Origin: Lytechinus pictus
Lineage: Eukaryota
DNA: 64,000 nt
Assembly (NCBI RefSeq): GCF_037042905.1
Contig: NC_087251.1
Span: 35,900,001 to 35,964,000 of the forward strand
Direction of reading: 5' to 3'
In this document: in pieces, positions 1 through 64,000 of the stretch
How the letters are laid out: every line of letters begins with the position of its first letter
Position numbering within the stretch: position 1 is the stretch's first letter
Notes under the pieces: generated by a model
Databases searched by the model: none
The model's input: only the letters and a program-made list of their open reading frames with translations
What the model was told of the DNA's origin: nothing
Position numbers and translations under genes: made by a program

Positions 1-175
1 CAACTTCCAAGTTGCACTGACTTTGCAGAGGATGCACCCTTGTTTATTTTGGTATTCAATATTGAATATCATTTCATTGGTCCATGCAAATTGCAACATA
101 ATGGCAAAGCTTGCTTCCAATTGCTTTTCTGTTAACTTGCAATGCAATTGCTGGGAATGCAATAGAAACATATAT

Positions 176-3100
176 GGTCATTTTCAAACGTGAGTGACAC
201 GACAATCGGAGAGGGTTAAGGGCTCATAACTTTAAACTTAAAGGTTATGAATCAATCATGACTGCTATATTATATACAATGTAGGACTGGCATGGGCCAC
301 TACCAGTTTGATTTGAATGCTACAATTTGTTTAGTAGATATGATTGAAAAATGATGCGTGAGTGACACGACAAATTTTGGACATGGGTTTCGGACCATTA
401 TCACTTATGATTGGATTCGTGCCCAAGTAGCTATCCAGGAGTACTGTGAGTACCCATACATGTACGTAAATAGTGTACCTATCTAACACATATAGTCAAA
501 ATCAATCAAACCTTCTCTATGGAAAATGGTACCATCTTATATACTGTGAGTGACACGACATCCAAAACGTGAGTGACACGACAAGTGCAAAAATACAACA
601 TTTATTTCAACAACGAAAGTATTTTTGGCATGATGTACAAGAGTGAAATCCCATCAACCAAAAAACAAGCTTAATTATATAACAACTGCCTTCTTCAAAG
701 TTGATAATGTGTCATCCTGATGATTTATTCTTGGTTTATGGTCATATTTGGCTATCAACTCATATTCCCTATACCATACCGCATTATTGTCACACTTGGG
801 CTTCTACCACTCTCCTCTTTGGAGGAGGAGGCACTTGAAGGAGGTGTTATGTGGTCTTGGCATTGACATCAACTCAAACATTCTTTTTGTGGCTGGCCTG
901 ATGTCATTCAAAACTTTACTCTTTCTCCCTATCTGTGTAGACAGTTTACGGGTTTACAATTCAGGATCCACAACTGATGGAATAATTTTTCCTTGTAAGA
1001 AAGGGGTATTCTCAATAGTCACTTGCATCATCTGGCATGGTCTGGTAGTCAATGGTGTCATGTATGACTCCTTTTTCTTGAAATATTGGATTACAATATT
1101 ATCCTCCTTTAATATTTTAGGCATTGTCCAAATAGGACTTGGCAGCTTCAATGTCTTTTTTTTACACTGTACCAAACCAGTTACTTGGCTGCACACTTCA
1201 GATGGACTATTAGCAAATCCTTGAGAAACTTTAATAGGGATCTTGTTCAACTCATCAAGCATTGGTTTTCTCCTGAACACTGCTTGTATGTGGACCCTCC
1301 TAAGGCACTGTACCACAGTTCAGAGCTATGATTTTTAGCAGGAATCTTGCAAGCTGCTTTTCATTGCTAATTATCATATTTGATAATAAAGCAAACCACA
1401 AGTAATACATGGAAAGCCATGAGGTGAAAGACGCATAGTCATAACCTGATTCTTGCAAAAAGCCACAGCACAGTCTGTTGGTATTAACTACAACTACAAG
1501 CCTTTCCTTTGCTGAGCCCTTGGATGTTACACTGAAATTCAATTCAGCATCCCCAACCATCAAATACTCCCCCTACATGTATATCTCCATAGCTTTTTCC
1601 CCACGAGGTTCAGCTCAGTTCTAACCAGGGTACCCCCAAAAAAATTGATCTAAATGAAAACACGGCAACTCACCAAAGCTGCTCAAATGCAAATTCGGTC
1701 TTGGTTGGGACTTGTTGGGACCTACATATAATAATTTACTTTATCATTTTGTTGTGTGTAATGCAAATCTGCTCTGAACCCACATCGGCCAGCTCACGGC
1801 AGTTTGATGTTCAGACCCTAGTTCATCACTAGTGGTATGAATGGTGGTCGAACAAAGAATGATTTTGAACCAGGCATGTAGCTACTTCAAGCAATATCCA
1901 AAATGCTCTTTCAAATCTCAGTACATTCTCACCTGAGACGTTCTTGCAAAAAAATTGTTTATTTCATGTCCTCGAATACAAGCTTTGTGGCAAAAATGGT
2001 TAACTTTAATTAATCAGAAGGAAAAGAGTTTTTTTCTGATTTTGAAAGAATATTTGGTGTTCACGGCGATCTCTTCATACACTTTTCTACCATTAGAATA
2101 TATTATCTATTTCTGCAAATTTCAAATAAGTTCCCTGACCTTGCTAGCTTTAAACCTTTCTTAATTAGTAAGACAAAGAAATAACATTGCTAAAAAGATA
2201 GGTGAACTTTCTGCTCATTTCCGTAAATGGAGACAGAGAATGTTCAAGTCATACCTGTATGACTTGAACCATCACCAACTCTTTATGCACTGTATGTTCA
2301 TTATGTATAGTGGTTTTTCTCTTGATATATTAATATTTTTTGTTGATTGATTATGTTGTTATATTCTTAATGTCAGTACATCATCAAAATATGAATTAGG
2401 ATATGACTGAGTCTTCACACAAATGGAAAGTTGTCAGGATTTTTGAAACTGAGGAAACCATGGAGAGGAAAGAAAATAGATGAACTCAACGTCAAATTCA
2501 ATATTTCCATTGATAGGGGTGAAGTTGGGAAAATTGAAAAAAATATTAGCCTTACATAGGCCTAAGTGATGTAAGGAACAACATTTTGACTCCATCCCTG
2601 AATTTTAACTATTAAAATGCTTTAAAAATTATTCGATGTCCTTTTTTATACACAATATGAGACCGTGAGTGACACGACATTTCGTGAGTGACACGACATT
2701 GTGAGTGACACGACACAACTTTAACAGTTAATGTTAGCTTAACCTTATCACATTTGAGCAAGGTACTTTATATACAATATGGTATGGGAAAACTGTATTT
2801 GCTCCTGTACTGGGATAAATTAATTTTCAGAATACACAGCTCTAGAAAACTTTTTGTCTTTAAAACGTGAGTGACACGACAACCAGATTTGAAAACTCTA
2901 AAGATCTACTTTTTTCAGAAAAACACTTCAGATAATATTTTTTTGTTATTTAGGAGTTAGATACAATACAGAGCTTGTATCTTGCCAACAAATATGCTTC
3001 CAATACAAATTTTATGTTGTGATAGGCAATATGTGAACTTTAATGCAAAAATCAACATTTTGTAACATTAAATTTCCCTTGCACTAAATTCGCTGTATTT

Positions 3101-3240
3101 CAAGACCCAATGAGTAATTTTATGTAACTGAAATGGAAAAACATACTTTGAGATGTCTAGTTTAAAAAACCATTGAAGCCTACTGATTTCTAGCAAGTTT
3201 TAATTTTCACCCCCATGTCCACTTTTGTTTGAAAATGACC
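176..3240. mobile_element. Non-autonomous/degenerate DNA transposon, Sola1-like
   Basis: Perfect 14-bp TIRs GGTCATTTTCAAAC (176-189) / GTTTGAAAATGACC (3227-3240) are flanked by ATAT on both sides (172-175, 3241-3244), consistent with a 4-bp AWWT TSD. Eight subterminal GTGAGTGACACGACA copies and decayed minus-strand coding remnants at ~670-1560. The superfamily call is inferred from the TSD and termini only. Confidence 0.75.
1855..2240 (+). mobile_element. Degenerate L1/Tx1-clade LINE ORF2 3' fragment nested in the DNA transposon
   Basis: Frameshifted translation SNLSTFSPETFL..LFISCPRIQALW...YIIYFCKFQ...IAKKIGELSAHFRKWR resembles the C-terminal zinc-finger (C-x2-C..ET..HLF..C..W) and terminal KW region of L1/Tx1 ORF2. 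Confidence 0.6.
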
Positions 3241-6200
3241 ATATGTGAACATTTGTGGATCCTCGGACCAGAGTGAATGGCCAGACCAGTCCTTAAGTTC
3301 CACATGATTCTATCCGCTACTTATATATTGATGAACTAGCCCAGATTATCCAGCTGCCTGGTCTCTACAACATCCAGTGCAAGGGGATAGGTAACAAAGG
3401 GCCTCTGCCAACCAAACCAACAATGTGTTCCTGCATCCATGGAAACAGTCGCTAGGGAACAGGGTGGAGGATGCTTTTGTTAGGGATGACATGTCCAAAT
3501 ATGGGGATGTGTCCCTGAAGCATGTCAACTTTGATCTGAAGGTAAGCTGAAAGGGTGCTGGATGGGGGTAGAATGGGACAGTCAGACACGCTTGTTCCTG
3601 AAAACTTCTGATACCTTGATGATGAAAATCCTGTGGTCTAGAAGCATTATCAGAATATAATGAGAAATTAATGAAGGCCATCCATTGCATGTAGATGGAT
3701 GAAAGTGAAGAAGTGAACAAGGGGCTGGTTAAGTTGTTGAAATTTAAGGTGTGATCACAAAAACGGCAGAAGTTTGTGATGGGGGAGACTACCAAAACCG
3801 TTGCTGTAAGTGCAGAGTATTTCACGCTGCACTTTGTTCACAAGTTCTTTGTGTGACCTGAGCCACGTGGTCAAATACTCTAGGTACCTTCGCTTGTCAC
3901 TGAATACCAAGACAAGCAATTAACCTCCTCCGTTATCTCCAACCCACAATTGCCGCAGACTTCAAATGTGGTATTTTGAATTTGCATTGAGAGGGTTAAA
4001 CCTAGCTGCTTTTGGCTCAAGCAGCTATTGCTTGCCACTTAGTACAGCATATTTAATTCTTTTCTTTCTTAGATCTTTCATTGAGTAATAAAATGATGAA
4101 AATTGTATCCAGTATCTACTGCGAGATTAGATTGTTAAAACTCATCAAAATTGAAGAAAATGTTTGGTTTGTTTAAGCACACTTCGAAATATACAGTCTG
4201 TATAATGTCTTGTGAAATACTGTTTTTCACATTTGCACAAAAGAAAATTGTACCTGAAATGTTATTTTTTTACATATGCTCTGTTAAGAAGGAGCTATAC
4301 CATGTTTAACATTATCAGAGCAGGCATTTGAATTCTTATTTGTTTATTTCATATTAAAATACTGTAACTGAAAAGTGGGTAGGTGACATCACCTATATAT
4401 ATATAAACTCATTTGTAGTGCACAACCTTATTCACTTCAAACTAATGCAAGCTTCAAATTACTGTAATCCATTTTCAGTGAAATGTTCAATATGTTATTT
4501 GTTTTAAAAATATTCTAATAAAAAAGCCAAAATACATCTTGATTAAGGATTAATGAAGGAACATATCTCATCATATTTCACAGAATTGGAAGGAAAATGG
4601 TCACAAGATGAATTAATTTTGTAATGAAATATATGGATACATGCTGTGATGTGCATTAACACTTCATGTTAAAATAGCATGTTTTGTGGATGTCTGAAAT
4701 AATGTTTGTGTCTATCGTAAGTGTGTGGTTGATCAATAACTGTTCCAGATTTATTTGAAGGAATTAGGACACGTAAAAGATAAAATTTTTGAAAACCTTA
4801 ATAGGAGGGAGATGATGAGAGAAATACGGTCTGAATCCACCATATGAAACTGATTGTGAAAACAGCTTGGTTTTGGCAATGTTTCCCCAACATATATCAT
4901 AGCATGTGGTACATGAATGATATGATAGCGTTAACTTCATGTGGCGTCGGAAGAAAACAGTTTCAATTTCTCTGACCTGCCAATTCCGCTCCCGAAACTG
5001 CTCCCTCGCAGATGAGACGGAAAATTAAATCAGTTTTTCCACCACCAGCTTCACCCCTAGGGACAAAGCGAAGGGGATTTTAAACCAAAGTCTTTGAATT
5101 TTGGCATTGAATTGAAAACATTCCCCAATTGGAAAGGGCAACACCCCTGTCGATGTTGTTAACCTAAAGATGGAGGCCCGCGCCCCGCAATTTGTCATCC
5201 AGGCAAGGGGTCTCATGTTAAGGAACATGAAGGTTTTTTTTCTCTCTCTTTTCTGCTCAGAATTTTGGGGAGTAGCTTGTGAACTTGTTATCCAGTATGT
5301 GTAGGGTCCACCTATTAGACTTCATATTAAAATGAGAATGATTAAAATGGATATATGCTTATGATGATGACGATGGCGATGAGGAGGAGGAAGATACAGA
5401 TTTTATGCTGCTCTCTAATTATATAGAAAAGGTATAAACTCCTAGAAAGTCCGCATTCGAAAGTTTGATAGAAAACTGAGTTATTGTAGATTGAAAAATA
5501 AAGAAAAGAGATGAGCACAGTATAGTTTGTGCATTTAAGTAGGAAACAGAGAAAATAAAATATTGAATTCATGTTATTTGAATAGAGATATAGAGTTTAT
5601 GGGTAAAAAAAAACAACATTGTACAGGTACAATCCCATTCAAGTAGGCCTATACCTTTCATCTGTTCCTTCACTGAATTCACAATTTTGCAACACAATCT
5701 CCATATCTGTAAATTTATTTTTTAATTCAATGGAAAAGGACAAATCGTTGGATGAATTTCAAATGAGTGAATTAATGAATGACTGCACTTGCAGATAAGT
5801 ACTCTACTACTTCAGGATTGACTATATCAACAAAATCAAACAAATTCAGAATGTGAATATGGAGAGACCTGAAATATTAAGTTGCAGTAATGTCTGATAT
5901 TTGGTTGCTAGGCAATGCATCATCAGCAGATGGGAGAGTGGGGCAGGGAGAGTTTTTTCATAAATCATAAATGGGGATATATGATGCAGGAGCGTATCCT
6001 TAATTTGCTTTCATCAATAAATCAGGGGGATAATAGGGGATCCATTAGTTGATGTACCCGGCATGGTTTTTAAATGTAATAAAAGATTTCCCGGGCATAT
6101 CATATGGTTATTGTATTTATGAATGTTATGGTTAAGTAGAAGGATAGATTATAACGAGGTGATTATTCCATACCTAATGAAGGGTGCCTAGAAAGGTAAT

Positions 6201-7057
6201 TGGCTATTACCATAGTTGCCATGGTTACAAACTGGAACATTTACTGGTTGTTTTTGCAGTTGCCATACATCCATAAAAAACATTAGAGCCTTTGGTTTTG
6301 ATATCACTAGTGTATGATTTGTCTATTTATATTTGCCATGGTATACAAGAAAAACTGAGTGACTCACACTTTAATTTTTATCATAAATCACTTAAATTAT
6401 TAAATGGCTAAAAAGGCACAGAGCCAGATATGTATTATGATAAAGTTGGAAAGTTATAATGATAAGATGGGATTAGGATGATTCCTTTAAGAGAATAAAA
6501 ATAAAGAAGAATCGTATACTTATGTACCCCTATATTTGATTTGGGTTTTCTGACATCCGTTGTTTCGTTACCATGGTTACTTGTGGGGTATTATATTTTA
6601 CTTTCATTCACCACTTGTCCACTTCATTAAGTTGACCCCAATATTAAATTTCTCCATAAAACCTAAGATTTCTCTGCACAACTTCTTTTTATATCATCAA
6701 TATCGTCTTGGCCATTTACAACAATTTTCCATTTGTCAGAGTTTTATATAGACATTTCATAGAAAAACAAAATGAACTGCCCGTGTGCTAAAGATGTCTA
6801 ACAAGGGGTGTGAGGTCTGCAGAGCGCGTCTTCTACCTGGTAGTCTTTCGTAAAAGGAGGCGGCAAAGACGTCATTGCCCGAGGCAATGTATCCATGCAT
6901 GTAAGGCATATGTAGTCCTGTGTGTACATTTGGGTGTATGCATTTTAAAATGCAATTTTGCTTAAGGCTTAGCTGCTCTGGTCGTCCAGGTGACGTGCAC
7001 TTTTCGTGCGCTATGAGAGATGGGAGGATCAAATAATGAGAAGAAGAAGAGCTGAGA

Positions 7058-7160
7058 ATAGAGAGAGGGTGTGTGTGTGTGTGTGTGTGTGTATGAAAGT
7101 GAGAGAGAGAGAGAGATAGACAGAAAGAGACAGACAGAGAGAGAGAGGCAGAGAAAGAAG
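7058..7160. repeat. Compound (GT)n/(GA)n/(GACA)n microsatellite
   Basis: Directly visible dinucleotide runs. Explains the spurious HTHT/SLSL/ERER ORFs. Confidence 0.95.
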
Positions 7161-8224
7161 GGGTGGGGTGGGATGGGTGGGTGGGGGAGTTGGCAGGTAG
7201 GGTTGATGGAGATAAAGAGGGGAAAATATATACTACCAAGATCATGCATCAGTCATTTTGTCTTTTAATTCAATGTGAGTTGGGATCAGCAAATATGTTA
7301 GATTGCCTCTCAAGACTCCTGTAGATTTCTTACAATTTTCTTCATTTTGCCTTTCCTTTAATATCTAAAAAATGCTTCATATTGGTCATTATCGTGTGGT
7401 GTCACATTACTGGAAAGTGTTGATTGTTCACTGGTACACCGCCTCTGAATTGATGTAATTAAAGGGGTTAGCGTTGTATGCCTGGTGCGATTCTGTTACC
7501 GGGTAAGTGACATATTAAACAACTTGCTGAGAAGGTCATCTTCCTTTGCACCAATCCAGTATCTTGAATGAGCGATGTCCTCTGTATACAGTAACCCGAT
7601 AGGACATTGATATGACCAGTGATATGCACTTCTTCTATCATAGACAGACTGTAATAGGTTGCACGATGAAAAGTTCAGCCTCATAGCTTGATGAACAACC
7701 CACTCAATCCCAGAGACCAAGTTTAGCTTGATTGTCGCTATGGTGATGTGTATTGTTGCCATGGAGACTCCTCACAAAAGTAGAATTTTAGAATCACATC
7801 ATGGCTAGGATATCTTTTGATGGTGAATCACAAATCCAGGCCAGTGTATATTGTTTCTTAGGCTTCACTTGAGCACACCAAATTGTCCTCATAATATTAT
7901 GCGTCTTTGTGGGAGAAGGGCTCATTTTATTGTTGATTCATTAGAAAATATTATGAGACCAAAAGTAATATCAAAAAATATTTTTAAATTTTACCCCCAA
8001 CGCCCCCAAAATGTTCTCAACGATGTTTTCAGCTTTTATTTTCACTTGCTCTTATATACATTCATTCATTCATACCTATAGGTACTATGTTATTCTCAAC
8101 TCAATTTGGGACCTTTATGTATTTCATGATAGAATTATGATTTTACCCTACCAATCCATTATGAATTATGGACTGAGCCATGGGGGTAAACATTGTGCAT
8201 GATAGCCATTCTATTACACAGTAT

Positions 8225-8701
8225 AGGTGGTTTCAAACCGCCCCAATCATAAGAATCCCCGTTAGATTATGAGAACTTTTTTAGGCTAAAAAATACCCAT
8301 TAATTATTCCTGCATTCACACCGCCCCGAAACATACCCTTCGGGATAAGTTCCTGAAGTTACGAGCATGAGCAGTATGTTCTGATAAGCAGGCAAGGCGC
8401 GAGATTCAAAATCACTAGCTCAGCAGCCACCCACGGTGCCCGCGCCCAACTACACGTTGGGCTAAAAGTTCCAGTTAAATAATTTCACATTGCCAAAATA
8501 CCTGCGACCTTGGAAAAATCCCCGCGAAAGTTCTCGTAATTTTGAAAAGTACCTACTATTCAGTGGGTATTTTCTTTCGGGGAGATTACACGTAATTTGC
8601 TTTCACATTGCCAATATTACCTGGTATTTTCTGATCGGGGTAAGTTTCCCGATCAGAAAATACCTGGAACTGACGAACTTCGAGGCGGTCTGAAACCACC
8701 T
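8225..8701. mobile_element. MITE, PIF/Harbinger-like
   Basis: 18-bp TIRs AGGTGGTTTCAAACCGCC / GGCGGTCTGAAACCACCT (1 mismatch), internal repeats TTCACATTGCCAA and a 17-bp-stem hairpin. The TSD is not clean. Confidence 0.75.
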
Positions 8702-9289
8702 CATGTGTATATTGGAAATTCCATGTACATGTAGGCTATCTTTGGACTTTGAGCCAAATAATTATTCTTATCAATATCCCCATAAACCTGATCTTACATA
8801 GCTGAATTTTTAATAGGTTAGGTATCATAAATGCTCCACATATAGGCCAACATACCTTATATTCCAGTGAGAATGTGAAACAAGGTGAGACAAAAAGCCT
8901 GATATGAATTTTGGTCAGGACTGTTAAATATTTGTTGTAATAACAATTGAAAAACCGTTAAAATAAATCTTCTATCAGCCAATCAAATTGAAGGATTTCA
9001 GTAGCTTTTAACTCTTATTGCAAGTTATAGGGGGCGCAGTTCAATGGATGATTCTCAAAGTAGAAATGGGCATCTTAGCCTTGATCTGCATGCCACTGAT
9101 TCACTTAGATCTGCAAACAGATTCAATTTGTCATTAAATATCATTTATGAATTACTGTAAACACATTTATCATATAGTTTGACAATATTCATAATCGGAA
9201 ATGAAACTTTGTTTGCATTCACCATACCCCTCCTCTCGTCAAACCACAGTTTTGGCACGAGATTAAGAGTGTTCAAATACCTGTGCATG

Positions 9290-9460
9290 GGACTTGCATC
9301 CCTTGTCACGAGGACGAAGTTTACGCTTATTAAAAAGAGGGGTGATGGGACCCAACAATGGGCGGAAAGTGAAGTGCTTATCCAGAGCTAATCTATTGAC
9401 CAATCTCAAACACCAAAAGAAAAGCCCCGCCCTCTTTTAAGGTACCGCCATGTTGCAGGT
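9290..9460. promoter_or_regulatory. Promoter/enhancer-like motif cluster
   Basis: GGCGGAAA (E2F-like, 9361), CCAAT (9400), CCCCGCCC GC-box (9425) and CCGCCATGTT (YY1-like, 9445) lie within about 100 bp. Confidence 0.35.
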
Positions 9461-10039
9461 ATGCTATTGGTATTTTGGATTATCATGGAGTAGCTCATCG
9501 CATTAAGGTGTCTGTAATGAATGGGGGAAAGGGGAAAATAAGCGATTATCGCTTTGTTTCGTTGAGTATAGGCCTTTGATGGTTTAGAGAAGAAAGGCAA
9601 GTCAATGGATGATATCTTTTGCTGGTACCAGATTTGCAATCGGTTGGAATTGAAGTAATTGTTGAGCTTTTTAAGTGTGAAGAGCAGGAAATATAGTGAT
9701 TATCATCAAGTTAAATTTGAACTTGTCTCTGCAGTCTAGACCACTAAGCTTCAAAATAGCAAGCCTCTTTCAAGATAATTTAATTTAACTTTGAATTAAA
9801 TCCAACGACACAGACCCTTATAATTTTCTCATGTCCTCTATCTTGCAATTGAACAGGAAATTAAGCTTCACTTTAAAATGAACCATATCAGATTAGCATG
9901 TACTACAGGTTGATTCTTTTTGAATGAAGAATGAAAATACAGCATCCATAAAATGTAAATGGTTTTGATCTCATAATAAGCTACATTTCTAATCAGTGGC
10001 GTAATGAGAAAAAAACTATTGAGGGACTCAGACATGGTG

Positions 10040-10483
10040 CATGGCTCCACACTAACCCTTTTTCTACTGGTCCAACCTGTTCATGTCGGACCAGTAAATG
10101 CCCATATTTTCCATTTTTTACTGGTCCGAACCTTAAATTTACTGGTCCCCAAAATTAAGAAAAACTTGAAAAAAGACTGAAGTTTTTTTTGCTGTTTTTT
10201 ATAGCTTTTATTGCCCCCCCCAAAAAAAAACATGCACAAACAAACAGTACACACACAACATAATTCATGAAAGCCATTTCTCAATTTTGGAGATTCATTT
10301 TTAAGATGCCAGAGCCATTTTTATAATTTACAAAAGAGGAGAAAAAATATAATTTGTGTCAGTTTGATACATTTTTTATTGGTCATTTTGGACCAGTAAA
10401 TCTGGCTATTTCTGAAAAGTTACTGACCCGACAGCAATTTTTACTGGTCTGGGACTGCGGACCAGTGCCAGTGTCGTGCGCTG
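10040..10483. mobile_element. Non-autonomous DNA transposon with 7-bp TSD (hAT- or P-like)
   Basis: Imperfect TIRs CATGGCTCCACACT / AGTGTCGTGCGCTG, TSD CATGGTG (10033-10039, 10484-10490), repeated subterminal ACTGGTCC/GGACCAGT motifs. Confidence 0.7.
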
Positions 10484-11878
10484 CATGGTGTATCGGGGTG
10501 AAAATTTCTAGAAAACTGCGAGTGAGCAAATCGAGCAATAAAAAATCGTGGCCTTTTGAAACAAAAATCAATCTTTGTGATGGATTTAGACATAAACATT
10601 CAGAAAAGGATATATTTCATCCTTTTTCCTTCTTTTTATTCATTTTTTTTTTCTTGGTTGCAAAACTTTGGGATCCATGCCCCCAGCCCCCCTTATTCCC
10701 CCCACATCTTTATATCATTGTTTTTCATCGAACCCTCTTCCTTTCTCATATTTGTTAAAAGTTGAAAGTGGAAAGTTATTATGCAAGCATTCCACAAAGG
10801 AGGTGGTTAATATTCATCTCGACCCAAGAGAGGGGGGATAAATACAATTTCCGAGCCATGCACGCTGATGTCTCTATGGTGATCTGTGGAGTCATTTGCA
10901 ACCTCTTTTCTGCTGCGGGAGTGGCTATTTTGATTGCTAAATGGTTGTGGTTAACTCGATTTCAATTTATAGTGAATTTGTAGCAAATAACAATAAAATT
11001 TGACCAGGTTGAGACTACAGGGAGGGGTGTCTTTCTACAGCAGTTGGTATGGTGATAGTGATGCATGTACTATGAAGTAGGAAAGGGGTGTTTGTGCCTT
11101 TATTTTAACTTTGAAAGGGACTAGGTTAATCATTCCTGATTTAGAAAAAAAGGGTTGGAATAGAAGTAGGCTACCGATGAATCTCATCATTCTAAGATTA
11201 TGACGATAAATTTAACTATATTTTTTTAGAGAAAGCTGGAAATATTACTTGAAATGTCTTCAGGAAATTGATTTTTTTTTTTTGAAGCAAAGCATGTGAA
11301 AACAGGCTCTCATATTTTTTTTTACATTTAGCAATCATATGGGTACATGAGATTTAATTTTGTGTAAAGATCTTACCCGAATGATACAATGAATTTAAAA
11401 AAGGAACAGATCGACTAGAGAAATCAGGGAAACGTGGTGGGCTACAAAATCTTTGAAATAATGATACTTTTCTGAGTGTTCCAGTTTAGCAAATGGAAAA
11501 TATGGATATGGTGGGACTTTTTGGGTCAGTAAGGGGGAAATAGAATTGCATCAAAAGCTCTAAATTGGGGTCAATATTAAGCTTAAGCCGCTTTTATGAG
11601 AATAACAAAATAATGCTCATTTTCTACTTTTATGCAAATCTGAATTGGATGTTCCATTTCTTTGCCGCAATGTATTTTCATATCAGAAGTTCTTAGAAGG
11701 TAAGATACTAGCAAGGAAGAGAGATTTAAAGAAATTATGCACATGCAAACATACTTTTTAATGAAGAAGCAGAAATAAAACCTTTGCATTTTGAACCTGG
11801 TATCTAGAATCAATTACAATCGTGAAAATGGGAGGGGGGGGGGTAGGTCTTCGGGGAACTTTGATTAAAACCCTTGCA

Positions 11879-11916
11879 AAGTGATTATCCCTAGCTGAAG
11901 TGATTATCCTTAGCTG
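11879..11916. repeat. 19-bp tandem duplication
   Basis: AAGTGATTATCC(C/T)TAGCTG x2. Confidence 0.9.
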
Positions 11917-12739
11917 TGGATGATGGTGGTATAATTACAAACAACTGACAGTCTTGTCACTGATTTGGATATGAACTATACCTGGGCTGTTGAATGAGCC
12001 TCATTTACTCCGACTCTGTTTGTGCAGTATGTCAGCTGCACAAACATATAAGAGGACACATAGCTTTTTCTTAGGGTAAAGGGCATGTAGATGTGATATG
12101 GAAAGTAGGGGGGAGGGAGTGTAGTTATATATGAAATGGCAAAATGAAAATTCATCAAAAAATGTGTGAGTTGTAAAGGGTTCACAGCTTCATGTTTGAT
12201 AGTAAAGAATGAATCGTGTTTCTATGTGCTTTATTTGGAAAAAAAAATGTTTCTACAGGAAATAGGTGCAGACGAATTGTACATGAAATGCTTTAATAGC
12301 TACATGTAGATCAATTGAATGTTTTCATAGTCAGTGTTACAAGTCGTTTGCATGTGAGAGGGAAATCTGAGAAATGTCCAAGATTTCTGTAAGATTTGCT
12401 AGAGGCTATTTCAATCATGCATGGATTTACACTGACCATTCTATCTTCATAAGATGTTAAAGTATTAATACAGATGTTATCTTTATCATTCAGATATACT
12501 AATTTATTCATTTTTTTCCAATTCATCTCATTGAAATGATGATTGTTATCCTCATCACCACCATTCAAATTCAGTTTGAGCCATTGCAAAGTGACGCAAT
12601 GAATGTTCAATTTGATGGACGTGAAGCATGTTCCCGTGGGAGGTGCAAACCAAGAGAAAACCACAGGAGTTGTGACGGAGAGAACATCATCACCCCAGCC
12701 CGAAGGGCAGAAATTAACCATGACCTAAATGTAGCTGCA

Positions 12740-13344
12740 TAGCTCAAGACCCCCTCTCTTCACAAATGCCAAGACATCATCAAGCAGCGTCAGAGCGGAG
12801 CCTCCTGCTCCCATTTTCCTTTCTCTCTACTACCCCGCATCTTGGAGAGCTTTGTGCATGCTCATTTGCACCACTTTGTGCTGTGCTGCAACTCAAGAGG
12901 TGAATCACTTCTCTCTGTGTCTCTCTCTCATCTTCCTCCATCCCTGTTGGATGTGTAACCATAGCAACGTGGATTGCGTCGTCACCCAGGCAGCAGCAGC
13001 AGCATCTCCTTGCTCCATCCCTGCCTCTCCTCATTCTCTCAGCGTGCAAAGCATCTCTTATGCCGTGGAGCAAGAGACGGTGATTAGCGTTCCGAGGACG
13101 ACGTAGACTTGAGATGCGATGTGCATGGTCTAGAGTATATTGCATGGCAGAGGGCAAAGAAAGCTGTTCGCTTGATCAAACAGGGTTGCCTTGTCAGACG
13201 ACGATGGTGCTAGGCTTTTGGGAGCGTTCTGCTCATCATTTCTGCTAATTAAGGAGTTTTATGAGATCCTTGAGGACAGCTTTGAAGGTCGTTTGAAAGT
13301 GATGATCTTCTGTGGATTGATATGGAGGAACTCTTTCCAATGAG
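12740..13344 (+). promoter_or_regulatory. Candidate alternative promoter / 5'UTR exon
   Basis: GC/CpG-enriched, UTR-like segment containing the X-box GTAACCATAGCAAC (12955). Ends at GAG|GTAGAT (13345), followed by a composition shift to AT-rich. Confidence 0.35.
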
Positions 13345-14689
13345 GTAGATATTGTGTGAGATCAGTGCATGTTTATCTCATAATATTCGGCCTTAGACCG
13401 AGAATTTAGTGTGTTACTTAAATGTATTTTCCTCGTATTGTTTCGATATACATGTTCATTGTAGAACATGGCTATAATCAGATTCAGTAATTCTACATTA
13501 TTGTGTCTGTCTGGTTTTCTCATGATAAAGAATAATTTGGAAATTGATTGATCACAGGATTGTACATGCTATGTCATTAGCATTACTTGGTCATTTAGAT
13601 ATCAAATGCTGTGAATGAGAGTAATAGTGAATAGTTTTACTTGGCATTCACATCTTGGTTTCAATAACCATGTCAGAATAACACATTCCATAATTTTTTA
13701 AGCATTATTAATTTCTTGTTGTAAATTTTCTGAATCCACTTGCTTGCACTTTATTCCTTTCTTCTCGCCATTGATCATGATCTAATGCGTATTTGCTTTG
13801 TCAATAATTGCTCGATAGACCTGCTTTATATTGATATTCCTAATCTGTTTGCCTCCTGCATTTGAATGTGCAGACATTTCAAATGCCATTTCCCCTTATT
13901 CAAAATTCCACACAGAGTTTGTTGGCTGGGCAGTGCTCAGCAAATATGCCATGCTAAATTGTAAATTTTCTAAATGGCATTCTGTTTCCAAGCACATTCA
14001 GTTTAAGTATTCATGTGCACAGTGAGTAAATAGTTCTTATTATTGCACTGGTTTTTACCCATCCCGAGTAGGAAGGGATGGGTACTGTCATGTGATGGTG
14101 AAAAATAGTCCACAAGATGGGCACAAAGCAAGAGTAGGAACAATACCAAAGAAGAATGTGAAAAGATAATCTGTTTAATTGCATTTCTTTCACCTTGTAG
14201 AGAAAAATTAGAACACTCACCATGAATTCAGAAATTAATATGTACCGGAATACATTTTAGGAGTTTTTGAAAACAGAAATATAGAATACAATATAGAGTT
14301 TGTACATATAGGTGTACTTTAGAATAATGTACTTTAAGTATGCATTAAGATATGGGGAGGAATAAAATAAATAAAATATCTGTACTTTGTTGTAGATTGA
14401 ATTTATCTAAGTGTTTATTTTTTCTTTTAATATGTTTATGTAGTCTTATTTTTGTGCTGTGATAAATTGATGTATACTCATGAGAAGGTGAAATATATTA
14501 TGAAGGAGAACATTTGTGAGAGATGTCATCAAGAAATGTGCAGACGTGCAGAAGGGTTTCGAATATTACTGTGCAAGAGCAAATTTGATACACATCTCAT
14601 CGTGCTCTGTTTTCTCCCAAATTACAAGAAATAAAAATCGTAGAAATCTCCCCATCAAATCTTTGAAAGATCAGAAATTCTTCTTGATG

Positions 14690-14991
14690 GGATCTTTGTC
14701 GGGAGTTTCGACAATTGCACGGCTGGATTGTCAGTCGTGTTTGATTATGAGCGGGAGGGCAAACAGAGTCGTCAAATTTGTCGGCGAATCGCCTCGAGGC
14801 TCTGCGGGGAACGGGAGCATGGCCCTCCATCATCAACATTGCAATTAAGGGAGGGATGCACATCGGTGTCTGGTAAGAACCTCGTTCTTAGGACATAGGG
14901 ATGGTGATCGGACAATCTCCCTCTTGTATTTACTCTTGGCAATTCTTGTAGTCTCCTTAAAGAGACTCGAGCGTGCCATCGCATTTACCAG
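14690..14991 (+). promoter_or_regulatory. Candidate alternative 5'UTR exon / CpG-rich regulatory element
   Basis: CpG-rich island with donor-like sites CTG|GTAAGA (14873) and CAG|GTACAG (14992). Confidence 0.3.
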
Positions 14992-15344
14992 GTACAGTAG
15001 TGCGGTCCCAATCTAGGCATCAGAATCAACTTAACCTCTTGACAATTCACATTTGATTTGAATTGCACACTTAAATTCTTATTTACACAGTATGTGGAAG
15101 AGCATATGTCTTGGTTTCACATTTTGGAATCTGTTCAAAAAATTATACTGATTTATCAATGGGAACCATGATTTAGACTTTCATTTTAAGTTGCTGTTAA
15201 CACAGAAGTGTGCTGTACATTAAAAAAAATGAATACATGTATACATGAACTCATATAGTAATATTATAAAGAGATTATTGTTATATTCATGAAGAAAATC
15301 AGGAGATATTATACTTTGTTACTCTACAGTCATAAGGGGTAAGC

Positions 15345-16653
15345 CAAGGCTCGACATTAGCGGTGGCCCGGTGGCCCGGGGCCACCAGAAATTCACCTCG
15401 GGCAACCATTATTGAAAAAATGTTAAGTTTTGGTGGCCCGAATCGGGCAACCAATAATTTTCAAAGTAGCGCAATTTTTCTCCCAATTTTGCACGCATTT
15501 ATCAACTTTCTACAGTTCAAATTGCAAGTCAATTCGTCATGCGCCCTTTTTGTTAATCTACACACAAATACACACACACAAAGATTGCATACAGTAAACT
15601 ATTATCCAGCCGGCTGCGCCGGCCGTCTGGCGAGAGCTTTGCATACATGAAACCACTGCATGCAGCTAGCTAGCTGTGCGCTAGCAGACTATTTAGACTC
15701 AGGGAGCTGCGATACGAAATGTTGCTGCTAAGAAATCTTCCACAGAACTTTGAAAATCTACGTCAAAGTCACATTTTACACCAATGAAATGCCCTTCTAC
15801 AGTCCATATTACTAAAATCTGGTGTAACCTGATTATTTGCAAGCATTAAAAAGAGGAATTATGACCTCTCTTTTGACTCACACCGATTTCCAAATGCATT
15901 AATGCACATAAAACACATAGGTGAGTACATCACAGTCCCACGTGTGCATTTGTATGTATGTTGATACTTTGTTTCTTTCGAAGCTGTGTCTTTTCTAGCC
16001 AAAAATAAGCAGACAGTTTCTTTCTTTCTTGTTTATAAATGACTTCTTAAACCACTCTTGAGGAAGTAAATACTTTGGGAAGGCATTTCATTGATATGAA
16101 ATGTGAATTTTTCCAGCATTTGGCAAATATACGGAAGGACTCTTCTCACACTGTTTTTTTTTCCAGATATAAATTATAACTTATGCCATTTTCTTATTTT
16201 TTTCTTTCATTTTTTTTTTATAGTGGTTAAACCATTTATACCCCTTCCCATTGAATATGCCTGATTAAAGAATATGTTTCTACTGAAAAATAATTATAAA
16301 TTTTCCCAATTTTTTATAAATTTTGTTTTATTCATTTTTCTTTTGTTTTTTTTTCCTCTAAATTTTTTCTTTTCTTTTTTTCCCTGTTCTTTGTTTTTTC
16401 TTTCTTCATTTTCTTTCTTTTGTTTTATTTCACTTATTTATTTTATTATTTTTGTTTTCTTTTTTTAATATACTTGGTGGTAGTGGCTGCAGAATTAATA
16501 TTTCAGAAGTTTGTTTTATTTATTTTAAATTAATGTTTTTCTTTATATTTTTCGGGCCACCAGACTTTAATATCGGGCCACCAAAAAAAAATCATTTGAA
16601 GGTTTTGGTGGCCCGAATGGGCCACCACCGAAAAAAGTTAATGTGGAGCCTTG
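15345..16653. mobile_element. Non-autonomous DNA transposon with 7-bp TSD (hAT- or P-like), 1.3 kb
   Basis: 15-bp TIRs CAAGGCTCGACATTA / TAATGTGGAGCCTTG (1 mismatch), TSD GGTAAGC (15338-15344, 16654-16660), subterminal GGTGGCCC/GGGCCACC repeats and a T-rich interior. Confidence 0.85.
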
Positions 16654-18679
16654 GGTAAGCTTATGTCGAACTATATTCTGGGAGTACATGTATATGCACA
16701 GGGGATATTGAATAGATTAATGGTAGTCATGGTAACCAAACTCTTGCATTTATGGCAAAAGTTACAGGGTGCCAGCAGACCTACAAGCAACCTCATGTAT
16801 GTAACGAGCATGCTGATTGGCCGATTAGCTGGCTATAGCTGCCTGCCGGGCTTGGTTGGGGAAAGTACTCTAGTGGAACTGATTGAATGTCCAGGAAGGG
16901 GGGGGGGGGGTTGGAAGGGACATTGTCATACAAAGGATATGAATGATGAAATATTGATTGAATAAGTAAGAATAAATTTGAAGAATTGTGAATGATCACA
17001 AAAAATATAAATTATTAATAAATATAAATGATTATGAGCAGCCATCAATTCTGTTCAGTTCAGAGAATAAATTTTTAATTGCACTTTTTAATGACACACA
17101 TGGATTTTCCCTTAAAAAATTGTGCTCAGTAGGAGTTAGAAAGCCAATATATTTTTTGTGTTCATTTGAATCAAGTGCACATAAATTCAGTGTATGGGCT
17201 GTTTTGCCAATGTTACAATCCAAACTACTTGTTAACTGTTTGAGTAGTAGTCAATGTACTGGACACGCATTGATCTTAAGATGAAAATATATTTACATTT
17301 TTGTATGAAAGGGAACTGAAGTTGAAGGAACTTTTTAAAATGAAATGAAATTTAGCACCTTTTTGGTCTATGGTTGGATGGTTTCTATGACCTAATGCTC
17401 ATGGGAAACACATATCCTTTCCTGTTGGCTCTCGGTGATAAACAAGTAATATTATCAATGTAGCATAAACATTAATTCAGCCAGGTGCTGCAGAGCCGGT
17501 GGGGTTAGACGGGTTAATCGCTTACACATGTGACCAGCCAGGCCGGTTTGGTTGTTTTTCCTGTTTGGTATCAACCCACCAGTTTCCTCTTAGCGAGATT
17601 TCCTGTGTCAGGAACCATTGTTGCCAGGATAAACTCTGTTAACTCATTAGAAGCACATGGAACTACACATAGAAATGTAGGCCTATAGTGAAGAGGGATA
17701 TTGTGTCAATTATGGCTTTATGCTATTCAGTTTTTTTATTGATATATAACCATGTACATTTAGTTATATGATGCTCATTTTGAATAATGATGAAATGCAG
17801 TAAACTTGGCTTAAGTTGACCTACCAGAAGTCAAATAATTACCTAAGTCAAGGCATTTTTCAGACAAGAAAATGTAAAAAGTTGTGGTTGTGCTCCCAAA
17901 ACAAAAGATGTGAATTAGACATTGATTTGTTCAAAAAAGTACAGAAATGTAGACACATTTTAAAACCAGTTTTATCTATAGAGGCATGCATGCATGAATA
18001 GAGAAATAGAGACACAAGAACAACAGGGTGTGCTATTTACTTTTCATTATTTGTAAGATACAAGTAAAAAGTGTATCGCAACCCTAACAAAATTACATCA
18101 TATGACAGGAATAGAAGTTTCTTTCAAGACATTTCTCAAGATTTCATCACAGTTGCATCCAAGGTGTTATTGTTGTGGTTATAATTCACCTGAGGATAAA
18201 ACCTTTTTTGACTTGTGTTGTCTAAATCTATAGAATAGATTTAAAAGAGATTAAAACAAGTTATAACCTGCTTCAGTTTATGGCAGTTTGTATGATTTCA
18301 TGACTTGGATTACATAAATTGAAATAGGTTGAAATAGGCTTGTTCTGCATTGAAGTGATTGTATATATGTGAGCATATTTGTTTGTTTTTGTTTGGAGAG
18401 GTTCATGCATTGTGGATAAGACACCAAAAGGTTCTTCAAGGCCTATATATATGCAAATGGTGTATACAATAATACTTCCTTAGGCTTTAAATACCTTCTT
18501 ATTGCTCTTGCTATTTTAGTGTTTCCTCTTTATAGTTTTGACCTGCCTTAGAACAAAGACATGTGGAAAATGTGCCTGTATGGGGAAGATAAGATTCATA
18601 AATCTCTTGGCTATGGCTTGCACTTGCAGTCCCATGGTTGGTAGGGTACAGCGTGTGTGTGTCCCAGATGTGAAACCAG

Positions 18680-19191
18680 CTGCTTTGTCCAATCACAGAG
18701 CGCGATACATAAACCTCTTGTCAGAGAGCAGGAGTTGGATGTGTTATGACTCACATTGAAAGCTGCTGGTACTCTTTTTCCGTTGCCCATCGGATCTACT
18801 ACTCTGACTTCAGGCAGTACTACGTATGCACCGGGCACCGCCGTCCGATCCCTGCTTCCCTAAGCCGCTAGCCAACACTGGAGGGGCCGTCCCCATGCAT
18901 GCGTCGTCGCCACTTTAGCTGTCTTCCGTTTCTCTTTCCCTTCATCGCGCATCCTTTCTCTACAGAGAGGATATCATTCATTGTCTGCTTTACGAGTGCT
19001 GAGTCAAACTGTCTATGTTGTACGCGACTTCTACGAAGGATATATTTATGCCTGCGCATGGCTGCATTTGAATGTGTTTTGTTTTCTTGATTTTCCCCAT
19101 TCTGGATTTTTACTAAGGAATACTTTCACTATTTTCTGGATTCTTGTAAAAACTTCTGAAGCTGTCAATCATGGTTCACACTAATACAGTG
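18680..19191 (+). promoter_or_regulatory. Candidate promoter and non-coding first exon of foxN2/3
   Basis: CCAAT at 18689, TGACTCA at 18747, pyrimidine initiator-like CTCTTTTTCC at 18772-18781, then a CpG-rich stretch ending at a consensus donor GTG|GTGAGT at 19192, after which the sequence is AT-rich. Confidence 0.55.
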
Positions 19192-21291
19192 GTGAGTGCC
19201 CTTTTACTTCAAGGAATACTGAAGAATGTCGGCCCTAATTGCAGAGTTTGAAGATTAATTCATATCATACAGGCTCGGATATTTAATTGAAACTTTCCTC
19301 TCTTTCACATGGACCTATAAGTTTAATTAATTTCATGTAATGTACATTTACATCCAAATGCTATAAACTATTTCTAACGTGTGTATGTCTTATTCTCATT
19401 GTGTGGTACATATACACCTACTTCATTAGGAAAACATTATATTTCTCTATCATGAATATATATATATATAAGGAAGAGAAATATGATGTTTAGCATTTCT
19501 GAACCTTCCTGATAAATTCCCTCCCTATAAGATTTGAACAGCACCTGGTGCAAAAGTACAGAACCAACAGCAGCAGTTACCATCATAACCAATTGTTTGT
19601 TTCTTATCATTGAACCAAAGATGTATTGGATTTAGGTTGATAGAAAGGTTTTATATTTATCACTGTTAGCCATATCAGTGATTGCCATATGGTTGAATCT
19701 CATGGGTATTATTGTGAATTTAAATTACCAATCCATCGCCCATTGCAAGTTGATATATTTTCTACTGGGACGGTGTGTTATCTGCAAATGAACAGAATAA
19801 AAATGCACAAGTTGCTCAGCGGTGAATGTGTCATTGTACAGTATATATGGGTATAAATGTATTTCAGAATGATTTCATTTTTGTATTGCTTGTCGTGATA
19901 TTGAAGTGCAGCACATTCCTTAATACATCACGCTCTTGACAGTCCCTAGAAACACTTCATGTACAAATACTATCTAATAATTAAATTCTAAACTTATCCC
20001 AACACAGTCTTGGTCAAGACAGTTTTCAGATAGATGAAAGGCCTGATTTTTTTTGTCTTGAATATTATGAAAAACTGCCAGAACAACAGGTATTAATTTC
20101 ACCTATAAAAGAGGAGATGAACTCCTTAAAAAGCAAACATTGTATTGTTTGGAAAGAAAATTTTGATGTAAATCAATAGCACAAAAGGCAACATTGCCAA
20201 AATATTAATAATCTCTATCATCTGAATTTTGTATTTGATGTTATGAAAACAAAAAATATAATTTTTCATATGTTTGACTCATGTTTTTATATCCCTTTGT
20301 TTAAAGCTTAAGGTTTTATTTGTGGGAAAGATTAGATCAGAACTATCTGCTAATGAAGATCCAGATTACCTTGCCTTGATTGATTTATATTAAGCAGTGA
20401 AATTGTCTGCACTTGATTAAATCCAACCCAGCAGGAGAAAAGTAAACCCCAAATGAAAGATGACTACCTCCATCCCAAATCTAGATGCATTCATTTCCTG
20501 CTTCTTTCATTACTGAAAACAATTTACATCTTCTTGCATAAATTGCTTGTGGTATAAGCTTGATGTATGGATGCGGCTGAAGGAGCTTATTCTTACGCCC
20601 GATTGTTTTGTGAAGTAATTGGTAGAAACCCTCGCCGTGACGTGATCACAAAGTTGCTGCGGAATGAACACAAGAAAGTGATTTATTTCATGATGTAGGA
20701 GGCGTAATTTGTGCTGGCAATTTGTGGTTATTTATGGCTACATTCTTCACAGACAAATTGACCATGCATGGATGTATTTTCAAAATGCATTCCCCCTATA
20801 AATTGTGTCAAACTTTGACTGGAAGAAAAACAAATGATAGAAGAGGATTACCCAAATACCATTTTTTTTCTTAAATTGAAATGTTGAAGTTCATTTAAAT
20901 GTGAATGAGGAAGTCAAACAGCTTTTTAAGAAACAAAATGATTGCAATTTCAGTTATTTCAAAGCAAGAAACATTGGAATAGCATTTTTATTTGAAAATA
21001 TGAAAATGTGTCCTAGCTTATATACAAAGTGTTAACTTTTGAAATACATTATTTTACAACCAATGTTATCTATGATTTTAAAACAATTGTGAAATGAATT
21101 TACTTAATCAATAACTGTTTATATCATTTTTATTTACCGTGTGCTAAAGCCAGGGTGAATAATAGAAGGGTCCACTTGGAGAACAGTTTTCGGAACTGTA
21201 GTGGCTAACCTGGGTAAATGTGCCGTTATTATCATGATTATTAATAATGCATTGCGCTCGTATGAATTACTCATGTGTGCACCAAAGAGAA

Positions 21292-21492
21292 CAGTGGCGT
21301 ACGCAGGATTTTTGAAAGGGGGAGGGGTTTCAAACTGGTCTTCACCATAAATTTTAGGTTGTTTCCCCAAACAAAAATTTGACAAAAAAAGGTCTTCAAC
21401 ATTTTTTTAGAGGGGGGGGGGGGGGGGGTTGGGTATCCAAAATATTTAAGGGGGGTTTGAACATCTGTGACCCTCCCCCTGCATACCCAATG
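21292..21492. mobile_element. hAT-type poly-G MITE
   Basis: Termini CAGTGGCGTACGC / GCATACCCAATG, perfect 8-bp TSD AAAGAGAA (21284-21291, 21493-21500), internal poly-G tracts. Confidence 0.85.
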
Positions 21493-22866
21493 AAAGAGAA
21501 TCAAGTCAAAATAACAAAATCTTCAAACTTTGCATCATGTTTTAAGAATTTTGTGGGTGTTGTCTGTGTGATGGGGAGTGTGAATCATTTATTTGAACAC
21601 ATAAGAAATGCAAAATCATTCTCAGATCCCGGAATGATTAATTTTAAGATATAATCTCCTTGTGTAACAATCTTATATTATGATCTAGTTGGCGATGATG
21701 TGTTAAGAACATGCATTCTTAGGAGATGGAGGCTAATGATTAACTGCTTGAATGATGCAGTAAAATGTACTTCTTCATCATAGTAAATAAATAAATCTCC
21801 GATTTCCTTTAGATGATATGAATTAATGATGTACACCTAGGGGATTAAATTATGAACAAAAGGGTTTAGACACTGTATTTCATGTGAATTCTGATGGACA
21901 GATATCAGTTCAAACAATCTCTGGTACTCTTTAAGTTCAAATTAATTGCCCAATATCTAAATGCAGTGCTCTACCTGTGTGTAAGGACACAATAGTTGTT
22001 TGCTTTTAGCCATTCTTTGTCATCCTTATGAATCAGACTGGTATGTTTGTTTTTAATTAAAGTATCGTCCATCAGGATAAATGGTTAAACATCATTAGAA
22101 GACAATTATTCCAACTATAATTGTTGGATCATCCTTATCCCCAACTAATACACAAATACTTGTCTCATTTTCAGACATCTGATGATCGATCATTTAACCC
22201 ATTCCCCATTTTCTCTTGTAATACCGATGAAAGCCATTTTAAATTAGACTTAGACATCTTTAAGTAAAACTACATGTAGATCACTGTTTTTTATAATAAA
22301 GTATAGTAATAAATTCATTGTTTTATTCTCTCCGATTCTTCGTCTTCATTTTCATTGGTTTATCAACAACCATCCTTGCGCTATGATAAGGATTAACTTT
22401 AAGTCTCAAAGATTTTAATTAAAATTTTTTAGCTTTATATTTAAATAAATTCAAATAAAAAAGGTTTGGAATTTAGAGTGTACTCATGCTATTCTAAGGC
22501 AAAGTTTAGTGCAAGTCTTTTAAAGTTAAAAGTTAATAAATAAAAAGTTCATATGAGATCATGATGTATAGGCCTACTAGTTCAAATCACCTCTGGAATA
22601 AGGAAAACATAATGTAAAAGATACATTTTACCGTGAAATGAGTTTATATTGAAATTGAGGAAGAAACTCCATTGGGTAATTCGTCATCTCCAGTCAAGTC
22701 TAGCCTTTTATCCATCTCCTTTTATTGTCCCTGTATGTCCTCAATTGGGTTTAATAGGGCCTATTAGTGATGAAGTAATTGATAGGGTGTGTGAAGAGCA
22801 AGGACAACAGATTAGCTCATCTAGCTTACACAACCTATTAGTTCACCTTTCTGCTGGAGGATCATT

Positions 22867-23305
22867 GACACCGTTCTCACTACCTTCCTAAAACTAGTTT
22901 ACTGGAAACCAATTTAACATGTAATGAGAACGGTCAGAGCGATCTTCCGAACCGGTTCATAAAACCACCTCGCGATGTAGTCTTCAAGATCGCTTTGCCT
23001 CGTTAAACTGGTTGTAACGCAAGTGAGGACACAACCGTTCTTCGGGAAGCAATCTTTGAACATTTTGAATGCGCTATTCCATACACGTGTGTAGAATGCC
23101 TACGCTGCGGTTTCGAATTTTGCGCGAAACGTGTCACCCCGCTGAGAGCATTCCCATAGCAACAAGATCGCTTTATGTAAAGTGATTTTGAAAACCACTT
23201 TAGTGTGATCAAGTGGGAACACTAGCAAAGCGATCATCCAAACTGGTTTCCTGAACTGGTATCGAGTAAATTAGTTTTAGAAAGTGTAATGAGAACGACG
23301 GTGTC
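22867..23305. mobile_element. MITE, PIF/Harbinger-like
   Basis: About 50-bp imperfect TIRs starting GACACCGTTCTCACTA / TAATGAGAACGACGGTGTC, with a 3-bp TSD ATT on both sides. Confidence 0.75.
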
Positions 23306-24239
23306 ATTCTCACCCCCCCCCCCCCCCTTCAGACAGTTCAATTGCTCTTTCCACTGCTTGGATAAACCTTTGGGTACACATTGAGCCCTTCCCTGTGGTG
23401 TCTTCTCTTGTCTGCAGCGTTTCTATCTATCCAGAAGGAAGCTGCTTCGATGATCAAAAAGATTGTCCGAGGAGGGGAGGCAGAAAATACATGGAGGAGC
23501 AAAGGCCAGTTTATCTCTAAAATGTTTTTGAAAATGACCCTCACAAGATGAAAAAAAAGCACCAACCCCATGGATACTTGGTTTAATAATATGTGTTATT
23601 CGGGCATGAACAGGAGTGAAAAAAATGCCCCTGCCCCCATCCCTTCTCATAGAAGTATTTTGTTTATTACTCCATGGCATTTTATTTTATTTTTGCTGAT
23701 TATAATGAGCGATAATGAGCCCCTGCCCATTGTACTTGGTTGCTAAGGCATTAGTCTATGTATGTTTTAAGGATGTCTGTATATCTGTCATTCTAGTCTT
23801 CATTCTCAAAACTTTTCTCATAACCTTTTTTGCATAGCTTTTTCTGAGATTCAGGTTGGGCAGTTCATGGACAGGTAATCTCTATACTTGACTACATCAA
23901 GGACAGAACAGCTCATCATTTTTCTTTTTCTTCTAAATTTTGTTCAGATCAGTGCTCCTGAATTAGTGGCGTATAATCGTGATCATTTCTCTTCCCTTTA
24001 TATTCTGGCCGATCATGGTTCTGCTCATATCTTTGTCATGAGGCCTGGGAAAATTTGGGAAATTTGTAAACAGCCCAGTTTCTAAAAACACCACATTGAT
24101 TCAGTCACACTGAATAAATCAACTACAGACTGACAAAAAGTATCGGTATACTATGTTATTACTAATGAAAGACCAACGGTCGGTTTTGGAGTCGGTTTCC
24201 TTCGTGGGACTGATAAACATTTACAATGTATATCAATGT

Positions 24240-24528
24240 GGGTGCGTCGTGGTCTAGTGGTTCTGACTCTCGCCTTTCAAACAGAGGGTTGTGGGTTCGA
24301 ATCCTAGCCATGGCGTGTTTTCCTTCTGTATGAAATTTATCCACACTGCTGCACTCGACCCAGGTGAGGTAAATGGTATACCGGCAGGAAGTAATTCCTG
24401 AAAAAGCTGTGCGCACCAAAATCGGTAGACTACATGTAGCTTAGCCAGGTAATATAGGAGCGCCTTGAGCACCTAGCAAGGTGGATACGTGCGCTATACA
24501 AATCCTATATTATTATTATTATTATTAT
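24240..24528 (+). mobile_element. tRNA-derived SINE
   Basis: Pol III A box TGGTCTAGTGG (24250) and B box GGTTCGAATCC (24294), central core CACTCGACCCAGGTG..AAATGGTA, LINE-like 3' end GCGCTATACAAAT followed by an (ATT)n tail. Confidence 0.9.
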
Positions 24529-25429
24529 GTAGCTGCCTGCATATTGCCTGAACAATTTTTAAGTTAATTTTAAGATATCTTTTGCTTCAAATCTCACTAT
24601 AAAAACACATTTATTTTTTTGTATGTTGTTTTTACCTTGTAATTATAAGGGCCAAAATTATGAGTTAGCTTTGAGTTATGAAATCACAAGAGAAGCTTGA
24701 GTTTGCTCATACAGTGTGAAGAGAACTCTAGTGTCATCTTTAAAAAAAAATGGGATAAAGATTGAATAGTAAATATTTCTGATACAAAAAAAACCTTGTT
24801 TTGAAGTATCTATTTGGAAAGATATTTGTAAAGATCACACATTCCTGAGTGAAAAGGAATGATAATGCATCTAAATAGTTAGAGAGATGATGTCGTGCAA
24901 AGGACTAAAGGAGGAATTGAGTCATTGAAAATGTACTATGATACATTTATTCGAGAATTTTATACATCCAAAATAAAAGGTTTGTTAATGATCATTTGGA
25001 ACTTCACCAACTATGTTTCATTTGTTTGGATGTTGCCCCTGACAACCAGAGGAATTCAAAGGAAGAATGTTTTCTTCTCAAGCAATTTAGATACCAAACT
25101 ATTATTGAAGATGAAGAAGAGAATGGGGAATAAGCAAGCTTCCTGCCATACTTTACTGGTATTGTGATTTATAAGAATGCCATATTCAACAAATCATGAA
25201 AACATTGAGATATTAACAAAAGCATTTGTTAATAGTCAGATGGGATTATTGAAGCTTGTGGATTTAAGTAGAGATTCAGATTCTATGGGAATATTTCTTG
25301 GCATTGCATTGATCACAAAAAAGCTTGTCTCTCTCTTTTCTCCCCAACAATTTGTATTTCAGCATATCAAAGTAAATAGTCTTGTATTGTCGCCGTCATT
25401 AACCCCTCATTGTGGAGAATTCTATTTTT

Positions 25430-26316
25430 GACAAATTTCGGTGGAGCTCCGACCTGTATTGAATAAAGCCAAGTTTATTATGAAGTTTGTTAGCCACCCA
25501 CGAGTGCCTTTATCCAATAAGAGTTGGAATTCGATTAGAATATAACTGTTCGTTCTTGCTGAAATTGCCTTTTCGGTTAGAGGACGGATCTTTGTGTCGG
25601 GCTTGTTCAAGCAGAAGAACCAGATTGGCTATGAAAGGATTATCCGATCCATTCAATGCTCATGATTTGGTGAAATACATATTTACTATTTCACTTTGGA
25701 ATGCTTGTGGGTGTGTCGGAGGATATGTATGCGGTTACACGGTGTTTTAATTTCTGTCTCTATCGAAAATTAAAATCTGTATCATAAATGAGCTATTCTG
25801 TAAATATTTGCTAAGTTTTCTGTCTATAGCTCGTTATTTAAAGTTTAATATTTTCAATTTTGATGCTTGTGCTAACCCCCCCCCCCCCTGCAAAAACTCT
25901 GAACTGTTAGGAAAGTGCAAAATTTGTAACAAATCAAATCGTATTTTCAAAGTGTCTCAATTATTAAAAACCGTCTTTGACATCAATATTTTTAGAATTT
26001 TAGATGGCTCTCGATTCCCCAGATTTTGAATTTTTGAATTTTTTTTTCCATGTGAAATTCAAGTTTCAGACTATGGAAAATGTGTTTGTTATCAAGTGAT
26101 TCATTTCAGAGATATTCAAAGCTTGACAAATATAGTGTTACAGTTTATTATTTTTTTGGAAGAAGCTATTCCAAGTTCACGGTCCAAAGATTCATGTTCC
26201 AGTTTCAGTGGGGAATCTTTAGAAAGGACTCTTTGTTGTTGGTCGTCCGTCATCATGGGGACGATTGCTTACGAGAGTAACTGTGGATATCTCGATATGT
26301 TTTCTTGTGGATACTG
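25430..26316 (+). promoter_or_regulatory. Candidate proximal alternative promoter / 5'UTR exon
   Basis: CpG-enriched segment with CCAAT (25514) and ATTGG boxes, ending at donor-like CTG|GTAATA (26317). Confidence 0.3.
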
Positions 26317-29300
26317 GTAATAGAAGAGAAAATCCTTAAAGCTTCTCATTTGATTGATATGATGTGTCTTTCTACACCTTGCCTGACATTTCTCCCAATG
26401 AGGTTTAACTAGATGTCTTTAAGATTCTGGCTTTTGATGCAGTCTCACCAACAAAGCCGACTCCAAACCGACTGATGACACATCATTGGATGTAAAAAGT
26501 ATAAGATATGGTCGGTCGACAGGCGGTTTCACCAATGTGGCTGTAGAGCGCACAAATGTGTATCCCTGAGAATGATGTAGTCTTTTTTTTTATCCACAAT
26601 ATGTTGTGGATGCTGAAATCTTATGAGTTTGTGTTGGAAGTAATCTGACACCAAGTGTAGTGATTGCCTTGACCTTCAGTAATTTGAGTGAAGTGCATTA
26701 TACAAGTAAAGGTGTGTATGGTTCAATCCCAATAATAAACACGCAATATTCCCACTAAAAAGGAGATCAAAACGGTGGTTGGCCACAGGCTATGATCACC
26801 ATAACAACAACTTGCCTCAATAATCAACAATGACTGATTTCCATGGCAACCAAATAGTTCACCCTAACAGAGGGTAGTGGGACGGAACAAACTCGATTGC
26901 CAAAATTGAAGAAGAATTGAGATTCATTGGTCCATATTGTGATTGATCCATGAACTTTTTTGTTCATTGATTTTCCCTTTTTTTTTGCTCCATCAAAATT
27001 GTTTGAGAAGGAGGAAGAGAAAGAGAGAGCACCCGGCAAGTCCCAATTTGCGTCTTTGGTCTGCCAAACAAAAGGTGGCATGTTTTCCTTTGCTGCGACA
27101 AAGGACGGGAAGTTGGGAAGGTAACAAAAAGAGAACAAACAAACCAGGTTGAGTTGCCATGGAAACTGAATAGAACAGGTCATGTGAGCAGAAATCTGTG
27201 TTTTGGTTTGACACCTTGTATTGTGGTATGAAAAAAGGGCAGTTTATTCTAGTGGAAGTGGACCCCCGAGCAAAGACCAACAAGAATGGTGAAACACCGA
27301 GAATGCTGACCCTTTTATTTTAGAAAGAAAAATTCATACTCCTTGCCAGGTTTTGATATTCAATTTCCCTGCTTTGTGAGCGAACCACCATGGTTTCGCA
27401 TTAAAAATTGTTTTTCTCAGTTGGCCATGTATCCGCCAGTTTCGTAATACGTTTTGACCTTAATAATGTGATGAAGAATATTCAATGAACATGACTGTAC
27501 TTTGAATTGGTTGCATGTAACATGATCGCACCATGCAGAGTTTGATATGTGAGACAGTACGCTCTCATGAGTTGATCTTCCACGAACTGGCTCAATATAG
27601 CCTATCACCTGTCACCTATCTCATTTGATTACTTTGTGTTTACTGCTTATTCCATTTTTATGTGCCGGACTTTGCTTTTCAAATTTTAGTTGGAAATTAA
27701 TTAGGTCCATGCGTATGTTGGACCCATGTGTAAACAAAATTATCAATGAGGTTTGGAAAATTAAATTCATTTCCTTTTCATCAAATTGATATATGTATGG
27801 ATACAAGTAATTTGTTACATGATTCACCAACTCTCATGTCAGATCGCGAAGTCTGGCCTACCACTGTTGATTCATTCTTGGATGCATCCGATATTTTTAG
27901 TTATGTAGTAGACTTGATTCCGTCATACTGACATCTACAAATACACAGGATTTCTGATAAAAAGAATGTGCCAAGGTATTGTGTAATAACTCTGAAATTA
28001 AAATATTGATAGATAATGGTGTGACATCGTTCAATCTGTCATGACTATTCTCATAAAATTCTTCATTCAGGTTGTCTTGCAGAATTGTTTTTCATGAACT
28101 AATGTAAGAATATTTAAAGAATACTGATAAGTGAAAAAATGAAATTTAAGATTTCCATAGTCCCTCATTGGCTTTCTTATTGGCTTTCTATCAGTCCATA
28201 ACACCATTAGCTCTAGACCTGCATACAGAAGTCATGATCCTGTCATTTAACCCAAACCTAAATCTCTCAATGCATGTATGAATGAAATATGTCCAGCGAG
28301 TCACACGGTTCACCTTTGAAGAATTTGCAATCCAGAGGTCAGATAATCATGTGTATATTATGCTATAAGGATAAAATGATAACAGGACAGGATATATATA
28401 CTGGACCTTGTAGTTGTAGGCCTACATGTATGCATTAGAGTTGAAAACATGATGTAAAGAATAGAGAATTTCATTATTAAGAAAGAATAGTATAGAGAGA
28501 ATATTTTAATGTTTTGTTTGATTAATGTGTAGGCCTAAATTATATCAGAGAAATAGTTGAGAAGAGAAGAATACAGGCATGGTGCAATATGGGGGGGGGG
28601 GAGATCTATGTAATGTAGGGGGTGATGCAACATTTGCTCTTGCGACATTTGCCCCGGTCTTAATATCTTAGCTAGAGGACATAGGGTTACAGTAGTTGAG
28701 TTTTTGTTCTGACTAATTTTAAGATAATGATAAGGGTTTATTTAGTGTTGGAGGATAAGTTTTATATTTGGTTAAACTTTTTTCCTTTGGAGCAATTGTC
28801 ACCAGAGCACATGTCATGGAAACCGTAGGGAGATGTGCAGAAGAGGTGGTGATGGTGGTGGTGAAGGGACTAATGGAAAAGAGGTAATTTCTAACAGAAT
28901 ATACATTGAGGCATCTTTTCTTACTTCCCAACAAAAACATGAAAGCATTAGAATTCCAATTTTGTTATGATTCAATATTATTTTGAAAATAAATCTAGCC
29001 TTGAAGATGATCACTTTGTCTGAAGGGAAAAAAGGGGGAAATGATCTCTAATCCATCAGACAAAAGCTTCACTTAATTCACCACTTCTCGAAACGACAGA
29101 AACCGGCTTTGACTTGTCTCTTCGCTTCAAGCCCTACTTATCGTGTCACATTTCATCTTGTTGCCAGCGTAAAGTAGAAGAGAAATAAAATGATAACTGT
29201 CTGAATAGATGCTTATTTCTTGTCATAAGCAATGGTTTATTGCCTGATGAGAATGTCTCTGGCCTTTGTGGCGAAATCGGAGAGGATCTCACACTTTTCT

Positions 29301-30662
29301 CTCCCAACAGAAGCTTCTCAAGTTTTATTGTATAGAGGCTAAGTTGGTTTGTGATCCCCTTGCTCTCTTGTTCGTGATAGTGTGTAAGATGAGTACGATA
29401 TATGTCACGTTTTGTGTACAGTCCAAGTCCACATACCCCACATTCCATGTAGAAATATTTTACAGTAAACAATATTGTATGATCAGCTCTGAAAGAGAAA
29501 CCCTATACAGTTGATGTGGCCATGCTGTGCTCTACCGAAAGCAAGATTGAATGTCGTCATTCACATAGGTTGTCATCGTGTTTATTTGTGGTATGTTAGT
29601 GTGTGATTGAGGGTGCTGGCGTTCATGTGAATGTTATGTTGCAATATCAAATTAAGTGATGATACATTTTGTTTCATTGTGAATTTTAAAAAGTTTTCTA
29701 TTACGTTCCATAGCTATGAATATTGTAATTGCTGATGGTTTATTTCAATTAAAACTTAGATTAAAAAAGTTTCATAGTTATTATAATTTGGGGATAATTC
29801 ATTTGTCAAAATTATCCAAATCGGCAAATTCATCTTGTATATATACAAAACAGAAGAAATTAAAAAAAAATGGGATCTATATAAAATAGAAAAAATACAT
29901 CCCCATGGGCAGTTCTATCTTTAAGTCTAAAAAAAGTAAAATCAAATAAAAGATAACTCAATCATGCAATAAAGATCATGAGAGTGCAAGCCCATATAGC
30001 TTCCCGATTTATTGTGCTCCAAAATCTTTTTGATTTCCAAATTAATGAAAAGTCTGACCCTGTTCAAACAGCCTACCTGCCAAACCTTAAAAACCACCGC
30101 TCTCTCTCTCTTTCTCTCTTTCTTTTCATTATTGTGATGTCATGGTCTGTAAAGGCCAATGCCACGGTGGCATACAATTCAATCATTGCCATGTTATATA
30201 GATTGGGCTGTTCCTAACTTACCGTTAGTTTAATGAGTTGGTGGAGAAGCCCTTGTCATGCAAATGATGGGGGCAGGGCTTAGCCTGCTTTGGCAGCACA
30301 GGGGTGCAGCATTGCACCCAACTCTGAGTTTTGGTACTGCCAGCACACAACCCAAAATCTCAGTCCTCAGAACTTTGGTTTCACCTGGTATAGTTACTGA
30401 AAGGATTTTTAAAAAATGGAATGGATAACTTTTCTTCGCATGGTGAGATTTAATATCGTTTTTTTTTTATCAGGAAAGTCTTTTGAACGAAGGGATAAGA
30501 GGAAAGGAAGGAAGATTGGAAAGATAAGGGGAAATATTGAAAAGTGCTTTTGTGAAAAGATTTTCTTTGTTAGTTTTATCGTGCAGCGTATAGAATTAAA
30601 GTTGAAAGCTTTATGATTATTTTTCTTTCTTTCTTTCTTTGTCCAGGTGGTGACCAGCCACC

Positions 30663-31238
30663 ATGCCTCCTAATCGCAAGCCAGAAGACACTCTCTTGAA
30701 GAAACCCCTCACGCTGGGTCTCAGCCAAAGTTTCCCCAGTTCTGCGTTATCGACTGCACTGAAACAAGTCAAAATCGAGATGGAGGATACAGATTTGCCC
30801 GACCTGAGCAGCAGCTGCTTTGGAGCCATTCGAATGGACAAGGGCCCGCTGGACGACGATGAACTGAAGCCCCTCGGGTGGTTGCACACCACGAATGTTC
30901 TTAAAGACATCAATTTGGACGATGATGATGACGACGATGAGTCGTACTCGAAGGAAAACGACGTTGGTAGCAATACGTATAATGGTTATGGATACCAGGA
31001 CGATCCTATGGACCCACATCGACATATTAACAGCAAACCTCCTTTTTCCTTCAGCTGCCTCATATTCATGTCGATAGAGGACTGCCCTCTAAAGCGTCTT
31101 CCCGTCAAGGAAATCTACAGGTACATTCAGGATCACTTTCCATACTTCCGCACGGCGCCTACGGGCTGGAAGAACTCAGTGCGACACAATCTCTCTCTCA
31201 ACAAGTGCTTCCGAAAAGTCGACAAAATCAAGGGACAA
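30663..31238 (+). CDS. foxN2/3: FoxN2/3 forkhead transcription factor, first coding exon (192 codons; exon begins at 30647 with 16 nt of 5'UTR)
   Basis: Polypyrimidine tract plus acceptor gtccag ends at 30646. Perfect Kozak GCCACCATG with an in-frame TGA just upstream. Encodes [11 protein letters not shown] (cf. the FoxN EELTNLNWL motif), an acidic run, and the forkhead N-terminal part [64 protein letters not shown]. Phase-0 donor CAA|GTAAGT at 31239. The ORF-track tail after KGQ is intron read-through. Confidence 0.96.
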
Positions 31239-34200
31239 GTAAGTTTTAGTGAAATATTTTTGTGCAAAAATGTTCTCTTTTCATTTCCTGGGCTGGAAAT
31301 GTCCATTTTCTTGGCAGGAAATATCCATGGCGATTGTGAATGGAGTACTCAAATTATTTTTAAGTATAGTAAAATTCCCCTTGTTCACCTCTGCAGTTAT
31401 TCAATTCTATTTCGTTTGAGAAATAGAATGACGGCATGAAAAATAATAAATTGGGATGCTGAATTTATGTCATGAAATCCAAAGTCATTTTCAACAAAGT
31501 ACGGCTTGAAAAGTATCCAAAGATCAAAATAAAAATATAATGGTAAATGTAAAAGTGAAAATAATATATAGCGCTTTGAAAAACAATAAAAGGGAGAAAA
31601 AAATATGGCACTAAGTTTTCCTTATTTTGATGATGTCCTCTGGCTTGATTGCTTCGCTAAAAACAACGAAAACATCCCATTGCTCTTCATCATGGCTGCC
31701 ATTTTTTACTCACTTCCTGCTGGCTGAGAGTGCAGGCAACTTTGATTTGATTGCCATGGCAACCGATGCATGGTTGCTATGGGGACTAATGTGAGTGTGA
31801 CTTCCATCGTTGGGTTACTTCCAGGCCAAACGAATGCAGCCAGGAACGGCCCGTCAAGAGATAATGGGAGCTGCCTTCAACTTGACTTGCCTCATTTCTC
31901 CCTCAAAGTTTATGTGATTGGCTTTCTTTCTTTTTCCTTTCTTTTTTTTTCCGTTGATTTTGATCTTCTTTTATCAATATCATGGATTTGTTTCATCTTT
32001 TGAGAGAATATATGCTAGATTATTGCAATTTGAGGGTTGTTTTGAAATATTTTTTTTAGAATTTAGATTTTCTCTCAAAGATTACTTTGTGCATCATTTT
32101 ATTTTTTAAGTTTCTCTTTTAATTTTGCTGTCATTTCTCAAAGTTTTTGTGATGGATTTTCTTTATTCTCATTGATATTGAATACCTGAGAAGGTAGAAT
32201 CTTGATTATTGCATTTTTTTTGTGAACATTTTCTTGAGAATTAAGACTCTCTGTCCAAGATTATTTTTCCTTCAACATTTTTTTTCTTCAAGTTTATCTT
32301 TCTTTTTGCTCTCAATGCATGGAGGGGATTTGATTTTCTGAATGTAATGCCTCTAGAAGTACTTCCTTTCTTCACATTTATCTTCATTTCTTCTTTATTT
32401 GTCAGTTAGACTTGCATTTAAAGATGCAATATACCCTGATATGAAATTAATTTGAATGAAAAAAATGTCAAATAAAACAAGCATAGCCATATAAAGAAAA
32501 GATTTTGTCAAGATCATGCTTAACATGGGCAATACATGTAGGCCCATTTTCTTTCTGTATTTTAAATTCAATATTTAAATTCAAATTAGTTTATTTTTTT
32601 GATATGAACTTTGTTTCACATTAACAATATTGAAAAATTTACATCAAATTATGTTAATATTACTAGTAATTGAAGTGAAAAATCAGAAATATGAAATTCT
32701 TGCAATGATTTTAAATGTTAACCAACCTTCATTTATATATATGAATATAATGGGTCGGAAAGACTCTGAATATATATAAATTAATTCATGGGATTGTACA
32801 CTTGTTTACCCAAACTTACATGTTTATCTGGGATCGGTGATGGAAAAACAATTCTGAAGCTTTGCGACCTATCAGATGTGTTGCATAAGTAAGCTGATGA
32901 CATAGCATTTATTTTTATTTTTTGCATAGAAAATGCCTGTGCGTGCTGCATTGTACTATATCAACAATTACTTTTGGGGGCGTGGCTTCATCTTCCAACC
33001 AATGGTAGAAGTTTTGTTGGTTCCCCTTTTTTTTTGGCAGTCATTAGGAAGTTAGATCTCAATGTGTGCTGATTTACGTTGAGGAATGACACAAACTGAC
33101 AAATATTAGCTGTGGGTGGAGGTGAGAGAGAGAGGGAAAGAGAAGGTGAAATAGAGACAGGGATGTTTATCAGGATAACGATTATCAAATACCAAGTTGA
33201 ATGGAGGATTTGGTTCATTTAGCACTGACTTTTTTGTCAAAATATGCCTTTTGCATGAAAATATTCAGGCTTTTCCCCCACATTCTAGTTCTTTTCCAGA
33301 AGCTGTTGTCAGTATAGCACTTAAAAATCACAACCCACAGTTTAGCTTGTACTTCACTAGCGGTACAGTTCAAAACTGCTGCTTCAAGTGATCAATTAGG
33401 AAGTTTGCAAAGTTTTGTTAATTTTTCTTTTCATTTGATATCATTTTCTAAGGGGTAAATCAAATTTTCATGTCTCTTTGCATATTGTACTTATCTTGTG
33501 AAGATCATTATTTTCCTTCATTTCTTTACTTTACACTTCTCTTAATTTTTTCTAATGATCTTGCTTTTGGTTTGGAGATTAAGAGTTCACTCATTAACTA
33601 TCATTTGGTTTGCAAAAAAAAAGTACAATTATTTGGTTTCGAGAACAAATAATTTTTCTTTTGTATAGTCACATCTCTAATCAAATAAAAGCTTTACAAG
33701 GTACTGTAGTAGCATCGCTATTTTTTATTATTCCATTGGTTAGTCAGGTTGAGGAAGCTTTTCACAGGAGTGTTGCAAGAATTAAATACTTGTGTTTTAA
33801 TGTTTTGTGAAAGAGTTCCTCATTCAAGGTTCCTCTTTCGAATGACTTCCCAGAATGAAATAATGATAGATAAATATGACTGGTTTGAGAAAATATTCTC
33901 CTTTTTTCATGAATTGTTGATATGCTCTAATTAAAATCCATTTATCATTTGACAAAAGAAATATCATGAGTGTGAAATATTACCCTATCAAAAATAGGTT
34001 TAGGTTTTTCCTTGTTTATATAATTTGTGTCATATGGCTGGAACATACATTGGAATTAAATCATATCAGTGTCACTTTGTGCCAAATTACATATGGAGGA
34101 TTTATTATGATATAAATCTCAGTAGGTATACATGTAAAGTGTATGTTCATATACAGACCTGGGAACTCTTTCATGTTGTATTTACGTAAATGTAGGCTTT

Positions 34201-37146
34201 GTTTGATCAAGGTATGCGTCTATTGTTATATGATAGCAATTTTAAAGTTTATTTTACCTTAATCCAAGGGGCGTTTTCCTGCAGGGGCATAGAAAAGGAT
34301 AAAGAACCGGAAAAGTGTAATAATAGTTTATAGTTTTATGATCATCAAGATGATTAACACAGATTTGGAGTTATACACTAATGTTATGTAAAGAATAATA
34401 TTGTTATGTAAATCAATTCATGCTGTATGATACATGTACACGCAGTGTAACTCCATATTTTACAAAAGGAAAGTCAAAGATCAAACAGCCATGTCCCTTT
34501 TTTTTTGCATTAATAACTTTGATAATGTTTTTGCCCTGGAATAAAGCTATCTGCATGTATGAAAGGTCATCTTTTATACCTTGTAAATGAAAAAAAAAAC
34601 ATTTATTTGGGAGATATCTTGATTTGTTGATTGAATTGATATTTTTTATAACTGGTGGATGATATATGGTCTGTCACATTGAGGTGAAAATGCTTCCTCC
34701 ATTTATCCAATGTGTATTATGTATGCCTGTGCTTTACAAATAGAATTTATACATTTCATAATTGAAAAATTAAAAAAAAATATATATTTTTTGTTGTTGG
34801 GGGATATGCTTATGCTTTATGTTAAGGTTGCATTTAAGAAATGCCAATTGCCCCCCCCCTCCACCTCAAATCATTTTCTGAAATTAAATTTACAGATTAT
34901 AGTATAATAATATATGAGCAAATAGTTACTCAACTACAAAGTATGTTATTACCTTCACCTCACATGTAGGCCTATATGTAAGCCCTATAATAGTTCATTT
35001 CTTCATCTGTGAAGGCAATCATGTTTGTCTGTATGCACAAAGTAAAAAACAGCAAATAATGCTAGATATACAAACTAATGTTTGCCAAAGGAAGGACAGA
35101 AAAAATGTTGTTGGTCTACATAGCCTACAGCATTACCCAATTTATTCGGTATCAGTAATTGAAATTTTAGGAATAAGTGTAATTTTACTCGAGTTACACG
35201 TTGGTGACGAGGGAGAGGTCAGGCAGGACATGAGCCCATATTGGCCTGTGCCTTTGACCAATAGTAATATATGTTCGAAGTCTACTTCATATTCATTGTT
35301 TTCAGCCTCGGATCTCCTGACTTCCTCTCAATCCCTGATATATATGTGTCAAGTTGGAGCTAAAATACCATTAGAAGAACTTGGTAGAAGTATTTTAGAT
35401 GTAATAGAAGAAAAATTTTACAAATTATTCTTTAAGGAAATCTTCATTCTGAATCCATGCTCTTCTCTTAGTTTGCAAAAAAAAAAAACCTCTTTCCTTC
35501 CTAAGGAACAATACTGTATTCTTAAAATAAAGGTCAAACAGGGGATGTGGTATCAAAATATGCCCATGGTAGAACTAATTTAACAAGTACATCTCCAATA
35601 AAGAACAAAGAACTGGTGTCGATGTTTACCGTTGTTTATATTATCGCCATAGCAACTGACCCGCTTTCCCCCTTCACCTGCCTATGAAGGCCCAACAAAG
35701 TAAAAATGATGATAGCAAACAAAGGCCATGCAATTTGGGGTCATTAACTGGCACGGCACTGAAAAGTGTTCAATTTTTTTAGTCATTGTGAGATGAGAAT
35801 GTGCATGTAATTGGTATGCTTTTTTCACTGAAACATTTTCAGAACATAATTTCAGCTGCTATGATAATTCACCCCCCCCTTTCAATTTATTGTTACCAAT
35901 TAAGTACATGAGGTTAGAAGAACTTCATGTACTAAAAAGGAAAATTGTTTTATTGATACCATTATGCAGTATGATATAAGTACAACTGCAGAGCACCTCC
36001 AGATCTGTTCAATAGTTTGATAATGGGCTCAATTTTTTTAAATATAATTTCGGAATTTTTATTTTTTATAATTAGGGAATTTTTATTATAGTGCATATCA
36101 CTCACACAAGAGCGTCCCTATGCACTCATGGAACAGAGAATTTGAAGTTCAGTTGGTTACAGTATATCAATTCTATTTGGGCATTTATTAGGTGGATCGC
36201 TCTAATAATCTGGTTTCTTAATTCATGCCATTGTCAGACCTCCTACCAGTCTGAATTTGAACTGTTTACCATTCTGAAATCTTGTTCTGATAAGGTTTTC
36301 CTAATTTTCTAGATAACTCCAACTAGAAATATGATTCTTTTCTAATATTTTTAAAGCAAAATCATCACTATTTTATAGTTCTGTGGTTTTGGAAGTTCTG
36401 CATTATGTTGGATTTTAGTGGAAAAAAACCTAACACTCTCTGATATATATATTTTGTTCAAAGTAGTCATTAACTGGCTATCATATGACCTTGCTTTCAT
36501 TGTCATCTTTGGACTTCACTTTCGATAGGCAATAATGCATGTAGTAGGCCTAGCATGGAGGCTGTATTTGGCTGTATAGGCATATTTCTATTAGTCATTT
36601 GTCCAGTACAGGAATTCAGAATTGCATAGAGCATCATGGCTCCTTTACTACAAGGAAGTGTCTTATTTCCTCTACCATTAAGCATTCATTGTCTTGGAAA
36701 CTCAAGGGTTAATTGGAAGAGGAGGTGATTGGATAATGCATATATAGAGGTGCTTTGACACCCACCCTGCCGCAAAAACACCTTAATTTGGGAGAACCTA
36801 TTCAAGCCTGATTTATTATGTGTGCTTTTACCCTCTCAAACCAGATACAGTTCCTGTATTAATGAGCTATTAACATGACGTGCTTAAATGCTTATTCCTC
36901 TTGCCTCGCATCTAAAGGTCTCGTTATTTTCTTTCGCAATGAAAAAAATCCCATGACCTTGGAGAAATTCTCTGCAAAGATTCTTGTAATTTTAGAATAC
37001 TAATGTACCGGTATATATAGGCCTATTGAATATTGAAAGAAAAGAGCATAGGGTGAAGTAATATTATTTTTTTATCATACACATGAAAACTATCTTCTTT
37101 CAGTTATCATATGATGTTTAATGAAACATAAGATCACCCTGACTCC

Positions 37147-37270
37147 GGTGAGCATTTCATGAAAAGTGTTGTCATTCATTCTCACTGACTATTGTTATAA
37201 GCTATAGGAAATCCTTGCATCTGATTGGCTGAGAGCAAATTAGTTGGTGAAAATCACAGATGTAAACCCC
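37147..37270. mobile_element. CCAAT-containing short MITE, opposite orientation
   Basis: GAGCATTTCATGAA start and AATCCTTGCATCTGATTGGCTGAGAGCAAATT body are homologous to 56576-56715. Degenerate relatives lie near 8960-9015 and 48000-48090. Confidence 0.65.
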
Positions 37271-39529
37271 CCATGACACACACCCTGGATGAGCCAGTGA
37301 GAGTGTAAGATGAGAGCAAATGTGCTCTGGGAAAAGGAGTGCAAGTAAAGAAAGAAAGGAGTGGAGAAAAAGAAGGCTAAGATGACAGAAGAAAATCTGG
37401 AGAAACGTGGAGTACATGACAGGAGTGGTATGCAAAGAAAAGAGCAGAGAGGAAAGCAAAAAGACGCCTTTCCGGAAATCTAGAGAGCATGGCTCATCCC
37501 TTCAGATATCTTGAGCAGCATCCCTCTGTTCCCTCTCAGGCATGGTTACCATGGTGATGCTTCCATCTTCTCTATCCTCCACCTGTGTGCTAGTCGTGGG
37601 ATACAGCCCTGCACATTCTCATAGAATTGATCCATGCTTAGAATTTAGAAAAAAAAAGAAGAAGAAGATTTCAGTCAGGAATAAGTTAATGAATCTAGAA
37701 TTAAGAACTGATGATAAGAACCTTGCAAGTCAGTTTCGAAAGTTTCTGTGGCAGAGAATCAGCAATATACTGTAGAGGCTTCACATTACACCATCTATTG
37801 TGGGCATGTATTTACCCTAGTTGGGGTAGATTGTTCTTTTTCAGCTAATAAGGTATTTTTGTAATTCGAGTAGGTCTGACAGCACTGAAAGATATATAGT
37901 ATATCATCAAGACTCTTCATCAAAATAACCTGTAATTTTTTGTTCAGCATGGTGTGAAGCACATGGAAGTGCTTCAATTAAAGCAAAAGGGCAGAGATTT
38001 TTACTAGAAAACTGCTAGAACGCAAGGCTATTCCTCTTCCTGTCCTGTCCAGAGAAGACTGCCGTTGCCTAGCAATGAAAGCACCCTAGCAACCGTTGGC
38101 TTACTCAGCTTGTGACAGATGAGGTCAGTGGTTAGTTACCTGGGACATGAATTACTGTTTTTTCACACTTTCTCTGTATTTTTGTGTTAATTTCCCTTAT
38201 TTCAACTTGGCCCTTTCTTTGACTTGATCAGGAAGAAGCTTTCAAAACAAGGCCAGCAAACTTCCTTGTTTTCGCTATCGGTTTTGTTTCTGCCTTCCCC
38301 TCTCATGTGGAATTTGTAATATGAGGAAACGTACTGAAAATTTCCTGGTGGAGAATACAGTTTTTCTTCTCCCTTTCTCTCTTTTCCTTTATCTCATTTT
38401 TCCTTTTCTCCTTTTTCCTTATACCTCCTCATTTTCTCAATTTTGTTTTGTTTCTTGGTGTTTTTTTTTTAATTTTGCTGAAGTTATCTATAATTACTAA
38501 AATAAAGAAAGTACATAGGAAAAATTTTTTTGCATTGATTGAATAACTTGTAGATTTATTTCTATTTTATTTGAAATATGAATGCCCAAGCATAGCTTAG
38601 CTCCCTGTATTATTTTGTTGCTAAATGCTAAAGTGTATTTCTTTTTGATGTATGAATATGTGGTATTTAAAGGTGTTCTTGCACTGAGATGATGACATGT
38701 CCAAGTGCCATTTATCCATTAAGTATAACAAAATCCTGTGAAACAGAATATTTAGATTAAAATTGTCACTAGTCTTTGATGTGTGTTTTGTTTTTGGGGT
38801 TCATTAGAATATAGATTGTAATACCAATTCCACCCTCCTTCCTTAGAACCAAATGCATAGTCAGAACAATGCATTAAAGGCACTTAGAACCAACGGCCAG
38901 CTGCGAGTGTATAGTTTATTCCAAAAGACCTTTAAAAGGTAACTTGATTAAAATACTTGGGTTTTGCAGCAATCTTTGAGACAGTATACTTTCTCATTCT
39001 CATTTGGTTAGCAATATTTTCTTGTAATCAAGTATCCAAAATTACAATTGTCACTCAAGTGGTTTCGTTTGAATTTGAGTAGCAATGCCAGAGTCTTATT
39101 GAGCAAGACCAGCGAACTTCCTTAAACAAAGGAATCGAGACTTTACAACAATGAGGGTCTAGGGTATATGTTAAAAAACCAGCACCAAGCTGTTGTTTGG
39201 TTCTGTTGTCATGGAAACCAAGCAAATTACAGAGATGATGCCCCGGAGCTGTAGCAAGATTACTTCTCAGATTTCCTTCTTTCATTGTGTTTTCTCTCTT
39301 TCTTTCTTGCACTTCAAATTCATTTTGGTATGAAGTCTGTTTCTCTTCATTATTTCTGATAGGCTTGCTGGTAGTTAAACCCAGGCAGCATGCACAGTTG
39401 ATGGACAACGCTGCATTTTTTTTTATATAGTGGCAATACAGAATCTGATATTTCATATTGTGTTTCTTGCAGCTATGACTGACTGATTGCCTTTGTGGTC
39501 AAAAGTGCATCCCACTCTTCTTTTATTAT

Positions 39530-39670
39530 CCCACCCCTTCTCTTTTACCCCATCTCTCTCTTTCCTCCTCCTCTTCCTCCTCCTCCTCCCCTCTTTTTCT
39601 ATCACACCATCTATTTTCCTTGCCTCTTTGTTTCTCCCTCTCCCTTCCTCCTTTTCTCTGTTCCTCTGTG
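39530..39670. repeat. Polypyrimidine (CT/CCT) low-complexity tract
   Basis: About 140 bp almost devoid of G and A on the + strand. Confidence 0.85.
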
Positions 39671-41498
39671 TCTTTGGTTTGGTCATTTTATTCACCCATC
39701 ATTCATTTTGCAAAAAAAAAATGAAAATGACCAATTGCAGAATACGTCTTTATGAAATTTGAAAAATCTTTCTTGTTATCATAAAGATAAAGAATTATGT
39801 TAACTTTTTTTGTAATATTCATTGATTTTGTCTTATAGTTGTTGGGTCAACGCTCAATAAGGCTATCTGCCCTTTTTTGTTGGCCCCTCATTCTCATAAA
39901 TATGTTTTTTGTATGTTGTCACAATGTTTTACTTATGTACCTTATGTATGTTTTTCATGTTTTTATTGAGAGTGTAAATAAATTGAATAAAGAATCGGAG
40001 ATAACAGAACTTCTACCACAGTACTTTAGATGGTAATTCTGCAAATGAATATGATATTCCTGAATATCCATACATCAGATTTTTTTTTTTCATAGAAAAA
40101 AATTGAAGGAAAAATCTGCTGTGAACATTAATACAACCTTGTCAACTTGCCAATGATTGCGTTAAGGTATTTGGTTACAATACAAACAGGACTGAATCAT
40201 ATGTTACAGATGCATTACAATGTAGTTATCATATTGAGCAACATAAGGTGGGGAAAAAAAGAGCCAAAAAATTGTAAAAAAGGGGAAAGGTGTGATTTTA
40301 TTATGAGGTACAATGCTGCTCCGATGTGAGAGAATCTCCCAAAATGGGAATGCTATTCATGGGACTCTCCATCGTTCTACATCAGACGTGTGAAGCCGTC
40401 AAGGGGTACACAAACGCACGTTGGTTCAAAGCGAGAACTGGGTGCGAAGATCAATACGGGTATTTGCAAGCGATGGAATGAGTGGGAAGAGAGGGATACT
40501 AACGGAATGGGAGGCTAGGATGTAGGCTAATGCAATGTGAGAATTTGATAATGGGTTTTAGACTGAGCTTGGGTAAAGTATAAAACCTATGAATAATATT
40601 AGGATTAAAAAACAATCCATTATGCCTAAATATTTCTGTTCATCTGATGGTAATTTCAATGCTATTAACTCTTATAGTTTCATAAAAAAATAAAAGTCCC
40701 TAATTTGCCAGAGCACATGGTACAAGACAAGATTTATTGTTCCAGTGCATTGTGGGTAATGCATCCAAGATATGCACCAAACATACCATAAATATCACCA
40801 TCGCATGCGGTCACATATCATATTTCCTCCATAAAGTGACACATCTTGACGAGGGTATGTACTGAGCCAAAAATACATCTTCTTGGCAGGAATTCCATCA
40901 CACCGTGAATCATCACGGGCCAGGCATTCGGAAACATTTTGTTGTTGATGTTGAGTGCTCTCTTTGTCTTTCGTCATGAGCCCGTTGGTTATTCATTGAT
41001 TTGTTGGTTTCAATTATGTTGTTTTACTTGAATGATATGAGATTATAATCTGCCACGAGTGATGCGTTGTGGAAAGAGATGATTGAGTGGGCCTATTCCA
41101 TTATGAGCGATGCTTGCAGTCACCACCTCTCACACTGCTCGGTTTCAGAGTATCATGAAGACTGAGAGATAAGATGTGCAGGGAAAGGAGTCATCGGTAC
41201 CCACAGAACCCCCCCCCCCCATGACCTCTAATCAAGATTCACTGACATTTATTATATCTCCCCTCTCCAGAATTCTGTCTAAAAGAACGCAATCCAATAA
41301 AAAGTATGAGAAATATGAAGAAAAAAATGTAGTGGAATACTTTATCCTCAAATAGCTGTTATTATTATTGGTATTTTGAATCACAAATGGATGAAGTGAA
41401 GAGCTTACATGATTAATCTACAAAATAAAAATGTATACCTTCATTCTAATGTCTTAACTCAATAGTTTTTCCCATTATTTCCCTCTTTCTCTATCTAG

Positions 41499-41650
41499 TC
41501 ATTAGGTAAAGGTTCATTATGGTGTGTGGATCCCGACTACAGGCCCAACCTTCTTCAGGCTCTGCGAAAGACACCGTACCATCCTTACCATCATGTCCTG
41601 CCATACTCACCCTATGGTTTCTCAGGAGGACCACTTTCCAACATCTCAAG
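41499..41650 (+). CDS. foxN2/3: FoxN2/3 second coding exon (completes the forkhead wing)
   Basis: Acceptor ttccctctttctctatctag ends at 41498. Phase-0 translation [50 protein letters not shown] matches the FoxN2/N3 GKGSLWCxDPxYRxNLxQALKKTPYHP signature. Donor AAG|GTATCT at 41651 (phase 2). The 3' boundary is less certain because the donor is triplicated. Confidence 0.92.
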
Positions 41651-42027
41651 GTATCTAGAGTTGTTCTTACCTTCATGTTCATACCCCCTCCGAACTCTGA
41701 ACCACCACTCCAACCCCCTTCCCCTCTCTTACCCCTTAACCCCTCCCTAATACCTTACCATCCGTATCATCATGTCCTGCCATACTCACCCTATGGTTTC
41801 TCAGGAGGACCACTTTCCAACATCTCAAGGTATCTAGAGTTGTTCTTACCTTCATGTTCATACCCCCTCCGAACTCTGAACCACCACTCCAACCCCCTTC
41901 CCCTCTCTTACCCCTTAACCCCTCCCTAATACCTTACCATCCGTATCATCATGTCCTGCCATACTCACCCTATGGTTTCTCAGGAGGACCACTTTCCAAC
42001 ATCTCAAGGTATCTAGAGTTGTTCTTA
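41573..42027 (+). repeat. 179-bp tandem repeat, ~2.5 copies, spanning exon 3' half + donor + intron start
   Basis: The donor AAG|GTATCTAGAG recurs at 41651, 41830 and 42009. Copies are near-identical and followed by a poly-C tract. Confidence 0.97.
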
Positions 42028-45000
42028 TCCCCCCCCCCCCCCCCCCCCCGGACAGAACTAAGCAAGGGCTTAGGGAAAATAGCGCCCTCAACCAAAAAAT
42101 GTACCGGGATTTCTGCCTTTACTGAGTGTTCTCATGTTTTTATGCTTCTAGTTTGCTTCTATTTCTTCTTATGTTTTTTTCAGTTCATTTAGCCCCATCA
42201 ATTCCTTAATGAAAATAATGTAAAATATTGTTCCTTGACCTGAAATAACTTAAGTCTGGAACTTACCAAATGATCTCTTCCATTGTCACAATCTGCCCCC
42301 CTCCTCCAAAATGTTAAACAGTTAAATGAACCAATGAAAAGGAAAAAAATGAGCAAAGTTTGATGAAAATGAAAGACAAACTGACTGAGAGATCTTGTTT
42401 GGACAAATTTGTTGTGTGTGCGAGAGTGTTTGCGAGAGTGTTTGCGCTGCACTTCAGTGCAAGTCTTTGAATTCTCCATCAGAACACTTGCCTTATTCAA
42501 ATTTTCAAGGATTCGCCAAAGAGAAATGCAAAGTTTATCACTCCTAAACATCTTTTCATATATCGCCTCTGATACACGATAAGAAGGCCTATGTTGTAAA
42601 AGAAAGTCGACCTACATTTGATAAATGATATCTGAATGATGCAAATATTGATTCCCAGTCAAATTATGGTACTTCATTATTTGAATAGATGTAGCTTTAT
42701 CACATTTCAAAATTTATAATCCTATCTTCTAATTTATTCAACCTTGGGCGAAACCCCTTTCGTGGGATATTAAACTGTATGTACACAAAGAATATAATCC
42801 AATGGAGATAGATTTATTAAATTTTTAGTGCTTCAAAAAGTCTTTAACTTCCTGGGTTAAATTTGGCTCAAACGATTCCTTGAATCATAATAAATTTTAT
42901 GAGTATATTACATGGAGGTATCTCCGTATGTTTCAATTTATCGGCATTTGGGTTATAAAGGAATAATTTATTAATCTAGTTTAGATGGGGGCCTTTTGTC
43001 TGGATTTGGGAATCTTGATTTTAACTCCTTTTATGGGACATAAAATGATTTTAATGATGCAAGATGAATAAATATGGAGACTACAAATTTATCAATTGGT
43101 ACAAATGAAAATGGGTTTTAGTAGAGTCTAATCAAATCAAATCAAATCTCTCTATATCTTCCTCCCAAAGTATGCCAGCGTTCTTTGCAGGCTGTCATTG
43201 TGCAAACATAGCTACATTTCCGCACACCATATTTGCAAGTATGCATTTTGGTGTGAATTTGAATTTGCTTAAGGTGTCAGAGTCAATGGAGTATGGACAT
43301 CAGAACATGAAGAGGAAGCGACCTGCATGTCAAACATTTGTTATCATGGTTGAATAAATGTGTGTGAACGTTAAAATAAGAATGCAAATGCAAAAAGAGG
43401 TAAAACTTTGTCCAATGCCCCACCCATCTACAAACTTTCAAAGTTGTCACTGATTTTATACCATCTTGAGTACAGAAAAAAAACTCCTGGTACTTTCTGA
43501 TGGGGATTCTTCCCAGGTCGGAAAAGGCCAGAGTTTTCTCCAGTGTGAAAATATGATTATTGTTTTTGTCTTTCTGTGATTTGATAAAATTAACTTAGTG
43601 ACCAGATATAGGGAGAAGTCTATTCATTTTTTCCCTATTTTTTATGTCAATGAGTTTTCTTTAAAGATTTTTTGTGAAAGACAAGAGGGGTTTGACTATC
43701 CTTCCCATTTTACCATTTACTTTAATACCCATGTAAGAACTCGGAACCAATACCGTGAAGTGAAATTGCAAAAAAAACATGTAAAAAATAGTATAATTAA
43801 ACAAAAACATATAAAGAAAAGAATCAGACTATGATAATGGGGTTAAACGGGGGATGACTCTTCAATCATTATCCTTTTATGCGGATTTGGGATATTGCTA
43901 ACCAGAGAGAAATTTTCTGACAATGAATGGTCAAGGCGATGATGTGTAAATATTGACCAGTCTGTTCCTGTGGTTGTTCAATGATCTGAACACTAATTAC
44001 CTGATCAACTCAAGGACTTGTAAGTGTATGATTGTGGCTATGGGTGCATTTATACGTACGTTTAGAAAACAGAATAAGTGAAATGCAGAGGGCATAGTGA
44101 GATCAGAGGTACTGTTAATGAGAATATCTCTTTTTTTTAAACTAATTAAGGAGTTTATAGAGAGTCAATTTTTGCATATTTCCTTGTGGTACATGTGAAG
44201 CGTCTCTTGCATTCATGCCTCCATATGCAGTGTGAATCTGTTCTTAGAAAATAAAAAGTTGAGTATAAATGCACCCTTTATATTATTGGCCATCATAACT
44301 GATAGTTGTGAATCAGAGAAAATAAAACATACATTTAAAACAAACTTCTAGTTCAACTAATCAAAGGGATTTTATTAGATTTGAAGTTTAAGAAGATACT
44401 GTATTTTTCTTTCCCATTTTATGATGGAGATTGTACCTGTAAAATGAAAAGGTTGTTTTTTTTTTCCGAATGAATGTTTCCTTTAAAAAAAATATATTTT
44501 TACGAGTTCCTGACATTATTATTTTTACAAGTTCCCGAAATTGTGTTTCCAACTATTCAGTTGAATGTTACAATGGATGTCCTACATGGAAAGGGCCTTT
44601 ACAAACCAAACCAAAAAAAAAGGCATCCAGTCACAAAAAGCTGTCAACTGTCATAAAGGAATCACCTGACTTTGATTAATGTATTCCCAGGGTGCAGTTT
44701 GCAGAATCCCCAAAAGTGGAATTATTTGATCAGATTTCAGAGGGCGCAGGGATTTTCGGGTAGCATGATCCCTGCCCTCTGTAAGTGAACCATAGATATT
44801 GCATTGATCCCTTCTTGAAATATTTCTCAGAGGTAAAGAAGAAAAAAAGTGTTCTGAAGAAAATTGAGATGGATGTAGGGGGAATGGCGAGATATGAGAG
44901 CTGTTAAACATCTAGGGTCCTTTTTCATCTTGGGGATTTATAATGATCTGTTGGGATTTCATGAATTGTTTATTGTCAATTGTCAAAGTATTTACAGTCC

Positions 45001-45309
45001 TATTACTTTGTTTACTGATGGTTATGATAGTTGTTTGCAAGTGAGGCAAAAGTACTCTCCACTATCTGAAAGGTAAGTTGTTAGTATTTTCTCTAATTTC
45101 CCTGTTTATATTCACTTTCTTGTGGCCATCTGGATGAGAATTGTATTCACAGTACAATCTCTTTATAATATTTGTGTAGATATCTAGGCATGAATTGCAT
45201 ATATTCCAGAATGTCTTTCCTACTGCGTCTATGCTAGTTTGGGTTTATTATAAGTCAATTGTCTTATTGACGTCTCTGTTTCTCTCTTCTATTCCTTTTT
45301 TTTAAACAG

Positions 45310-45365
45310 CAATCAAAACAGGCTTTCTACAGTTCTCTCAGCTTACAATGGAGTTCCCATTCCAG
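45310..45365 (+). CDS. foxN2/3: FoxN2/3 probable third coding exon (56 nt)
   Basis: Long pyrimidine tract plus aaacag acceptor ends at 45309, and donor CAG|GTTAGT is at 45366. Phase 2 in, phase 1 out. Open frame (S)NQNRLSTVLSAYNGVPIP joins exactly to both neighbouring exons. Confidence 0.72.
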
Positions 45366-45366
45366 G

Positions 45367-45417
45367 TTAGTCATTTATTCATGCTGTGTTAGTCATTTAT
45401 TAACTTAGTCATTTATT
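45367..45417 (+). repeat. Three copies of TTAGTCATTTATT at the donor of the 56-nt exon
   Basis: Copies at 45367, 45389 and 45405. Confidence 0.9.
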
Positions 45418-45629
45418 CATTCATGAAGTCCATTGAAAATTCCATGCCTTGGGTAATGGCATATAGGCCTGCATTCCATTTTAATGGGAGGTACTAATGA
45501 TCCATTTGGGATAGCTCACTATAGGACTGTGTATGGCAGCATAGGTTTCCAAAGTATCCTGCTCTCTTGGATCCCGCAAATAATTATGTTTCTAAAGGCT
45601 GTAAGTTATGCATGATTTGTGAGCTGTTC

Positions 45630-45764
45630 AGGCCTCCATTTGCAGAAAGAGTTGTATTTAAACACGTCTGAAAAAAAAAGCAATCGAAAGTCTCCAATGA
45701 ACGCATTTCATTGGTTGAAGGTCGAGATGCGTTTGATCGTATCTCTTTCTGCAACAGATCCCTT
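45630..45764. mobile_element. Short MITE relic
   Basis: Perfect 12-bp inverted pair TTGCAGAAAGAG (45640) / CTCTTTCTGCAA (45743) about 100 bp apart. Confidence 0.55.
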
Positions 45765-48700
45765 GGATGCTAAATCAGATTCTCGATTTTAATTCCCGTC
45801 GTCACCTCAAGTGGAATATGTACTTGTGAAGTAGATTTTGATAATTGTTTTAACAAGCGCCCAAGTGCAAGAGATTTTAAACTTTTAGAAAAATTTGATT
45901 GGCAAAAATCGAAAATTCACTCCCACTGTGTTAAAACAGGACAAATTGGGTGTATTTTATTTAGGACAATGAAGCATATGACTAGTTATTCGAAAGCTAG
46001 GCTTTACTTACAAAAAGCCTTTTGAACCAGTCCCCATATCAAAATTGGTTCAAAGTCATTTGTAATGAAGACACAATTAACGGGCTATTAAGTATTTTCC
46101 ATCTGGAGATTGCAATACCAAGTCAACACTTGAGCTTATCTTCGAGAAATCATGCTTTATTTGACATATCCCTCTAATTCACAGATGAAGGATAATTTAT
46201 TTGCAATGCCATGTTAAAACACATTGGCCAAAACGCAAACCGCACATCCTCTATAACCTTTGGCCACATACCAGTTATATATTAAGCTCTCAAAATGATG
46301 TATTATTTCATGAATGCATGTAGAAAGCAAAATAGTAATTAGGCAGTTTTATATGATGGTGTTTTTTCTGTTTGAAATCATAAAGCAAATAGTAATTCAA
46401 CTAATTTGATTATTGCATCAGGTACTGCGATAACATTTTAAACAAACCTCTTTTCTTGTTTTGTACTTAGCAAGTCAATATTTGCTTTTTGAAATAAAGA
46501 TATAAAAATGTTGCTCCGGAAATCACTCCTCGAGCTTGAGATCAATGTTGTATCTACTAAATTGAACACAAATTGTCTTTACCAAGCCATAAATGGCAAC
46601 GTGTCGAACCTATAAAGCTTATATATAAAGCTTTTGATGGCTGCGTACCAAAACTGGAACCCGATCTTTAAGTTCTGGATGTGCCTGGTAAATGCATAAA
46701 AGAGGAAGGAAAAAGGCACCAGGTTCAGCACAGTTCAAAAAAGAGAGGCCTGGTCAGGCAATGCAAGCAAAAATATTGTTTCACAGTACTCATTTCCATG
46801 GCAACAGCAAAACAAACACTGGCTTTTTAATCATTGCTAGCTCCTCTCCTAATCCGTGGCGATGCCCGCAGCCCGTGACCCGAGAGTTGTGGGGTGAATT
46901 TGGACAAGATTCTCTACTTTTTCTTCTTTCCTCTTTATTTCTTATATATCCCCAATGTATTAGCTGGGTCTGAAGTGGCATAATACTTAATTCTTCTTCC
47001 CTCTATACCCCTATCTAATCCTTGTGTACACTCTGTGAAATTTAATATTTGAAGCATCCCTGGCTGGATTTCCCAAGTGATAGGATGAATAGATAAGGAG
47101 TAAGCTTTTTCACCGCTCCAGATCCACCGTTCCCCGCCCGCTCATGGGGCAAGGTGTAACAGCGGTGCTGAATCGTCAATCCTGTTTCCTTGTCTGCTAA
47201 ATCAATCAAATTGATTTGCTCAGTTTCTCGGGTGAGAAGATTGTTAATCCTTTTAAAAAACCTCAAGCCGATTGTGCTGTTAACCCTGTCTCCCCCACTT
47301 GCTTGAAGGGATTCTGCGTTATATGATGCTATAATACAGCTTCCTCTACGTGTATGCATGCCTTTAGAGTTTAGAGATAACATCAAAAGCAGAATTAACC
47401 AATTCGTAAATTTTATTGCTTATATAGGCCTCATAAACTATCCTGAAAGGGAAATTCCGGAATTCATAGTTTGGGCAAAATAATGAGTGCCAGACTTTGA
47501 TTGAAACATGCTTAAAAGGTATTTGACAGCACAATTGAGGGAAATAGTATAGTAAATTGGATTGTTTAGTAGGTTCTGAAAATATTTTTTTGCCAATTAA
47601 TTCTGTTCGGGTGTGATACCTTTGTGATATATCAGGGTTATTTTCATATCTCATTTTCATACTTCATTTCACACCCAATTATGTCAACTGAAATGAAGTA
47701 ATTGATATGATAATGTACAAAGGTTGAAGAATTTCTGGGGAGGGGTTTCAGAAATTGATAAAATATAGTTTTGAAATCGGTCATATGTTTGATATAAACA
47801 GTCACTTTTCAATTTGCCAAAATTTGAATCTGCATCTGACTAGGAGTGTACCTGTATAATTAATATGAGCAATATTCCTGTTGACTTGCAGCAGCAATTC
47901 ACCCAAACAAACTAAATAAGTAGATCATCACAACAAAAAACACATTTCATATGAGAAAATGTAAACAATACATATATAATGATCATAATATACATGTTTA
48001 TTCTTTCATGAACAAATTAAGTTTACTGACAACTTTCAATCAATTGTCTGTGAAAATCACTGATTGTTTGTCTCTTGAAATGCTCCCTGATGATTTTTAT
48101 CTTGAAACGCTCTTCTGGTTGGTGCCCTTTTCACTCAAGGATGCGAGAAAGTGGAATATGTGAAATGGACATAGAAGTTTTGATGGTAAATCTTCAAAAA
48201 ATCGTGAGAGAACTTGCTACCATAATATTTCAAGCAACATTCTGTAACAATTTTTGATAAGCATTGATTAAAGCTTAGTTCTTCTAGAAAGAGCATTGGA
48301 AGTGCAAGAGTGGACATTCATTTATCCATCCGTCTTCTTCTTAATACTTGACATGAGCCTGATAAATGGATTGATTGTAATTTTCTACAGCAAACACCAA
48401 GACTGGACATTGATGAATTATAGGGACCAGCTCCTAAAGGATCAGACTTTGCGAGATCCCTATTTGCTTACAAAATGGGAAATTGATGAGAATTAATGTC
48501 GCTGGAGAGAAAATCATATTTATTTTACGATTAGAAACACAAATTGAAGAGCCCTACCAAGGAGTTACCAGCACTACTTTCTCCGGTTATGATCATGATG
48601 GTGGAAGCATGGAGGATTGTGGATGGCCACAAAACTTGATTCCCCAATTACAGCAATGTACACAAGTGCTTTCCAAGCCTCCTAACACTTAATTCCATTG

Positions 48701-48836
48701 ATTAATCCCAGATTCTTCATTATGATGACAGTATTGGTGAGAAAATCTAAGGGAAAAATAAAAATGGAGTAACAAAAGAAAGCAGGTATACCTAAAAAAG
48801 TGTTATGATATTATGACGATTATTGTTGATTTAGTG

Positions 48837-49085
48837 CAGTCAAACCTCTCTATTGGGGCCATATCCACGGGGAAAAGAAAAGTGGCTCCAGGGGCCCGTA
48901 ACACAAAGTGTAGCAATGATCGTAGAACAATTTTCTGCGATTGATTGCATTGACCACAATGTACAATCAATCGTGATAATCAAGTGTACGATCAATCGCT
49001 AACCTCTGTGTTACGGAACACAGGAGACCATTGGCCTCTACAGACAGGTGACCATTATGGTGGTGACTAAAGACAGGTTTACACT
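48837..49085. mobile_element. Old Tc1/pogo(Tigger)-like MITE interrupted by the 129-bp MITE
   Basis: Ends CAGTCAAACCTCTCTA ... TAAAGACAGGTTTACACT form an imperfect inverted pair, with an internal AGACAGGT repeat. Confidence 0.55.
48892..49020. mobile_element. 129-bp MITE with CAG TSD (Harbinger-like), copy 1
   Basis: TIRs GGGCCCGTAACACAAAG / CTCTGTGTTACGGAACA, CAG on both flanks, colinear with the copy at 63370. Confidence 0.85.
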
Positions 49086-49687
49086 AAAAAGTGGTGACCA
49101 CCGGAACAGGGCATGACTGTTATACTTGGCTTGCAAACTTATTGTTTTGATTTCAACAATGAAACAGTAAGAACACATTTGTATTGAAAAAGGATTTTTC
49201 ATAATTTTATATTTATGAACCAAGAATGATGATAAAGATGTCAGAGATTAATCAGGAGATCATCTTGGGTGTGGCTGCTTTGGCAGCATGGGGTAGACCT
49301 ATCGGTCACTCAGGTAAATTAACTGTCCGTATACCTCGGTGCGCTTATTACTATCATATTCATTGAAGCAGTAAATGATGGCCATAAGCGCTTCAGATTT
49401 GAGCCTACGAGGCTTGATTTGATGAGCGGAATATTACATTGGTGACTTTTTAAGAGAAAGCGGTTCAATAGTAATATGAAAGGAATACAAAAGCTTTTTG
49501 AGATGAAGTGTATATCTGATGTAATATTTATGAAAATTGAATTTTGGGTGAATGCTTTTGTCGTATACACTACAAAACAAGGGTTTCACCTCAGTTAGGC
49601 ATTTCATAAACTGTTTATGAATTTATGAGAAATAGAGGGGGTGAATGGGGTAAATGCCTTCATGTACTTTCAAAGTAGTTTTTGTAT

Positions 49688-49728
49688 TAAACAAAATGCA
49701 GAAGGAAATAAACAAAATGCAGAAGGAA
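49688..49728. repeat. 21-bp tandem duplication
   Basis: AAACAAAATGCAGAAGGAAA occurs twice in tandem. Confidence 0.9.
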
Positions 49729-52700
49729 AATGGGATAATCGAATAGATAGAAAGGAATAAATCTTGTGGCAAAGATGGCAGTAATGGCAGTAATGGTGCT
49801 GACCCATCCGGGCAGGGCACATAAAGTGCAGGGATATTTATGCTGTTGTAGTAAATCAATAAATAATGCAATTATTTCTGGGCTGTAAAGAACTGCTCTG
49901 GTCGTCAGGATGGTCACAGAGGACATCCAATACGGAGGAACTTACAATAAAGCTTTTATACCCTCCTTCTTCAGGGTATTCATGGTAAGTGCCTTATAAA
50001 ACATATTCCAAATTGTAGACAAAACATGGAAGTATCCCCAATGTGTATGAATAAGCATTTGCCCTTGAAACCACAATTTTCTAACCCTCAGTTTTGAATA
50101 TTAGACGGATGTAGGATACTGGCTTAATTTTCATGGGATATATTGTGCTGATGTAGACTGCTGGACCATGTCTATCTGACGCCAGTTGTTTTAGCTGCTA
50201 GTCGACTGTCTCTCTCATTGCCAATGGCTAGTTGCATATAGATATGTTCCTTAATCTGTAGTTTTCATTTGATGATTGCTTATATGAGGAGGGATTGATA
50301 CATCTTCTGTCTACATGGAATTGAGTGGCTGTCAGAAATGGTTTTAGTCAAAGAAAGTCTTTGAAAATTAAGGTCATCGTGTATTCACCCTGTTGCTTTG
50401 GAAGAGAGCTTACGATGCATTTTGTCTTTTAGCCTGGAGGACATAGACCCTCCCTTGAAGATAAAGATTTTTTTTTAATTCTGCTCTATCATGTGAGTAC
50501 GACAATGTGTGAGTACGACAATACACCAGACGGTGGACTGTACTGTTTCCAGAAGAAGAAGAAGAGTAGTACAGTAACTGAAAGTCGAATAGGACTTATG
50601 CATTACTGACAAATCTTTTCCATTGAATTTGGGAAAGGGGGGAGAAGTGAGTGTAGCTGACTTATAATCATGATTTTTTTAATAATTTTGTTGCAGTCAT
50701 GATGAAAGAATGTCAAATATAATTTCTAAACATGTATCTCACAAGCACATTTACAGAAAAGGAGGGGTATACTACCTATAGGCCAACACATGTTATTAGT
50801 GTTGTAAGGAGTCCATTATTTGCAACATTGCCAAGTGAGTTGAGGTTTATATAACTTTCGCCACTTGGTTGAAGTTTAGATCACAAAGAAAAAGTATACA
50901 CCCACCCGAAAACCAAAAGTTCAGTGGCCAAGTTTTTCTAGGCCACTTATGGCTACCTTGGGAGTTTGCCCCTTTGATCCCAAGTTGTTGTCCGTTACCA
51001 TGGCAATGTCATACTAATTCTGGCTCAGTTGGTGATGGTTCCTGGGAGTGGTCAACAGGATTTAATTGGATTGAGTCTGGCAAAAGCTTCAAATTTTAAC
51101 AGTGTTGAACCCTCCATCTTATGTATTGAGCAAAAGTCTCTTGTGTGTAGTAATGGTATTAGCCTGCATCCGGACCTTTAGTCCCATATGGTCATAGATG
51201 TGTAAGCTGCAGGCCCTATTAAAAAAAGAAAAAGAAAAAATCCCAGGCCTATTGAGATCTCTTTTCAGCTTTATCATAGGAAAATTGACCAGAGATTTTC
51301 AATGATAAATCAATTTTTCCTTCAAGCCTGTATGAATTCATTTATCAGTTTATTGTTAGATAATTACAGTTTGTTAAAAAAAGATTGCTATTATTCGAAT
51401 ACTTTTCTGTCTTTCTGTAGGCTTCATATAACCTTATCAAAAGACAAGTGCTATTTTTTTAGACCTGTCTCGTCTACATCCCGCATGATTTATGTTCATA
51501 ATAGATCAATTTAGATACACAATAATCTAGTGGATAAAAAGAAAACCACACCCTATTGTGCCACATTGAAACCACACCACACCTAAACTATTATGGAACC
51601 ATTTTGAAAACCAATTTATATTCATAGTAAAAGATAGGCCTAAGTGTCTTTAAGATAATAATAATAATTGGATCTGTAACAAGAAGAGAAAATGAATGAT
51701 AGGATTGTTGCTATTGCACGACAGGCTTCAAAGTTAATCATTCCACTACAAATAATTGTTGTCATTATTAAATTGCATGTCCATCCACATTCTGTTGACA
51801 ATTTTCTTAAATAAGTATAAACTTGTAATAAAGTTTTATGCAGAGTGCAATAATTTTACCATGAATTTCCAAGGTGAAAAAAATGTAAAGAGTAAAATAG
51901 TAAATATTATATGCAAGATTTCTAAGTTAATACATGCACCAAAATAATGCTTGGCATATTCTTTGCCTCAGTATTTTTCTCCACCCCTCCCCCCAAAAAA
52001 AAATATATATATATATGAATATATAAAAGAAAAAAATCTCAATTACTTTGACTAAAGTATGGCAGAAGTCATAAAATTTGCCCTATCATGTAGTTTTTTT
52101 TAAATATTGTTTAGAAGTAGACTACTTGATTCTCATTTCTTAGATTAGTATCTTCAATTTTACAGACACAATGAAACTGGGCTCATCAAAATTCTTCCCC
52201 GTCATTTATCTTTTATATGTGATTGATGATTATGAGATTTCAGTTTTTTCAGCCCAAGTTCTAAACTTCCAAAAAAAAAGTGCATCATGCTTCAAAAAGT
52301 TTTTTTTTTTCACTACCATAATCTAATCAGCTGCACACCATCTTGACTTTGCTTCATACATTTAGAGTTTTGTTCGTCTGATCTTCATTTCTTATTAATA
52401 TATATCAATTAAATATGTTGTTCTATCATTTTTGTATGGATTCCCTTGCCATTAGGGTTATGGTGATTATGGTCATGTTAATAAAGCGTCCCTTTTGCAA
52501 GTTGATGAAATATTCTATTTTATCCCAAACTTTCTGAAAAAACCGGAAATGGATTCTTTTCAAGGGGCATCAATACTAAATGTCAGTGACCCCCATGCAT
52601 TTCATTATTTTCTTTGTGTCGAGTTTCATCAAAAGCAAGCCATCAAATGGGCAGAAAATGGACTGCAGAATACACCAAATTGCGTGTACTCTTTTGATCG

Positions 52701-55230
52701 TATGATCACTTTGGAGTTGCTTCTTTTGCTTCAGGCTTCTTTCGTTGTGCTGTTCAGGCTTGTCACTCCCTTCAAAATACAATCCATCATCTATTCTGCA
52801 CAGATCACGGCACGCTTTAATGTCTCTCGGTATCCTTCCATGTGGATGTTGCAGCATGAAAGATGCTTCGGCTGAACTCTGCTCGGCCGTACGCCATCAG
52901 AACAGAACTCTCGTGAATTGCTGCCTGAATGGTTTTAAAATGGACGTGATAGCAGGAGAAAAGGGGAGATAACGCATCACCAAAGTTCATAACAGAATTT
53001 AGAACAGGGATCCCTGGCATATTTGATGCAGCCTTATGCAGGGAGGCATGAAGGAGTAAGACGAGAACGGAGCATGATCAAGAGTCAAGCTGGGTGCCAC
53101 TTAATGAAAATCTCGCCAAGTACTCTATGATATATGACCCGGTATCGCCGTGTCCTTTTTTAGCCTTAATACGGCGCATTTTAAATTTTTGATGGGATAT
53201 GAATGAGGGGATATGCTAAAATTGGAAAGAGGGGAGAAAGAATCTTGGGCACCATTTGAAATTTGATAGCGCCACTGAAAAATTCATGCAGGAAGACTTG
53301 TGCTCAACGAGAGTAGTAGAAGCCTGCAATTTTTTCATGCAAGGCCCAAACGTCTTTTTGATTGAAAAGAAGAAAAGAGAGAGGTAGAAAGCGAAAGAAG
53401 CATTGCCTCAGCCCTCTATTTATTCAGCTGCTCCCACAAGCATGTTCTTATCTGCAAACATTGGTGTTGATCCAAACCGAAATGTACAATTGCTACAATT
53501 AAAAAATTCTTAATTTATTATTGTTCAGTAGGTAATAAATTGATTGTATACATGTGTAAAGCTTTGAGTGCTAAAGGCAAAGGTCTTATTGACAGGAAGT
53601 TGAATTAACAATTGGGGGGAAAACAGGAAAGGTATTGAATGATGAGATTTTTTCCAATGGGAATCAGATATGCAGTTTATTTGTGTACTTCTTTGTGGCT
53701 GATACATAGGGGTAATTTACATGGTATATGTTGAATTATGTTCACCACAAAATTTGTAGCAAAAATACAGCAAATCATTTTTTGATAGAAATAAGATATT
53801 CATCTTCCTTTTCATATCTGCTCTTAATGGTAACTTATTTACCTTATATTCCAATTTATGAACACCATCTTACTTTTTTATGAGTCCGATAAGGATAGAA
53901 CACTAACATTTATCACTCTGATTTAGATGAGAATAGCATACAAGGTATGGCAAATGAAAAGTCAAAGTTATGGAATTTTTAGTGAGAAGTTATAAACAAT
54001 TATTATTAGTGAGGCAATGGCAAAAAATAGAAGTTCTTGACGTCACACACAATAAAGCCATATCACTCCCTTATGAACATTCATTGATAAATGTTTTTCT
54101 TGGTAATAGCTTCTAAATTTGGAAACTTCTTGAGAGCGGGCGGAGTGTGTGTGTGCTGTTCCATAAACTTCACGGCAACTCAGTTCTGGATCTAGCTTGC
54201 CTCAGTGTGTGTCCTGGCAACAGTTGCTATGACGACGTTATACCATGCTGCCTGTGGGAGTCGGTTAGTTGGGGCACCCAGAGGGGGAGCTCTAATTTTG
54301 GAATTCCTGTGAGTCATTCGTCATAGAGCTTGCTTGGCAGCTCTCTTATGGCTCTGCAAGACTTGGGATCGCGGGGAGGGTGCAGGATGCTGGCTAGGAC
54401 ATCCTTTTTAAAACTAGAATAAAAACTGAAGCATGACAACATTTGGAATTTTCACATTAGGTGACTGGCGCACAGGATCTCAAACAGAGCTCCAAGTAGT
54501 TTTTTTTTATATTGCAAAAATGTTATTTGTCTGCTTTTCATATTTTGTAAGAAAAAAATGTTTCCTTCTTAATTATCCTTTCTTTAACAAGTTATCACCT
54601 TTTTAATTTCAGGCAATGGCATTGTTCTATTCTTTTCTTGTAGATGTGAAGGTACAGGCCTAGATGTTATATTCTATAAGTTTTCCTTCAGAGGGATATC
54701 TCTATCCAGAGTGCAGCCATTAGAAGGGATACATTATACAATCACCTTGTACAATTCTATTTGCTTTATTATCATGATAAAGATAATTGTATTACAAGAA
54801 GTATGTCCTTTTGGCCCAGGGATCTACCCTGTCCAGGCATTCATATTCCCTTCTTTCTCATTGCGATTGATTGATAGAAATACGTAATTGTCTGCATTGC
54901 AGTCATCTCTGTTCGTAACGCTAAAAGCTGCTGTGATAAACACGCTTGAGATATACACAGCGGTTAGAGATAAGACCATGATTAATAGAAGCAAATTCAC
55001 AGGAGTGTAGCACTATCAATAATGTTTGGTTAGACTTACAATGTAGGTCCATGGTTATACAACTCTCTCTCATATGCGATCGAAGGGGTTGGTCTCTCTC
55101 TAATTAAAGCAGCTGTCTTATCATGGCATTAAATATTCCTTTTTAGCATTGTATTTTTCATTTTGGGGCTTTGAAAATGCTCATGGCATTTGTCTATATT
55201 TGTGTATTCATGCTTATATCATGATTATGT

Positions 55231-55560
55231 GGAGGTGTCGTGGTGTAGTGGTTCAGTCACTTGACTCTTACACCAAGGGTCGAGGGTTCAAATCCCATCC
55301 GGGCAAATGTCCTTTGGCAAGGCACTTATCCACGTTTTTCACTCTCCACCCAGGTGTTAAATGGGTACCTGTTCGGATGTGAACGTCTATGTGATTAGAT
55401 TGGCACATGTGCAGCGATAAACGGTTGCCTGGCCAAGATGCTCCCTGGGGAGTGGAAATGGTGCACTTCATGTGTGGAACATTGATGGATCTTATGACCG
55501 GGGTAATAATAATTACAATGTAAAGCGGTCAGAAACCAAAGTATGAAGTGCTATATAAAT
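55231..55560 (+). mobile_element. tRNA-derived SINE (second family sharing the central core)
   Basis: A box TGGTGTAGTGG (55241), B box GGTTCAAATCC (55285), core GGCAAGGCACTTATCCAC..CTCCACCCAGGTGTTAAATGGGTACC, 3' end GTGCTATATAAAT. Confidence 0.85.
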
Positions 55561-56575
55561 GTATGGCATATTATCAGTGGGTTTGGAGTTGGTTTAATTG
55601 GTGTGACTATAGCATACGGAAGTACAGAATCATCAACAGAAAATGACCAGCATCATTTATGTATACAAGCAACTAGTGTACGGCAGTGAAATGATTGGAC
55701 ATTCATTAAGCCGGTATAGAAATCCAGATCATCGCTTCCTCATAATTTGCAGTGCGGTGTACTAATTACCGGATTCATCTGAATTTCATAATTGAACTCT
55801 TCGCCATGCGTTGATATGTTAAAGGGAATCGTCTTTCATAACAAATTTACCTGCTTATACAGCTTGGGATTGGGATGGGTGGGAGTGGAGCGGGGAGGGA
55901 GGGGGGTGCTTGCCTATTTTTAGTGCAGTTGAAATTGGGGTTTTATTGTTTCTTTATTGGATTCTTCATCAAGGGGTAAAGTAGATTTCCATGTTTTCTT
56001 TCATTACGGGGGCAATGGAAAGAGAAGTTCATCGCAGTTCTCCGTCGTACTCCTGCCCCGGGAAGAATACAATTAGTCTGAGAAAGTTGATTATCGGATC
56101 TAGAGCGAGAAAATCGTATGGCAATTGGGATGCTCATGCAGATTAGATTATGGAAGGGAATTCATTTCAAACCTTGGATGAAGCTCATTAAGGAAGGAGA
56201 AATAAATTGGTTTTCTTTATTGCAATCTGCTGTGCTGTAAATGAATTTCAGTCATGGGTGCATCAGCCTTTATTGAGATGAAGATCATTTTCTGAGTTTA
56301 GCACTTCAATTTTACAATATTTTATGATAATGAAGTCAAACATCACAATTTTTTTTATTATTCAAAATGCTAGAATATCAAAGTTGAATGAACTGCATTT
56401 TACAGGAGAGATTTGTGTAGTTTTTATGCTTTTTGTTGTTGTTGAAGGAAAGGTGGATTTAGTGATTCATTCATAAGGCTCTCACATGTGAATGTTAAAT
56501 TGTTTAGAAATTGAAGCCTGCTCCATTTCCTGCTCAGAAAGTATGAGCATGTCAGGAATGGGAGTTTTCAAATAT

Positions 56576-56715
56576 GGGGAGCGTTACAAGAACTGTTTTA
56601 TCAGTGATATTTACTGACAAATTTGTTCTCGGCCAATCAGATGCCAGGATTCTCAGTTGCTTATAACATTTATCAGTAGAAATCACTGACAAAAACTATT
56701 CATGAAACACCTCCC
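56576..56715. mobile_element. CCAAT-containing short MITE
   Basis: Imperfect TIRs GGGGAGCGTTACAAGA / TCATGAAACACCTCCC. The body GCCAATCAGATGCCAGGATT is the reverse complement of the copy at 37147. Confidence 0.7.
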
Positions 56716-59700
56716 ATGATGTCACCTTGATTATTGCAACATAAATAATGGGAAAACACACAGAATAAGCCCACCCATCCTATGGCTACGTTTGTGTTTG
56801 TGTCAGTTGATGATGCGTAAACATGTCATCATTCTCCCAACCCAAACGTTGGTAGTTGATCCTTTTCATTCGGTTTCATTCATTCATCATCCCTGTCACT
56901 CAGCATTCCAGGTGTTGTACATTTCCTGTTGAATACGCTCAAATCCGACGTGCTTTTGTCAGAACGGGTTCGGTCGTGGGCATCCCAAAGGCGGGGTGCC
57001 CGCCTTTAATTTCCTGAGTAACGCAAAATGCAGCATCCCTGGTTGTGCTATTGATGGATGAACGACAAGGTCTGAATTTCCTGTGCCTATTGTGCAGAAT
57101 TAATGAATCAGGCAAAGTACTACAATTGAAAACACAGAAATGATTGAATCGGCTCGGAATACCGACATGAGATTGATGAGGATTGAGGAGATGTTTGGAG
57201 AGCTGATCTCGTTTTAGTGATGGAATTAAATAATCAAGATTAGAATGCTTCAATTGATTTCTGGGATTGTAGTAAAACAGATATTTACGATTGGAAATAA
57301 TCAGTTATTGTAGTGGCGTTAAGGTTAATTTGTGTGGATGTCAATCATGATGTTGCCAAATATTTCATTTGTATGACTTACATGCCATTGTGAACATTAA
57401 AAAAAAATCACCTGTCAGCACCAACTCAGTGTTTTATTTGTTTGATGTATTAATGAAAAATCAGTTCATTTAGATTATGACAGAAAGAAAATTGTATGAC
57501 AAAATAGTCTCCTTGTATTAGAGATCAAAATGAATACAAATTTTATCATAAAAACATACTTTTATTATTTCCAAAGCACACAGTCTGTATGTAATAATAG
57601 TTGCTTTCCTTTTCCTTAAGTGTGACTTGACAAACAAATGGCAATATTTTCATTTTCTTTCTTTTGTTTAAATTTTCACAAAGACTGAATTTGCTCAAGG
57701 ATCATTTGCAATACAAAATTTGAAAGTTTTATGGTTGTGTAGCCTGCTTTTGTATGAAATCTTGAGAAAAACTTGCATCATTTCATTTAGCTTTTCCCCC
57801 AGAAAGTCAAGACATTCAAATCTAGGTATGAAATTATACCTTTTTCCTATATGCATTATCCATTTTAACAGCATGCCCTAGAGATCTAAACTAAAACTCA
57901 ATTTTCAACAAAAAGGGAAAGATCTGAATCTAGTTTAATACTTGGATTAACCCTGATATGAAAGAAAGAAATATTATTAACCAGAGGCTTATAGCTCCGA
58001 GTTCCATCATCTCTCTGTTTTGCGTAGTCTGGCATGGCATAGAAACATATGGTAATTACAATATATAATCTGATTTAGGAGTGTGTGTACTGCAAGATAA
58101 ATACCCAGTTGCCATGGGAACGCTATAAACACATCTGGTGGCTGGGGGGAGAAAGTATACAAGGTTCCTTGTGTAATTCAGTTTTGCGGCCATTTGACGC
58201 TTGTCTTTGTTCTGTGTCGTGTAACACAGGATTTGTTTGCAAGGCGATCTGATTAAAAGACGGCTTTTAATTGGGAGTGTTTGTGAACGAGTAAAAGCAC
58301 ATGTCTAAGAGTGTATTATAATTCATTCTTGGGCAAGAAGTAGATGGCGGATTTATTGATTTGCTAAGTGGCTCTTTCCCATGATGCAATAGCATTAGTA
58401 GCCACTGTTTTATTTTTTCAAGGTTTATGCAATATGGAAATTTCTAATTACAAATATAGGATTGCTTCAGTTTCTGTATTCTCTCAATGAATGAAATCAA
58501 ATCAGAGCACTCAATCATTGATAGGATGACAGGGTAAAGAGATTGCATTTAACGCAGAAATCTTCCAGAGATAAATGTATTGTGGTATTATAATCTGCTT
58601 GTCCTTTGTTATATATTTCTTTACAAAATGAATAACTTCAATTCCAGGACTGGTGCCTAGGTTAAGCAATTTGTAGAAAAGGGAAATCATTGCAAATAGC
58701 ATTCTCGTCTGACAGCTTGTCTTGTAGCAATTCTGCTTTCTTTTACAGAATATAGAATTTCATACAAAAAGTGCACCACCATCGTGAACCTTAGAAATTG
58801 TCATCTACAGTAGCACGTAATTCAAATATTAATGGGATCAGCAAATAGCCAGTTCATCTTACTCTTCCAGAGGCAACTTTTTTCTCTCCATTTTTTTTAA
58901 ACAGAAATTACACTGTGCATTATTCATTGGATGTACAAAGGGAAAAAAGGGGGTCTGTAAATAAGTGAGGTTTTCGTGTGCAAGTATTTACTTCTTTTTT
59001 TTTCGCTGACTGGCTGGCTGGCTGTGAGCGAGCTTCAGAGGAGTTCAGTTTGCCCAACATGGCTTAGACAAAGGTGCTGCTGGTGAAGATGCAGAGCCGT
59101 CCCCTGAATGGTGGGAGTAGATAGACAATGGCACCCCTCCGTTGATTCTTCATTGTCCTATGTGTCGTCTCCTTGCTGTATCATTCAAAAGAATCAGATG
59201 ATTCGACACGTTCTGTTAAAAAATCATGCATTCCTCTTTCTTAACTTCTATCTCAAGTTCCATTCAGTTTTGTTTATCCTTCATCGATTCGTTTGTGATT
59301 ACCCATTGCCATGGCAACCAGTGATACTTTCAGCTCAGTTGAATTGTGAATTGCACTTTGAAGCAGAAAGAACATTTTTGCCTAAAAATTGTTTTTTTTT
59401 TAAAGGATTTTGTTTACACAGGCATGGAGTGTTGTTAGTTAATAGTTGTATAAAGTCATTAACCCATCTTTTGGATGCCTCTAAAAACATTGATGATATT
59501 ATCAAAGCATTTTCAAAATGCACATACCAAAAAAAATTTGTATTTGAATATTTATTACATTGGGTGCCCCTTTCGATGAGATCTAATGTGGCACAACATT
59601 AGTACTACATAACATTCTTATGATCAGCAAAAACTCTACAGAATTATTAGATTTATTTCATATTTCTCACATCAATCATTAATCCAAATATAGTTAGTGA

Positions 59701-60274
59701 TTTTATTCATTAATGAATTAATTTATCTTTTATTATGTATCCTCGTCTTTCTCCCCTTCTTCCTGTTCTTTCTTTTGTTCTTGCATGATACCCATTCAAG
59801 TTTGTTGTATTAAAGCAAATTGATTAAGCCCTGGCAAGCAGATGTATGATTACGCAGGAAATAAGTAATATAGACACTACCATATAACTCCAGTCATGTA
59901 ACACAGGGCACGTAAAGATGATTAAATACCGAGAGTGAAACCTGAGATAAGGAACCGGTTGAAATTCAGGGCAAATATCAATATTACGTATCATTCACTC
60001 ATATGCTATACCCTGATTGGTTAACAACATCCTGCCATGCTTAAAGCACTAATTATCATTATTCTTGTGCAGTTATGAACAGCTTTGTTGTATACATTAA
60101 TGTGAAAGGCTATAGGTCTGTGCTGGATACAGTGAGTGGTCTTTTATCATCGAATTATGTAGTAATTACCTTAGATTTTTGTCCTCTCTTTGCTAATTGA
60201 CACATTTTTGTGCCATCTTTTTAATGGATGTTTTCTAAAGGTGTATTCAATGAAATAGATTACAGTCAAATTCT

Positions 60275-60675
60275 ACCGCGATTCCATACGTGTCGTACGG
60301 GACTTTTCGACAACAATATCTAGTCTCTTAGTTGATTGCTTGAGCAATAACAATTTATTTTTTGTCAATAATAAAGTTATAGTGGGAAGTCATGTGAAAA
60401 CCTGATTACTAACAAATAATGTTTGATTATGGGTGAATTACAGGTGAAAATGTTGTGCATTGTACGGGACTCAGAAATGTCCCGTACGACACACAACATT
60501 TTCACCTCTAATTCACCCATGGACAACATAATTTTGTTGGTTGTCATTTTCTTACATGACTACCCAGTAGTACTTTATTATTACCACAAAATACATTGAA
60601 GTTCCTTGTTTGTTTGGACAGTAGGTTGAAAAATGTTGTGAAAATGGCTGATTTTTCTAGCACGGAATCGCCCAT
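60275..60675. mobile_element. Fold-back (palindromic) element, ~400 bp
   Basis: Imperfect inverted arms are centred at ~60474: ATGGGTGAATTACAGGTGAAAATGTTGTG..GTACGGGAC / GTCCCGTAC..CACAACATTTTCACCTCTAATTCACCCAT, with outer GCGATTCC / GGAATCGC. Confidence 0.7.
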
Positions 60676-63100
60676 AGATGAGAGGACATCGCGAATTCCA
60701 ACCTAAACTCTAGACAATAAACATCTAAATGTAATACCTAATTCACTCAAAAAGCATGATAACATTCTTTCAAACTAAAAGGAAATACTAAATTCACACT
60801 CTTGGCAAACCTGTAAGAAATAAAATATTGAAAGATTGTTTAAAAGAAAACTGTAAACTGTAAGATTTAAAGTTTGTTATGATGTAGGTAGGCCCTAAAG
60901 GTAGTGGAGTTTTATTTTCACCTGTCTGTGTTGTTGATGGTATAGAGATTCTTGAGACAATAGGGTCTGCTCAGCTCGTTTAATTACAATGCGGTTAGGA
61001 CCGCTTCACGATGTCGCTTGCAACATGGCAGGATAAAGTAGGGCCTCTTTCTCAGCTGTAAGTGTGTACATCAGATCGGCCTGTTAACAACATTAATGAG
61101 TTTACGCCTGTCAGCGTTGGTCTCGCTAGGACTCGGCGGGACGAAGCCAACCTTATTACAGACCTTCTGCATGAAACATAAGGGCCCAAGTGACGCACCC
61201 GAATTAACACTTGCTGATTGCCTATCTTCTCAGAATGCCCTCATCCAATTTGCGTTGGCATTTTTTGGCTTCTTCTTTTTTTAATTGAGGGGTTAGATTA
61301 CTTCCACAGATAACCTTCTCTGTCTTGAGCTTGCCCACTTCTTTTTGTTCTTTTCCTGCCGAAATGAGTCACATTTGTGAAATATTTATGGCAAGGTGTA
61401 TATAGGTTAAGAATGAGATATAATCTGTGAATTAGCTATGAATTGACCACTGTTACTTCCAATAAATTGTTCTTCAATTCCTTTATCCTGTATATATCAT
61501 GAGTTTGAACAGTGGTTCTTATTTGTATATGAGCGGCTAGAGGGCATTATGATTCATTAATTAAAAAACAGATTTCATTCAATTGCTATTGCACCAACCT
61601 CTGTTGTTCTCTTTTTGTACTTTTACTTTTGCTTGCTTCCATTTTCAACATGAATATGTCATTTATTATCATCTGTGCACATTGAAAGAATAATAAGGAA
61701 AGAGGATTCATGTAAGCCTACATTATGTCCATAAACTTAAAATAAATTCTCCTTGAAATTGATATCGCTGTGGCTTTATATTTGTATACCAATGGACAGG
61801 ATATCCTTTTCAATATCCTCCATGTCATACCAATCATTTAAACAAAAATATCATTAGTTTTGATTTCTAATTATCACATATCAATCTTTGCAAAGTAGGG
61901 AATAGGCCTTCTCCTGAAATCATGAAGATAAAAAGGTACACACTGTATTTTGAGGATATTTCTCAGCTTCTCTTTGTGTGTGTACGTATTGTGAGAAAAA
62001 AGGATGTTGATTAATTTTAGGGTTGAAACTTACTATTTAGAAACAAGGACTTTATGCAAAATGTGGTTAACTCTATTTCTATTGTGTGTGATTATTTAAA
62101 AAAAAGAGGAGAAATATCAGATGAGATATCCGCTTTTGCCAATTGAATGATTTTATTCAGCTCCGGTAATGATTTTCGCATCCTTGGTATCATGTGGCCT
62201 GCTATAATTGAATAATCATGCAGAGGTCAGAATTGTTTTTTGTCCTTCATCATTTCTCCCCTCAAAAATAGCAAAGCCACATGCCAGTTGCCATGGCAGT
62301 GGTTAGCTATTACCATAGCAACCAATACAGATTGAAGACAGGAATCGTTATCACATGATCTGTTATAGTAATTCATGTTATTTACAGTTTGGGAGCGGCT
62401 GCTGCTTGCATTAAAGCCAACTATGGTTCAACCTAAAAACAGGACCATGCCATTTCAAAAGAACTCTTTGTTTTCATGCAAAGTCCTTTCTTTCCGAAGA
62501 TCTTTATTTGTGATTTTATTTGAAGGACCTTCAATAAAGATTTAGGTTATTGATGGGTCCATGCATGGTTGATAAATAATTCTGAAAATAACTGTCAAGC
62601 AGTGAAGATTGAAAATGTTGTTTCCTGTTTTTTGTAGAAAAACACCTTTTGACATGATTTAAAATCAAGTTAAGTAATATCATGAAATATTGAAGGTAAC
62701 AAATAGCAGATAAGGATACAAGCTTGAAATAATAAGATTTTACCAGTTTCATATTATATAATTCTTTGTATCATATTGTTAAATTTATTTTTGATAACAT
62801 TCATAGTTTTTTTTTCCTCTCTTCAATTCTTGAATTCGTTAATATGTTGTTTTTTTTGGTAACCTTTTATATATCCTCATGATAATTTACAACAATAATT
62901 AGGGCTGGAAGTTTACATGGCCAATCAGCCATTATTATTATTATTTTTTTTTGGGGGGGGGTTCTTTTTTGTTTAGTATATACGTGTATGCATTTACTGA
63001 TATATTTGTTGTCCTTCATATTTATATGCCTGTAGATTAGATAGTAAAACAACAGCTTTTTATTTTGTATTTTTTCCTTGTTTCTTGATTTCCTCTACAG

Positions 63101-63178
63101 CTCACATAGCATTGGTAGAGAGACTTCTCAACAGCCAACTGACTCATAACCAGTCCCATCAAAATGGTCTCGATCTTG
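63101..63178 (+). CDS. foxN2/3: FoxN2/3 probable fourth coding exon (78 nt); gene continues past the window
   Basis: Strong acceptor ttccttgtttcttgatttcctctacag ends at 63100, and donor TTG|GTAAGC is at 63179. Phase 1/1. Open frame (A)HIALVERLLNSQLTHNQSHQNGLDL is in frame with the 56-nt exon. No stop codon is reached. Confidence 0.72.
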
Positions 63179-63369
63179 GTAAGCCCAAATCACATTATAG
63201 ATACCGGTATCAGATGGGTAATATAAAGCGATTTGTAAAGTTATGCACAACTTCGTGAACAACTTTACAAACAACTTTAACATGTCTTTAGGTGGTTGTT
63301 AGTCATTGGTCACCAGTCGGGCATAAAGTTATTCATATCTTATCGACAGCTTTATGAAACACCCACCAG

Positions 63370-63498
63370 GGGCCCGTAACACAAAGCTTAGCAATGATCG
63401 TAGAACATTTTTCTATGATCGATCGCATTGACTACAATGTACAATCAATCGTAAAAATAAAGCGTACGATTAATCGCAAACCTTTGTGTTACGGGACC
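63370..63498. mobile_element. 129-bp MITE with CAG TSD (Harbinger-like), copy 2
   Basis: TIRs GGGCCCGTAACACAAAG / CTTTGTGTTACGGGACC, CAG TSD at 63367-63369 and 63499-63501. Confidence 0.85.
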
Positions 63499-64000
63499 CA
63501 GGTAATGGAGATATAAATGGAAATTTTTAACAATGTCATGCCCCATCATTAAATTGTTGATTATTCCTAATTAAGAGCAGAAACCAATGTTAGAATTTAC
63601 ACAGAGTTTTTTTTTAGGACGTAAATAGTATTAAACTAATGCTTAATACTATTAGTACTATCCAGATAATCAATATGTTCAATACCATTCAGATCATATG
63701 AAGATCATAATTTAGGCAGCGGTTAGATTTTGTGCAAATTTTTTTTTTTGCCTCTTAATGCCCCAATATATTCAGATCATTTTAAAAATCAAAATTTTTA
63801 TTGCTTCTATGAATGTTGGTACTTGACCACGTACTGTTTGGAGGCTATTTTATCACCATGGCAATTACCATTTATTACTGGAATCATATAGGGAAGTGAG
63901 CTTGTTGGGTAAACATGATGACATGTGGCATAGACTTGTTCTGCGTTGTTGGTGATTGATGACCGGGGCCCTAAGCTCTTCAGTTCATTTTTTTCCCAAA

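Follow-up and report, generated by a model that had tools for sequence, protein, structure and literature searches.

Tandem repeats that copy a splice signal into an intron are known from lancelet and human genes. Among the amphioxus repeats, termed mirages, that of BflGb9 duplicates the 3′ boundary of exon 2 as a 157-bp segment and leaves splicing undisturbed, and BflGb6 has 6 and 3 mirage units on its two haplotypes (accessible part of PMC3087553). Further mirages have been described in PGBD5, Adh (Adh3), and troponin C (accessible parts of PMC3902484 and PMC3087553). Human genes contain comparable donor minisatellites. For the 37-bp VNTR in intron 7 of F7, an upstream-first rule of donor choice was shown with 50 constructs; two pseudo-sites are used in the minisatellites of IFI6 (6-16) and CBS, and none are used in those of LMNB2 (100 bp) and PDGF (81 bp) (accessible part of PMC1557585). 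Rogers-type intron gain also involves a duplicated splice signal, in this case an AG/GT proto-splice site (as summarised in the accessible part of PMC3087553). The accessible part of PMC10078293 contains no repeated-donor case, and a literature search with sparse coverage of subscription journals found no exon-boundary repeat of the mirage type in an echinoderm.

We identified an array that looks like a member of this known repeat type in the foxN2/3 gene of the echinoid Lytechinus pictus. The window (the whole 64,000-nucleotide stretch of DNA that we analysed) contains a single long-period array, at 41573-42027, among 22 Tandem Repeats Finder rows. The array has a period of 179, 2.5 copies, 98% matches, and a score of 889, and its three unit starts were also recovered by a separate repeat search of the window. 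The 179-bp units lie head-to-tail on the forward (+) strand, as do all exons and tracts described below. Each unit joins the terminal 78 nt of exon B (41573-41650) to 101 nt of intron. Repeat copy 1 (41573-41751) comprises the exon end itself, the authentic donor at 41651, and 101 nt of intron that is C-rich from 41670 and contains a TAA (41748-41750) that is in frame on read-through. Repeat copy 2 (41752-41930) is an intronic copy of the exon end with a pseudo-donor at 41830 and a candidate cryptic acceptor CAG ending at 41804. Repeat copy 3 (41931-42027), truncated to 97 nt, has a pseudo-donor at 42009 and a candidate cryptic acceptor CAG ending at 41983, and breaks off into a run of 21 C (42029-42049) that closes the array.

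The donors at 41651, 41830, and 42009 share one 9-mer, with the splice signal repeated intact in the intron. An earlier reading of this DNA, made from the letters alone (the sequence-only reading), had described a 179-bp unit present about 2.5 times with three identical donors, and both Tandem Repeats Finder and sequence comparison bear this description out. The array donors match the U1 consensus at 6 of 9 positions and the donors of exons A and C at 8 of 9. Three unit positions (4, 13, and 16) set copy 1 apart from copies 2 and 3, and all three are synonymous third-codon sites in the exon frame (3/3 synonymous has a chance probability of ~0.02). Copies 2 and 3 are identical across their first 97 nt.

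The same reading held that no acceptor is duplicated. This is correct for the real acceptor (41498) and incorrect for candidate cryptic sites, as each extra copy contains a CAG (41802-41804 and 41981-41983) that follows a 142-nt AG-free pyrimidine-rich stretch. The candidate cryptic tract is 73% pyrimidine and 36% T, compared with 82-86% and 55-64% at real acceptors. A GAG also lies 3 nt past each extra-copy CAG, and the intervals 41780-41829 and 41959-42008 could supply 25- or 22-nt frame-shifting microexons. Folding of 41560-42100 (z = -0.74) identified no structure that would mask the pseudo-donors.

An exon-edge echo is present at one of the eight exon edges tested in the window and absent at the other seven. 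Templated insertion of the C-rich stretch from nearby was considered and rejected, since elsewhere in the window it has no match beyond chance 12-mers. Within 11834-42049 there are eight homopolymers of C or G, 10-21 nt long; two of them (41209-41220 and 42029-42049) flank exon B and attract mis-laid reads. The window also contains two dispersed intronic repeat pairs, one direct (48888-49024 and 63366-63502, 88% over 137 nt) and one inverted (37155-37261 and 56600-56707, 77% over 108 nt), which are probably remnants of mobile elements.

Like the amphioxus mirages, the foxN2/3 array runs head-to-tail across an exon–intron boundary, has a similar unit size, repeats a splice signal in the intron, is accompanied by normal mRNA, and has inner units that are nearly identical, the differences lying at the edge of the array. 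Unlike them, it is found in an echinoid, lies in a developmental transcription factor gene, and has only 2.5 units. The array also resembles F7-type minisatellites: the first unit spans the exon–intron junction, identical donors follow the authentic one, and the upstream donor is used. The foxN2/3 unit is longer than that of F7, with 78 nt of coding exon as opposed to 4 nt, and is present in fewer copies. Copy-number polymorphism and pseudo-donor function upon disabling of the authentic donor are features of F7 that the foxN2/3 array may or may not share. As in Rogers-type intron gain, the unit holds AG/GT and a further CAG as a possible acceptor. In contrast to that process, no new intron or exon appears in RNA, and the duplicated segment is a real boundary and not an exon interior.

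Protein matches and the Pfam Forkhead profile confirm the earlier assignment of the host gene to foxN2/3 (echinoid FoxN2/3). FoxN2/3 is a factor of the mesoderm network that is expressed in skeletogenic and other mesoderm of urchins (accessible part of PMC3482387). Exon A (30663-31238) encodes the N-terminus and most of the forkhead domain, covering positions 1-68 of the 88 in the Pfam profile. Its frame is 93% identical to the Diadema setosum FoxN3-like protein P0001, 67% to Asterias, and 63% to Antedon. Exon B (41499-41650, 152 nt) encodes the end of the forkhead domain and then a Pro/Tyr/His-rich stretch, with P0001 residues 193-242 matching at 98% (tblastn). Exon C (45310-45365, 56 nt) was placed by tblastn of P0001, splice signals, and a GT..AG joint at 41650>45310. 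Exon D (63101-63177, ~77 nt) was placed by tblastn of P0001 and splice signals, and the remainder of the gene lies outside the window. Between 31239 and 63100, introns of 10.3, 3.7, and 17.7 kb surround exons of 152, 56, and ~77 nt.

Splicing from donor 1 keeps the frame open and agrees with three RefSeq Diadema proteins, which likewise run exon B into exon C. A 9-aa difference between D. antillarum isoforms was evaluated as an event at the array donor and rejected; the difference is far downstream. The vertebrate FOXN3 isoforms P0067 and P0068 differ by 22 aa, and a motif there resembles an invariant echinoderm EVDAAATMMMF block (P0001 residues 290-300). This block lies beyond exon D and would be absent from any truncated form.

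We compared four of the 23 sequencing runs found by a run search. X1 consists of contigs from organism A and was taken as RNA because the exon A-B, B-C, and C-D joins are present: the last 30 nt of exon A are joined to 41499 in one contig, and a loose end after 45365 matches the start of exon D. X21 and X22 are raw rRNA-depleted RNA from organism A, with ~6% of each run read. X6 consists of DNA-type contigs from organism B, a related species with an intron differing by 4-7%. Joints were listed only when three reads or a contig stood behind them, and contigs drop rare forms.

Five joints were listed across these four runs, and 41650>45310 is the only one with GT..AG ends. This joint is supported by one X1 contig (depth 32.1), 1 read in X21, and 2 reads in X22. 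Of the remaining four joints, three connect two C runs and the fourth is an insertion; the X21/X22 joints 41220>42029 and 42050/42051>41200 were rejected as mis-laid reads that link the two C runs and have C-rich junk as loose ends. The junction count proposed in the sequence-only reading was made without NMD inhibition, and 3/3 raw reads fell at 41650>45310. Among the five joints listed (four runs, three raw junction reads, no NMD inhibition), none starts from 41829 or 42008. The listed joints likewise include no 154- or 179-nt skip of the kind expected from a duplicated AG acting as acceptor or from a microexon, and a zero-length recursive step would leave no trace in mRNA. Depth in X21 and X22 is 0 at 41776-41919, with only 17 and 58 bases, respectively, at 41632-41775. 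With 0/3 raw junction reads distal, distal-donor use is bounded only below ~63%, and the middle copy is identical to copy 1 over the last 62 exonic nt, so that short junction reads cannot tell it from donor 1. Where visible, mature mRNA uses authentic donor 1; minor distal use is possible, the reads being few.

The reading frame agrees with two earlier predictions, namely a read-through stop at TAA 41748-41750 and a premature stop following distal-donor use. Donor 2, donor 3, and plain read-through all stop after 275 codons. With a distal donor, the exon C/D junction would follow the stop by 135 or 314 nt. A stop so placed before a junction is, by the usual rule, an NMD configuration, making the product an NMD candidate. 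The candidate microexons (25 or 22 nt, one or two) shift the frame in every combination and stop it at 278-285 codons. The read-through tail is aligned by none of 61 homologues, which provides no sign of a conserved truncated protein. The earlier suggestion of a possible dominant-negative effect of the truncated protein is doubtful. Growth suppression was retained by human FOXN3 that lacked the C-terminal domain and carried an added NLS (accessible part of PMC3937083), and a 275-aa FoxN2/3 thus need not be dominant negative.

We consider it probable that the array is a real, near-neutral tandem duplication of an exon–intron boundary, comparable to an amphioxus-type 'mirage' or F7-type donor repeat. 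The repeat and its presence in a second haplotype are directly observed, and the duplication (at least two units) is real genomic sequence and not a mis-assembly. X1 record 2 covers 41621-41797 (177 nt) with 0 differences and 0 gaps at depth 21.5, crossing the 41751/41752 unit junction. X1 record 3 (41973-42516, depth 20.1) contains the last truncated copy and the C run and has 12 substitutions and 34 gap letters; its haplotype is 2.3% different from the window, with no net indel across the C run. X1 may be related to the source of the assembly, and its main haplotype differs from the assembled one. In a k=31 de Bruijn simulation, two of six models fit the ends of the X1 contigs (a 177-nt loop at 41621-41797, a start at 41973, and a spliced start at 41621). 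In both, two or three units are present, the last copy carries a variant at unit position 73, and its donor stays unspliced. The fit was lost with the window unchanged, with one copy alone, with one allele of a heterozygote reduced to a single copy, and with splicing at the last donor. This modelling implies that X1 would carry the variant at position 73, and it fits a last-copy donor that stays unspliced on the X1 haplotype. The sequence-only reading had raised an assembly or haplotype artefact as an alternative, and copy 1 and copies 2/3 do resemble two exon alleles. We nevertheless give almost no credence to the entire repeat being an artefact of assembly or haplotype merging, because the exact unit junction occurs in public RNA contigs of a divergent haplotype and the single-copy model does not reproduce the X1 contigs; for the duplication itself, that alternative is refuted. 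It is unlikely, though less far-fetched, that the duplication is real but that its third copy arose through an assembly error or is an allele private to the window haplotype. Over 97 nt beside the 21-C run, copies 2 and 3 do not differ, and the X1 depths at the unit junction (21.5) and the last copy (20.1) are similar, which leans towards one junction per molecule and an X1 haplotype with two units. However, two-unit and three-unit models produce the same graph in simulation, and copy-number differences between haplotypes are normal for mirages, as in BflGb6 (accessible part of PMC3087553). An error in the third copy is also compatible with a real, near-neutral duplication and alters the count alone.

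Other alternatives concern the activity of the repeated donors. The sequence-only reading proposed that the donors compete, which is unsupported by the lone GT..AG joint at 41650>45310, the zero raw-RNA depth at 41776-41919, and the unspliced last donor in the X1 graph. Its further proposal that copy number tunes dosage is also unsupported, and is possible at a low level. In a regulated version of this idea, use of a distal donor or the 25-nt microexon would rise with copy number and lower the FoxN2/3 dose through unproductive splicing (AS-NMD). The donors are identical and weak (6/9 U1 match), all alternative products would end prematurely (275-285 aa), such products would be hidden by NMD, and pseudo-sites are used in some human donor minisatellites (accessible part of PMC1557585). 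Set against this are the absence of such an event from the five joints listed in four runs (0/5), the zero raw depth at 41776-41919, the failure of the spliced-last-donor model to match the X1 contig ends, and the lack of conservation of the product (0/61 homologues cover the tail), and we judge AS-NMD very improbable. At the exon B donor, X1 has an unspliced depth of 21.5 compared to a spliced depth of 32.1 (unspliced share 0.4), and the unspliced signal extends ~2.1 kb into the intron (41651-43830), ending near an A-rich tract with ATTAAA. X1 depth in the B-C intron is 20-41 over 42064-43647 (to ~43740), 7 at 43792-44367 (to ~44480), and 0 at 44512-45231, as opposed to 5-6 in the upstream intron. 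These values, together with the ATTAAA at 43796, would suit a stage- or tissue-specific read-through isoform, produced when the weak donor of exon B goes unspliced and polyadenylation occurs in the intron near 43800. Its product would be a 275-aa FoxN2/3 with the whole forkhead domain and without the C-terminal half; the repeat would lie in the coding tail and 3′ UTR, with or without an effect on the isoform. We regard both the isoform and this product as improbable. The drop in depth (~30 to 7) coincides with the A-rich tract (43758-43830), the longest in the B-C intron. A pattern of this kind usually arises when oligo-dT captures unspliced pre-mRNA, as would be expected at such a tract in an oligo-dT-primed library. 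Moreover, X21 and X22 together have depth 0 at 42064-43647, where ~30 reads would be expected at the X1 share, contigs reveal neither strand nor ends, and the tail is unconserved among 61 homologues. A broader proposal, slightly more doubtful again, is that the triplicated weak donor acts as a switch. Depending on stage or tissue, exon B would be unspliced or distally spliced, the transcript would end near 43800 and encode a 275-aa DNA-binding FoxN2/3 without the conserved C-terminal motifs, and the number of units on a haplotype would set the share. If true, a naturally occurring VNTR of splice donors would be influencing a node of the mesoderm network in echinoderms.

Under the favored explanation of a near-neutral boundary duplication, we infer an origin, an age, and copy-number variation. 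At 41585, an exon contig of X6 has G, as do copies 2/3 at unit position 13, and X1, X21 (4 reads), and X22 (3 reads) have T like the window. Unit positions 4 and 16 are not among the X6 differences listed, meaning that one of three copy-1 differences is matched to another species. By parsimony, copies 2 and 3 would retain an older exon allele, which could explain why the copy-1 differences are all synonymous. Breakpoint microhomology with the Pro-Tyr-His repeat of the exon may include unit position 4. The combination of edge differences and identical inner units matches the concerted evolution described for mirages (accessible part of PMC3087553). X6 depth in the array is 13.5 and 25.7, over the C-rich stretch, and the X6 exon contig is unbroken to 41661, which would argue against an identical second copy in organism B. 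A metagenome scan identified 18 loci with 69-91% identity over at most 38 of 50 residues; none of the 18 matches the intron at the DNA level and none is echinoid. One of these loci (L011, 1368-1516) contains a 143-nt, 87% self-match downstream of a foxN-like exon, possibly an exon-end echo.

We propose that slippage or unequal exchange placed a copy of the exon end and its donor in the intron; microhomology of the C-rich intron stretch with a 9-nt Pro-Tyr-His repeat in exon B would probably have initiated the event. The first duplication would be older than one or more synonymous changes in the functional exon. Since then, unequal crossing-over would have homogenised the units, and it probably shifts their number among haplotypes (two or three).

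Use of the 41650>45310 junction is directly observed, and we infer an exon-definition mechanism and near-neutrality. Exon definition by the spliceosome would pair the one real acceptor of exon B with the first donor, giving an exon of 152 nt and not 331 or 510 nt. Donor 1 would be chosen because it alone closes a 152-nt exon from the sole real acceptor, in agreement with the upstream-first rule of F7. The downstream copies would act as silent pseudo-donors, and normal FoxN2/3 would be made. Leakage to a distal donor or a 25-nt microexon would introduce a premature stop, and the transcript would be cleared. Several observations count against this explanation. It draws on three raw junction reads from ~6% of two runs with NMD active, and rare variants are lost from contigs. 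The ~40% unspliced depth at the X1 donor may indicate a slow donor. By analogy with human IFI6 (6-16) and CBS, in which some pseudo-donors are used (accessible part of PMC1557585), downstream copies could be active as well.

The foxN2/3 array is a small natural test of 5′ splice-site choice outside chordates, with three identical weak donors, one of which is marked by a haplotype variant. It also suggests that even a single developmental regulator gene can tolerate boundary repeats. The array would gain in importance if changes in copy number altered how much of the message is truncated or degraded.
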